A stretch of DNA of 64,000 bases from Ginglymostoma cirratum. Its lineage: Eukaryota. Position numbers and translations under genes: made by a program. The notes below the pieces were generated by a model. It was not told the DNA's origin. It did no database searches and was given only the letters and a program-made list of their open reading frames with translations. How positions within the stretch are numbered: the stretch's first letter is position 1; each line of letters opens with the position of its first letter. Shown here piece by piece: positions 1 to 64,000 of this stretch. Where the stretch lies: NCBI GenBank assembly GCA_024137785.1, contig JAHRHZ010000003.1:12295933-12359932 (forward strand), given 5' to 3'.

Positions 1-390
1 GAGCTCAGAATCTAGGCTGACAGTCCAGTGCAAGCCTGAGGGAGTGCTGCACTATCAAAGTTGCTGCTTTCTTGTGAGAGCTTATATCTCCCCAGCAATT
101 TTGGATAGAAAAGATCTTGTGGACATTTCAAAGAGTAGTAGTGTTCTCCCTCACATCTGGTTAATATTTATCATTTGAGCAATATCACAAAAATACGCTT
201 TCGTTATCCTATCATAATGTTACCAGGTCATAGTCACATTGTTCCTTGTGGAGCTTCTCATGCATAAAATGGTTGCAGCACTTCCCACATTAGAACAATG
301 ACTTCAATTGTACTTAATTGCTTTCAGATCATTTTCTAATATCGTGAGTTCATGAAAGGTTTTAAATAAATGTAAATTCTTTCTTCCTTT
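1..390 (+). mobile_element. DeuSINE (SacSINE1-like), 5' part cut by the window edge
   Basis: ggctgacagtccagtgca...gagggagtgctgcact and aatatttatc Deu-domain motifs; tail gaaaggttttaaataaatgtaaattctttctt. Confidence 0.75.
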
Positions 391-476
391 TAAAACCTCT
401 CTTTGCAGTAAAGGTTGTCAATCGATCTGCACCATGGTGTACCGTGACAAAGCATGAAACTTCAATTGATTTTGGC

Positions 477-666
477 TATAAAAATCAGTCTGACACAGTT
501 CTATCAGTCAATACTCACTGTGGAACTGATCTGTGTTCAGCTCTCGCTGCACAGAACATTAAACCAGGATACACATTGTATCTAATTTGACCAAAGGATG
601 CTGTTGTCCATCTGGACCATTCATTAAGACTGCTCTCGCCGCTTCTGTGTCTGCAAAGATCTGAAG
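477..666 (+). promoter_or_regulatory. Candidate TATA box and non-coding first exon of SLC4A5
   Basis: TATAAAA at 477-483 and a strong AAG|gtaaga donor at 666/667 in non-repetitive sequence. The ATG exon has its own acceptor, so an upstream UTR exon is needed. Motif evidence only. Confidence 0.25.
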
Positions 667-3600
667 GTAAGATTATCATATATCAAAAGGAGCTGGTGTG
701 TTTTTACCCACACGCCGTAGGAATAAATTGATAAAGTCTCGTATTTTTAAACTGTAGGTTTGACTGAACAGGTCATGGTATATTTTTGCACTTACAATCA
801 CTCCTACGTGGTTTGGATTCTGTGGTGTTTTGCCTTGGTGTAGAGCTGTGTTTAAAAGCGGCATTAGTTTGAACTTTTTAGTCTGAGGGACATGAATCAT
901 ACTACTGAGTATAATCCCAATCTAATTTTTGAACTTCACAACGCGTGTTTTTGGAATGTCCGTCTAAGACCTGATTTTATTGAACAGATATACGTGTATG
1001 CAAGCAGTCAGAATGATGCACTTTATACAAAGCCTGACAAGGATGGCAACAGGAAAAGGATACTAATTGTACTAATATGTAACATTGTACAGACAAGTAC
1101 ACTGCGTGGGCTCAACATCATGGATTTTCCCCTGTTACCAAATCAAAGCATCTCTTCATGAGACTATTGTGCCCAGAACAAGGATACCTCCTTGGCTCTG
1201 GCTCAGGTTTCCTTCATTTGAGCCATTTGAGGTTCAGAATGATTCCCAAATTACTGAGTCAGTCTTGGGGGGAGCACAAAGTCTAGAATATTAACAAACC
1301 TGCTCAAGACTTCCCTAAAATAAATTGTCAATCTTAAAAGTAAAGGTGAAGATCAGAAGTATCTCTGTTTGATTACCAAGTAACTGAAAGCAGCAGTTTT
1401 CTCGCCTTGTGGTATTTAAAGGCCCTTTGGTCTCACATACCAATGGGTCTGGGTGTAAAATACTGGAAGTAACAGAGGGTGATTGGGTAGGTAGCAGTGC
1501 AATTTCCAGTATTCTTCTCATGCCCAGGAACAGAAAGTTCCTGCAAGATATCTCAGCCAAAGCTCAGAGGTAGAGATGCTACTACTGTGCCAAAGAGCCC
1601 TCAAGAGTTTTTGTCTGGAGTACTAATCCAGTGACAATACCATTTGCCAGCACCTCCATGACAGGCATTGGTTATAGCCTGTATAATTAACTAGGTTGGC
1701 ACATTTGCTGGGTCATTCAATAATTTCCTTCCTGTTCTGAGTTCCCCACACATCGAGTGCCTTACTTCAAGGGTTGGAGACTGGGTATACTGAGAACTTG
1801 GCCACTGCTGGTACTGCCACAAAATGCTTTTGCTGGAAGAAGTTTCATTAATGGCTTATGATTCATGGAGGGCCACAGTCAAGTGCCTGTAGAAAAGAAA
1901 AACTAGGGCAGAAAAAAAAAATGAAAGGATGTGATTAATAATCAAAGTGAGCATGGAGTCAACCCTTATTGCCAATAACGTGTTTTCTTTAAAAGTGCAA
2001 AATTTAATTTGAATGCAAATGTAATTTATGACAAATATTTCAATGTAACTAACTATATGAACAGTTATCAGTTTAAATATTGTTAGATTACTTTACTAGC
2101 TGTACTAATTAAACGCCATTGGTATCTCAATATTACAATCAGTGAAGAATGTCCAGTAGTTACCAGTATGTGTAATAAAATAACACAATCAGCATTTAAT
2201 GTAAAAGCTTGTTGTCAAAATACACTAAAAATTAACTCAATAAACCTTCAGTTTTGCATTTCTTCATCAGGTACTCTTTGTGATTCCTCTTTCCCAGAAA
2301 AGGGCTTGAAACTAAGGTATTTTCATCAGTCAAGGGGGCTGAGGGTCATTGAATCAAGGTGGGCTGAAACACAGATTCACCTAAGATTCAGAATTGTCCT
2401 GATTCACCTGAATGGTGAAAGAAGCTCAAGTGGCTAAATATTTCATGACTTTTTTTGTGTTCCTTACCACCTATAATCTTACTGCCTCTTGGGAGTGCTG
2501 GGACACTGAATTTAACCTCACAGGAAATTGTTAACGGTCTATACTTCATGAACAATATTTTAAAATTTGTTTTATTACCAAATTTGCCAGCAAATTTGCT
2601 TTTGAACTCAAAATGTGGAGGCTGTCTCTTCAGGAATTTGATTGGATATTTATTAATTTGGGGTGAAATGAAATTTTGTGAGCTATTGGCTCACAAATAT
2701 GGCTTTACTATGCGACAGGAATTTAATCTCTACACACACTGGGCTGGTCACAAATGTTGTGGCTGAAAGTGCCTTTGACAGCATTGATTTAGTTTCTGTC
2801 AGTAATACTAATATGTAAATAAGTGCAACCAAGCCTAAAGGACATCATCCTGAAATAGAACAGAAGAGGAGTCCTCAGTATAAGGAACAATTTGGTCTCA
2901 CTAACAGTAATTGCCCTTCTCTGTGAAACTGCTACATCAGCCTTGATAGATGGGATTTCTCTTAGACAGTTTTGTCTCCTCAATCAATATCTCCTAATAC
3001 AGATGTTCCAATCCAGAGGGGACTTTTTCTCCACAATGTTATATTTGGAATGTCCACACTCAGCAAAATAAGCAATGTGTGCAATTTCACACATTCTGCT
3101 TCAGAACAGAATTAACAGCACAGAAGACTGTTTGGCCTATCAAACCCATGTCAATTCTTTGAAAGATTTTTCCAATTACGGCCACTCCCCTGTTTTTATC
3201 CCATCGACATGCAATTTTCTTTTCTCCGGTTGCTTTTTTAAAGTCTCTCTTGCATCAACAGTTACCATCCTTTCAGGTTCATTCCATATTGTAACTTGCT
3301 TGTGACTGCCTCAACTGGGCCACAACCTCGATGTCAGTGTGATTAATGGGAGCTGGTGCTCTGGACCAATACTAGTGAGGCTGATGAAGCACATTATATG
3401 ATGGCTGCCAACAACTAGCAAAGAGTTTTATGCCATATGTTTAAATTTGATTTGATTCAGGACAAAGAGATAAAACGAGTCTAACTAATTTATAGGATCA
3501 GTCAAAAATAGTTCCAAGATTGATAATCAGTTGTATGAGAACAACATTCAAATATTTCACTTTGGTGTATTCATCCTGTACCATTTTCATGCAGTCCTTA

Positions 3601-3869
3601 AATATGCGTCCTTTCATTACTGACCCTTTCCCACTGGAAGCAGTTTCTCCCAATTTACTCAGTTAAAATCCATTCATGAGTTGTCTCTTCTATCTGCTTG
3701 ATTTATAACTTGTTTCTCCAATATTGTGAATCTTAAAATAGTAGCCTTCTTTTATCTAGAGCTGTGTATTTGGATTCACATCCTTGCTGCCAAGAGGAAC
3801 TCTGTCTCCTCTGTATGTGATTTTTCTTCACAGTAAAGCTCTCCCTTTGTTCATGGCTTTCTTGCCAAC

Positions 3870-5375
3870 CAGATGTTGGGATTCTTCTCCTTCGAGCAGG
3901 GAAGTTTAAGAGGAGACCAAATCGAGGCATGAGAGCAAGTAGAGAGACACTTTTTCCTCTGGCAAGTGAGTTGCTAAACAGAGGCGATAGATTTATCATA
4001 ATTGACAAAGGAAGGATTAGTGAACTGAGGAAACAGTTTTCTCACACAAAGGGTTGTGACTATCTCCAACACATTTCCTGAAAGATTGGTAGAATCAGAT
4101 TCCATTCTAACTTTTAAATGACAAATGGACAGGTTGTTGGAGACAGCTCATTTGTAAGGCTGTGTGGAAGGAACAAAGAGCAAAGAACAAAGAAAATTAC
4201 AGCACAGGAACAGTCCCTTCGGCCCTCCAAGCGTGAACCAATATGCTGCCCGTCACAACTAAAATCCCCTACTCTTCCGGGGACCATATCCCTCTATTCC
4301 CATCCTATTTATGTATTTGTCAAGACGCCGTTTAAAAGCCATTGTTGTATCTGCTTCTACTACTTCCCCCTGCAGTGAGTTCCAGGCACCCACCACCCTC
4401 TGTGTAAAATACTTGCCTCGTAAATCACTTTTAAACCTTGCCCCTCGCACCTTAAACCTATGCCCCCAGTAACTGACTCTTCCACCCTGGGAAAAAGTTT
4501 CTGACTGTCCATTCTGTCCGTGCCCTTCATAATCTTGTAGACCTCTATCAGGTCGCCCTTCAATCTCTGTTGTTCCAGTGAGAACAACCCAAGTTTCTCC
4601 GACCTCTCCTCATAGCTGATGCCCTCCATTCCAGGCAACATCCTGGTAAATCTTTTCTGTACCCTTTCCAAAGTCACCACACCCTTCTGGTAGTGTGACG
4701 ACCAGAATTGAACACAATATTCCAAATATGGCCTAACTGAGGTTCTATAAAGCTGCAATATTACCTGCCAATTTTTAAACTCAATGCCCCGGCCAATGAA
4801 GGCAACCATGCCGTATGCCTTGTTGACTACCTTTTCCACCTGCTTGCCACTTTCAGTGACCTGTGTACCCGTGGACCCAGATCCCTCTGCCTATCAATAC
4901 TCTTAAGGATTCTGTCATTTACTGTATATTTTCCATCTGGATTAGACCTTCTGAAATGCATTACCTCAAATTTTCCGGATGAACTTTCATCGGCCATCTC
5001 TCTGCTCGAGTCACCAACCGATCTATGTCCAGCTGTATCCTCTGACGGTCTTCATCGTTATCCACAATTCCACCAACCTTTGCGTCATCCGCAAACTTAC
5101 TAAACAGACCAATTCCATTTTCCTCCAAATCATTTATATATTATAAGTAACAAAAGTCCCAACACCGATCTCTGAGGAATGTCACTAGTCACAGCCCTCC
5201 ATTCAGAAACATCCCTCCCACTGCTATCCTTTGTCTTCTATGACTAAGTCAGTGTTTTATCCATCTTGCAAGGTCAGAGTAGAGAAAGAGTCAAGAGTGA
5301 GAATAACTGAACAGCTCTTTTAAAGAGCCAGCAGAGGCATGATGAGCTGAATTATTTCTTTCTGTGTTGTAAAAG
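3870..5375 (+). mobile_element. Old CR1-type LINE 3' end (3870-4170, resuming about 5285-5375), split by a younger CR1
   Basis: Decayed GFFSLEQ..LRGD coding sequence; the 3' UTR cagctcttttaaagagccagc...tgagctgaat continues after the insert. Confidence 0.6.
4170..5272 (-). mobile_element. 5'-truncated CR1/HER1 LINE (RT C-terminus and 3' UTR), frameshifted
   Basis: ORFs 4360-4839 and 4259-4450 (RPYLEYCVQFWS, LFSLEQQRLKGDLIEVYK, FTQRVV); FADD at about 5083-5094; (gaacaaa)n tail. Confidence 0.93.
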
Positions 5376-8250
5376 TCAATAATTCTGTAAGCTCTCCTCG
5401 TGCTCCAAGCAGCCACCAAAGGTCAAGAATATCTGGTTCAAATAGCAGATTAATTCTGGTTGACAAAAAACAGACAATGACCAGATTTGGTAAAATATGA
5501 TCCCAAATTATTGTCTCAAACTCTTGCTTAGTATTGGCTAATTGGAACAATTTGCAAAATTAAACAATCTGCAATCAGGACAAGTTATTAGTATGTTGTT
5601 GTTATTAAGTTTTTAATGCATGAAATATTCAGCCTCTGACATACCATGTCTTCTGAAATGACGTAAAAGCTACTTACAACAGAATATAGGCTTCTCATCC
5701 CAAATATTGATGGATTTCCCAGCAACCCTGAAACCATGTAACCCACACACTGTTCTCTCTCAGCGCATACATTTGTTGTAAATTGTCGCTCAATCACCCT
5801 TTAACAAAGCTTTTTATGAACCTCAGAAACTCACTGTTCTAAGAGCAGGAGCTATTTTACTTCTCAAATTATTGTCAAGTAACAAAATATTTGTCTGGTT
5901 GTCTGCTGTGAATTGGTGAAATTGTTTTTAAACCAAGATTCCATGCATACTGATTTAAAGTTGTTACATCGTGAGTCTGCACAGTGATCTCTCTCGAACT
6001 GATTGACACTGTCCACCAAATGACGACAAGTCAAAGCGACAAGCTCACAGCTGAAGTAAGGGAGCACATCAGCAGAGGACTTACAAACTGAGTTCCCTAA
6101 GGTATGGAATTCAAATTTTGCTTTTCTCAAAACCAACCTGTACTCACTTCTTACAAAATTGTGAATTTGCAGCAGTGTGCTGGGACCGTGCAATTTTCAT
6201 AATGCTTTCAGCTTTCTGATTCCATCACATTACTTGTGCAAATGAAGTGACACATGCTCATTTCATATAGTGCACACACAAATTTACAATCATTATTTCG
6301 AAAAGCTCAATGTGAGGGATTTCATTTGACAATTAATTAGGTTTGACAATTGGATCACAGTCCAAAAGGAAAGTATTGATTTTCAGGCACTGGTAAAATG
6401 ACAATACAAATCATCATATTCAATTTCAAACAACTTAAAGGGCCAGCAATGATCTGGTGTTAAAGAAAACCTATGAAGACAAGAGATTTGGGTGTTATGA
6501 TAAAAAAAATCATCAAATTAGCAATTGTAAATAATCTGCTGGTCCTCTCTCAATTGCCATTAATCTTGCCTTCTGCCTCATGACATTAGGTTTGGTTGGC
6601 GGCATGGTTTGGTGAGCCCAGGAAGTGAAATTAGTCTTGAGTATCACCAACAAATCCAACAATCAGACAGGATGTAAAATGGACGTTTGAAATTGTTACT
6701 ACTGTTGGGCTGCAGTGAAGCAACTGAGCGGCAAACCTGACAGATTATTATAGACTTCAAAGAAGGAAATTCCAGAAGGCATAAACCATTTTCACTGAGT
6801 GCGTAATGGTATGATTTCGAGCAATAATAAACTATAGTATAGCCAAATATGGAACTACCTATTGCAATTTCAATTTTGATGCACAGACAAATAAAGTTAC
6901 CCTCTTCAAATGTTCTCATTACAAAGATTTTATCTCAATGGGAAGTCGCAAATAGATAGACCATTAAGTGTTAGGCAGGTAGGAAAATGTTTACAAGAAA
7001 TGATTGGAGAAGAATTAATTGGCATTAGGGGAAATATTGTAGAGTAAATGAGCCTAGTAAGATTTTTTAAATGAAAATTAAATCCAATTGAACATGCTTG
7101 GATTATTTGATGAAATAAGAGAGAGAATTCAAGAGGTAGAATTATTAAAGGCACTTAACAATGAGAATGTAGAAATAGATATGATAGCAAAATTGAAGCC
7201 TGTGAAATTATGAACATACAATGAAAGGAGTAGCATTCTGCCCCTCAAGATTAATCATGGCCAATCTGATCTAAATCTCAAATCCACTTTCCCACATAAC
7301 CCCGAGAACATTTCATCCTATTGCTTACGAAGAACCCTGCTTCTACCACCTTTGCAGCAAGAGATTTCCAAATGCTCACAACCGCCTACGAAAAATTATT
7401 TTTTCCTTATCTCTGTTTTAAAAGGGCCACTTCTTATTTTTAAACAGTGACTCCTGAATTCTGCCATAGAAGGAAAAGTCTTTTCCTTATTCACCCTGTC
7501 AAGGTTGTTCAAGACCTACTTTGTTTCAATTAAGTTGCCTGTTGCTGTTCTAAATTCTAACAGACACAAGCCTAGCCTGCCCAACATCTTCTCATAAGAC
7601 GGTCTGTCCATTCCAGGTATTAGTCTGGTAAACCTTCTCTCAACTGATTCCAACACAGAAAATCCTTCCTTAAATACAGAAACCAACACTGTGCATGATA
7701 CCATAGATGTGGTTGCCCAGTGCCCCGTACAAGTGAAGCATAACCCCCCTACTTAGTATTCAATTCTCCAAGTGGTAAATTATGATATTCTATTTGCTTT
7801 CCTGATTACTTGCTGTACCTGCACACTAACCTTTTGTAATTCATGCAAAAGGACATTCAGATCCCTCTGCATTTCAGTGTTCTGCATTCTCTCAATATTT
7901 AGCTAATATTTAGAAAACTTCTATTTTTCCTGCCAAAGTGGACAATTCCACATTTTCACACAATTGCCAGATCTTTGTCGGCTGTCTTAACTAACCTATA
8001 TCCTTTTGTATTTTCCTACCTATCTTTGTGTTATCAGTAATTTTGGTAACTACACCTTCTGACCCTTCATCTAAGTCATTCTTGGAAGTTACAAATATTG
8101 ATTTCTCAGCACTGAAAAAGTTGCATTCATTGCTAATCTTGACTTCCTGTTAGCCAGCCCTGTCTTTTATTCATGTCAATATGTAACTCTCTACACCATG
8201 AGCTCTTATTTTCCACAAGAACTTTTAATGAGACATTTTATAAATGTCTT

Positions 8251-9926
8251 AAGACCATAAGACATAGGAGTGGAAGTAAGGCCATTCGGCCCATCGAGTC
8301 CACTCCACCATTTAAACATGGCTGATGGACATTTCAACTCCACTTACCCGCACTCTCCCCGCAGCCCTTGATTCCTTGCGAGATCAAGAATTTATCAATC
8401 TCTGCCTTGAAGACATTTAACGTCCTGGCCTCCACTGCGCTCCATGGCAATGAATTCCACAGGCCCACCACTCTCTGGCTGAAGAAATGTCTCCTCATTT
8501 CCGTTCTAAATCGACCCCCTCTAATTCTAAGGCTGTGCCCATGGGTCCTAGTATCCCCACCTAACGGAAACAACTTCCCAGCGTCCACCCTTTCTAAGCC
8601 ATGCATTATCTTGTAAGTTTCTGTTAGATCTCCCCTCGACCTTCTAAACTCTAATGAATACAATCCCAGGATCCTCAGCCGTTCATCGTATGTTAGGCCT
8701 ACCGTTCCAGGGATCATCCGTGTGAACCTCCACTGGACACGCTCCAGTGCCAGTATGTCCTTCCTGAGGTGTGGGAACCAAAATTGGACACAGTATTCTA
8801 AATGGGGCCTAACTTGAGCTTTATAAAGTCTCAGAAGCACATCACTGATTTTATATTCCAACCGTCTTGAGATAAATGACAACATTCCATTCGCTTTCTT
8901 AATCACAGACTCAACCTGCAAGTTAACCTTTAGAGAATCCTGTACTTGCACTCCCAGATCCCTTTGTACTTCGGCTTTATGAATTTTCTCACCGTTCAGA
9001 AAATAGTCCATGCCTGTATTCTTTTTTCCAAGGTGCAAGACCTCACATTTGCTCACGTTGAATTTCAGCAGCCATTTCCTGGACCACTCTCCTAAACTGT
9101 CTAAATCCTTCTGCAGCCTCCCCACCTCCTCCGTACTACCTGCCTGTCCACCCAACTTCGTATCATCGGCAAACTTCGCCAGAATGCCCCCAGTCCCTTC
9201 ATCCAGATCATTAATATATAAAGTGAACAGCTGCGGCCCCAACACTGAACCCTGCGGGACACCACTTGTCACCGGTTGCCATTCCGAAAAATAGCCTTTT
9301 ATCCCAACTCTCTGCCTTCTGTCAGACAGCCAATCCTCAATCCATGCCAGTAACTCACCTCGAACACCATGGGCCCTCACCTTACTCAGCAGCCTCCCGT
9401 GAGGCACCTTATCAAAGGCCTTTTGGAAGTCTAGATAGATAACATCCACTGGGTTTCCCTGGTCTAACCTACTTGTTACCTCTTCAAAGAATTCTAACAG
9501 GTTTGTCAGACACGACCTCCCCTTACTAAATCCATGCTGACTTGTTCTAATCTGACCCTGCACTTCCAAGAATTTAGAAATCTCACCCTTAACGATAGAT
9601 TCTAGAATTTTACCAACAACCGAGGTTAGGCTAATCGGCCTATAATTTTCCATCTTTTGTCTTGATCCTTTCTTAAACAAGGGGGTTACAACAGCGATTT
9701 TCCGATCTTTTGGGACTTCTCCTGACTCCAGTGACTTTTGAAAGATCACAACCAACGCCTCTGCTATTTCCTCAGCCATCTCCCTCAGAACTCTAGGATG
9801 CAGCCCATCGGGGCCAGGAGATTTATCAATTTTTAGACCTTTTAGCTTTTCTAGCACTTTCTCTTTTGTAATGCCTACCCTACTCAACTCTTCCCCCTGA
9901 CTCTCCTTAATTGTTGGGATATTATT
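8251..9926 (-). mobile_element. Young 5'-truncated CR1/HER1 LINE with an uninterrupted RT reading frame of about 530 codons
   Basis: ORF 8334-9971 contains KSPGPDG, NYRPISLTS, LDFQKAFDKV, GVPQGSVLGP and KFADDTK; tail aagaccataagacataggag. Confidence 0.96.
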
Positions 9927-10460
9927 CTGGAAAGATAAATACAATGTATTTACTAGTTCCCCTTTATTCACAGCATGTTACCACCTCAAATAACTCCAAT
10001 AGATTAGTTAAATAAAATTTCCCTCTCTTGAAATGACATTGGTTCTGCCAAATTCCTTGGAGCTTTCTAAGTGCCCCCTTATAATACCTTTAAAAACATT
10101 TTTCCAATGGTAGATGTTAAGCAGATATTATGTAGTTTCCTGCTTTCTGCCTCCCTCATTTATGAATAAAGGAGTTACATTTGCTTTTTCACATCTAATG
10201 GGATCTTCCCCTAAGCGAGCAAGTTTTGTAAATGAAAACCAATGCATTAAATATCTCACAAGCAATTTCTTTGAAGACCCTAGGATAGAATCCATCAGGA
10301 CCCAGGCAGTTACCAGTCCACAACTCCAATAATTTATTCAGTACCACTTCTCTGGTGATTGTGATTTTGCTGAGTTCCTCCCTTTCTACATTTATTTTTC
10401 CATCTGGAGTGTTATATGCATCCTCTATAGCAAAGATTGATACAATACCCTTGTTCAATT

Positions 10461-10920
10461 CTTTTTTCCTTTATTCATTCATGGGATGAGGGCATCACTG
10501 ACCAAGTAGTATTTATTGCTCATCCCTAATTGCCCAGAGGGCAGTTCAGAGTCAACCACATTGCTGTGATGATCTGTCCAGTTTCATTTCTTTGAGACTT
10601 TGTAGCAATTGGTACAACTGAATGACTTGCTATGGCATATGAGAGTCAACCACATTACTGTGAGTCCGGAGGTACTTGTAGGCCAGACCAGGTAAGGATG
10701 GCAGATTTCCTTCTCTGAAGGACATTAGTGAAACAGATGGGTTTTTCCCCGACAATCGGCAATGAATTCATGGTCATCATTAGATTCTTAATACCAGATA
10801 GATTATTGAATTCAAATTTCACCATCTGCCATGGCGGGATTTGAACCCAGGTCCCCAGGACGTTGTCTGAGTCTCTAGATTAACAGTCCAGTGATAATAC
10901 CATTAGGCCATGGCCTCCCC
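10461..10920 (-). mobile_element. tRNA-derived SINE with a LINE-derived tail
   Basis: On the minus strand: A box TGGCCTAATGG, B box GGTTCAAATCC, tail GGGCAATTAGGGATGAGCAATAAATAC...CCCATGAATGAATAAAG. Confidence 0.88.
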
Positions 10921-11199
10921 ATTACTCTGCCATTTCCTTATTTTCCATTATCAATTCTCCAGACTTACTTTCCAATGGATCAATGTTCACTTTGTTAACT
11001 GTTCTCATTTTTAATTATTTGTAGAAAGCCTTACTATCTGTTTTTACATTTCTGGCTCGATTTATTTCTTTCTAATCTTTTTCCTCCTTATTCATTTTTT
11101 TTGTCATTTTTTGTGTTTTTAATATATTCTGCTGTAAAAGTAGGATAATATTTTTATGAATGACAATGTTATACACTGAGCACCATGTTAAAAAAAAAT

Positions 11200-11710
11200 A
11201 TGCTGCAAAGTGTTGGGAAAAACTCAGCAGGGCTGGCAGCATCTAACCGTAACTTCCAGTTGCCTTCCATTTCAACACACCATCATGTTTCCTGGCCAGC
11301 ATCTCTGTCTTGGGTTTGCTGCAGTGCTCCAGTGAAGCTTAGCGCAAGCTGGAATAACAGCGCCTCATTTTACATTTGGGAACCCTGCAAGCTTCTTGAC
11401 TCAACATTGAATTCAATCAGTTTAGGCCTTAAGCAGCTTCCCCCATTTCCTTACCCCAAACCCAACGCACCAGGCCTTGTCATCAGAAGGGCTGCTACCA
11501 CAAACAACCCATTGTCAGCCACTGATGATCCCTATTAGCAGCTATTCACTCTCCCAGGCCAACCTTTACCCTTCCCCAATCAGCCAGTTGCTGTTCTCTC
11601 TCTCTGGGCTCCATCTCTAGCAATTGTATATACCTCCTCCCTCCCTCCATATTCAGTATAAATGTCTTTGTTTCTCATTTCCAGCATCCGCTGTTCTTTG
11701 GTTTTATTTT
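11200..11710 (+). mobile_element. Penelope-like element remnant: short inverted terminus, GIY-YIG C-terminus and 3' UTR
   Basis: From about 11254 it reads LPVAFHFNT...VLGLLQCSSEA*RKLE*QRLILHLGTLQ..LNIEFNQF, resembling the PLE endonuclease end. It starts aaactcagcagggctggcagcatct and ends ttccagcatccgctgttctttgg. Confidence 0.8.
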
Positions 11711-11719
11711 GTTCTGCTG

Positions 11720-13078
11720 CAAGGACACTTTGCACATTTGGATAGGCACCCAACTTAGTACTTCTCACTCGCTCTCATAGCACACACTCCCTTTGTGCCT
11801 ATTTCTATGCTCACAGCATCCCTGCCTTGCCTTTTTGTGCTTTGTCCCCTCATCTGGAGCTAACAAGTTGCAAGCACCTCTAATTTATCTTGCCTTTTAG
11901 CGCAGACACAAAGCCAGAAGGCTTGTCATGGTTGTCAGCATTGATCTGTCGGTAGGGCGAACATGTTGCTGTGCTATATCAACCTCGCACCCGCACCATG
12001 TACCAGCAGCTTATGCCATAAATACGCTAGATGTGCTTCAGCCAAATAGCCACTTCTCAAAGTCTGACAGGAACAGTCCTCAGTCAAGGTCAGAGAGACA
12101 GCCTTCAGTCAGTGGGTTGCTGACAATAAGCCAAAGCCAACTTCCAGGAACATGGTCAGTTGGCCACTCAGGATGGTCACAGTGTGGACGCTCTCCTTGA
12201 TGGGGATAATGAACTAAACGTTGGGCACCTGATCACCTCTGTTGGCTCTTTCTGTCCTGCTGAGGGCCATTGTCTCCTAGAATGTGGCAAAGGGAAGGAT
12301 TGAAAGTGTTTGGCACAGATGCAAGTGCTGGGGAGGTGGGGGAAAGTGGTGAAGTGTCCCGAGTCAGGGAGTAAGAGGTGCAGAGGTCACACAGGATTAG
12401 TAGGGCGGGGAAATTGTGTGGGTAACAGTGAGGGAGGGAAGATGTTGCAGGCAATAGTGAGAGTGGTAGAGCAGGAGCCTGGTGACACCTGGGTGCAGTA
12501 GCAGAGCTAGAGTGAGTGTGAGCTGTTGGGGAGCAAATGGTGGCACTTATCTGAGTGAAGCAGTAAAGTTTATTGACCTTCATGGCACATTGTTGGGCTT
12601 TCCTCTAGATGGCTGAAAGCGCACTGACCTGAGTGGCAACCTTAGACCAGGCTGGCATGGTCTGGTGCTGTGGCTAGTGCTTGGGATGAGGACATATACA
12701 CCAGCCCATTCACGAAGACCTCCAGGTCCCTGTCTGCAAAGTCAGCACCTATTTCCCCTTACCTGCCATGTCAAAATAAATGGCATGAACTGTGTCTGGC
12801 AGATCTAGACTGACAGCATTTACCAGGTACACAGTGACCTTTTAAAGATGGAACTGGTGTCAGGAGTCCTGAGATGGCCTGGCAACAGTGAATACTTCTG
12901 CCAATGATGAGTGGGGGAATCGAGCTGGTGTGGGATAAGTGGTGCACCCTAGGAGCATAGTACCTAGTTAGTGAGGTGACTCTAGGACGAAAGCACATGA
13001 AAATCCTTTCAGCCTCAAAGAACCCTTCATGAAAATCGATGAAAATGACACTTAGCCAATTTCTGGTAAAATTCAGGC
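11720..13078 (-). mobile_element. Decayed PIF/Harbinger-type element carrying a Myb/SANT-like gene
   Basis: Minus strand from ATG 12769: MAGKGK..FADRDLEVFVNGL...PAWSKVATQVSALSAI*RKAQQCAMKVNKL, then a putative intron; terminus GCCTGAATTTT at 13078. Left edge approximate. Confidence 0.6.
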
Positions 13079-14242
13079 TGTAGTTTCTTACCAATCTCCA
13101 CCACACTCTTAGGCAGTGATTCAACAAATAGGCCACTCGGTCCTTCAAGCCCTCCGCCATTCAATAAGATCATGGCTGACCTTCCACCTCAACACCACTT
13201 TCCTCAACTATTTCCACTTCCGTTAGCTTGTCTTGTGTCCAAAATTTTCCTGCTCTTGCATCCTGAACATGTTCATCAACTGAGTGTCCTCAGCTCTCTG
13301 AATAATTTCAAAGGTTCACAACCTAAGTTTCTCATCTGTGTCCTAAATGGCCACCTCTTCGTCTTGAGACTTATCCAATATCTTACACTGCTCACCAGGG
13401 GATTGTTCTCCCAATAACTACCCTGTTGTGTGGAATTCACTACCACAGGGAAAGTTGAGGCTATTTAATTGATGGGAATTGAAAGATATGAAGGGTGGGA
13501 GGAGGTTTGAGTGAAGCGGGGGTGCTGACATAATCTGTGACTGCACTGTATATTCTGTGAAATCTATTAAATATTTCAAATGTTGCCATTACAAGGCCTT
13601 GTTTCAGCATTTCATGTGAAGTACACAATCTTTTGAAATTTTAGAATTCCAGTGGCAGCTGAAGTCAGTGATTATTTACAATTGGTGACTATTTACCTGT
13701 GATTAGTTCGGCTATATATCATTTCCACCTTTTCAGGAAGAAAGTACGACCAGGTGACTCCTACTTGTGCTCTGAATCATCAGTCTGAACAATCAGCCAC
13801 AACAGAATTTATTGTCTGAAATAGCTGTAAATTTCTACATGTTAGAAACATGAGCAACAGACTTGACTAGATTTAAGTGCAGCTCTGATGGTAAAACTCA
13901 AGAAAGGCAACAACTGTCTCATGAAATCTTGTCCATGGGATGTTTGCTTTGTGTATTTCTTACCCCCAGCACCAAGACCACAAACATCCACAACTAAATC
14001 AAAACGATTTGTAAGTCACCTCATTCCATCAAACAGGTCACTTTAAATCATGCAAAACAAATCAACTTATGATGGAGTTCTAATGTCAGAAATATGGTCC
14101 CAGGACATTTCAGAACACCTTGTACAGATTACAAGTTGAGTCTTTTTCCTTTTTGCCTCTGTACACAGTACCTGCCAGTAAAACATCTGCTGAATTGATA
14201 AATTCCTTAGTTTCAACTTCAACGAATTTGTTCTTATTCAGA

Positions 14243-14303
14243 ATGGATTATGAAAGGGGAGTGACACATCCAAGAAGAAGATATAATGATGAAGAGGAAG
14301 AGG
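14243..14303 (+). CDS. SLC4A5: SLC4A5 coding exon 1 (MDYERGVTHPRRRYNDEEEE)
   Basis: Acceptor ttcttattcag ends at 14241, ATG at 14243, donor G|gtaagt; phase 1 fits the next exon. Confidence 0.8.
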
Positions 14304-15681
14304 GTAAGTAAAATAAACTGAAGTGCAATTTAAATGAGATGCACCCAGCATGTCAACAAGTTCCTTTAACGTGGAAGTTATCAGATTTGATCTCTAGGTA
14401 GTACTGAGTTCACTGGTCTCAGGGTAGCAGTACTGTTGGTCCAAGCTTCCTCAAGTTAGCTGAAAGAGATAGCTGAAAAAGGCTATGTTTGACTGACATC
14501 CGATGAATGCTGCCAGGAAGTACCTGTGTGCAAACTCCATCTCACCAAATCAGAGCCTAACAACCTTCTGTCACATTCCCACCAATGATCAAAATGATCC
14601 ATAAAATTGTCTGAGACCCGGATTCCCTGGGGGCCTTACCTAAAACCAGAACTTTCAATCATCTTGTTTGGGCACGGGGTTTCGGATCTGTGGCAAAGGT
14701 GTGGAGATCGTTACTACAGGATAGGTTAGAATTCTGCAGATCTCAGCAAGTCCAAGCTCATTAGTGCTCATGGATAAGGTCAGGGTCACATTGGTTTCCT
14801 CTGGTGGTGACACCTTCCTCCCTGTGTCCTCAGAGGCCAAATAGTTTCTTGGCAACTGCTAAACTGAGAGGAATAAGGTGGGTCAGGCATCTCAATTGGG
14901 GTACTTGGGATTCAGACACCATGTCAACATTTATTTTGCAGTCTTGCACCTTCCAAACCTGCAACCTCTCCCACCTAAAAGACAAAAAGCAGCAGATACA
15001 GGGGAATACCATAATGCAAGTTACCCTCCAAGCCACAGACCATGAATGATGGATAAAGTTCCTTTTTTCTTTGTTGTATCATTCTATGCTTCTTCATTTT
15101 AAACTCAAATATGCATTCTTGGAAAGCATTTGCATGATGCATCATGAAATTCTGCTGATGATACTTGTTCCCTTACATTCCGATTGTTTTACCGTTTCTC
15201 CAAGGCAGTGCCGGGGCTAAAAAAGGTCAACTTACGAAGATCAGTTGCTTGGGCCTTACTTGTATTCCTGAGTATAGAGATTAAGTGGTGATCAATTTGA
15301 GATGTTTATGATGATGAAAGGATCTGAAAGGATGATTGAAGAAAGTTATTTCCTCCTGTGGGGAGTTCAGAGAAAACAGTATAACCTCACAAGTGATAAT
15401 TGTATTAAGGTGACTGGAAGATGGAGAAATGCATCATTTGTGATTTAATTCAAAAGTAGAACAGGCCTCTGGGGCTGAATGGCCTTGTCTTGTCCCTATT
15501 TTCCTGTGTTACAAGTATAAACTGGACCGAACACTACCATTGCCAAAAGAATAAAGCTGGCAAATCAGTGTGGTGTTAAAATGAACAGTTGCAGCAATGT
15601 TCCTGTGCAAAGAGCTGAATCTTCCCAGAGAAACTAACTAGAAACTAACTAAATGGTCCTAAAGATGTTTTTTCTGTCCAG

Positions 15682-15867
15682 ATCAAAATGCCATCTATAT
15701 TGGGATTCCTGCACCACAAGGCTACAGGAGAAAGAGACGGCGAAGGAAATTCTCAGCAAGCCAGGAGAAATTCAATGAGGAGGAATGGTACCCCAACAGG
15801 CAAGATAGATCTGATACCGAGGAAGGACGTGGTAGAGGACTGACTGCTGCAGACAGAGCCATTACCA
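15682..15867 (+). CDS. SLC4A5: SLC4A5 coding exon 2 (DQNAIYIGIPAPQGYRRKRRRRKFSASQ...DRAIT)
   Basis: tttctgtccag acceptor, A|gtaagt donor, 186 nt open; the IYIG.P.P motif is typical of long NBC N-termini. Confidence 0.9.
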
Positions 15868-18800
15868 GTAAGTCATTGACAATCTATTGTTGAGATGTTA
15901 TGTTTCATGTAGGTTTTTCATTTCCTGTGATATTTTCCATCCAGCTACCTAGCCATTTTCCTATCTCCAATAGTTTATTATGAGTTTTGAAAGAATATGA
16001 AAAACTTCTTCAGCATCCTCATATTTTTCCTGGTTGCTCAGAGTAGCTGCCAGAGAATAATCTTTAACCTGGACAATGCTGATAGGTTGATAATCCTGAA
16101 TTCTCTTTGCGAATTCAATCTGGTCAGGTCCAACAATTCCAGTCTACAATTATCGAAACTGAACAGCAGTGTAACCGTGTGTTTAGTGGAAATGCCTCCA
16201 GCTAGGCATTGTAATTTGATGGGATCACCAGAAACACATCTTATGCATGAATCTTGGAGACCATCAGCCTTACACTTCATAGGACATAGATTCTGAGGAT
16301 AATCACTGAGAATTATGTGTTTCTTTTTGTCCTTCTTCTCCCATTCTCTCATAATTTGCCCAGAAAATTAACAACAGCATGATAGCCCCTACACCGAACC
16401 TAAACCCTAAAACCCCTGTGTAGGAACCATTGACTTCTATTTGAAAGGCCTTAATGAATGGCTGCGTTGGGTTTAGTCCAAGAGCTAACTCAATGTAACA
16501 CATTGTCCATTGAAACCTTCATACTTAAGACCAATACCACTACCTGCAAAATTGAAACAGTTTGGGCCGTCCCATCAATTGGACAGAGTGCTTCCACAAG
16601 TACAGTTTGGATTTTAAAAATATAGATGTTTAGACTGTTTAATTTACTGCTTTGTTCATGTTAGCTCATTTATTTATCCAGGGGATGTGGGTGTCACGGG
16701 CTGGGCTAGCATTCAATGCCCATCCCTAATTGTTGCCTTCTTGAACTGCTGTCGTTTGGTTTTAAGTTACAGTGTGACATGGTAGAACATAGAACATCTT
16801 AAAATTAAAATGTAAGGTGCTGATTTTAATGTTGATTGGTTTTTTCTGGCAATTCACAGCAGTGTGGAGATCCTAATCCAAAGTAAAATGGGCGCAACAA
16901 AAATGATTAAACTGTTGCCTGCATTAAGTTCGTATGTCTGATTCATTAATTTAGCACCTAGGCTGACCCAGTCACTGAGCAATGTTGTTCTTTGACTCCG
17001 AGAATATATTCCACAGCAGAGATAAGGTGAATAAGAATCACTCACTCAAGTTAACTCAATATCCTAGAACAAAGAGACCTAGGCTAAACTGTGCTGACAA
17101 GCAATTATCTGAGAAATTAGTAGATTCACTCAGGTGAGATGAAGTAATGAGAAGAGGCATTTTTTACCATTATTCTACAATGAATATTTACCAAATAGGT
17201 TCCATCATGTGAATATGTGAGTTAAACAATAAGGGGGTCACGTTTAATCCCCAGCTTTTGCTGAACCCACTAAGACAGCAGAGTGAAACGGGCTCAGTGG
17301 AATCAGCTTCAGCAACCTGAGGTAAGAAGGGGGAACATCGACACGGTCCCATAGCTCCTGGAAGCTTCATGCTTGAGCACACAGATCATCAGGCATTTTA
17401 CTGTGGTATCATTCTCCCCTTGTGCACAAGTATGGTGCTCCATGAGTGCACTCACTTTGGTGAATTTGCACTTGGCTGAGATTCTGGGGTAGTACCTGTG
17501 GATCAGGAACAACTAAGGAATCTCTGCTGGAGACAACACTGTTATTTTTGTCTCAATTACAGGGTACCTTCTCAATAATCAGGGAAGGCATTTGTTTAAA
17601 AACCTTGTCAGTGCCCTGAATTGTCTTGATGGTTTTTGGTCCTTAGACTATGAATCAGGTTGAACATACTCAGGTTGAACTTCGAAACACAGTCTGTTGT
17701 TATGTCAAATACATATCCTCCCCATACTCAACAATAAAGATCCTATACTCAAATTGTACCTATGGCTCCAGCAATCAGCCAGAACTGGATAAGAACTTCC
17801 ACAGTAGCCAGTCTTGGCCCATTAGCTACTTCAGTTTGGTTTTTTGCATTTGTTTCCAATATTGTCGCAGGAACTGTGTTGCTGAGCAATAGTTCTGACA
17901 CATTGCCTGATCTCAGTTGCAGCCGCACGCCACTTGTGGCTCGACTGCTTACTGGGGTCACGCAGGGGTCAAAACCAGCTTCCAGGTCAGCTTCTGATGA
18001 TTGTGTATAAAGGACATTGGGATTGCTATGTGCTTAGTGCCAGATTGTGAAAGCATAGACAGTCGCGAGGAACTAAAGGCACATTGTTTCCAGTCGAGAT
18101 TCAAGGTACAAATAAATCTCAGCATTGCAAATGTTAATCTGTTAACTGTCGCCACTCTATTGGCCTGCCCAGGAATATTTTATGCTTAACTCTGTAAGGA
18201 TCCTAAGTTGCCAGTATGTCAATAAAACAGGAACTCACTGTAGCCCATGTGCAACATAAATCTGGTTGGTGTTGAAACTTTTATCAGCTATCATTCAATT
18301 ATGTAGCATTCGCAACAAGAGGAAGCCACTCAGCCCCTTAAGCCTGTTCCCAATTCAATCAACTCATGGCTCGTGTGTACCTCAACTCTATTTGCCACCT
18401 TTTTGCCATGCTTGTTAATACTCACACTCAGAAGTCTTCCTTCTCACCATCGATTTACTGAAATAAGAATTCACTCAAGGTCTGTGCTTTTGATTCCCAG
18501 AATAAGTTACTCCCTCCCATTCTTTGTTCCTCTCCTGTCAGATATCTGACGTGTCCTAGATTGCTGAACTTTCCACAGAAACCTGGCGACTTCTGCTATT
18601 ATTGAAGAGAGAGTGTAATGATTGAAATAAATATAAAGCTGCACTACCCTTCAAAACATTAACCTGGTTTTATTTTGAAGGGAGAGGAGGGAGAAGGTTG
18701 ACAATTCCCATCCTTCTCAAGTGAATGAAAAATATCTTCTAAATTCTCCCTTAAGGTGCTGGAACTGGGAGATGTAAGTATACATTGATTGCCTTAGATT

Positions 18801-19994
18801 CATACTGAAAGGACAGTAATAATGGGCAGAGAGAAAGAAACATTCACCATTTACAAAACTTCAGCTTCAGGTTTTAAAAAAAAGTGAAAAGTTGGTAAAA
18901 AGGTAAGGGGGCCATTTTAATGCAAGAAATTATCTGTTTATTGGGGGCTATTTTTCTTGATGCACCGGGGAGCTTTTTAGAAAAGGTTCGGGAATAGTTA
19001 AGGTCAAAGCTTTCTCAGAATTGAAATGGGTAAGCTCTACTGGGTTTGGCATAATCATCAATAGGACTCAACTCAGCAAAGGGCGTGCTATTCCATTTAA
19101 TCTCCAGGGCAAGCAGCTCTGTGTAACAGGCTTTGACACACTCTGTAAGGCTGCAGCAAGTTACCCCGAGCACAGACAGGCCTGCTTTTAATGTGTGTGA
19201 CAAAATGAGTGAGAGTGAACCAGGTAGGGTCGAAACCATGGTTTTTGTTGTTGATTTGTCAGTTGCTTTTTTTGAGGCCAGGATTGGCGTGTTTGTCTTG
19301 TAGCCACGAGAGAACTGATGCAATTCATTTTGTTTCACTTTTAACACTTTGTAGACTACAGTAACATTGCTTCATTCAAGGACGGAATATAACTGGGTCA
19401 TGACAAAAGTATTGGTCTTTGCTCTTGTTTTCTCAAAATCTACTTCTCAATAGTTGGCTTTACAAATACACAAAGAGTGGTTTCTACTTTGCATCTTTAC
19501 AGAGGGGGTGTGTGCCAGTTTGTCGACACTGATGCTGTTTTCTCTCCATGAATTTGGATGCAATTGAGATTTAAGTGGACAAACATTACTTTTTAAGCCT
19601 TCTAGAATTTGTTAGCCTTGCTACTTTCAAACAAAGGCCGCGATTTTTTGCACTGGAATAATTTGGTGGATACCCCCTTTTTTGCTTAGCGAAGACAGCA
19701 AGAAGCCAACATACAAACGAACCATGAAACCTTCCAATCAGATGGAAGAAGCAGCACAAGAGCGGGTTACTGTAACTCTGCTTCTCTTATGCCGTGTAAA
19801 GCAGGAAAGTAACTGACCCCAGCGCAATTTCCTGGCTGTGGATACAAAGTCAGATTACAGTAATCATTCGATGGATATATGTAGGCCAGCAATCAAGACA
19901 GGACCTCAAATCACCATGGCCCATAGTACAGGTCAATCAATGCACGAAGATTGCTATTATGCAATTGTGAGTATGTCTGTGTGTACATGTGACT

Positions 19995-20028
19995 CTGTGT
20001 GTGTATGTGTGTGTGTGTGTGTGAGTGT
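19995..20028. repeat. (TG)n microsatellite
   Basis: tgtgtgtgtatgtgtgtgtgtgtgtgtgagtgt. Confidence 0.9.
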
Positions 20029-20699
20029 ATCAAGTTCAAGTTCAGCTGTGATGCCTTCCAATGGTCGAAGTCTCCTGACACACATTGTCACATCAAGATT
20101 GGCACTTCAACAAAGGAAGCATAAGGCTGCCAGTATCTGTGGAGGCGCACCTCACAATTAGTCACTGAGGGGGAGGAGAGAAGGTCAGTGGAAAATGATT
20201 AAGGCTGAATGAAGCTTCAGCTCATCAGAAACAAAGTAGGGCTGAATTGTACTTCGAGGGGCTGCAGATAGCTGACCGATTTAACACCCTCGTCCCAAGG
20301 TTTTTACTGAAGTGGGGTACAAAGTGTTGATAATTGTCTCCAATCAGTTGTTACATTACTGTCAGAAAGTCACTGAGAGGTTACATTGGAAAGAAATGGA
20401 AATCACATGAGAGTTTGCAGATAGTTAATTTGCAAACCAGTCGAAGAATTCAAACTTGTGCAACAGCCAGAATTCAACTTGCCTTCCATCACCACTTTAA
20501 GAGCGTTTTACGAGAAGACAACATCGTAGGATTGGCTTGTAACCATAGGAACTGGAATTCCTGCCCGGAAGAATTAGTTACAATTGCTTTTTAGTCAGAA
20601 AGTTTCACTTGCAGTTCAGAAGAACCAGCAGTCTTGGAAATGATAGGTAAATTATGAGAATGAAGACATGTCGGAGACGTTTATTTTCAGGGATAAAGC

Positions 20700-21780
20700 C
20701 AAAGCTTTATTTGATTCATGCTGAGCAGCAAAAGGATGGTTAATGGAAATAAAACTCTATTTAATAGGATTAACTTCTATGAGTAGAAGCACGCACATGC
20801 TGGTAAACTAAGAGAAAACTGAAGCAATGGAGTTAAATGGTGCCTTTGAACCTAAGTGGAGTGGAAATAGGTTCCCCAGCAGGTGCTAGGAGAGTAGAGA
20901 GAAGTACAAAAAGCAACTGGGGACAATGAAGGCCAGGATTAGCAATGTTACAAATTATAGTGGAGAACTATTGTATGGTGAACTATTTTCCAGTTCTGTC
21001 AAAGTCAGGAATCGATCAAAGGCAGCATTGTTTCTTTGAGGGATTTATTAGGTCAACTTAGGTATGAGGCCAGATAAATGAGTACTGAGTGAACCAGGTA
21101 CTTTTACATCAGTTTTCACTTCTAAAGGTGACGGTATAGCTCTAGTACAGATGAAGTTGAGAGCTAAAGTGACTTTAACTGGGGTAACTTCAGAAACTGA
21201 AGGTTGAGATTGGGATAAAGTGAACCTGATCCAAAAACAGAGTGCTGCAGGAATATCAAAACCACTGACTCATGTAACCAAGAACTTGTCAAAATATGAG
21301 TTAGTTCCCATCAGATTGGAAGAAGGTTCATGTGGTTCTGTAATTTAAGAAGGGGAAGAGATCAGACCCTGGCAATTATCAGTTTGACATTGGGTAAGCG
21401 TGACGTCTGATTTCTGGGCAGTTGTTTGTGCTTCCCTGCATTACTTCAGGGAGCATAAGTCCCATCTCACTAACTGAATTGAATTATTTAAGGAAACATT
21501 CGAAATTGTGGATTTTGGCATTCTTGTCGATGTCACTTACCTTGAGTTCCAAAAATTGACCTTTCATAAAGCTTACCAAAAATTAGATTTTAGAGGATTA
21601 TAGGACACATATCTGGCTTGATAAGAATTCATATGAACAAAGGGCTATGTCAAGGAGGCCGATTTGAATGAGCTTGATCATAACATGGTACCACTTCTGG
21701 GACAATTATTATTCACCAGTTTCATACCTAATTTGGATGAGGGTGCAGATGTACCACATTTCAAATTAACATCACACAAA
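20700..21780 (+). mobile_element. Very decayed CR1 ORF2 fragment
   Basis: Relics such as ccctggcaattat (PGNY), actaactgaattgaatta (TNL.E), cttgagttccaaaa (L.FQK) and ttggatgagggt (LDEG). Confidence 0.55.
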
Positions 21781-21785
21781 ACACG

Positions 21786-22130
21786 TGGTGGCATGGTGGT
21801 GCAGTGGTTAGCGCTGCTGCCTCACAACACCAGGAACCCGGGTTCAATTCCACCCTAGCGCACCTGTCTGTGTGGAGCTTACACATTCTCCCCATGTCTG
21901 CATGGGTTTCCGCCGGGTGCTCTTGTTTCCTCCCACAGTCCAAAGACGTGCAAGTCAGATGGATTGGCTATTCTAAATTGCCGATAGCGTTCAGGGATGT
22001 GTAGATTAGGTGCATTAACCATGGGAAATGGGTCTGAGTGGGATGGGTCTGAGTGGGATGCTCTTCAGAGGGTCAGTGTGGACTTGCTGGGCTGAATGGC
22101 CTGTTTCTACACTGTAGGGATTCTTTGATG
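21786..22130 (+). mobile_element. HE1 SINE (V-SINE), full length
   Basis: tRNA head tggtgcagtggttagc...gggttcaattcc; V-domain ctgtgtggagcttacacattctcccc...tttcctcccacagtccaaagacgtgc; tail gctgaatggcctgtttctacactgtagggattct. Confidence 0.93.
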
Positions 22131-23947
22131 TCTGTAATGGTGAATGATTCAGGTGAAATAACCAGCCAATATCCATAAAGGAAAGGTTGCCTTTGAAAAT
22201 GGCATATGCCCTAAACAATACAAATGGTGGAATCAATGTCAATGGTTGTCTCTTGATTTGAGGATAGCATTGACTTAGGGTGGTGGTGGGTTTCTGCCAG
22301 GGGTCTTCATGTGACTGAGCACAAATCAATCTGTAGATCGTTGGTGCATGATGCAGGACACCTCATGAAATAATGCGATCTTGGTTTCCTTTTATTTCCA
22401 TTCATCTGTTTCATCATTAAGTTATGGAACTCAAAGTGTGATTAAGCTTGTTGGAAAAGTTAATGCCTCATAGAATCTGCCACAATCAGATCAGACACAA
22501 ACTCATCAAACAGCAGAACAGGATCAAGGGACCAGATGGCCTAACCCTGCTATTAATTCATATGTTCATATTCTGAAAGGTTGGTAGCAAGCCCCTACTT
22601 GGTCATTCTGGTCAGTAAATCAGAATGCCAAGTAGTGGACTTGGATTGTTCAGATTGAGTACTTTTACCCCTTACAGGTGACTGCTGTGTCAAAAATGAC
22701 TTAGAAACGCAGTGAGGAGAACAAATACTGCTCATGTACATGTAGAGACATCCTGGTTTCTCAGAATATGCAAAAGGAAGAAAGTGTTGGTATCACAACA
22801 CCAGAAAACTAAGAAAGGACAAAGGTAATTTTGGGTATTTGATGGAGGTTATCCTTCAGGTGGCACTGAGAAGCAACTTTGAAACATGGACCAGTTTACA
22901 GGTTAGAAACTTGGTTCACTCCTGTCTCAGAGGACAGCATCCTCAGAGGCATAGAGTCAGTGCAGGATGTTGTGCTGGACTGGTTTTAATTCCAGAAAAG
23001 ACACCTATGCAGATGTAGCTTCTCTTCTATACAATGCTATTGTCACTTTATTGCTCTGCTTGCTCAGGCTTTGACCTTTTCTTGGTGTCAGCCTGACAGA
23101 GACAAAGTGGTTGCAAAATTGCAATTGACAGTGTACAGTGAAACATTAATTTAACTCAGAGTAACAGTTACGGCAGTGTAGGCATTAAAAGTGTTTGTTA
23201 CCTGTAAACAGGTAGAATGTCAAATTTCACTGTGATCTAAAGTGGTTCTGTCCACTGTTCTGTTTACTCTTTATGACACTGGTGTTTAGGGATATCTGTT
23301 TTCAATGTATGATCCTGACAGTAACACTTTCAATCTATGTTTTCAGTGGCGCATAAAGAACACCTTCATGAGAAAGTACGTAAATGCAGCAACTACTTAG
23401 AGCATTGGATGGTTCTAGAGTGATGAAAAAAATTCGACAAGAACCTGAAGATAGAACATAAATACGTTATGCAGAGATTAAGTCATATGACAAGATATGG
23501 TGCTTTTTCAGAGAGCCAGCACAGACACAGTGGGCTGAATGGTCCCATTTTATGCTTAACCATTCTATTCTAAAGAGAGTTTCCCTGTTTTTGGAGTGGA
23601 TGGAAGGCCACAGGCATTTCCTGATGCTAAAGATGTCAAGGGATAGAGTGATAAAATGAGATAGATATCAGCATGGTTGAACAGTCTCGAGCAGCTGAAT
23701 GACCTACTTCTGCTCCAATTTCCTATGTTTGTGTTTTCCTCATTGAATATTTGATCCCCACTTGACTAGAATAAGAAAGAGTTCAGTGACCAGAGGCCAA
23801 TAAAGGAGGCAACAGCAACGTCATGTTTAAAGATACATTTAGATAGTGGTTTCTTGCTGGAACACCCTGCTCCCCATAAATACTTTACAGCTTCAGTCAG
23901 ACAGGACCTTACTCTAATGTGTTTTGCTGCACCTCTCTTGTATGCAG

Positions 23948-24077
23948 TGTCCCCTGCTGCCGAGAGGCTGAGATACATTCTGGGAGAAGACGATGATGGC
24001 CCAACTCCAACACTTTTCACAGAGATGGATACTCTGCAGTATGATGGAGTTGAGTTAGAATGGAAGGAATCTGCCAG
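23948..24077 (+). CDS. SLC4A5: SLC4A5 exon 3 ([16 protein letters not shown]...EWKESAR)
   Basis: tatgcag acceptor, AG|gtgagc donor, conserved SLC4 motif. Confidence 0.96.
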
Positions 24078-24499
24078 GTGAGCAATGAAAGTCCAATGAG
24101 TTTTACTTCTATTGAATTAACTTCTCTTAGGTCATTCTACAACTTTATAATTTTAATCACCGGCCGTTACGAAGATGCAGTTGCTGTGCAAACAGGCCAG
24201 CAGTGATATGCTGGGTTGCTATCACTGTGTTTGAAGTATATAGGAACCATACAAAATAAGAAACACAAAAGATCAATATCACACAAGTCTATGATCAGAA
24301 CCAGTTCTCTAAATTGTCCGGAAGTCAGCTAAGACTGTGCAGTAGAGCTAAAGAAAATGAAAAGCTGTCTGCTTTCTCATCAGGCAATCCCTCTCAGTTA
24401 TTTTTGCTGGGAATGTAACTCAAGAGTGGCATGACAGTTACTCAGACTATTGAAACCAACATTCAGCACACAAATTCGTAACGTCAGTAGCTGTTTAGC

Positions 24500-27400
24500 T
24501 TCCTTGTGTAAATCATTGCCATGGTAATGAACATCCAGTCTATCTTTACAAAGGAAGAAACAGCACCTGATTGGGGGGGGGGGGGGTTTAGGGAGGAGGA
24601 GGCAGAGGAGAAATGCCAAATTGGAGAGCTCGCTGAAAGCAGGCAAGGGGGTTGCAATGTACGATTAGCCTGTGCCCATTCATTGTCATGCAGGCAGCAT
24701 GCCAACTTCACACTGCCTGCTCATTTGAATGATTGCTGTGTGCAGCTATTGCTGACCAGGCTGTTCATTGGCTGGATAAATCAGCAGGGGGCTCAAAATC
24801 GTAACTTCCTCACTCCACTTAAAGCTGGCTTGCACTGTTCAAAACTTGCCTGTATCTCTTTAAAGGGAGCTTCGTTGAGGCTGGAGCAACTGCTGTCAAT
24901 TGTACATAAAGTCAGTTCAACTAGGAAAACAGTGAAGAATGGCACAACATTGAAGAGTGCATGCTTTGAGGATTTCAGACACTGAACTCAAAGCCCCAGA
25001 GGTGGATCTGGAAAGGAGGAGAGATGTTACCCATTGACATGAAGCGAATCAGTCTTCCTGAGAGAGCCAATAACTTCTAAACTCAACTGGGGACTAGGAT
25101 ACTTTACTGCATGAAGTTTAGCGATCTCATCCAAGTGGGGGAAGATACATCTTCAAATTCCACAGCCTACAAACTGCACCGATTGGACCGGGGTGGGAAT
25201 TTCAGTTGGCTGCAAAACTGTGGTTCAGAATAACACCAGCAGCGTGGGTTAGATGTCTGTTCCAACTGATGTAGACTTGACTCCTGCCTCTGTGAATGAA
25301 AGGCAATAACAAATCGCCACCAACAAAAACAGCCAAGAGAACAGCTTAAGAGGAACCACCAGCAGAAAATGACCCAAGAATCTGTCTTCAGGGAGAGCAT
25401 ATATGACCATAACACCACCAGACACAAGTTCCACTCAATTCATTGCACTGCCATTATTCACTGACAAACAATATCCACCAGTTGGCACTCATAACTCACC
25501 TTTGTAGTTTCACCTCACCTTCACTCACTTAGTATTACCTCATGCTTTACAGCTCACATTGCACAGCTTGTGCACACTTCCAGCTATCCAAACATGATAG
25601 CTACATCAACAAAACCGCATTGTACAACACTCACTGAGACACATGGCCCTTTCTTGCAGGAAATGGTGGTGGACAATTAGAACTAACTGGACAGGAAAAG
25701 TATGCCTGCATATTCTAAACTCCATTGAGGAGATGGTGTTGTGCATTTTACAGTGACCAGTGTTGAGCGTCTGGTCAGCAGCCAGAATGAAACTGTCAAA
25801 GATTACAGTCTCTTTGAACCTAGTTCTGATAAGTACACCCCACTTACCTGCTGTACTCTCGCACCGCTTACTCTCCACACCATCCTACACCTCAACCTTA
25901 TCCTTGTGTCTTTTCATTTCAGATACCCAAGAGATGCAAACTGATCAGGTAGTGGAGGAATATAAGAAAGACCCATCACTTGTTTGACAGTTGCAGCCTC
26001 CAGCTCAGATACTGAGAGGCTAGAGTCGAGGTGGGGTCTGCTCATAGTGAGACACTGAGCACAAGTGGGCAGCAGCCAGGGCAGGAGGCAAGAATAGCAC
26101 TGGTGCCAGCTCGCCAAAGGGTAAGCTCACACACAAGTCCCTCTGCACAGAACATGGATGAGGACGTGACTGAAGCAGCTTACAGAAGCACAATGAATGG
26201 CCTGAGGCAGTGGGAAGTCTGCCAAAAAGCAATCAATCTCAAGAAGCATGGATGGAGTCTGGCAATAACCAGGCATAGAGCTTTCATGGTAACTTGGAGA
26301 CAATTCCCTCCAGTACGGATGAGTAACCAACACTGTTCTCACATTTGCAGTATGATGATGCACTATGTCATGACTGTTGTTTCAACATTCACTGCAGCAT
26401 CTTTTGACAGTATTGCCTGCTGTTTTGAACCCAAACATTGTAGTACTCCAGGGCTGTCTGCAAACTAAACTGAGGCTAAATTGCAATAATAGGAAATTCT
26501 ATGATTTGTTTATTGAAATACACTTTCCAAACACAACTCTTTGAAGTCAATAAATGCCTGGAATCTACAACATGAGTGAAATCATAATATAGACTTTAGG
26601 ATTAACAGATTTGCTCTTCTGAAAGGAGCCTTTATGCCCAACCTAATTATAATTTGCTCTCATACCCATGAATTTTGAAAAGCTACAAGTTGATCAGTCT
26701 GCGCCAAGGAAACCAGAAACTGTGTCATAATTACAATGTGGTTTCTTCAAGCTTGATTTTGAGTTTTGCCTGGAGCTTTGGTAAACAATTGGTAAACTGT
26801 TCTGGATGGACCTGATGTAGTCACCTAGAGTAGAAAGATGTATTTGAAAAGAATGATGGGAGAGTGGTGATTCCAGGAGGATTGGATCTCCAGAGTTGTT
26901 CAGGCAGTGTCTGTGCTTCTTAAACACTCCAGTGGTGTTTGTTCAATTCCATGTGATCATATTCATGCTGCCAACATGTCTTGAGCAAGATGGGCAGCAG
27001 ACGTCCCTTTTCAGCCAGATGCCATCCTCTGATTCAGCATAAGCACAATACTACAGATGCCAAAACTCCGAGATAGAAACATACCTGCTGAGTTTCTCCA
27101 GCACCTCTGTTTTTCTCGCTGATTCAGTGTATTGGTGGTATAATTTCTGATCTCAGTGCTGCCAGCATGGTACGTGTGGCCATTTTCACTGGAACCACCT
27201 GAGATATCTTTCACTGCCACAAGTCTTCCTTTTCGTATTTGTCTAAAGTTACAAGAAATTCCATGGAAGTTAAGTGAATGATGCCTGCACAAAGTCTTTG
27301 GAAGAATATGCACCTAAACAGCCAAATGGTTAACTTCATTGAAACTCTGATCGGAAAAGTTCACTGACATGGCATGGAGTATTTCTAGCACTTTGTGTGC

Positions 27401-27620
27401 CCATATTATCAATGCTACTTGCTCAGTTGAACCAGTGGGTTGATCCAATGGCTTGAAGGCTTGTTCTTGCTTGTGTTGTTCCCAGTACTTTACCATTGTC
27501 CCACAACTGGGGTACATTAGGGCCCAACAAATGTAGCCTAAGGCCCGCTGTGGATGAGTAAGGAGTTGAGTTGGCCTGCTGACTATTTCAGGCATACTCT
27601 CAATTGCATTCCCATTTCCA
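24500..27620. mobile_element. Decayed PIF/Harbinger transposon: Myb-like gene (+, about 24939-26470) convergent with a HARBI1-like transposase (-, about 26700-27600)
   Basis: + strand RISDTELKAPEVDLERRRDV and TRILYCMKFSDLIQVG; - strand GVFKKHRHCLNNSGDPILLESP (compare GVLK.RFRCLD.SGG.LQYSP) and RKGRLVAVKD...STEIRNY. Boundaries approximate. Confidence 0.6.
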
Positions 27621-27889
27621 GCATTGGCAGCTCTTAGCTTTCATGTAAACTTTGTTGTTGCAGTTATGCTAGGGTTTGGGTCGCTCTTCTTAACATTGAG
27701 AATGAGTTTCTTTCCCTTCAGAACTGCAGGTCCTGAGGTGATTAAATAGATCAATGATGGATCTGCTTACCATACCTCTAATGTACATAATGTTGAGGAC
27801 AGGAACTGAATTCCTATTTTTAAATATGCATTTTTTAAAAAATCTGTTTGAAATGCATGAGCTAAATCTTTTTCACTCTCCCTTTCAAG

Positions 27890-28050
27890 ATGGGTAAAAT
27901 TTGAAGAGAAAGTAGAGGAAGGAGGCGAGAGATGGAGTAAGCCCCATGTGTCTACATTATCTCTGCACAGTCTGTTTGAGCTGCGGACATGTCTCCAGAC
28001 AGAGACTGTACTGTTAGATTTGGATGGATACTCATTGCCACAGATCATAG
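27890..28050 (+). CDS. SLC4A5: SLC4A5 exon 4 ([37 protein letters not shown]...PQII)
   Basis: ctttcaag acceptor, G|gtaaaa donor, hallmark SLC4 motif. Confidence 0.97.
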
Positions 28051-28793
28051 GTAAAATACTGTTTTCTTGTCATCTGCTGTGAAGTGGTTAAAAATAGTTC
28101 AAACCAAGTAAGTCAGTGCACATGACCTGGAGCATAATGTGTGTGAAACAGTTTCCAATTGAATGACAATAATGCAGAAAGCCTTCGAGCTTCTCTCGCT
28201 GATCAACACACCAAAACCAACGTGACTGTTAATTATATTAAAAATAACATTCGTCATACACAGAGGCTGCCTAATTGGCATTCTGAGAAGATTTGGGTAA
28301 GCTGGAGCTCTTCTGCATTCAAACAGATGCTGCAGATGGTTCCTTCTAACAGTTTCAGAAATAATGAAGAGGATAGAGAAACTAAGCTCAACACATTACT
28401 TTCAGATACCACAGGATAAGAAGTGGGAGGCTTTGAGACTCAAAATTAGGTCTGATGCCAGGAACGTACTAACAGTTGAGGCATGTTGCCAGGAAGGCTT
28501 GTTAGAACCAGTGCACTTCATAATGGCAGGTTTAGCATTGTGGGGTGAAAATATCACATGGACTGAAACAACTAGAACCATATCTATCTTCTGAGCTTAT
28601 AGGAAAATAAAAGGTTACAGAGGGGTAGAAGGATGTAACTTTGCACACATTGTTCCCCACCTGTGAATAGAGGGGTCATAGAAAACTTGAAAAGTTACTA
28701 TTTTCTTTTTATGGGAAGAGTAAAAGAAAAAACCAATAAGCCCATTAATGCCCAGCCACTGCGACAAAATGACTAATCTGTTTATGAATACAG

Positions 28794-28949
28794 ATGATAT
28801 CATTGACAAGCAAATAGAAGATGGACTTATTAAAGCAGAGGTCCGAGAACAGATATCATACATCCTCCTGAGAAAACATCGTCACCAAACCAAGAAACCC
28901 ATCCATCGCTCTCTGGTTGACATTGGGAAATCATCAACAGCATCATCAG
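28794..28949 (+). CDS. SLC4A5: SLC4A5 exon 5 ([12 protein letters not shown]...[19 protein letters not shown])
   Basis: tacag acceptor, G|gtaagg donor; overlaps ORF 28748-29005. Confidence 0.96.
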
Positions 28950-29259
28950 GTAAGGTGAACTGCCCAAACAACGGCATGAAATCATTAATGGCAGCTCCTG
29001 AATAAGAAACAAATGCTTGGGATGGATTTTATCTGTCTTTTTATTTCTCCATGATGAATAGTATTTACATTTGGGGTAATTCCCACTTGGCAACACTGTC
29101 ACGCTTATGATCATCATTCTGACTGTTGCTGGAGAAAATTACTTTTTACCAAAACAATCTGCATTAATTCAGGTTTCAACATCAGCTCACTTCCTTCTAA
29201 TTTGTTACCACATAGCCTTGCTGAAAACCGATGCCCTAATTTTAGCGATTCGCATTTAA

Positions 29260-29452
29260 TGTGCAGTTTGGGTAGATTGGCCATTGTTAAATTGCTCTGT
29301 AGCATCTAGGGATGTGCACACTAGGTGGGTTAGCCATGGTGAATGTGGGGTTATAGGGAAGAGCTGGATCTGGGTGGGATGCTCTTCAGAGCTTCAATGG
29401 GAACCTGATGGACCAAATGGCCTCATTCTGCACTGTAGGGATTCTACGATTC
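29260..29452 (+). mobile_element. HE1 SINE 3' half
   Basis: gattggccattgttaaattgc...gggatgctcttcagag...ccaaatggcc...cactgtagggattctacgattc, similar to 21960-22130. Confidence 0.85.
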
Positions 29453-30339
29453 AGATTGTGTTTTTTATGAATTATTTTTACAGGCAATGTTACCTTTCTT
29501 GTATGCAGTTTTAATGTTAGTCAATTTCTGAATATTCCAAGACTTTCTGTGACTAACTTATACTCACTGTAATTTAAGATAATTTCTGAATACACTGGAC
29601 TGAAGATGTTTCTCATTGTCAGTTCAATGCTTGACCAAAACACAGCAAACTTAAGGAGAAGGGGCTGCACTGACAGGAATAGGACTAGACTGGTCAGCCC
29701 CTCAATCCTGTTGCCCTGTTAATTTAAGTCATGGATAACCTGTGCCTCAACTGCATTTATGAGCCTTTATGCTTGATACCCTGCTTTGAGAGAAATCTAA
29801 TTAACTCAGTCTTGAATATTTCGATTGACTAAGCATCTGCAACTGCTTGGGAGAGAGTTTCAGATTTCCAGTCCCTACTCTACTGATATCAGTAAATATG
29901 GTGGGTTTGACCTGGAAAGGGTACAGATACAAACTGGCTATTTGTCACGTGTTCATACTGAATGAGGGTTGGTCAATCTGGTGAGCAACATTATGCTGTT
30001 TCCATAAATATCTTCGCTCTGACACATGGAAAGTACAAAGAATTCTGACTAACAGGGCAGTAGAACATTATGAAGCTCTACTAAACTATGCCAGGGAACA
30101 GAATGCATTTGCCTCTGCTCCTGATTTTCTAACGTTTGTCTGAACAGTCATTGGGAAGCACTGGGCAGAAGGATGGCGTTGGGAGGGATTACTGGGAAAA
30201 GACACTTGAGGTATGATAATCTTGGCCTCAATTTCCCTTATTTAAAAGCAGCCTACTTTAGAACAGGAATAGTGGTGAAACTTGTTGCTTTCTAACTTTC
30301 ATTTTGACATGTGGGATAATGTGCGTAGCTCAGAAAGGA

Positions 30340-30697
30340 GTAGCTCAAACACACACCGTCATTTACAAATGTGTGGTTTGACATCCTATAAAGACGATGT
30401 TACATTTCACAAATGTATGATTTCCACACGTCTCTTATTCTGGCATCTTACACGTTCCCAATTTTCTTTGCTCCACCACTGGTGGAGATACCTTAACTGC
30501 CTAGGCCTGAAGCTCTGAAATAAACACTTCCATGTCTCTACCTCCCTCTCTTGATAAAACCTGTTGCTTTGACCAAACTTCTGGTCACTTGCCTTATATT
30601 TCCTTACGCAATGTAAAATTTGAAGGAAACACCTTTGAAAAAGCTTGCAACATGTTGTTATGTGAAAAGGTACAGCATCAAAGCAAGTCATTGTTGT
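30340..30697 (+). mobile_element. L2-type LINE 3' fragment
   Basis: tgcctaggcctgaagctctgaaat...tttgaccaaacttctggtcac...aaaggtacagcatcaaagcaagtcattgttgtt tail. Related minus-strand copies lie near 58050-58400 and 61980-62150. Confidence 0.6.
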
Positions 30698-31025
30698 TAT
30701 ATCACATCAGTGCTCCAGATGATGCGGCAACATACATGAATGGCAAAGGCAGGTCAGAGTTCCTCTTCTGTGAATACCATCAAATCGAGAAGGACTCGAT
30801 TTTCAATCTCAGCTGGTGTGATTTTTCTAGCCTTCGAGAATCCGCAGCCTGGCTGAAATAAAAAAGTGAGGCCAGTGTACAAAATGGAGATTGTCTTGTA
30901 TGTGGCCAAAGGTTAAGGCAGCAGCTTATTATTTGTTCTGTATTTTTAGGATGCTGGCACTGACAGCTTAAGGGTGAAATATATCCCAATGTTCTATAAG
31001 AACTATTGAGGAGACAATCTGGTTT

Positions 31026-31111
31026 TGTTGCCATGATTCTTTCATGCACACACATTGCAATTATTCCCTGTTGCCATGATTCTTTCATGCACACACATTG
31101 CAATTATTCCC
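31026..31111. repeat. Perfect 43-bp tandem duplication
   Basis: tgttgccatgattctttcatgcacacacattgcaattattccc at 31026-31068 and 31069-31111. Confidence 0.97.
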
Positions 31112-31173
31112 TTCCTAATGTTATATCTTTTGTTTCTTTTCTTACTAACTGTGAATTACCACATTACCTACAG

Positions 31174-31269
31174 CTCGCAGTCCCAACCGAATCCCTGGCA
31201 TTGGGACAAACTTTTACCGCTCTACTGAAGACTTGGGACTGAGGCAGGCTGCCAGTTATGGACGGCTAC
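31174..31269 (+). CDS. SLC4A5: SLC4A5 exon 6 ([32 protein letters not shown])
   Basis: TACTAAC branch point at 31143-31149, ctacag acceptor, C|gtaagt donor; matches the STEDL..RQ..YGRL segment of NBCe2. Confidence 0.9.
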
Positions 31270-31520
31270 GTAAGTCACCTATGGAAGTTAACGAGTGACC
31301 AGCTAACTAAGATGAAGGCGCTGCATGTAGCCTACGTGCATGCAACCTTTCCTTGGTTAATGCCCAAAGTACTCGCCAATAAATTGAAGGATTTCCTTCA
31401 GTTCTGAATTGCCGGCTCATTCTTTTCACTATCTTCTCAACCCTTTCTATTTCTGTTAAGAGACAACCACATACAATCCAAATTACATGACCGGATTTTG
31501 TATTTTTTTCCACACTGCAG

Positions 31521-31576
31521 GTCGTGCTCAAAGCAGAAGCATGAATGACATTGCAGATACTCCCAGCACAGATCAG
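31521..31576 (+). CDS. SLC4A5: SLC4A5 exon 7 (RRAQSRSMNDIADTPSTDQ)
   Basis: cactgcag acceptor, CAG|gtaagt donor. Confidence 0.92.
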
Positions 31577-32249
31577 GTAAGTCTCAACGGAAGGACAATG
31601 GATATAAGTCATCATCATGAATTTATTCTATGAATCTCACAATTTTCATGGACACCTGAAGTCATGTAATCTCCTAATACGGATCACAAATTTAGAGTTA
31701 AACCAGTAACACTTCTATCATTATATTAGCTCATTTTTCCTGACAGAAGATATGAATTAGTGAGGCCATCCACTCTCCTGGGGGCAAAGATTTCAGGCTG
31801 CTGTATTTGCCAAGGTACAGCCAGAACAACCATAAGTGGCCTCAGGTCCCCTTATTAAAGAGAACCGCAGAAAAATTAACTTGAATTGCTTCTCTCGAAA
31901 AGTATTTCATGAGCCCTGCTTGAAGTCAGTGTGTGTGACCTTCAAATTAATGACAGCAATGCCTTTTCTGTCCTACTGCTATTGGTTAGAAACTGGATAA
32001 ATGGATCATGAACACAGCATGTGGTAATGGAATTTGCAACGTTGATGTAGTGGTTTACTTGTTAAACAAACAACAAATTATACCATCGATGAGGTTTCCA
32101 CATCTCCCGACGTCTGAGGAATTCATGTGCTGTGTGTTTTCTGGATTGGGCCCTCAACACTTCTGAGTAACTCAGCAGTGAAAATGATGCATCAACAACA
32201 GAAGTCCCATAAAATGTTCACAGCAATCTCTGCTGGTTTGATCATTCAC

Positions 32250-33150
32250 TCGGATTTTTTTTTCAATTCTTTCACAGGATTGGGGCATTGCTGCTGAGGC
32301 CAGAATTTATTGCCTATCTGTAATTGCTCTTGGGAAGGTGATAGTGAGCTGCTTTCTTGAAACCACAGCTGTTCTTGGAATATAGACAGACCCACAGTGC
32401 TCTTAGGGAGGGAGTTCCAGGAGTTTGATCCAGCGACACTGAGGAATGACAGTCTAGTACCAAGTCAGGGTGTGATCCGTGGTGTTCCCATCTGCTCCTC
32501 CAAGCTGGAAGAAGTCACTGGTTTTGAAGGTGCTGTCAAAGGAGCCGTAGCCAGTTGCAGCTTGTAAATGGGACACTGTGATGTCGTTGTGATCTTGGTG
32601 GTGTTTGGAGTGAATGTCGAAGGTGGTGAATTATTTTGTTCCTTTATTCTGTTGAATGGGATATGAGTGTTGCTGGAGGGTATTGTTGCCAGTTCCTAAT
32701 TACAGTCAAACTGTGGGGCTTTCCAGACAATTTCGGAAAATGGTTAAGAGTCAATTACATTCCAAAGAGTCAACTACATTCCATTGTAAGTGTGATTGGA
32801 TAAGTGAACAAGATGGATTTTTATGACAATCGATGTTCTCATGGTCACTATAACTGAGGCTAACTTTGAATTCTAGATTTTATGAACTGAATTCAAATTG
32901 CATTGGGTGCCCTGGTTGGATTTGAACCCCCCTCCTTATGGCTTTAAGGTAGAATTTTGGATTACTGATCCACTGACATTACCGCTCCCTCTCAGTTTCC
33001 AGTTGAAAAGGATAGTGTACCAGTCAAGTGGGCTGTTTTGTCCTGGATGATGTCTAGCTTCTTAAATATCATTGGAGCTGCACCCATCCAGGCAAGTGGG
33101 GAGTATTCCATCACACTCCTGACTTGTGTCTTGTAGGTCATGGACTGTAC
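32250..33150 (-). mobile_element. CR1/L2-group LINE 3' end interrupted by a tRNA SINE (about 32631-32990)
   Basis: ORF 32992-33210 reads YKTQVRSVMEYSPLAWMGAAP..KKLDIIQDK. The SINE B box is seen as ggatttgaacc. Both carry tails related to 10461-10540. Confidence 0.8.
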
Positions 33151-35079
33151 TGCAGTAGATTCATATTTAGATTTTATTTTTGTGTGGACTTGTGTTGTAA
33201 GGATTGTCAATACCTAGATTTGATATTAAACTGGTCAATAACCGGCTTCTGTTCCCATTCAGTCAATCCTAAGTACTCGTAATATCCTGAACGTTACAAT
33301 TTACATGGATGCCTGAAGACATGTAATCTCCTAATACAGATCAGCCAGGATATAAGTAAAGGGCCAAACATGCTCAAGCAGCTGAATGGTTTATTCCAGT
33401 TATTTTGGTCCCGTGAGAGAGACAACAAAACACATTAGAAATCCAGGTTAATTAGAGAACAAAAAGTGGAAAGTTTCACTCTGACCCATTTTACAGATCA
33501 AACTAGCCCAATATTGTTCTCAGGCCCTTATGAATATGATATTGGAGTAGTTCCCACGAATGTAGAGAATGACTAAAGGAATTTTAAAAAGCCATTCCTA
33601 TTGTTGTTCACTATATGGGAGGGAGCATGATGTGCGGTCAATAATGAACCAAGAGCTTCTCTCAAGAAAGCTGATACCTCTGTACCGTCTCTTAGATGGC
33701 AGGAATGGTCACTTGGAGTATGTCATATGTGAAAGTTCAGACTGGACAGGTTAGTTACGAAAGACTCAGTTTTAATATTAAATCTTGTAAACTTTCAAAT
33801 GATACCACAGAAGTTAGTCTTGAATAATTGATGTGGTGAATGCCTTTTTTGGTTAATTTCATTTTTGAACCTTAAATGCACGAACCTCACTCTGTCTGCT
33901 TGAACATCAGGGAACCTGACAGTAAGTGGAGTCCTGCTACTGGACTCCAAACGTTCCTTGGGCTGAAGGCAGTGTTCAAAACCACAAACATAACAGCAAC
34001 ATTTGTACACAATAAAAGAAAAATAATTGAACACAAAACACTGAGGCGAAGACTTTTTCCGACACACTCACTTTTGCTGGGAGATGAATGCTTCAAAGGC
34101 TGCTGCAGATGATTATTCCTTATTTGTGAGCTGAGGCAGAGAGCTCACAGGTAATCCTACATCCACACATCATCAGACAGCAGTGAGAGTAATGGTTCAT
34201 TCTTCTATTTCCTGGCACCAAAGAGTGAGAGCAGTTAACTCAGTACAGTATGAGAATCAAATCTTGTGCTGTCTGATTTGCTGTAAAACAGATGATCCCA
34301 TCATCCAGGCTTTAGAAGAACAGAATGCTTCCTTTCTAAGAAGCACAGCTATTTTATAAAATATAGGCATGAAAGCACTGATATTGACTGGCAAGAAGAA
34401 CAGACATGTTCAATAACTCAATGTAATTCAACTCAAGACTTCTTTTAAGTTACTAAATAAACCCATGTTGAACTTACCTGACATTCACACTGGCCATAAA
34501 GCTTTCTTCCTGTGAATTTCAAAGCTCGTATCTTAGAAAAAAAGTGTTCGAAGTATAGTCAAAAATAACATTCAAGTTTGATTCATCTCATTTCAGTTTT
34601 ATTAAATATGCCACAATTTTGAATTGTTAATCAGATTATGAAGTAGCAGGTTGCCACTGATTGGAATCACGAGGATAAAGCTTAGTTCTGCACTCACATT
34701 CTTGACCTCACACCCAGCTTACAGACCTCAACATACTGGTTGGTTTAATGAACGATAGAGGGTTCAGCATTGGCCAACATCTGTGGGGAGCTAACGCAAA
34801 GATTTCCCAATTTATTTTTGCAAAATAATGTTGAACCTCAGTTATTGTATTTAGGAATCATAGAACGCCCTTTACTGCGAATTATTTTATAAGGAGGAAT
34901 CTTGGTCCTTGAACAAACCCTGGCTCTTCATCGTTAAGCCTTTTTCTCAGGATTTTAATTTTGTTTTTGAGTCATGTAGGTAGTTGTAACCAAGTGCCAG
35001 AAAAATCACTATCGTTTGCTAATGGTTGGCTCACTTGTCTCAGTCAGCATGGTGGGGATGGGGGTGGGGTTGGGGGGGT

Positions 35080-35290
35080 GTTGTCAGTCAAATGGCTAGA
35101 TGGCTGGTTCATGATACAGACTGATGTCAAAAGCAGATTTTCAATTCCCACATGAGCTGAAGATCTGCCTTCTCAATCTCACCACTCACCCCTCACCTGA
35201 GGCATAGCAACTCTCAGGTTAAACTCACCATTACTCATCTGTTTCTCAAGAGTGACCGGTTATCTGGGACTAAGGTGACCACTATTACTG
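35080..35290 (+). mobile_element. Decayed short tRNA-type SINE
   Basis: Degenerate A/B boxes (gtcaaatggctag...ttttcaattccc), cacctgaggcatagcaactctcaggttaaactcacca body and tgggactaaggtgac tail. Confidence 0.5.
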
Positions 35291-35874
35291 ATGGTGCAAT
35301 GTGAAGCATTCTATGCAACACTCAATTAAAAGCAAGATGCTGAAATAAACACAGAAAGTTTCTAAACCCCTGACACAAAGTCATACCAGATTTGAAACAT
35401 TAAATTTGTTTCTAACACCACAGATAGTGTTGACTTTCTCCAGCATTCTCTGTGTTTGTGTCACTGCGCACGAGATTTGGGAAACTAGCCTAAAATGTTG
35501 AGTTTGGGTGGATGCCGTCTCATGCATCTTGTTTGTAGAACAGGGCAGTTCACCACTATTTTGTGAAAATCTGTTCAACCAAGTGTTCTTCAGTAACCAT
35601 TCTGCACAACAACTTGAGCACCTCAACTGTCTGACACATTCTGAAAATACTAGTGAAGCTCAGAAATATGTGTTTGATAATCCGCCTTCCTGGAACACTG
35701 GGACTGGCAAACTGTGGGAGTCGTTGGTCAGTCAGTGAAACCAAAGGTGTGAAAACACTGAGTTTATTGTTGACGATTGAGATCCCCAGTATTCTTTCTC
35801 TCCTTTATCTCTTTCTGTTCAGTAGAAGTCTACTATCCTCAGTTTCCAACTCATATGCCTGTGATTCATTGCAG

Positions 35875-36032
35875 CTCAAGAACAAGTTCAAAAAGAAAAT
35901 ACCTCGTGACTCTGAAGCCTCAAATATCCTTGTGGGTGAAGTCGACTTTCTGGATAAGCCATTCGTAGCTTTTGTCCGTCTCTTGCAGTCAACGATGTTG
36001 GGTGGGCTGACAGAAGTGGCAGTTCCAACAAG
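35875..36032 (+). CDS. SLC4A5: SLC4A5 exon 8 ([26 protein letters not shown]...VAVPTR)
   Basis: ttgcag acceptor, AG|gtactg donor, conserved motif. Confidence 0.96.
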
Positions 36033-36596
36033 GTACTGGTGCACCCAGGGATCAATGTGGTTGGGTCCAGCATAAAAACAACACAATTGAAAGGGTGTGC
36101 TATTGTCCAGGAACACTTCAGAAACAAAGTTAACTTTCTGTTTTGAAGCATTCAGTTGAACCATTCTGTCTGCTGAAGTTATGATGGGTTGTAAGTTAAT
36201 TTCTCAGAATTAATTAATTCAAAGTAGTATTATATGCTGACTGTATTTCAGCTGACAGGGGTAATCACTTGTGTTCCATTGAGAGGATAATGGTCTGTTG
36301 GATAGCTGACAACAGACCATTGTTGGTCTGCAATGCTGGTGTTTTAAGTCTATCTGAGACCACTCCACAGTAAAACTCCACACATTCCAACTGCACTGTA
36401 AAAACAGTTAGCTCTCTGCAGAGATACATTAAGTGCTGTCAGGCTAGATATATATTCATTACAGCTGGCATGCAACTGAAATTAGGAATCCACTTTCCTT
36501 CAATTTTTAAAAAAATGTATTTAGTATGGAATGAAGAAAGAAGAATTGGTACTTTAACACTCACAGTTTTAATATCTTGATATCTTTCCTGAACAG

Positions 36597-36684
36597 GTTT
36601 ATTTTTATTCTTTTGGGTCCTCAAGGGAAAGGCAAATCTTATAGCGAAATAGGAAGAGCCATGGCGACACTGATGGTCGATGAT
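36597..36684 (+). CDS. SLC4A5: SLC4A5 exon 9 ([29 protein letters not shown])
   Basis: gaacag acceptor, GAT|gtgagt donor. Confidence 0.96.
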
Positions 36685-37173
36685 GTGAGTTATTACATTT
36701 AATCCGATTAGAAAAAGTAGAGTTCATGCTATCATACACTGAAGTTATAAAGGAAAATGGTTGGCAGTTATCTATTACGGCAGAACCATAATTCTCACTA
36801 CTGAGCTGAAAAAATGTAAAGACCCCAGTGAAAAGATTTATTCGACTGTAAAAGGCCTTTCTGAATTGTACATCATTGTGCTTTCTTTTCTGCTGGCACT
36901 CAGCTTCTTGTTTCTTGATAATAGTTGGTGAAATGTCTCCACACCCACCACTGAAGGGTTTCTCTGATGTAATTTTAGTCAGAGCAAAGTTTCTCCAAGA
37001 AAAAGTGGAGACTACAGTTGTACCAAAAGAAACTTGGCATTTGATATTCCTTCCCGATAGCATACCTTGATATTCCTTCTTGCATTGGTACAAATGACTA
37101 AATCTATATTTAACTGTGTGTCTGGATTATTGTGTCCATCATTTACATTGCGCTTTTGTGTTCTGGGATCCAG

Positions 37174-37328
37174 CTCTTCAGTGATGTGGCTTATAAAGCA
37201 AGAGACAGAAATGACTTGATTGCTGGCATTGATGAATTCCTTGATGAAGTCATTGTCCTGCCTCCCGGTGAATGGGATCCCAAGATCAGGATCGAGCCAC
37301 CCAAGAAAGTCACACCAGCTGAGAAAAG
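37174..37328 (+). CDS. SLC4A5: SLC4A5 exon 10 ([45 protein letters not shown]...)
   Basis: atccag acceptor, AG|gtatga donor. Confidence 0.97.
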
Positions 37329-37560
37329 GTATGATTTTTAAAAATTCCACCCGTTTGTAGGGCTTCTTCATAGAGATACCTTTGCTTTCCATCTTCAAAT
37401 AGTCTCTGACAAATAGATGAATTCTCATAAATGATCCATTGTCATACATTCTCTGGCCATCTTTGACAAGAAAGAATCTGTCCATCTATTTCTGATTTGA
37501 TCATCTTAAAACAGAAATCAAACTATGTTTTTAACTCTCTCTCCCACATCTCAACAACAG

Positions 37561-37686
37561 GAAATCTGTTTACTCTCTGAATGAGGCCGGGCAGATGAAT
37601 GGTTCAGCAGGAGGTGGAGGAGGAAGTGATGATGAAGAAATGCCAGCACCTCATGAACTTGGGGAAGAGTTGATGTGGACAGGAAG
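37561..37686 (+). CDS. SLC4A5: SLC4A5 exon 11 ([42 protein letters not shown])
   Basis: caacag acceptor, AG|gtacac donor; Gly-rich linker characteristic of NBCe2. Confidence 0.95.
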
Positions 37687-38194
37687 GTACACATTTCAAT
37701 TGGAGAGCACAGCAGAGTAGGTACTGGAGGCAGCATGTTGGATTATTGGAGGTTCCAATAGGTTAGGCCACTGTGGAAAGAGAAGCCTTTTGGAGGCTAT
37801 GACGTATCAAGCCATTTTTGTCAGCAGTTACTGTGACCATTACTGAGTCCTTCTAAAAATCCTCACAAGAGAAATTATAGGAAAACATGACAGCAGCTTA
37901 TGGTATTGAATGAGTGGAAGCTGGATTGCATCAGGAGTGATGGACTGGAATGTGAATGTCCCCGCGCTGCCAAGCCAATACCATTCCCATTCCTGCCCAG
38001 TGTTCCTGACCCATTCTTAAGCTTTGTTCTACTACCAGCTCTGACAAGAAACTTATAAATTAGAAAAAAACTCAGACATTCAAAATTCCAAGTTTCGAGT
38101 ATGTAATGTATTTATATATATGTAAAATATATGAGTACAGACAGTGTTCCGCATCAAAATACTTCTACCTATTCCCCTCTGGAAACGGAAGAGT

Positions 38195-39000
38195 GTACAA
38201 ATTAGGAGAAGGAGTAGGGTAGGTCGCATGGCCCATTGAGACTGCTCTGCCACTCGATGACATCATGGCTGAGTTGGTTATTCCACAAACCTACCTCTCA
38301 TGATAACCTTTCACCTCTTGCCAAGCTATCCACTTCTGCCTTAAAAAACCCAAAGTGTTAACTCTATTTTACTCGCCTCAAGTGCTGCCAGAGCTGATGA
38401 GCTCCTCCAATACTTTCTGTTTTTATCTCTGATTCTATCAGCTTTTGATGATGATTCGTTCTGAAGACTCACAGCCTTCTGTGAGAAAAGTATTCTTTTC
38501 ATCCCTGACTGAAATGGGCAATTCCTTATATTTAAACGTGACCCTTATTTCTAAATTCTCCCACAAGATTAAACATCTTCTCTAAATTCACCCTGTCAAA
38601 ACCCCTTAGGATCTGACATGTTTCTGTGAGTTGCCTCTTACTCTTCTAAACTCCAGCCAGTACAAGCCTAAACTGTACAAACTTTGCTCCAAAGACAACC
38701 TACCCATTCCAGGTATTAGTCTGCTAAACCTTCTCTGAACTGCTTCTAACATGTTTATATCCTTCCTTATAGTGGAAGACTTAAAACATGCTAAGTACTC
38801 CAGATGTGGACTCAACAGCGTCTTGGATAACTGAAACATAGCCTCCCTACTTTTGCATTCAATTCCCTTGTAGTAGGTGATGGCATTCTGTCAGCTTTCC
38901 TAATTACTTGCTTTACCAGCACACTTACCACTTGCAATTCTTGCACAAGGACATCCAGATCCCTCTGCACCTCAAAGCTCTGCAACCTCTCACCATTTCC
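38195..39000 (-). mobile_element. Old CR1 3' fragment with a small PLE-type arm inserted at about 38355-38435
   Basis: ORF 38606-38839 reads PHLEY...LEAVQRRFSRLIPGM...LGLYWLEFRRVRG. Confidence 0.8.
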
Positions 39001-39237
39001 AACTCACAGCTCCCCCTGTTCTGATGATACTTGGAGAGGTTTGTAACCATCAGTTAAAGCTTGAAACAGGGCAGAGAGAGCAGGGCATACAATGATGGCA
39101 CAGAAAACAGTAGTTGAAGGTACAAATTTTGAACATCAGATATTTATATATACTGACCAACACAGCTTGGTGTTCTCTAAATGAACTGCTGCTGCCTACG
39201 TGACTCCCTGAGTTGAAGTTTATCTTGCTGCTTGCAG

Positions 39238-39412
39238 GTTTTGTGGAGGGCTGATACTAGATATCAAAAGGAAACTTCCCTGGTTGCCCAGTGATTTCTA
39301 TGAAGCATTCCACATTCAGTCTGTTTCCACCATCCTCTTCATCTACTTGGGCTGTATCACCAATGCCATCACCTTTGGAGGATTGTTGGGGGATGCAACA
39401 GACAATTATCAG
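39238..39412 (+). CDS. SLC4A5: SLC4A5 exon 12 ([15 protein letters not shown]...GDATDNYQ), TM1
   Basis: cttgcag acceptor, CAG|gtgaga donor. Confidence 0.97.
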
Positions 39413-40048
39413 GTGAGAAATACACCAAACTGACACATCCAATCACTGGATCCTGACACACCCAAATGCACATTAATAGATGATGTGAGGTGACCAACAC
39501 CAGGGCCTAATATACCTTTAAAGTTGAAGAGCAAGACAGAGGCTGATTTTCTATGAAATTTACCATGTTTCAAAATGCATCTGAATTTTGAGAATTCTTA
39601 TAAGAGTGTAACTTTAGTTATCATTCATGAAAGACCATTGTCTCCTGAAAGAGGAAACATTTTCTTTTCTGCAATCAGCATCTGATTCCATTCACTGAAC
39701 TCATAAACTTGAAATGAAGATTCTTTTCTCAGCAGCTTATGTGCAGGAGGATGCATCCAAGATGACTGATGGTGTGCTTGACACACCACTGTGAGGCGAA
39801 AGGGATATGGATCAGAATTATGTTTGGGATGAATTAATATCAGATTATGTTTCACACTGTGGAATTTGCCTTGTCTCACAAATATTACAGAAGCGCATGT
39901 GGCTAAGATCTATTATTTTTAATATTCTCTTGGCAAATAGAGCATCTGTCACCAGCTGCCAAAAACCAGCTGTTGTTATATTAATTGTGCCTTCTGTTTT
40001 TTCACACTACCTGCATGAAAATGAAATATGGAGTAAGGAAAGCTTTAA

Positions 40049-40267
40049 GATACCAAGAACTGCAGATGCTGGAGTCAGAGTCAACACAGTGTGGAGCTGA
40101 AGGAACACAGCAGGTCGGGCAGCATCCGAAAAGTTGGAAAGTCAATGTTTCGGTTTGGACTCTTCTTCAGAACTTCTGAAGAAGGGTCCCAAACCGAAAC
40201 ATTGACTTTCCTACTCCTCTGATGCTGCCTGACCTGCTGTGTTCCTTCAGCTCCACACTGTGTTTAC
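40049..40267. mobile_element. Fold-back Penelope-derived element with 15-bp TSD and hammerhead-like cores
   Basis: Arms of about 95 bp (40078-40172 and 40174-40268) around a 1-nt centre; TSD taaggaaa(g/c)ctttaa at 40034-40048 and 40268-40282. Confidence 0.85.
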
Positions 40268-41607
40268 TAAGGAAACCTTTAATTGAGTTTCCACTTCTAC
40301 TAACTGATTTAAAAGTTTGTAAGGACTGGTCTGTATGACAGCCAAATCACCCATATCCAACTATGTGTGTTATGAGTAACTTACAATAATGTCAACAGTT
40401 TTTTAACTGGGTGCTGCAGCTCACGTGGTAACTATATTAATGCTCCCTCTGATTTTAGGACATCAATACCCTAACTATATTGAGTCTTGAGATGAGGGCG
40501 GAAAGCATTTTAATATGTCAATTTCAAATGAAGTTCTGCCATTTGTGTTCCTGAGGGATGTCCCTTACATAAGAAGTGAAACTGTCATTGATTGGAACCT
40601 TCTTAAGTGCTGAGCTTCCTCGCAATGCTCACATCCCACATATGAGTGCAGTAACTGGTTGTGACATGGAATGCAGTCTCTGGAAAGACAGTGGAAGCAG
40701 ATTCCATTAGTAACTGTCAAAAGGAAATTAGAAATATTCTTGAAAAGGAAACAATTGTACAGCTGCGGGAAAAGTACAGGGACATTGATCCTAATTGGTT
40801 AGTTATTTTCAAAGGGCCAGCACGGACATGATAGGCCAAATGGTCCCTTCTGTGTTATATCATTCTATGTTTCATAAGAACTCTGCAAACAAAGTTGAAA
40901 TAACCAAGTGTTTTAGCAGTCATGATGCCTAGCATGATTGAATCTAAAGAGACAATGCAAAAAGCAAAAAGAATGCAGAGATATTTAGCTAAAATACTAC
41001 TAAGTCAGAGGAAATATATTGCACAGTATTTTGCTTTGAGACAACTCATTGGACTGATGAGTCCAAAAGTAATGAACTGCAAGTGACCTTCAGTGGCAAA
41101 TAAATGCAAAATAATGCTCACAGGGATAAATTAAATATTACATCATGTTAAGTCATGTCAATTGGACAACGACACAAGCTCAAACTAGTGCGAAATAAAT
41201 TTCAGACCATATCAGGAAATAGATCTTTGGCAGAGACTTATTTCCAAGTGAAATAGAGTTCTGGATAGGAAACTAGAATCGTTGAGAAAATAGATGCATC
41301 CTATGGATGGCTGGATATTTCTTCTGGATAGATGATTAACATAGGCCAAATGATTTTCTTCACTGATACTATCTCATGACCTTGTGCATAAATGTATCAT
41401 TCCTTTTTACTTTGTATAGTATGACCAGCAGAAACGTAAGTGTAACCAAATGTCACAGTGGACAATGGAACACTGATACAGAAAGTGTGTTGAGTCAGAT
41501 TAGTTTCAAATTTGGCAACGAGTCAATATTTCTCTTGTTACATCAAATTCAATGTAGCTTAGTGCTTTTTACTTAAATCTAACAGGCTGTTTTGTTTCTG
41601 CAAACAG

Positions 41608-41741
41608 GGTGTAATTGAAAGTTTTCTAGGCACTGCGTTCACAGGTGCTATATTCTGCTTATTCGGTGGACAGCCTCTCACTATCCTTAGTAGTACAGGT
41701 CCAATCCTCATCTTTGAAAAACTTCTGTTTGACTTCAGCAA
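41608..41741 (+). CDS. SLC4A5: SLC4A5 exon 13 ([13 protein letters not shown]...[24 protein letters not shown])
   Basis: caaacag acceptor, AA|gtgagt donor; contains the STGP substrate-site motif. Confidence 0.97.
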
Positions 41742-42495
41742 GTGAGTGCTTTGGTTTCTTAAACTTTGTTTCTTACATGAAGGGAAAGTATGTCTTTCTA
41801 ATTACCTCTTTGCCAAAGGAAGTTGAAAGGGTGTTAAGTCAGTATGTTGTATCATAGACTATAAGATTGTTTTAACAGGATCACAATTCTGAGGGAGGAC
41901 TACATTTTTTAAGTAAACATTAGAAATATGTTGCATATTTGGAGTTTGTAATCAAACTGATGGGCTGGGGATTTATTGAGGAGTCCTTCTCTGTCGAATG
42001 TAATTTCAATGCAGTGGTTATAGTTTTAATCTGTTCTTGAAAGGTTATTTTAATGAAATAGTTATAATTTTAAACTGTTCCATTAAGCAACCTTGAGGGG
42101 AAAAAAATGTGCATCTATCTATTTACAATGTTGCTTTGCAACTCTAAGAACATTGTCTTTGCTGCAGAGGAACAGTTCTACATTCTAGGCTTGATTTTGC
42201 TGCAAAAATAATGGACCTGATTTTCTACGAGCCAGACATTGGTTATTCCAGCTGAGATGGGAGGAGCGCATGGGAACCCTGCAGAATATTCATCTTGGCA
42301 AACTCCAAAGGAATTGCCCAGGATTTCAAATTTTCCTCATAAAATTCCTCTGGGTCAACAACTGTTTGAAAGACTTTATTTAAATCAGAGAATTGGACTG
42401 TTCTGAAGCAATTAAGTAAAATAGTTACTCAGGAAAAGTTAGGCTATTGAATACATGGTCTAAACCCTGAGTAAGTTTTCAATTGACCCCGTATT

Positions 42496-42635
42496 TAGAA
42501 TCCCTACAGTGCTGAAAGAGGCCATTTGACCCATTGAGTCTGCTCTGACACTCCAAAGAGCACTCCACCCAGACCCAACCACTGCCCCATAGCACCGCAT
42601 GGGATTTTTACGGACCCACTTAACCCACACACCTG
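42496..42635 (-). mobile_element. HE1 SINE 3' fragment
   Basis: tagaatccctacagtg...ggccatttgaccc...gagcactccacccagaccc is the reverse complement of the HE1 tail. Confidence 0.8.
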
Positions 42636-43032
42636 ATCGGAGGCTGAGGGGTGACTTTACAGAAGTTTATAAAATCCTAAGGGGCACAGATAGGATGAAT
42701 AGCCCAGGTCTTTTTCCACGGGGTGGGGGAACCCAGAACAAGAGGGCATAGGTTTAAGGCCAGAGGGGAAAGATTTAAAAGGGACCTGAGGGTCAACATT
42801 TTCTTAACCCAGAGGGTGGTGCATGCATGGAATGAGCTGCCACAGCAAGTGGTGGAGACTGGTACAATTACAACATTTAAGAGGCATTTGGATGGGTATA
42901 TGAACAGGAACAGTTTAGAGGTATATCAGCCATATGCTGGAAAATGGGACTGGATTAATTTAGGATATACGGTCAACAAAAGGTTGGATCAAAAAGTCTG
43001 TTTCCATGTTGTACAGCTCTATGACTCTGTGC
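42636..43032 (+). mobile_element. CR1/HER1 LINE 3' end
   Basis: RRLRGDFTEVYK...RTRGHRFK..GERFKRDLR..TQRVV; ctctatgactct tail. Confidence 0.9.
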
Positions 43033-43733
43033 TTTCTCTTTTTATACCCTGCTTAATTTTGCTTTTGGTACCTGATTTGGCATTAAATTCACTATTCCAA
43101 CTGACACTTCCTGGGTTCAGAGTCTGCATTAGTCATTAATGAATCTTTGGTATGATTGATTAAATAGGTCCCCCAATGGATTACGCTACCCATATCATCT
43201 GTCTGGGTGCCCTGTATTTAGGCTGGTTGGCTAACTCTTTGAGCATAAGTTCACCCCTGTAATCAGATCACTGCTAAAGAAAGTACTTGTCTATGACTTG
43301 TGTTTGAATACAAAGGATGTTTTGGAGTCCACCTTTCAGGAAATCATTCAAATTCAGTTTGTCTGTTTGAAAGCATTTCATAGAAAATGGGGCAATGCAG
43401 ATGAGTTCATTTTGGTTGCCCTGAACTTGCATGTATGGCAACTTGAGAAAACCCTTAGGATCCGCAAGCTAACATGCAGGCAGGTGGCAGGTCAATTCCC
43501 GTCCCTAACTGACACTGGGCCTTAATGATAATCTAGTACTGTTGCTTCAAAGACAAGTGCTCTGGTACCGGCTTAATACTGGAAATGGAATTTTGGTTTC
43601 CACCAATGTCACTACAAAAATTTATTTGTAATTCCTTCACCAAACAAAAACAAAGCTGGTCTTCCAGAAGCACCCTCAACATTTAATGATCAACATTTCA
43701 ATATTCATTCTAAAGGACACGTATCTCTTACAG

Positions 43734-44005
43734 AAGTAATGATTTGGACTACCTTGAATTCCGGCTCTGGATTGGTCTCCATTCTGCCCTTCAATGCCTT
43801 CTTCTAGTTGCCACGGATGCCAGTTTCATCATTAAGTACATCACACGTTTTACAGAGGAAGGCTTCTCCATGCTTATCAGCCTCATCTTTATCTATGACG
43901 CTATCAAAAAAATGATTGGGGCCTTCAAATACTACCCCATCAATTCTGGCTACAATCCAGACTATGTGACCATGTACAAGTGTGAGTGTGTGGCTCCAGA
44001 TTCAG
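43734..44005 (+). CDS. SLC4A5: SLC4A5 exon 14 ([14 protein letters not shown]...TRFTEEGF...[10 protein letters not shown])
   Basis: ttacag acceptor, G|gtgagt donor; overlaps ORF 43744-44082. Confidence 0.97.
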
Positions 44006-46725
44006 GTGAGTCAGGCATCAATTCAGTTGAGAGGGATGAGAAAGAAAATAAACGAGTAGCAATCTCTTCACACCAAAACTAGCTTATATCCTTCTTTACA
44101 ATTTCATACAATTCTACGTTTCCCCTGTTTCTGTTCCTGTCGGCAATTTTTCAAACCAGTTTACATCCACTAAGGTTAGAGATACCCATTGGTTCTCTTG
44201 ACTGAACAAGTGTATAACCATTATTTTAACCATCCACCTTCCCAATTGACAAAGGGTGGGCAGGGTTCTTGAGCCTAAAGTGTTTTCATGCTTGCAGAAT
44301 TCCCACTATTACCACTTGAAGTCAGAGGTCCTTGAAAGCTGCTCAGGAAGGAACTGCACTGCTATCCAGCTGGAGTTTCTGCATCTGCAGCTCATGCACC
44401 TTCAATTAATGACACATTATGCCCACAGCCAGAAGTGATGTTTGTGTCTTTCACACAATCGCTGGCATACTGTTACCTTTGACAGTTCTCTGAAATTCAT
44501 CATGGCAAGTTAGAAGGTGGATGTGACTGTGCCAGTCGCCAAGAAACACAGGGCTGCTTAGGCCCAAAATTGATCTTTGTGTTATAAAGACAACTAATGT
44601 TGGTTACAGGGAATACTCATCTTTAAATGTATAATTCTTTGAATGGGTGCCTGTTGTCAACTACTGTTAATTTTGGTTTTGTAACTGATTATTTATTATT
44701 TTTATATATGCTGCAAACTCTGGTTGGCCACTTTCAATCTTGGGTAAGTTTCTGAAGGGAAACTCTCTCAAATCCTGTCATCCTTATCTTTCCTCTTCCC
44801 CTTTCTATATCTGATGACTTTGACTGGGTGTGGAATTGAAACTAATCACACTTAAATTTACTTTGAAGATATTATGTAGTAGCTGCTGTCTGGTACAAGT
44901 ATTAGAAACAGAGACTGAAGCTTTAGAAATTCTCCATTCAAACAATTGTTGGTCAATCTCTCATCCTGTTCCTTCTCATCATTTATTGTTAGCAGTTTAG
45001 AAGTCTGCTTGTTCTGAACCATAAAAGCACCAGGCCAAAATTAAATGTCGACATTTCCTCAAGGAAAATGTGGACCTCTCTTCATTAGGAGAACTGCTGT
45101 TTAGATTATCTGAGGAAATGGAAGAGGTTGTGAAACACCCTCAAGCCTGTTCCACATTTCAGTGAGATGATAGCCAACATGGGTCCTAACTTCATTTGTT
45201 AACCTTAACTGCATATCCTTTAACATCCCTGCATATCAAAATGTTATCAATTCCAGATTTTAAATTATCAATTGAGCTTCTACCCACTGGGTTTTATGTG
45301 AGATAGTTCCACACTTCTGCAACCCTTTGAGTGAAGAGGCTTTTCTTTGTTTCGCCTACTCCCCATATTTTTATTAAATAAAATGCAAAAAGAAAACTCT
45401 CAGGTTTTCCTATCCACAATGTGGAAAGTGGTGGGAAAACAAAAAAAGGTTTGCACAGAGTATGCTCCGACTCTCCACTTTAAAAGTGTGAACAGTTTTC
45501 AGATGGTCATCTTAAACATAGGTTGAAACACTTGTAGAAGTAAAAGGATGGTTTTTTTTGTTCCATCTTAACTTCCCTCCAAAACGGTCCAGGTCTTTAT
45601 TTAAAGGTGATGTCCTCTTATCCAAGACTGTCCCACCAGCAGAAATAAAGTTTATATCTGTCAACCCAATCAATTCCAATAAAAATTCTGAATTCATCTA
45701 TCAGCTCACCCCCAATACGTTCAAGCTGAGTGATTTCTCTTCATAATCTGACCCTTGGACTCCAGATGACATCCTCATGGATATGTATTGGGATTCCTTT
45801 ATTGTGACTTTCACACGGTGAGATGACCCAAGTGGCTTACTTTATAATGAGAGACAAGTCGTCTCATTAAATTAAAATTAAATCAGATGGAGTTTCATAC
45901 ATTGGAAACTATTTTAAATGTGAAAGAACTGAATAGTTACTACAGCTTTCCTTTCCTGCAGGCATTCTGTGGGATATTTAAGTGCAATGCCCTCATTATA
46001 ATTCGGTTGAATATAGGAATTTCAAAAGAAGGATGGTACTACATTGGATGTTTACATAACAAATATGTCCTTCAAGTCCAAGCTAGCCCTTTGGTTTGGG
46101 TTCTCCTGGGCAAATGTTTGTCTCTATAATGAATAGCAATTGTAAATGTATGATTTATTAATTGAACAGCGACACATTGGGAGAATGATCTGCACAGAAA
46201 CCATTAGTGAATGAACAGTTTGTGCCGATCAATGGACAAACTTTTGTTTACATTGCAAATGATATGAATCAAATTGATTCATACTGCCACTTGACAAAAA
46301 ACATTGTGTACTTAAGGTCCAAGGCTTTTCAAATGTTTGACTGCTTATTGCAACCGATGGGGAATAGATTTCATTTTTATGGAGAATGGTCCTTTTAACT
46401 AACATATATATTAAAGAAAATCCAATACATTGTATTAAAAATGAGATTCTTAATTATTTAAGCTTTATAGGATGTTCAACTTCAGTTCCAAGTAATGTGT
46501 CTGTTCACCACTGTTTCCAGTTCAATTAGTTGAAGGACGAAAACTTTCAGAGGATTCTGCAAGATTCAGAGTTTTGCTGAAGGCTGGTTGTTCATGTTAT
46601 TGGCTGGGATGATTTATTAAAACACCAGAGAAGGGAATAGGGACGGAAGTGCCAACAGCTAAAAAGAGCCTGTAAAGCTGAGATTTTGATAACAATACTA
46701 AACATGCTATTTTGTTGCCTCACAG

Positions 46726-46787
46726 TGAATACAACTCTGTTCAATGCTTCAGATTCACTGGTTCTGAATAACACTAACATTTCTTTG
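46726..46787 (+). CDS. SLC4A5: SLC4A5 exon 15 (VNTTLFNASDSLVLNNTNISL), glycosylated extracellular loop 3
   Basis: ctcacag acceptor, TTG|gtaagt donor, phase 1 to 0 fits its neighbours. Confidence 0.9.
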
Positions 46788-47829
46788 GTAAGTTTCAGTC
46801 TCCATAATTTGACTGTTGTAGTTCAAACAGTGTTGTTTTCTTCAATCTCCATCAGCAGCTGGCAGGAAAATTGGGTCATGGTTTTGCACAACACTAGAAA
46901 ACACGGGAACCAGAAATGATACTTAGAACACAAATTTTCGTGTCATTTCTGGCAACTGGGTGAAAATTTCCAGCATCCTAACTGCATAACTTCTAAATTT
47001 AAACTCAATTCTCAAACTCTAGGCCTAGAGAAGTCAGGGCAGCAGACATATGTAAACACCATCCCTTCCACCCACCATGCCAACTTTGATATGTATAATT
47101 TAGCCTTACCATTGTCTTGGAAATGACAATAATTGGCATCGGTTTGGCATCCTAAGCCCTAAATAATAGCAGTACAAAAGCACATTCAAGGCAGCTCACC
47201 ATCACCTTCTGGGTTGGAACTAAGAATGAGAAATAAATGTTGGCCTTGGTCATGCCACCCACACTCTGAGAATGAATGTGTAAAAACTATGACACCCAGT
47301 AAGAGATAACACTTACGTACATCATTGCCAAAGCTAAGAGATAGACCATTTGCCTCAGTTCTCTTGCTGCCTGAGTGAAATTTGATGCTAGCACAGCTGA
47401 ATTTTTATTGCCAGGTACAAGTGCCCTTAATCAACATTGCCTTGTCATGGCGCCTTTTATGTTTAAAATGTCTAAAACCCTTGTCATCCATAAGCTTATT
47501 GTGGATGATCATGTTGAGTTATGACCTTGACAGGGACATGGCTCAGGGTGATGAAATCTGAATACTTAATGAAGCCTCCCCACTTGACTGTATCTTCCTG
47601 TTTTATCTGTTTGAAGCAGCGAGGTCATGGTTTAGTCTTTTTCTGTAAAGTCCACCTTTTACATAATTTACAAGCGTTGTATCATCAGGGAGACTGCACT
47701 GCTTGCTTGATTACAGCTTGTAGCACGTCTGTTTAAAGCAACAAGAATTTGAGTCTTTGTACAGCCAGATCATGCATTATTAGGTAAAGACTACTTAAAG
47801 AATTTTAATTTCCTTCTTTATTTCCCAAG

Positions 47830-48030
47830 TATAATATTGTCAATACAACAGCACTGGACTGGAGTCAACTCAGCAAGAAGGAATGCCTCACATACGGGGG
47901 GAGCCTGGTTGGAAAATCCTGCAAGTATGTTCCAGATCTAGCCCTAATGTCTTTTATCCTCTTTTTTGGCACATACTCCCTGACTGTGACTCTCAAGAAA
48001 TTCAAGTTTAGTCGCTACTTTCCAACCAAG
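47830..48030 (+). CDS. SLC4A5: SLC4A5 exon 16 ([20 protein letters not shown]...[13 protein letters not shown])
   Basis: tttcccaag acceptor, AAG|gtaagt donor, 201 nt open. Confidence 0.96.
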
Positions 48031-48064
48031 GTAAGTGCTCTCCTGAAACACTTATGGGTTGAAA

Positions 48065-48644
48065 GAACACAGCAGATCAAGCAGCATCATAGGAGCAGGA
48101 AAACTTGACGTTTCGGGCCTAAANNNNNNNNNNNNNNNNNNNNNNNNNNNNNNNNNNNNNNNNNNNNNNNNNNNNNNNNNNNNNNNNNNNNNNNNNNNNN
48201 NNNNNNNNNNNNNNNNNNNNNNNNNNNNNNNNNNNNNNNNNNNNNNNNNNNNNNNNNNNNNNNNNNNNNNNNNNNNNNNNNNNNNNNNNNNNNNNNNNNN
48301 NNNNNNNNNNNNNNNNNNNNNNNNNNNNNNNNNNNNNNNNNNNNNNNNNNNNNNNNNNNNNNNNNNNNNNNNNNNNNNNNNNNNNNNNNNNNNNNNNNNN
48401 NNNNNNNNNNNNNNNNNNNNNNNNNNNNNNNNNNNNNNNNNNNNNNNNNNNNNNNNNNNNNNNNNNNNNNNNNNNNNNNNNNNNNNNNNNNNNNNNNNNN
48501 NNNNNNNNNNNNNNNNNNNNNNNACCCTTGGTTTAGGCCCGAAACGTCAAGTTTTCCTGCTCCTATGATGCTGCTTGACCTGCTGTGTTCATCCAGCCCC
48601 ATGCTTGTTATCTCGGATTCTCCAGCATCTGCAGTACCTTTTAT
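48065..48644. mobile_element. Fold-back Penelope-derived element with 16-bp TSD; 400-N gap (48124-48523) at its centre
   Basis: The arms flanking the gap are reverse complements; TSD cacttatgggttgaaa at 48049-48064 and 48645-48660. Confidence 0.88.
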
Positions 48645-49959
48645 CACTTATGGGTTGAAACCTTGCAGATGATCTGCAAGCAGAAGCAGTGCAACAGAAT
48701 TATTCCACAGGCTGCAAAGAATCTTGCCGACAGCTACTGAATCAGATTTGTTAGATGCTGTTGAATTTGCTTCAAACATGTTTGTTGTCCATGCTCGAAT
48801 AGTGGTCGTTACAATTTTATTCTCCCAATCATTTAGAGAAGATGCAATTCTTCAAACAAATAATGTTGAAATTCAGAGTGCAGCTTCCTCCAGCCCTTTT
48901 CACAATAGCATTTACAAAAAGAAAACTTGCCATTCCCAAGCTAAATACTGACGAAGCAGTTAAAATAACTGCAATGTCTTCCTCTGAAACAAATTAAACA
49001 AATAGAGCATAAATTTCAAATGTTGAAGTAATCCATGATCCCAAACATAATTCCCAACTTACCTGTGAGCTGTGTGGAAATATAAAGAAGAAGAATGTAG
49101 GTCATGTGAGCAATGGCATATGAAGTGGAATGCAAAGAATTGACAAGTCAATAGAGTATCATTTTAAAAGTTTCAGCAAAAATCCAGGAATTTCACAATT
49201 CCCATGTAAAATTTGGCTGTGTAGTTGCTCTGCTCCTCACTAATTCCCCTTGCAGTTGAAGCTAGAGCTGCAGATAAGATAGTCTCGCCTCAATGCTGTA
49301 CCTGTGTTTGTGACCTTAACCCTGAATATGTATTTCTCCTTCCTTGCATGACTCTTTCTCCCATGTCCACTTATCCCTTTATTTTCCATTAGATCCGAAG
49401 CCTGATCACAGACTTTTCTACAGTAATCTCCATTCTTGTTTTCTGTGGAATTGATGCTGCTGCCGGACTGGATACACCCAAACTGCATATCCCCAGTGAA
49501 ATCAAGGTTTGAACAGAACTTGGCCATTTAATATCTATAGTCATTTTCCTGTTGCAATGCATACTTTAGAAGGCATCTTTCTACTGATTTTGAACCTGAA
49601 GTGCTCCTAAATGTGGTAGCATAACATTGAAGTAAATGTTATTTCTAATAAAAGGTTTGCCGACTTACATTAGTTTCAGAGTCATGACAACTAAACCAAG
49701 AAACCTTCAACTCTTCATCAAGTAACTTCTCTTCTTCCTCATGGCATACTGCACAGCTGAATCCTCCAACAGAAAGCCAGTGACTTTATCATATTCCATA
49801 AATAGACCAAGGATCTCTTGTCAAAGAGGCAGTAGTTGGTAAAGTAGGATGACCAATCTTGATGCTACATTTTCTTGTTTGCTTTATTTTGTCAAAATTT
49901 TTTTTCATGTATTATCAACTAAGCAGCTCATTGCAGGATACCAAGACCTGAAAAAGCAG

Positions 49960-50097
49960 GTGTCTGGCTACAGCATAAAAATCACCATTTTCCAGCCCAT
50001 TCCGGTTCTGAAGAAGATTCTTATCGGACTTGAAATGTGACCTCCCTTTCTCTCTTCCCAGATGCTGCCAGAGCTGTTGAGTTTCTGTTTTTATTTA
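49960..50097 (+). mobile_element. Single PLE-type terminal arm with a decayed hammerhead core
   Basis: ggttCTGAAGAagattcttatcggacttGAAAtgtgacc...cagatgctgccagagctgttgagtttctg. Confidence 0.6.
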
Positions 50098-50555
50098 TGG
50101 CAGGTTTTTTGTTCACTTGAAATGTGCCAAAATATAACACATTCCTCGTGATCACAATTTAAACTGGTAAAAATCCTTTCTTGTTCTGCCAACAGTAGCA
50201 ATCTGGATTTCACTGACGTCCCTGTTAAGTCACCAACTGCTTCATCTCAGCCTGATAGTTTGTTAAACCAATGGGATGCACAGTCAGAGCTGCCCAGGAG
50301 AGGCCAACTGACTTAAGATCTTAAGATCTGTTTTATCAGCACACTCAACATCATAGTTATCAGACCTTGGTGTATCTAAGGAAGATCGAGTTGAGTAACA
50401 TTATTTGGGACAAAGTGTAACTTCTTTTCTCAAATCAGTGTTAAAAATACTTATTTCAATATTTCCTCATTCTCTTATTCTTTGACTCTTATTCTCTTTG
50501 TATGTGGTATCTCCGTCTGGATGTTTTTGCCATCCGTTCTGTTGATCTATCTTAG

Positions 50556-50669
50556 CTCCGGAAACTTATCAGTGACTTTTCTATCTTCACGTCTATTCTG
50601 ATTTTTGTTGGGATTGATGTTCTTTTTGGACTGAACACACCAAAACTTCAAGTGCCTACTGAGCTAAAG
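50556..50669 (+). CDS. SLC4A5: SLC4A5 exon 17 ([15 protein letters not shown]...[11 protein letters not shown])
   Basis: atcttag acceptor, AAG|gtaaat donor. Confidence 0.95.
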
Positions 50670-51856
50670 GTAAATCTCAAGGGCTTTTTTTTATCAGTAC
50701 AATAAATCAAATAAATGGGAAATGGTTTTAAGGTTTATGGAACTGTCCTTTTGTACCCAGGTTCCATCGGTGATGAGATTGATGACCACTCAATGTAAAA
50801 CATAAAGATTCCATATCAATTGAATTCATCTAGATCTACTTCTTGGCAGCAGAGCAGAATGTTGCTCATAAATTCAAAACAATTTTACTGGCTTTTAGAA
50901 TGCTTGGTACTAAAAATATGAATTGGAAACTGTCTGCATCGGCCCTTTTGGAGAGATTGTGTTTCATGCAGATAAGTCAGCTATATTCTGCATCTAACCC
51001 GAAGGCATCTTCACAAAGTTCAAGCTGGATATTATTAAGTCTATACGTTCCATTACCTCATATATTCAAAATCAATTTATTTTGAAAACAATTTGACCTC
51101 TAAATCTTCCAAAGAAAGTAATTTTCTATCTTCAAACGAGGTGTATTATGTTTTAACATTTTAACTGGAGAATTATTTTGTTCTGAGAGGAAATCATTGT
51201 GCCTTCATTTGTCTTTTTTGAGGTACCATGGTGAAGGCACAAAATTCCAAGAGAACAGTGATGAATTCAATAAAAAATGGAAGACAAGATATATCAAATA
51301 GTAAGAATTAGATAACCTAAGTTGGACTTTTTTTAAGCCTGAATATTGCACAGCTAAAGAAAATAGAAGTTTAACAAGTTTAAAAATTGGTACTAAGTTC
51401 AAAGCCAGCTGGAGAGATTAAAATCAAGCCACTTAGCTATTTTGATTTGAGAGCAGTGTTTGCAAACTTCCTCAGTCTTGCCCTTCTCACTCACAACAGT
51501 GCTCCTTTTATATATGTGCTGCGGCAATTTAGATACCACCTGTTTTTTCTTAACTTTGAATGAGGACATTCAACAAACTTAACAATGTAATTAACCAGGC
51601 ATTAACAAGGTTCTATGAAAAATTGGCTTGGAGCCTCTACTTAAACACAAAGATGTGCAGTAAAATCCTCATGCTAACTGTTGAAAAAATCTCAGTGTTC
51701 CAATAATCTCAGTATTTCAAGAGGCTTTTGTGAGTTTAGTTGTGTGTGTGATCTTTCAAACTTCAGTCTGAGGCAAATTAATTTTATAATTTGTCATTAC
51801 ATAGGAAAAACACACAAACTAACCAAATATCCACTCTTTTAAACTTCTCCTCACAG

Positions 51857-52018
51857 CCAACCCGTTCAGATCGAGGCTGGTTTGTTCTTCCCTTTGGTAA
51901 AAATCCCTGGTGGATCTATCTTGCCAGTGCTTTACCTGCTCTCCTAGTAACTATATTGATCTTCATGGACCAACAAATCACAGGGGTAATTGTGAACAGG
52001 AAGGAGCACAAATTGAAG
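51857..52018 (+). CDS. SLC4A5: SLC4A5 exon 18 ([10 protein letters not shown]...[19 protein letters not shown])
   Basis: ctcacag acceptor, AAG|gtaggt donor. Confidence 0.97.
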
Positions 52019-52639
52019 GTAGGTGATTAATTGAAGTGCCAAGCAGGCTAAATACAAGTGCTTTGGTTACACAGCAATAGTTGGTTCAGTGCGAGGAATG
52101 CAACTATTTGGAACCTCCTCAACATTCCTTCGGGAATCAGGAAGGTTTGCAGTGTTACAACAAGGCTGATGTTGATGGCAATTTAAAGTTTATAATCAAA
52201 ACATGGAAATGCTGTTTCTGGAAGTCAGCTTGTCAGCATTTTGCCTTTCGTCAACTCTGAAATTTTGATAACTGATACAGCAAGTGCCTTGATGTAGCTC
52301 TCTCAATAGAGAATGGCTGTCAGCTATTTCTATTCCTTATCCAGCCTCCTACTCACTCACCACTCACCCCTGTACGATTCTCAGACCTTCCACTCCCCAA
52401 TGTTGCAATTAAAGTTGCCTCTGTAACTTCCAACCCATTCAAATTAGACTGCCAACAATCACAAGCTACCTACATCCACCTGGGATCCGAAGAGTGGCCT
52501 ACACGCCCTGTGCCGTCAGACTGTCAATGTCCACGGGAACTTGAATATTTGCTTTGAGCATCTGTCGTTTGTAAGCTCATCGTTTCCAGCTCCTACCTGT
52601 ACCCATGACATCACAAGGAAACAAGATTTCATTTCTGCA

Positions 52640-52858
52640 ATAAAAACAGAAAATGCTGGAGAAATTCAGCAGGTGAGGCAGCATCAGTGGAGAAAGAAAT
52701 AAAGTTAATGTTTAAAGTCCAATATGATTCTTGTTTAGACGTATATGAGACTCAAAATGTTCATTCTGATGGTGCCTGACCTGCTGAGTTTTTCCAGCAT
52801 TTTCTAATTTTTTTTACTTCAGATCACCAGCATCTCCAGTATTTTGCTTTTGTTTTTA
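52640..52858. mobile_element. Older fold-back PLE-derived element
   Basis: aaaatgctggagaaattcagcaggtgaggcagcatcag is inverted against ctgatggtgcctgacctgctgagtttttccagcatttt; tail ccagcatctccagtattttgctttt. Confidence 0.75.
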
Positions 52859-52914
52859 GTTTATTAACTCAGCAACAGCAATTTGCACGTGTTTTGGAGG
52901 GGTTCTGGGACTAA

Positions 52915-53530
52915 TTGATTTAATTTATTTATTATTGCTTTGCGTGCTGTCCAGACAAATCATACTTCATGTAAGTACATCAGAGCAGAATGCAGATTAT
53001 AGTGTTACAGCTACAGAGAAGGTGCAGCGAAAGATCAACTCAAATACTTGAGAGATCCATTCATAAGTCTGGTAACAGTAAGAAGATACTGTTCATTAAT
53101 CTGTTGGTTCTAATTTTTGCATATTCTACCTGATGGAAGAGGGTGGGAAAAAGTATAACTGGGGTGGGAGGGGTTTTTGATTTTACTGGCTGCTTTGCTG
53201 AGGCAACAGGAAGCATAGATGGCGTCAATGGAAGGAAGGCTGGCCTTCAGGATGGACTGGGCCACGTTCACAACTCTCTGTAATTTCCTGTGGTTTTGGG
53301 CAAAGCAGTTGCCATACCAAGCTGTGATGCATCTGGATTGGATGCTTTCTATGGTGCATCTATACGAATTGCTAACAGACACTCACAGTGGACATCCTGA
53401 ATTTCCTTAGACTTCTGACAAAGTAGAGGCATTGATGTGCTTCCTTGACTGTGGCAGCCATGTGGATGGACCAGGGCAGATTGTTGGTGATTTCACCCTT
53501 CGGAACTTCACACTCTCGACTGCTTTGGAG
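52915..53530 (-). mobile_element. Rex1/Babar-type LINE 3' fragment
   Basis: ORFs 53110-53382 and 53372-53608 (YRCTIESI..CITAWYGNC..RKLQRVV; VKEAHQCLYFVRSLRKF). Confidence 0.85.
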
Positions 53531-54020
53531 AAGGCTTCTCATGTAGGATTGATACATGGTAATAGGTCTCTTGTTCAAAAACAAATTAAAATTGACTCGA
53601 ATAATCACACATTTCTAAAGATTTATAACACCATCTCACCTTTATATGCAATAAGAGAGAACATATGACACCTTGTGGGAGCAGATATTTTATTTAAAAT
53701 TCCCTCAAAATTCATTGAATGGAATGGAATTAGTATGGGGCATGCACAACTTTCTGCTTTCAAATCATGACCAGTAGGGAAGAATAATTCTCACATCAAA
53801 TACTTTCATGTGAAATATTTGAAGTCAAGTATGTTCCAGTCATAAAGTTCTCTGAATGATAGACAGCATAAAATTCATACAAGTAAATATGAAATATCTC
53901 CAGTTTTTGTTTACATAAAGTAATATTTGACGTGTGATTCAGTTTAAATCTTGAATGAAACTTGCAGACGACTGGGTACAAATTTGACTTAACTAAACTA
54001 TTTCTCTATCTCTGTTGCAG

Positions 54021-54199
54021 AAAGGAGCTGGTTACCATTTGGATCTGTTCTGGGTTGGTCTTTTACTGGCGATTTGTTCTTTTACGGGTCTGCCATGGTA
54101 CGTGGCAGCAACTGTTATATCTATCGCTCACATTGATGGTTTAAAAATGGAAACGGAAACCAGCGCACCAGGAGAGCAACCACAGTTTCTTGGCGTCAG
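54021..54199 (+). CDS. SLC4A5: SLC4A5 exon 19 ([13 protein letters not shown]...[32 protein letters not shown])
   Basis: tgttgcag acceptor, AG|gtatgt donor. Confidence 0.97.
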
Positions 54200-56132
54200 G
54201 TATGTAAGCACAGAACTGCTGACTTTATTGTTTTCTTTTAAATGCAGTTAAAAGTTTCGTGCCAAGTTTGGACAGATCAAAGGCTGATTTCCATCGAATT
54301 TTAAGAGTTAGGTGTTTTGACTACAAAGTGCTGTTTGATCTAACTCAAAAGTTTTACAAACATTCAGTCTCACTCAGTGTGTATTAAATTCAAAACACGT
54401 TATATGCAGTAAATACTTGTAGGAATTCATGCATTAAAATATCCAAGAGAAAGAATGAACTTTCAGTTCAATGCCTACTGCTGGCAATTCTTACTGACTG
54501 CCTTGCCCGAGGGATCGCTGCTGCGCTAAAAACCATTTCATTATTGCAATCCCACTTGTTACTATCGCAAATTGCGTGTTTCCTGATATCTTCAAACAGG
54601 AGCACTTCTTCAGGTGTCTTGCTAAAAAGTGACGATTCTCCTGCTTTGCGTTCCTGCTTTTCTGCTTGTTTCAGACATCTGACATCTGCAGCCTCTCCGC
54701 TTCCACATTTTTTGCAACTTTTGTACCTGAACCATTTTAATACGTTTCTGTGCCTTTACTGCTGCATATTCTTAAAGCAGATAATAAACTCTAAACTATG
54801 CATATTGGTGTTGTACGTATCGGTCGAGCAGATTGATAATTTCAGCATTCTGAGGTGATAGATGAATGTGCTAATTACCCACATACTCTTTGGTGAATAA
54901 TGCACCACAATTAAAGGGTAATTGTAAACTTGAACAAACTGGCCATTGCATTATAGCGAAGGAAGAAGATCAGACTTAATAAAATACATGGACTAAATTT
55001 TGAATGGCTGTGAATGGGAGAAGTTGTCAAAATCCCGAACTCTAACACTCATCGTTCAGTTAAATGTGCAGTTTAAGCCTGGGACGAATACAAGACAGAA
55101 ATACCAGAAACGCTAGTTTGCTTTGTTAGCTTTAACAGTTCACATCAGCAATCTTCATTGAGCAAAAATCTGTGAAACACTTGGACAATTAACCTCCCGA
55201 GAATTATTTCCCCTGATGGCAACATTCCCTTAACAGCTTTTTGATGCGTTGCCTGTGGTTGTTTTCTAGGATATTACAAGAAACCCGTTCAGGCTAAAGG
55301 GCTTATGATAAGAAGACAGTGCATAAGGTAGAAACTAGCCAATGTCTAAGTTGGTGCTGAATGATGCCATTGCACAGGTTTGGTTAGGATTTATTGAAGG
55401 AACTTTACTTTTATATACGTGTCATAACCTTCAGTTCTGACAACTCCGCTCGTAAATTATTTTATTCATCCAGTAGTGCGTGATCAGTTAAAATCTAGAA
55501 GAAATTGTCCTATGTACCAACCAACCAAGAGTTTTCAGGCCTTAATTTTCTGGGAAGTCGTTGCTACAGATGATATTGGTATTCCACTGTTCTTCTCTCA
55601 GATGTTTAGGGCATCTGAAGTGCACTGTCTGCAGGGAAAGGGACAAGATGGATAGCTGTTCCAGAAAGCTGGGTTCAGTCAAAGGGATGCCTTCACTTCT
55701 GTAACATGTTATGGTTTTACACCTGATTCATTTACACGAAGTGATTTCGGTGTTGAGCTGATGGGAGTTGGAAAGCCCAATTTTAATTGTGGAGTTGGCA
55801 AGTCCTATTTCCAAAGCAGAGTTGGCTGATAACTTTGATAACTTTGCAATGATCCCATTTGTAGACAAATTTGTATTCTGTTGTAATATTCCCTTCAATC
55901 AAATGCTCAGTCCACATTCACAGAAATAATGGTTATTTGGACTAAATCAAGAAGGACAATCTGCCACTGTAGAACTGTGCACACGAAAGGAGTCAATGCC
56001 TTACAGAGAGAGAGGTGGGGAGGAAAACTGTTAAAGAGAAGATTGCCCTTTAATAAAAAAAATACATATGGATGGCAATCCTTCCAGATTTATTGTGCAA
56101 TTAACATTTAAACATTTATTTTCCTTTTCCAG

Positions 56133-56205
56133 GGAGCAAAGGGTTACTGGTATTGTTGTGTTCATCCTGACAGGAATATCTGTATTTCTGGCTCCAATTC
56201 TGAAG
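56133..56205 (+). CDS. SLC4A5: SLC4A5 exon 20 ([24 protein letters not shown])
   Basis: ttttccag acceptor, AAG|gtaagc donor. Confidence 0.96.
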
Positions 56206-56479
56206 GTAAGCTTCACAGTCTGGTAAGTAACAATGTTTAGATATTCTATTAAAGCCCACTTACTAAAATTTCCTTAATCCAAAGGAATCAGTACCTTTGG
56301 AAGTGGATCCAAGAGTTGCCATAACATTACTCATAGTCAAGCAAGTAAGAAATGAACAAAGAGATTGGCTTACTTGCTTCTGGTTCATCTTTTAATTCAT
56401 CGCTGTTATAAGACTATTGGCTATTGAGTCAACCAGATCCAGAACTCACTCAAAGGAACTGTATTTTACCTCCTATTGA

Positions 56480-56745
56480 ATGAAACATTAGATATATCTC
56501 AAGAGGCCACATCAAATTCCATTTCAATTGTCAATGAAGAATTGGGAGCTTCCCCAGTGTCCTGGCCAATATTTAGCCCTCCACCAACTTTACTGACTTT
56601 ATTCTGAGTGACATTTTGCTGTTTGCAGATTAGATTCTGGGTTTCCTACATTGACAGGGACTGCACTGCAAATATAGTTCCTTGGCTGAAAAACTGCTTT
56701 AGGTCATCTTGAGTTTATAAAAGACACATTATTAATGTGAGCTCA
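56480..56745 (+). mobile_element. DeuSINE (SacSINE1-like) 3' fragment
   Basis: gggagcttccccagtgtcctggccaatattta...gtttcctacatt...tgctttaggtcatcttgag. Confidence 0.7.
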
Positions 56746-56949
56746 GCTTATTATCAGACATTCAGGGTGTACATTGGCGCAGTATCATTTTTTCGTCAGC
56801 AGACATTTGGGAAGCCACGATTGGGAATGGGAACGCTAAGGATTTAATTGTTTAATCCCTCATTGTTACCACTTTAGAGAGCCTTAAACTGTTTAAGTAG
56901 CAACATGTACTTTGATGCTATATTAATGACTTATTTTGCTTATTCTCAG

Positions 56950-57018
56950 TACATTCCAATGGCAGTGCTATATGGAGTATTCCTTTATATGGGTGTCTCC
57001 TCTTTAAATGGCATTCAG
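56950..57018 (+). CDS. SLC4A5: SLC4A5 exon 21 (YIPMAVLYGVFLYMGVSSLNGIQ)
   Basis: ttctcag acceptor, CAG|gtaggt donor. Confidence 0.96.
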
Positions 57019-57823
57019 GTAGGTCTGATTTAAGATTAAAATATATCTTCTCTTTCATTGCCTTTGAACAATCACCAGAGCATTAACCCATCAATCAGAT
57101 TAGCATAACTGGAAAAATAACTTAGGGTAAATAGGCTCAGAAATTTTCAGTTCGCAATTGATGTCCCCTGGTGTCACTCATGAACAGGTAAGTTTTGTCT
57201 TATTCTCTGCTTCTGTGCATTCAATGCCAGCTCTGTCGTTCTCTTTCACAATAAACGAGGTTTCTCACACGCTGCCATTTCTCCGTCTCATTTTCTCTCT
57301 TTCTTCAAGCCCCAATGATACTATGGCTCACCTCTAAAATATTCTCAAATTAGGACTTTAATGTCTGTTGTATAATTGCACAATAGAATTACATGTATCA
57401 GTTAATAGGTGCTCCAAACCTGAAACAAGAACTCGTCCAAAATTAGAGTTCTATTTGAATAAGTGATCATGTTAGGTCAGATCTGTACACTGATAATCAT
57501 GTCTTTAACCTAAATAGAATGCACAACCTATTCAGGCTGAACATTAGGCTTGGCAGTCTGCTTGGAATGTAATTTGTACTGCTGCTGATACTCACTCACT
57601 CAGCAGTGACCCAAATTCTGACTCCACCTTCATTCATGCCGGCACCTAGTACTACGATATGCACAGAGGGAAGTTTGACATTGGTGATGACGCTAAATGT
57701 TCAGAAGAGTGCAGGATATGACTTAACTAATCGAAAAAATACTCCTCAAATGAACAATGTAAAGTGGATTACCCTTTATTGTGACTTCAATCTTTGGTCT
57801 TCTTCAAAATTTTCCTTCTCCAG

Positions 57824-57997
57824 TTTTGGGATCGATGCAAATTATTTCTGATGCCCTCCAAACACCAGCCAGATTATACCTATCTTCGCCATGTGCCCCT
57901 CCGCCGGGTCCACTTATTCACCATGGTGCAAGTCATCTGTTTGGCTGTTCTCTGGGTCTTGAAGTCCACTGTGGCAGCAATCATATTTCCTGTCATG
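57824..57997 (+). CDS. SLC4A5: SLC4A5 exon 22 ([17 protein letters not shown]...AAIIFPVM)
   Basis: ttctccag acceptor, ATG|gtaaga donor. Confidence 0.97.
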
Positions 57998-58977
57998 GTA
58001 AGAAGTCATCAGTATTTTACAACATGTTGCTATGGTGTCATAGGCAAGCTTCAAACAAACAACAGCAATTTATATTTACAAAACATCATTAATTAAGTAT
58101 TATTCAGACAGCAATTAATAGTCAGCTGAAGGTATTAGGCAGGTAACCAAAAAGTTGTCAATTAAGTAGGTTTTAAGAAGCATCTTAGAAGGAATGGAAG
58201 ATGAAGAGATGGAGTGGTTTTGGATGGGAACTCTAACATTTAGGGTCTAGTGAACTGAAAACACACAGTTGTCAAAGTTTGGCAAAGAACTTTGGGAATA
58301 TGCTGGAGTCCAGAATTGGATGAACTGGACTGGAGAAGCAAGGCCATGGAGGGATTTAAGCACAAAGATAAGTCTTGAAATTCAAAGTGTTAGTTCAAAA
58401 TCACAACTATTCCAAAATTATAATTATATATGAAGAAGTCAACTTATTTTACTCAGATGTGCTTATAGTCATCCAGATTATATATCCCCAATAGATTCTA
58501 AAAATAGTCAGAATGTTCTCATCCATCAATTGTTAAAAGCTCCAATCATATCAAAGTAGGTGTTTGATTCTGACCTCAAATCCAGTCCATGATTCACCTT
58601 GTTTGATGCAACAGAGTAGGAACGGACTCCAGCTTTGGATTGTGAGATCGTGAAACATTTATTTAAACCTAACCAGTGTCATCAGAATTTGCAGGCCATT
58701 CAACAAAGTGGCCACCATTCTCATGTCTTTTATCATCAACTTTTCTCTTTTTGCCTTTTTGTGTCAAACCTCACCATTGTACCTTTGCTCTCAGAAATTA
58801 AAACTTAACACTAAAATGGGAAAAATTACTGACTTTCTGCCCAGTACAGTTGATTCTTTGTAAATACTGTTATAGTGCAGCAATTGAATTCTGTGTCAAT
58901 TTACTTCAGCAGTTTACAACACTTTTTCACAAATGCTGACCTGCCACGTCTTGTACTTATTTCCATCAACATGCAAG

Positions 58978-59139
58978 ATCCTTGCACTCATCCTAGTGAG
59001 AAAGTTGCTGGACCTGGTTTTCTCCCAACATGACCTTGCTTGGTTAGATGACATTTTACCAGAAAAAGACAAAAAGGAAGAAGACAAGAAGAAAAAAAAG
59101 TTGAAAACCAAAGACCAAGATAGGGACAGTGTTGATGAG
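58978..59139 (+). CDS. SLC4A5: SLC4A5 exon 23 ([41 protein letters not shown]...SVDE)
   Basis: atgcaag acceptor, GAG|gtgagt donor. Confidence 0.95.
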
Positions 59140-59604
59140 GTGAGTCATGTAGCTGTAATAAATTACACACTGTTGTTCCATTTATTTCACACTCTATTTA
59201 TCATGTCATTTTCAACCATTTAGATGAACTGATAAAGAATTAGAAACAAGCAACTAAAAACTTCATCAAGAAGTCACGTTGCTCCCATAATACCAGTAAC
59301 ATGATCATTCATCCATTGGAATGAGTAACAGCATCAAAAGCATCAAGACAGGGTTTCAAATCTTGCTCATGTGGGTCAGATTACTGTTCTCTGCAGTCAA
59401 TTAATGTTCACACTAAATTAAATTTGACCCATAAACCCCCAAACGTCCTGGGTTGAATTTCCCAACTCACGCAGATTAGCTCTCACTGAAATACCTTGAG
59501 CTGTGGCAAAGCCCAACTGCTTCAACAAGCCCATGAATACTGATTAATGATTGATGCCAATCCTAGAAGGCGATCTACGGTCTTTCCCTTGGAAACAAGG
59601 GTCC

Positions 59605-59676
59605 TGTCTCCCTCTCCCTCTCTCTCTCTCACACACACACTCTTACTCTCACTCTCACAGACGCTGTCACACACAT
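59605..59676. repeat. Compound (CT)n/(CA)n microsatellite
   Basis: ctctctctctctcacacacacactc... Confidence 0.85.
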
Positions 59677-60623
59677 TCATAAACACATCTCTTATAATCG
59701 ACACAAGGATATCCTCAAAATCTTTGCCAAGAATCCAACTAGCACACCCCGTACAGTTAAGCATGACCCAGTTTCAAAAAAGAGGTGGGGACAAATCGGC
59801 TGAGGATCCTAAGTTGGAAGATTTCTGCTACTCCCCCCATCATGTCACTCCTCACTACCTCACTACACTGGAGCCTTAACCAACCCCTGGTGTCAAATGT
59901 TGGCACCACACAATTTCACAAGCATAATCAATCCATAAAAATATCGGGATGGTTGAGTGAGCTGTTTTTTTCCATTAGGGAGGAATATTCTCAGGGAGTT
60001 CTGTCCTGTGGATTCATGTGTAGTGTCAAAACACATCATAACTTAGTTAAACCACCAAGGAACTCGTTTATATTTCTTTAAAATTGAAGAAAAGCTCAGG
60101 TAATGAAGGAGGTTACATTGACAAAGTCATAGGGAAAACAATACAGCAGAATACGGGGAACTTGGCTGCATTTAACCCATGCTGTATAAGCGACTATGTT
60201 ATGTGTAGGGTACAGAAACTCACAATTTGTCCATTCCAAACATTCATTGGACCCTGGCATTATCCAAAGTAACTGCTGCTTATGTGGGAAGCTAGACAAG
60301 TCGATTCCAGCCAAACCCAATGCCCAATTTTCAGCAGAATTAGTTCAACAATACCAAACGTCACTTGCCCAAAAGAAAGTGAACCCAATTACTGCAGTGG
60401 TTATTTCACCACAGAGCAGAACAAAACTTGGGACCTCGTATACGGTCTTGATGATATATCCACATTCCCTTTACTTGCAACTTGGGAAACATAACTTTGT
60501 TATTTTAGTGGAATCAGAGCAGTAAACACTGGATTTTATTTCTAATGCTATCTCATGTGAGCATTCATATGATATGCCCTCCCGTTGCGTCAGCTATCAA
60601 AACCTGTTTCCATAAAATAGTCA

Positions 60624-61231
60624 GAGATAACAAGGCGTGGGGCTGGATGAACACAGCAGGCCAAGCAGCATCATAGGAGCAGGAAAACTTGACGTTTCGG
60701 GCCTANNNNNNNNNNNNNNNNNNNNNNNNNNNNNNNNNNNNNNNNNNNNNNNNNNNNNNNNNNNNNNNNNNNNNNNNNNNNNNNNNNNNNNNNNNNNNNN
60801 NNNNNNNNNNNNNNNNNNNNNNNNNNNNNNNNNNNNNNNNNNNNNNNNNNNNNNNNNNNNNNNNNNNNNNNNNNNNNNNNNNNNNNNNNNNNNNNNNNNN
60901 NNNNNNNNNNNNNNNNNNNNNNNNNNNNNNNNNNNNNNNNNNNNNNNNNNNNNNNNNNNNNNNNNNNNNNNNNNNNNNNNNNNNNNNNNNNNNNNNNNNN
61001 NNNNNNNNNNNNNNNNNNNNNNNNNNNNNNNNNNNNNNNNNNNNNNNNNNNNNNNNNNNNNNNNNNNNNNNNNNNNNNNNNNNNNNNNNNNNNNNNNNNN
61101 NNNNNCTGAAGGGTCTCGGCCCGAAACGTCAAGTTTTCCTGCTCCTATGATGCTGCCTGGCCTGCTGTGTTCATCCAGCCCCACGCCTTGTTATCTCGGA
61201 TTCTCCAGCATCTGCAGTACCTTTTATCACC
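60624..61231. mobile_element. Fold-back Penelope-derived element with 15-bp TSD; 400-N gap (60706-61105) at its centre
   Basis: Inverted arms of about 80 bp nearly identical to the 48-kb copy; TSD tccataaaatagtca at 60609-60623 and 61232-61246. Confidence 0.9.
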
Positions 61232-62862
61232 TCCATAAAATAGTCATATATGTTACCAATTATTGATCAATACTAAGAGTTGGTTAAAATTAGCTGAAGA
61301 TCCAATCACTTTGGGTGGATGAACACCTTGCACAAAGGCCATTGGAAGCCTTGACGAAGCAAACATCGTCACAAAGGTGGAGGAGCTAACCCTTGAATTA
61401 TCCAATGACACCACATACTTCAAAACTGTGAAATTTTCTGTGAAAGTGATCCAGACAATGACAAAGCAACTGTAAATGTAGCATCAAGTCTCAATTCGTG
61501 CCTTATAAAGAAGTCGAGCGTGGTAACGATGATACGAATGGACCCACTGTCATGTTTAACATCTGGACTTATCGTCATTCTACATGTTCAGGAAGCACAA
61601 TACTCAGTGCAAAGTGTTGGTTACGTGGTTTGTCTGTTTGTTTGAACAAAATAGTACCTGGACAGATTCTGATGAATTAGCAGTGTTTACAATTCCACAA
61701 CATTAAATTAAACCCTGGGGATTACTAAATTACACTTTCATCTGCAATTATTTTGTGGAGTCCGTTAGTTTGTCAGTGAACCACTCCAGGAACATCTCTA
61801 TACAAAGTTCAATCCAACATCACCTGTATTATAGTGGACTCTACTGGTTACAGAGGAATACTACATCAAAAACAGAGAGCGAGCAACAACTCACTCATAA
61901 AACTACAACATTGTCCATTGCCTCAAACTGAAGACCTGGAAAGAAGCTATTAAAGTATTTTCTTTCTTGACAGAGCAACAAGCTGCATTTGAATGGTACC
62001 TTCAAGAAAGTAAGTCTTCACAAGACACTCACAGGAACATACCTGGACTTAAATTGACACCAAGCTGAAGCAATATGCGGCCAAGTAATCAAAACTTTGG
62101 TCCAAGTGATAGATTTTAAGACGTATCTGAAATATCAAGAGTGAAGTGGTGGTGAGGGAAGCGGGAGGCGGTTTAGACAGCATTGAAAGGGGTTTGTGCG
62201 CAATGACTATATCCATGACCTGACCCAGTGATCAGTTTTGATCATTCACTCTTGGTGCTGGGGTTGAACAGATAATTCCTAGAGTACATTGTGCCTGGTA
62301 CTCATCTTGTCCTAATAAGACATGCGTACATATGAGTTCCTCAGCACAATCACATGATAATGATCAATCAGACCTTTGCCAATTTTCACTGTTTGCTAAT
62401 TGATGGAATACTTTTACCACAAAGCTTGGGATCTTCCTGATCTATGCAAGGAAACCTCACTGATTGCATTGAAATGTAAAACTTATTCTTGCAAAAGTAT
62501 ATCATAGAAGAGAAAGTGGATGAAAGCTTGTATCTTCAAACATAAGATTCAGTATGAAGCTGGACCAAATGACAATACAGAAAAGCAAAGCTGAAGGTTT
62601 GGTGATGAATCAAAGCTGAAATGAGATTCAATTCTGATCTTACTTGGAGAACCATTCTACATAGCTCACACCACAGGATATCAGTTTTCCATGTGAAAAG
62701 TAACAGGCACAAGACTGCCATTCATTGGCACAGTAGCTTGGCTGAGAACAAACCTTCAGATTGCTAGGACTACCTACTATTTAATATACTCACCACATCA
62801 GTTTGTTCCCAAATTCAACAATAATAATACTGCATCTATTAAACTTCTGCCTAAAATTCTAG

Positions 62863-62959
62863 GTTTCCTTCCAGCCCAAGACTCGCAATCCCTCAATGCC
62901 AGTAAAGATTCCCATGGACCAAATAGAACCACAGAAAAATGGCTCGCAGGGCCCTGCTA
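62863..62959 (+). CDS. SLC4A5: SLC4A5 exon 24 ((VSFQ)PKTRNPSMPVKIPMDQIEPQKNGSQGPA); alternative acceptor at 62875
   Basis: KIPM motif of NBC C-termini; two in-frame acceptors (ttctag ending 62862, ttccag ending 62874); A|gtgagt donor, or read-through to TAA at 62965-62967. Confidence 0.8.
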
Positions 62960-63654
62960 GTGAGTAACATTCTCAAACACAGTTGCTTGTTATTGATTTT
63001 CTGAACTGAATACTCAACTAATCAACTGGTCGCTTCTCTGCTTGAAAGCTAATAACCAGTTTCATCTCATTCAAATCATTTAACAACTTAATCATTGATT
63101 CTCCACTTTAACTTTTCAATCTTGCTGTGCACCCACTTTATTGTAGATAATTTTATCTGATTTGAGCAATTTCTTTGTCTTGTTCATGTTCCCAATTTTC
63201 CTTTCGTTCACTGTCACTTCAAAAACTGTTTGCCAAGTGACCAGCTTTGCCTTTGGAGCTCTGGGCTACTAAAATTAATTGTGGTAGGCAAGTGCCACCA
63301 AGGCTTGTTCATCCTGCTGGATATTGCTTTTGCAACCCTGGCAAACAGCAGGGAAAATCTCGTCTCTTTCCATTGAGTATTATTTTACAGTTGTTATTCA
63401 ATGTTGAAAGGCATTCACTGCAAAGAACACTTCAAGTGAATGAATGGCTTCCCGATTAGTATACTTCTTAAATATATCGGTTAATCTCACATAGTGAAGA
63501 AACAAACTTTTGTCAGACCACAACTTGATGATTTTATCACAGTTCATAAATGCAATCATTATCTGCTTGAGAATAGTGGGTTTATTTTAAGAAGTTCTTA
63601 CTGAGCAGTGACTTGCACAACATTGATGAATAGTGATGAATAGCAATATTAGTT

Positions 63655-64000
63655 TATGTAGACTTGGGCTGACAACTGGCAAGTGACATTTGTGCCATAC
63701 AAATGCCAGGCTATGACAATCACCATTAAGAGACATTCTAACCACCAACCCTTGACATTCAATGGTATTACCATCACTGAAACCCCACTATCAACACCCT
63801 GAGGGTTATCATTGACCAGAAACTCAACTGGACTCACCACATAAAAACAGTGGCTACAAAAGCAGGTCAGAAGCTAGGAATACTGTGGCTAGTAACTCAC
63901 CTCCTGACTCCTCAAAGCTTGTCTACCATCTACAAGGCACAAGTCAGGAGTGTGATGGAATACTCCCCACTTGCCTGGATGGGTGCAGCCCCAACAACAC
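63655..64000 (+). mobile_element. CR1/L2-group LINE fragment running off the window (same family as 33000-33150)
   Basis: WADNWQVTFVPYKCQAM...IDQKLNWTHHI...IYKAQVRSVMEYSPLAWMGAAPT. Confidence 0.88.

What the first reader, a model, noticed from the sequence alone, without database searches (positions are those of the whole stretch)
40034..40282. 219-bp fold-back insertion with a minimal hammerhead-ribozyme core on each strand and a 15-bp TSD
Seen: arms of about 95 bp fold around a single C at 40173, and the TSD has one mismatch. The + strand reads CTGAAGA-A-GG-gtcccaaa-CC-GAAAC-ATTG (40176-40204); the - strand reads CTGAAGAAGAGTCCAAACCGAAACATTG. Established: CUGANGA...GAAA with a tiny helix II and a palindromic helix III (GAAACGUC) is the minimal, dimer-acting type I hammerhead of Penelope-like element terminal repeats. 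Inference: GAAACATTG is GAAACGTCG after two CpG deaminations. The unit is non-coding, has its own TSD and has one arm longer than the other. It may be a non-autonomous, ribozyme-bearing hairpin retroelement mobilised by Penelope proteins rather than a DNA-transposon MITE.
Basis: partly seen in the sequence, partly recalled or inferred. Interest (0 to 1): 0.7.

Follow-up and report, generated by a model that had tools for sequence, protein, structure and literature searches.

The report
Fold-back stub of shark Penelope retrotransposon
This 219-base hairpin in a shark gene's intron is an old, one-off insertion of two mirror-image end-pieces of a known kind of jumping gene (Penelope-like), likely made by copying the front of its RNA onto both sides of a cut, and it shows no sign of spreading as a hairpin itself.

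Summary
The hairpin, the 15-bp target-site duplication (TSD) and both hammerhead-like cores are real. A related species holds the empty site (one low-depth contig). The sequence is the terminal repeat (pLTR) of a Penelope-like element with RT, CX2-5CxxC linker and GIY-YIG domains (Neptune-like). The longer arm carries the known ~30-nt 'tail'. It is not a replicating hairpin: of 88 copies picked by tail sequence alone, 41 fold back, each with its own junction, and the rest grade up to kilobase arms that reach the ORF. This copy's variants occur nowhere else in the searchable genome. Its ribozyme cores are decayed and lie on opposite strands. Arm 5' ends pile up 126-135 nt from the tail end, upstream of the predicted cleavage site and where the pLTR in front of the ORF also begins. 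Best model (inferred): both nicked strands prime on the element's 5' pLTR at two start sites, both cDNAs run off the RNA's 5' end, and the two are joined. The layout is published (inverted pLTR plus tail; opposite-strand hammerheads). This scan has noted the same thing many times on other shark DNA.

The parts
40034..40048 (+). Left copy of the 15-bp target-site duplication
   Evidence: empty site in organism D skips insert plus one TSD copy
40049..40174 (-). Long arm: antisense-placed Penelope pLTR, from 131 nt before the tail end through the tail; inferred cDNA from the tail-end start site
   Evidence: L083: long arm 131, short arm 129, overlap 1
40049..40078 (-). The ~30-nt Penelope 'tail', present on this arm only; in ORF-bearing copies it sits between the pLTR and the ORF's N-terminus
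   Evidence: PMC11167929, PMC8557442
40143..40170 (-). Decayed minimal type I hammerhead core (helix II down to 1 bp, helix III G>A, cleavage triplet AUU)
40173..40173 (.). Fold-back centre; the junction of the two arms, which differs from copy to copy
40174..40267 (+). Short arm: sense pLTR from position 129 to about 34 (no tail); inferred cDNA from the second start site
40176..40204 (+). Decayed minimal type I hammerhead core (helix II 2 bp, helix I broken at one pair, helix III G>A)
40268..40282 (+). Right copy of the TSD (1 mismatch; its first T could also belong to the element)
39238..39412 (+). Host exon of an SLC4-type bicarbonate transporter (AG...GT bounded); the insertion lies in the intron sequence downstream
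   Evidence: PF00955, E 2e-22; further exons at ~28724, ~35635, ~43714, ~51782

Best explanation
The hairpin is one old insertion of two head-to-head copies of the hammerhead-bearing terminal repeat (pLTR) of a Neptune-like Penelope retrotransposon, likely made when the element's reverse transcriptase copied the first ~130 nt of its uncleaved RNA onto both strands of a staggered cut and the two cDNAs were joined. Shown: identity with the pLTR of an RT + GIY-YIG element; a ~15-bp TSD and an empty site; the tail on one arm only; junctions unique to each copy; arm 5' ends piled at 126-135 nt. Inferred: (1) the GIY-YIG nicks both strands about 15 bp apart; (2) each target 3' end primes RT internally on the 5' pLTR-ORF junction of the RNA, one at the tail end and one ~32 nt further in; (3) both cDNAs run through the unprocessed hammerhead and off the RNA's 5' end, at an Inr-like CCAGTT(C), like a retroviral strong-stop; (4) the two ends are trimmed and joined by end-joining, which gives a new seam each time. 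In this copy the ribozyme is predicted to be dead and the hairpin to be an inert intronic relic; variants shared by its two arms would come from arm-to-arm conversion or a one-off source RNA.
For: Parent: L031 runs from a GIY-YIG end through a C/T-rich UTR into the unit. 28 of 30 GIY-YIG loci hold a match to the unit. The tailed arm of exact-tail copy L115 continues into RT residues 143-697 of P0001, which has RVT_1, GIY-YIG, DKG, YIDD, CX2-5CxxC and the CCHH cysteines. Two-site priming: 22 of 41 short arms end 30-36 nt before the tail end and only 1 of 41 carries a tail; the same asymmetry recurs at kilobase scale in L202, L203 and L208. The short arm reaches further 5' than the long arm by more than 5 nt in 15 of 41 copies and the reverse holds in 15 of 41, so as they stand neither arm can be a copy of the other. 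Frangieh 2024 (PMC11167929) showed in vitro that a Penelope protein nicks and extends both strands, starts at two internal sites that define the tail, and uses uncleaved RNA. TSDs of 10-19 bp are above null in 20 of 28 and 28 of 41. RNA 5' end: 36 of 88 tailed arms stop at 126-135 and only 4 of 88 at 136-200. The pLTR directly in front of the ORF starts at 122-135 in 15 of 27 loci and beyond 135 in 1 of 27, against 18 of 88 for tailed arms (Fisher p = 0.04). Variation at positions 133-127 keeps YYANWYY while breaking one helix I pair (consensus recalled). No peak at the predicted cleavage site: 2 of 393 ends at 99-101.
Against: Asymmetric centres could also arise after insertion, by deletion in an unstable palindrome; my data do not exclude this, though 27 of 41 junctions have extra bases rather than overlap. 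Frangieh saw no difference in start site between the two strands, so pairing 'tail on one strand, no tail on the other' is my inference. The two arms of a copy share more derived variants than chance (103 against 62 expected in 68 copies; 6 against 1.25 here), which self-copying or conversion also predicts. The start-site reading has no RNA evidence; a cap-G test was inconclusive (G 7, A 6, T 1 of 14 non-C). BLAST ends are fuzzy by a few nt. The empty site rests on one contig of depth 3.6. The 714-aa ORF belongs to a sister subfamily (77-78% DNA identity); no intact ORF of the exact subfamily was found. Neptune versus Nematis was not tested by a tree.
Confidence: 0.7

Rival explanations
1. A non-autonomous ribozyme-bearing hairpin retroelement that is copied as a 219-bp unit by Penelope proteins.
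For: The 40 best-scoring places of a 219-bp search all show the same asymmetric hairpin at 82-89% identity, apart from the locus itself. L020 has the same central seam as this copy.
Against: That search selects for similarity. In tail-only selection 41 of 41 fold-back junctions differ and 47 of 88 copies are not short fold-backs. L020 shares none of this copy's six derived variants on the long arm and only one CpG change on the short arm. The 25-nt haplotype is unique. Short-arm 3' ends vary from copy to copy at the target junction.
Confidence: 0.04
2. One cDNA (or an antisense template) self-primes and copies itself into a palindrome, as proposed for Adineta elements, or a full 131/131 palindrome was inserted and later eroded by central deletions.
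For: This copy is a perfect fold-back around 1 nt and its arms share 6 derived variants. Shared variants are in excess across copies. PMC3846280 (Discussion) argues for self-priming.
Against: In 15 of 41 copies the short arm holds sequence that the long arm lacks. Self-copying gives no reason to stop 30-36 nt before the tail end, which is a known RT start site. Many seams hold inserted or re-copied bases (L110, L133).
Confidence: 0.2
3. Twin priming is right, but the 126-135 pile-up marks an RT stall or processing point (end of the hammerhead fold, the C-rich tract, or a splice acceptor-like CAG) rather than the transcription start.
For: The pile-up coincides with the 5' strand of helix I and follows a polypyrimidine tract ending in CAG. 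In D. virilis an intron ends at helix I (PMC4209133). 17 of 88 arms do read through this point.
Against: Ends keep CC or CCC upstream of AG in 17 of 31 and 9 of 17 cases, which splicing would remove. The sister subfamily has no AG there yet stops at the same place. The pLTR in front of the ORF starts there too.
Confidence: 0.25
4. The fold-back point is set by hammerhead self-cleavage of the template RNA.
For: The motif is a good minimal hammerhead in consensus and varies mainly at the free N7 position (A 119 / T 111 of 246).
Against: Cleavage is predicted at position 99/100, ~30 nt from the fold point; only 2 of 393 ends fall at 99-101. Cleavage was dispensable in vitro (PMC11167929).
Confidence: 0.03
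5. A DNA-transposon MITE or foldback element.
For: Long inverted repeats, non-coding, high copy number.
Against: TSDs of variable length (10-19 bp), asymmetric ends, continuity with an RT/GIY-YIG ORF.
Confidence: 0.01

Closest known systems
EN+ Penelope-like insertions with inverted pLTR, one-sided tail and TSD (Adineta Pen2a_Av, PMC3846280, passages and Discussion read; PMC8557442 Fig. 2 legend, passages read)
   Same: Head-to-head pLTRs, a 30-40 bp tail at one end only, a TSD, a hammerhead in the pLTR, heavy 5' truncation.
   Different: Here no ORF lies between the repeats: both halves are only 95-126 bp, the TSD is longer (mode 14-15 against 8-10 bp), and the 5' ends cluster at one point.
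Poseidon of Anolis carolinensis, PAc (PMC11167929, parts 1-2 of 4 read, supplements not seen)
   Same: Two internal RT start sites that define the tail, about 100-130 nt downstream of a hammerhead; both strands nicked and extended; uncleaved RNA used as template.
   Different: Different clade (this parent has the CX2-5CxxC linker); the ORF here appears to start after the tail; fold-back products were not described in the parts read.
Minimal type I hammerheads of metazoan PLEs (PMC4209133, parts 1-2 of 4 read)
   Same: CUGANGA, extra nucleotide between 9 and 10.1, G10.1-C11.1, palindromic GAAACGUC, short helix I; 'dual min-HHRs ... in opposite strands' were already noted in Schistosoma.
   Different: Helix II is 4-5 bp, not 7-8; this copy is decayed; sharks are not named in the parts read.
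Non-LTR retrozymes (bioRxiv 10.64898/2026.07.22.740005, parts 1-3 of 5 read)
   Same: Non-coding, derived from a PLE pLTR, type I hammerhead.
   Different: Retrozymes are head-to-tail tandems with two same-strand ribozymes; this is head-to-head with opposite-strand, decayed cores.
L1 twin priming (Ostertag and Kazazian; recalled, not read)
   Same: Two primers from the two target nicks give an inversion inside a TSD.
   Different: In L1 the second primer anneals at variable internal sites and the two pieces do not overlap; here both cDNAs cover the same ~100 nt from two fixed start sites.

Membership tests
EN+ Penelope-like element (fragment of) | [quoted passage not shown] | tested here: met
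   the intact 714-aa frame is from a sister subfamily, broken frames from the exact subfamily match it at 44-94% aa in pieces
EN+ Penelope-like element (fragment of) | Inverted 5'-truncated copy and a 30-40 bp tail at one end | tested here: met
EN+ Penelope-like element (fragment of) | TSD of variable length | tested here: met
   20 of 28, 28 of 41; empty site
Neptune clade | CX2-5CxxC Zn-finger-like linker between RT and EN (shared with Nematis) | tested here: met
   P0001 residue 563; also in the exact subfamily's working reference
Neptune clade | RT phylogeny grouping with named Neptune elements | not tested
   no named reference sequences came from a tool
Minimal type I hammerhead (family consensus) | Core CUGANGA / GAAA / UH conserved, with variation at N7 | tested here: met
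   non-CpG core positions 95-98% conserved, N7 A 119 / T 111 of 246
Minimal type I hammerhead (family consensus) | Helices I and II paired with compensatory changes | tested here: inconclusive
   four helix II pairs 88-95% paired, mostly wobble changes; helix I 89-94% at three pairs (one T-A/C-G switch) but 57% at the fourth
Minimal type I hammerhead (this copy) | Intact helix II and palindromic helix III | tested here: not met
   helix II 2 and 1 bp, GAAACAUU in both cores
Minimal type I hammerhead | Self-cleavage as dimer or with protein | not testable with these tools
   needs an in vitro assay
Non-LTR retrozyme | Head-to-tail tandem units with at least two same-strand hammerheads | tested here: not met
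   head-to-head, opposite strands
Replicating non-autonomous hairpin element | Recurrent inversion point and shared variants among copies | tested here: not met
MITE / DNA foldback transposon | Symmetric terminal inverted repeats and a fixed short TSD | tested here: not met

The most novel reading that the evidence does not exclude
Shark Neptune elements make a strong-stop cDNA of their own 5' pLTR from an Inr start just ahead of the hammerhead, on both target strands and from two start sites. Joining two such cDNAs gives these hairpins; jumping one of them onto the RNA body gives pLTR-body-pLTR minis and, by extension, the pLTRs and inverted ends of all Penelope-like elements. The thousands of stubs would be a genomic record of a retrovirus-like strand transfer in a target-primed element.
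Probability: 0.45. Interest if true: 0.55.

Novelty: new member of a known kind. Interest (0 to 1): 0.25.

Why it matters
As an object it is ordinary: one of very many decayed Penelope stubs in a shark intron. Its value lies in the population. How Penelope-like elements make pLTRs, inverted ends and tails is still open in the papers read, and the ends of these copies give exact predictions (RNA start, two priming sites, ~15-bp stagger, no use of the ribozyme cut) that the existing in vitro system can test.

Tried and rejected
Rfam scan: no hammerhead model hit; the microRNA-precursor hits only reflect the long hairpin and are below gathering. Cap signature (extra G at the 5' end): inconclusive. 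Hammerhead cleavage as the fold point: no peak at 99-101. Splice acceptor as the 5' boundary: disfavoured, see rivals. Segment X as a fixed ~380-nt retrozyme monomer: rejected, X is the ORF's N-terminus and the join to the next pLTR varies. Relation between hairpin loop size and variant sharing by the arms: weak (rho -0.32, p = 0.075, n = 31). Random genome sampling was poor: 9 of 20 stretches read almost wholly N, so all copy counts are lower bounds. No RNA holder listed. A second look at the empty site in other runs was not obtained, so it rests on one contig. Literature searches for a published twin-priming or strong-stop model of Penelope elements, or a paper on these shark hairpins, found none; the library lacks most subscription papers and Repbase, and the supplements of PMC11167929 and of the bioRxiv preprint, which may bear on this, were not seen.

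Full report
OBSERVATION. A 219-bp insert (40049-40267) lies between 15-bp direct repeats with one mismatch. Arms of 94 and 95 bp fold around C40173; a further 30 bp on the left has no partner. The fold is far beyond chance (z = -19). CTGAAGA...GAAAC cores start at 40176 (+) and 40170 (-). Rfam finds no hammerhead here, only hairpin models below threshold. One contig of a more distant species (organism D, run X17, depth 3.6) joins 40042 to 40277, which skips exactly the insert plus one TSD copy; contigs of organisms A and B run into the insert from both sides. So this is a real, old insertion. It lies in an intron of an SLC4-type bicarbonate transporter gene. The nearest named homologues of the element's protein are from carpet sharks (74-90%), so the host is probably a shark.

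WHAT THE SEQUENCE IS. A pattern reaching just upstream of the core found L031, where the unit follows a GIY-YIG C-terminus and a C/T-rich UTR. 28 of 30 GIY-YIG loci hold a match to the unit. A sister-subfamily copy (77-78% DNA identity) has a 714-aa open frame with RVT_1 and GIY-YIG hits, DKG, YIDD, a CX2-5CxxC linker and the CCHH cysteines. By PMC8557442 (passages read) this marks Neptune or Nematis. Copies with the exact tail continue into the same ORF, L115 as far as RT residue 143. On the other side, the sequence that follows the tail in many copies translates into the ORF's N-terminus and reaches DKG. The unit is therefore the pLTR plus tail of an autonomous-type Penelope-like element.

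DOES THE HAIRPIN REPLICATE? A search with the whole 219 bp gave 4039 candidates, 40 scored, all similar hairpins; 28 were aligned and their centres differed. Since that search selects for shape, I took copies by a 32-nt tail motif alone: 180 exact hits, 90 fetched from the first 100 listed, 88 parsed after dropping one duplicate and one cut by N; this locus is among them. Result: 41 short fold-backs, 28 with no detectable or a very short second arm, 17 with arms over 145 nt running into UTR and ORF, 2 with internal jumps. All 41 fold-backs differ in arm ends and spacer. TSDs above the 99th percentile of a mismatched-flank null were found in 28 of 41 fold-backs (10-18 bp) and 10 of 28 singles, and in 20 of 28 in the first set. 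The same layout, tail on one arm only, recurs with kilobase arms (L202, L203, L208). The 25-nt haplotype of this copy occurs once.

HOW IT WAS MADE. Short arms end 30-36 nt before the tail end in 22 of 41; 1 of 41 has a tail. The short arm reaches further 5' than the long arm in 15 of 41 and the reverse holds in 15 of 41. Frangieh et al. (PMC11167929; parts 1-2 of 4 read) found that a Penelope protein nicks and extends both strands, starts at two internal sites that bound the tail, and uses uncleaved RNA. The simplest fit is that each nick primes its own cDNA, one from each site, and the two are joined. This is inference. Against it: they saw no strand difference in start site; central deletions after insertion could mimic the asymmetry; and arms share more variants than chance (103 against 62 in 68 copies; 6 against 1.25 here), which points to conversion, self-copying or a shared odd template. 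Arkhipova et al. (PMC3846280; passages and Discussion read) favour self-priming.

WHY THE FOLD IS AT THE RIBOZYME. 36 of 88 tailed arms stop at 126-135 nt from the tail end, 4 at 136-200 and 14 beyond. The predicted cleavage site is at 99/100 (hammerhead numbering recalled); 2 of 393 unit ends in all loci fall at 99-101 (this set mixes subfamilies and selection schemes). The pLTR directly in front of the ORF starts at 122-135 in 15 of 27 loci, shorter in 11 and longer in 1 (counted by eye; Fisher p = 0.04 against tailed arms). In 17 of 30 such loci a piece of the 5' body is followed by another pLTR starting at 127-135. Positions 133-127 fit the Inr consensus YYANWYY (recalled) in both subfamilies, varying at N and Y. 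D. virilis Penelope has an internal promoter with an Inr (PMC2377424; passages read). I read 131-134 as the RNA's 5' end. There is no RNA evidence, and the cap-G test was inconclusive.

THE RIBOZYME. The family consensus is a minimal type I hammerhead as in PMC4209133 (parts 1-2 of 4 read): conserved core, free N7 (A 119 / T 111 of 246), an extra A before helix II, helix II 88-95% paired at four pairs, palindromic GAAACGUC, and a weak helix I. In a cofold of two consensus copies helix II is kept and the palindromic region pairs between molecules. In this copy both cores have lost the helix III G and most of helix II, lie on opposite strands, and would be buried in the hairpin; I predict no activity.

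WHAT IS KNOWN. Inverted 5'-truncated pLTRs, one-sided tails and TSDs are described (PMC8557442, PMC3846280), and so are paired minimal hammerheads on opposite strands (PMC4209133). It is not a non-LTR retrozyme (bioRxiv 10.64898/2026.07.22.740005; parts 1-3 of 5 read) and not a MITE. Seven searches found no paper giving the twin-priming or run-off model for Penelope elements, within a library that lacks most subscription papers. My reading was stated before I looked up earlier notes (no sequence match). Those notes show 142 word matches in at least 15 genomes and 106 in this genome with much the same conclusion; they are unchecked AI notes and not independent support. Two of them lean to a copied hairpin or a cleavage-site start; my samples do not support either for this family.

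VERDICT. Real, ordinary as an object, a new member of a known kind. Modest interest for the mechanism that the population implies: 0.25.

Noticed in passing
window 48056-48647 and 60621-61230: Two more inverted pairs of a sister subfamily, each with a 400-N run (48124-48523, 60706-61105) exactly between its arms.
   Followed up: partly
window 52639-52814, 49937-50086, 11221-11426: Older decayed relatives: a fold-back, a single unit, and a GIY-YIG end fragment.
   Followed up: partly
window 28724-59220, + strand: Exons of an SLC4-family bicarbonate transporter (PF07565, PF00955) span this part of the window; the hairpin would be in its pre-mRNA (28 frames scanned, 6 with hits).
   Followed up: partly
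L172-L201: 17 of 30 loci picked by the ORF's 5' segment read pLTR - variable length of 5' body - pLTR starting again at 127-135, often with short microhomology: mini-elements that look like template jumps (counted by eye).
   Followed up: partly
L083 (this locus), L010, L011, L112, L131: The two arms share far more derived variants than expected, including CpG-type changes; possible arm-to-arm gene conversion in genomic palindromes.
   Followed up: partly
L147 and L148: About 4.7 kb identical in opposite orientation on one contig: a recent inverted duplication or an assembly artefact.
   Followed up: no
window 7375-7900 and 38468-38998: Two ~530-bp repeats at 70% identity, unrelated to this element.
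   Followed up: no
L207:2655-4622: A 656-aa open frame of an APE-endonuclease LINE directly upstream of a truncated Penelope ORF.
   Followed up: no
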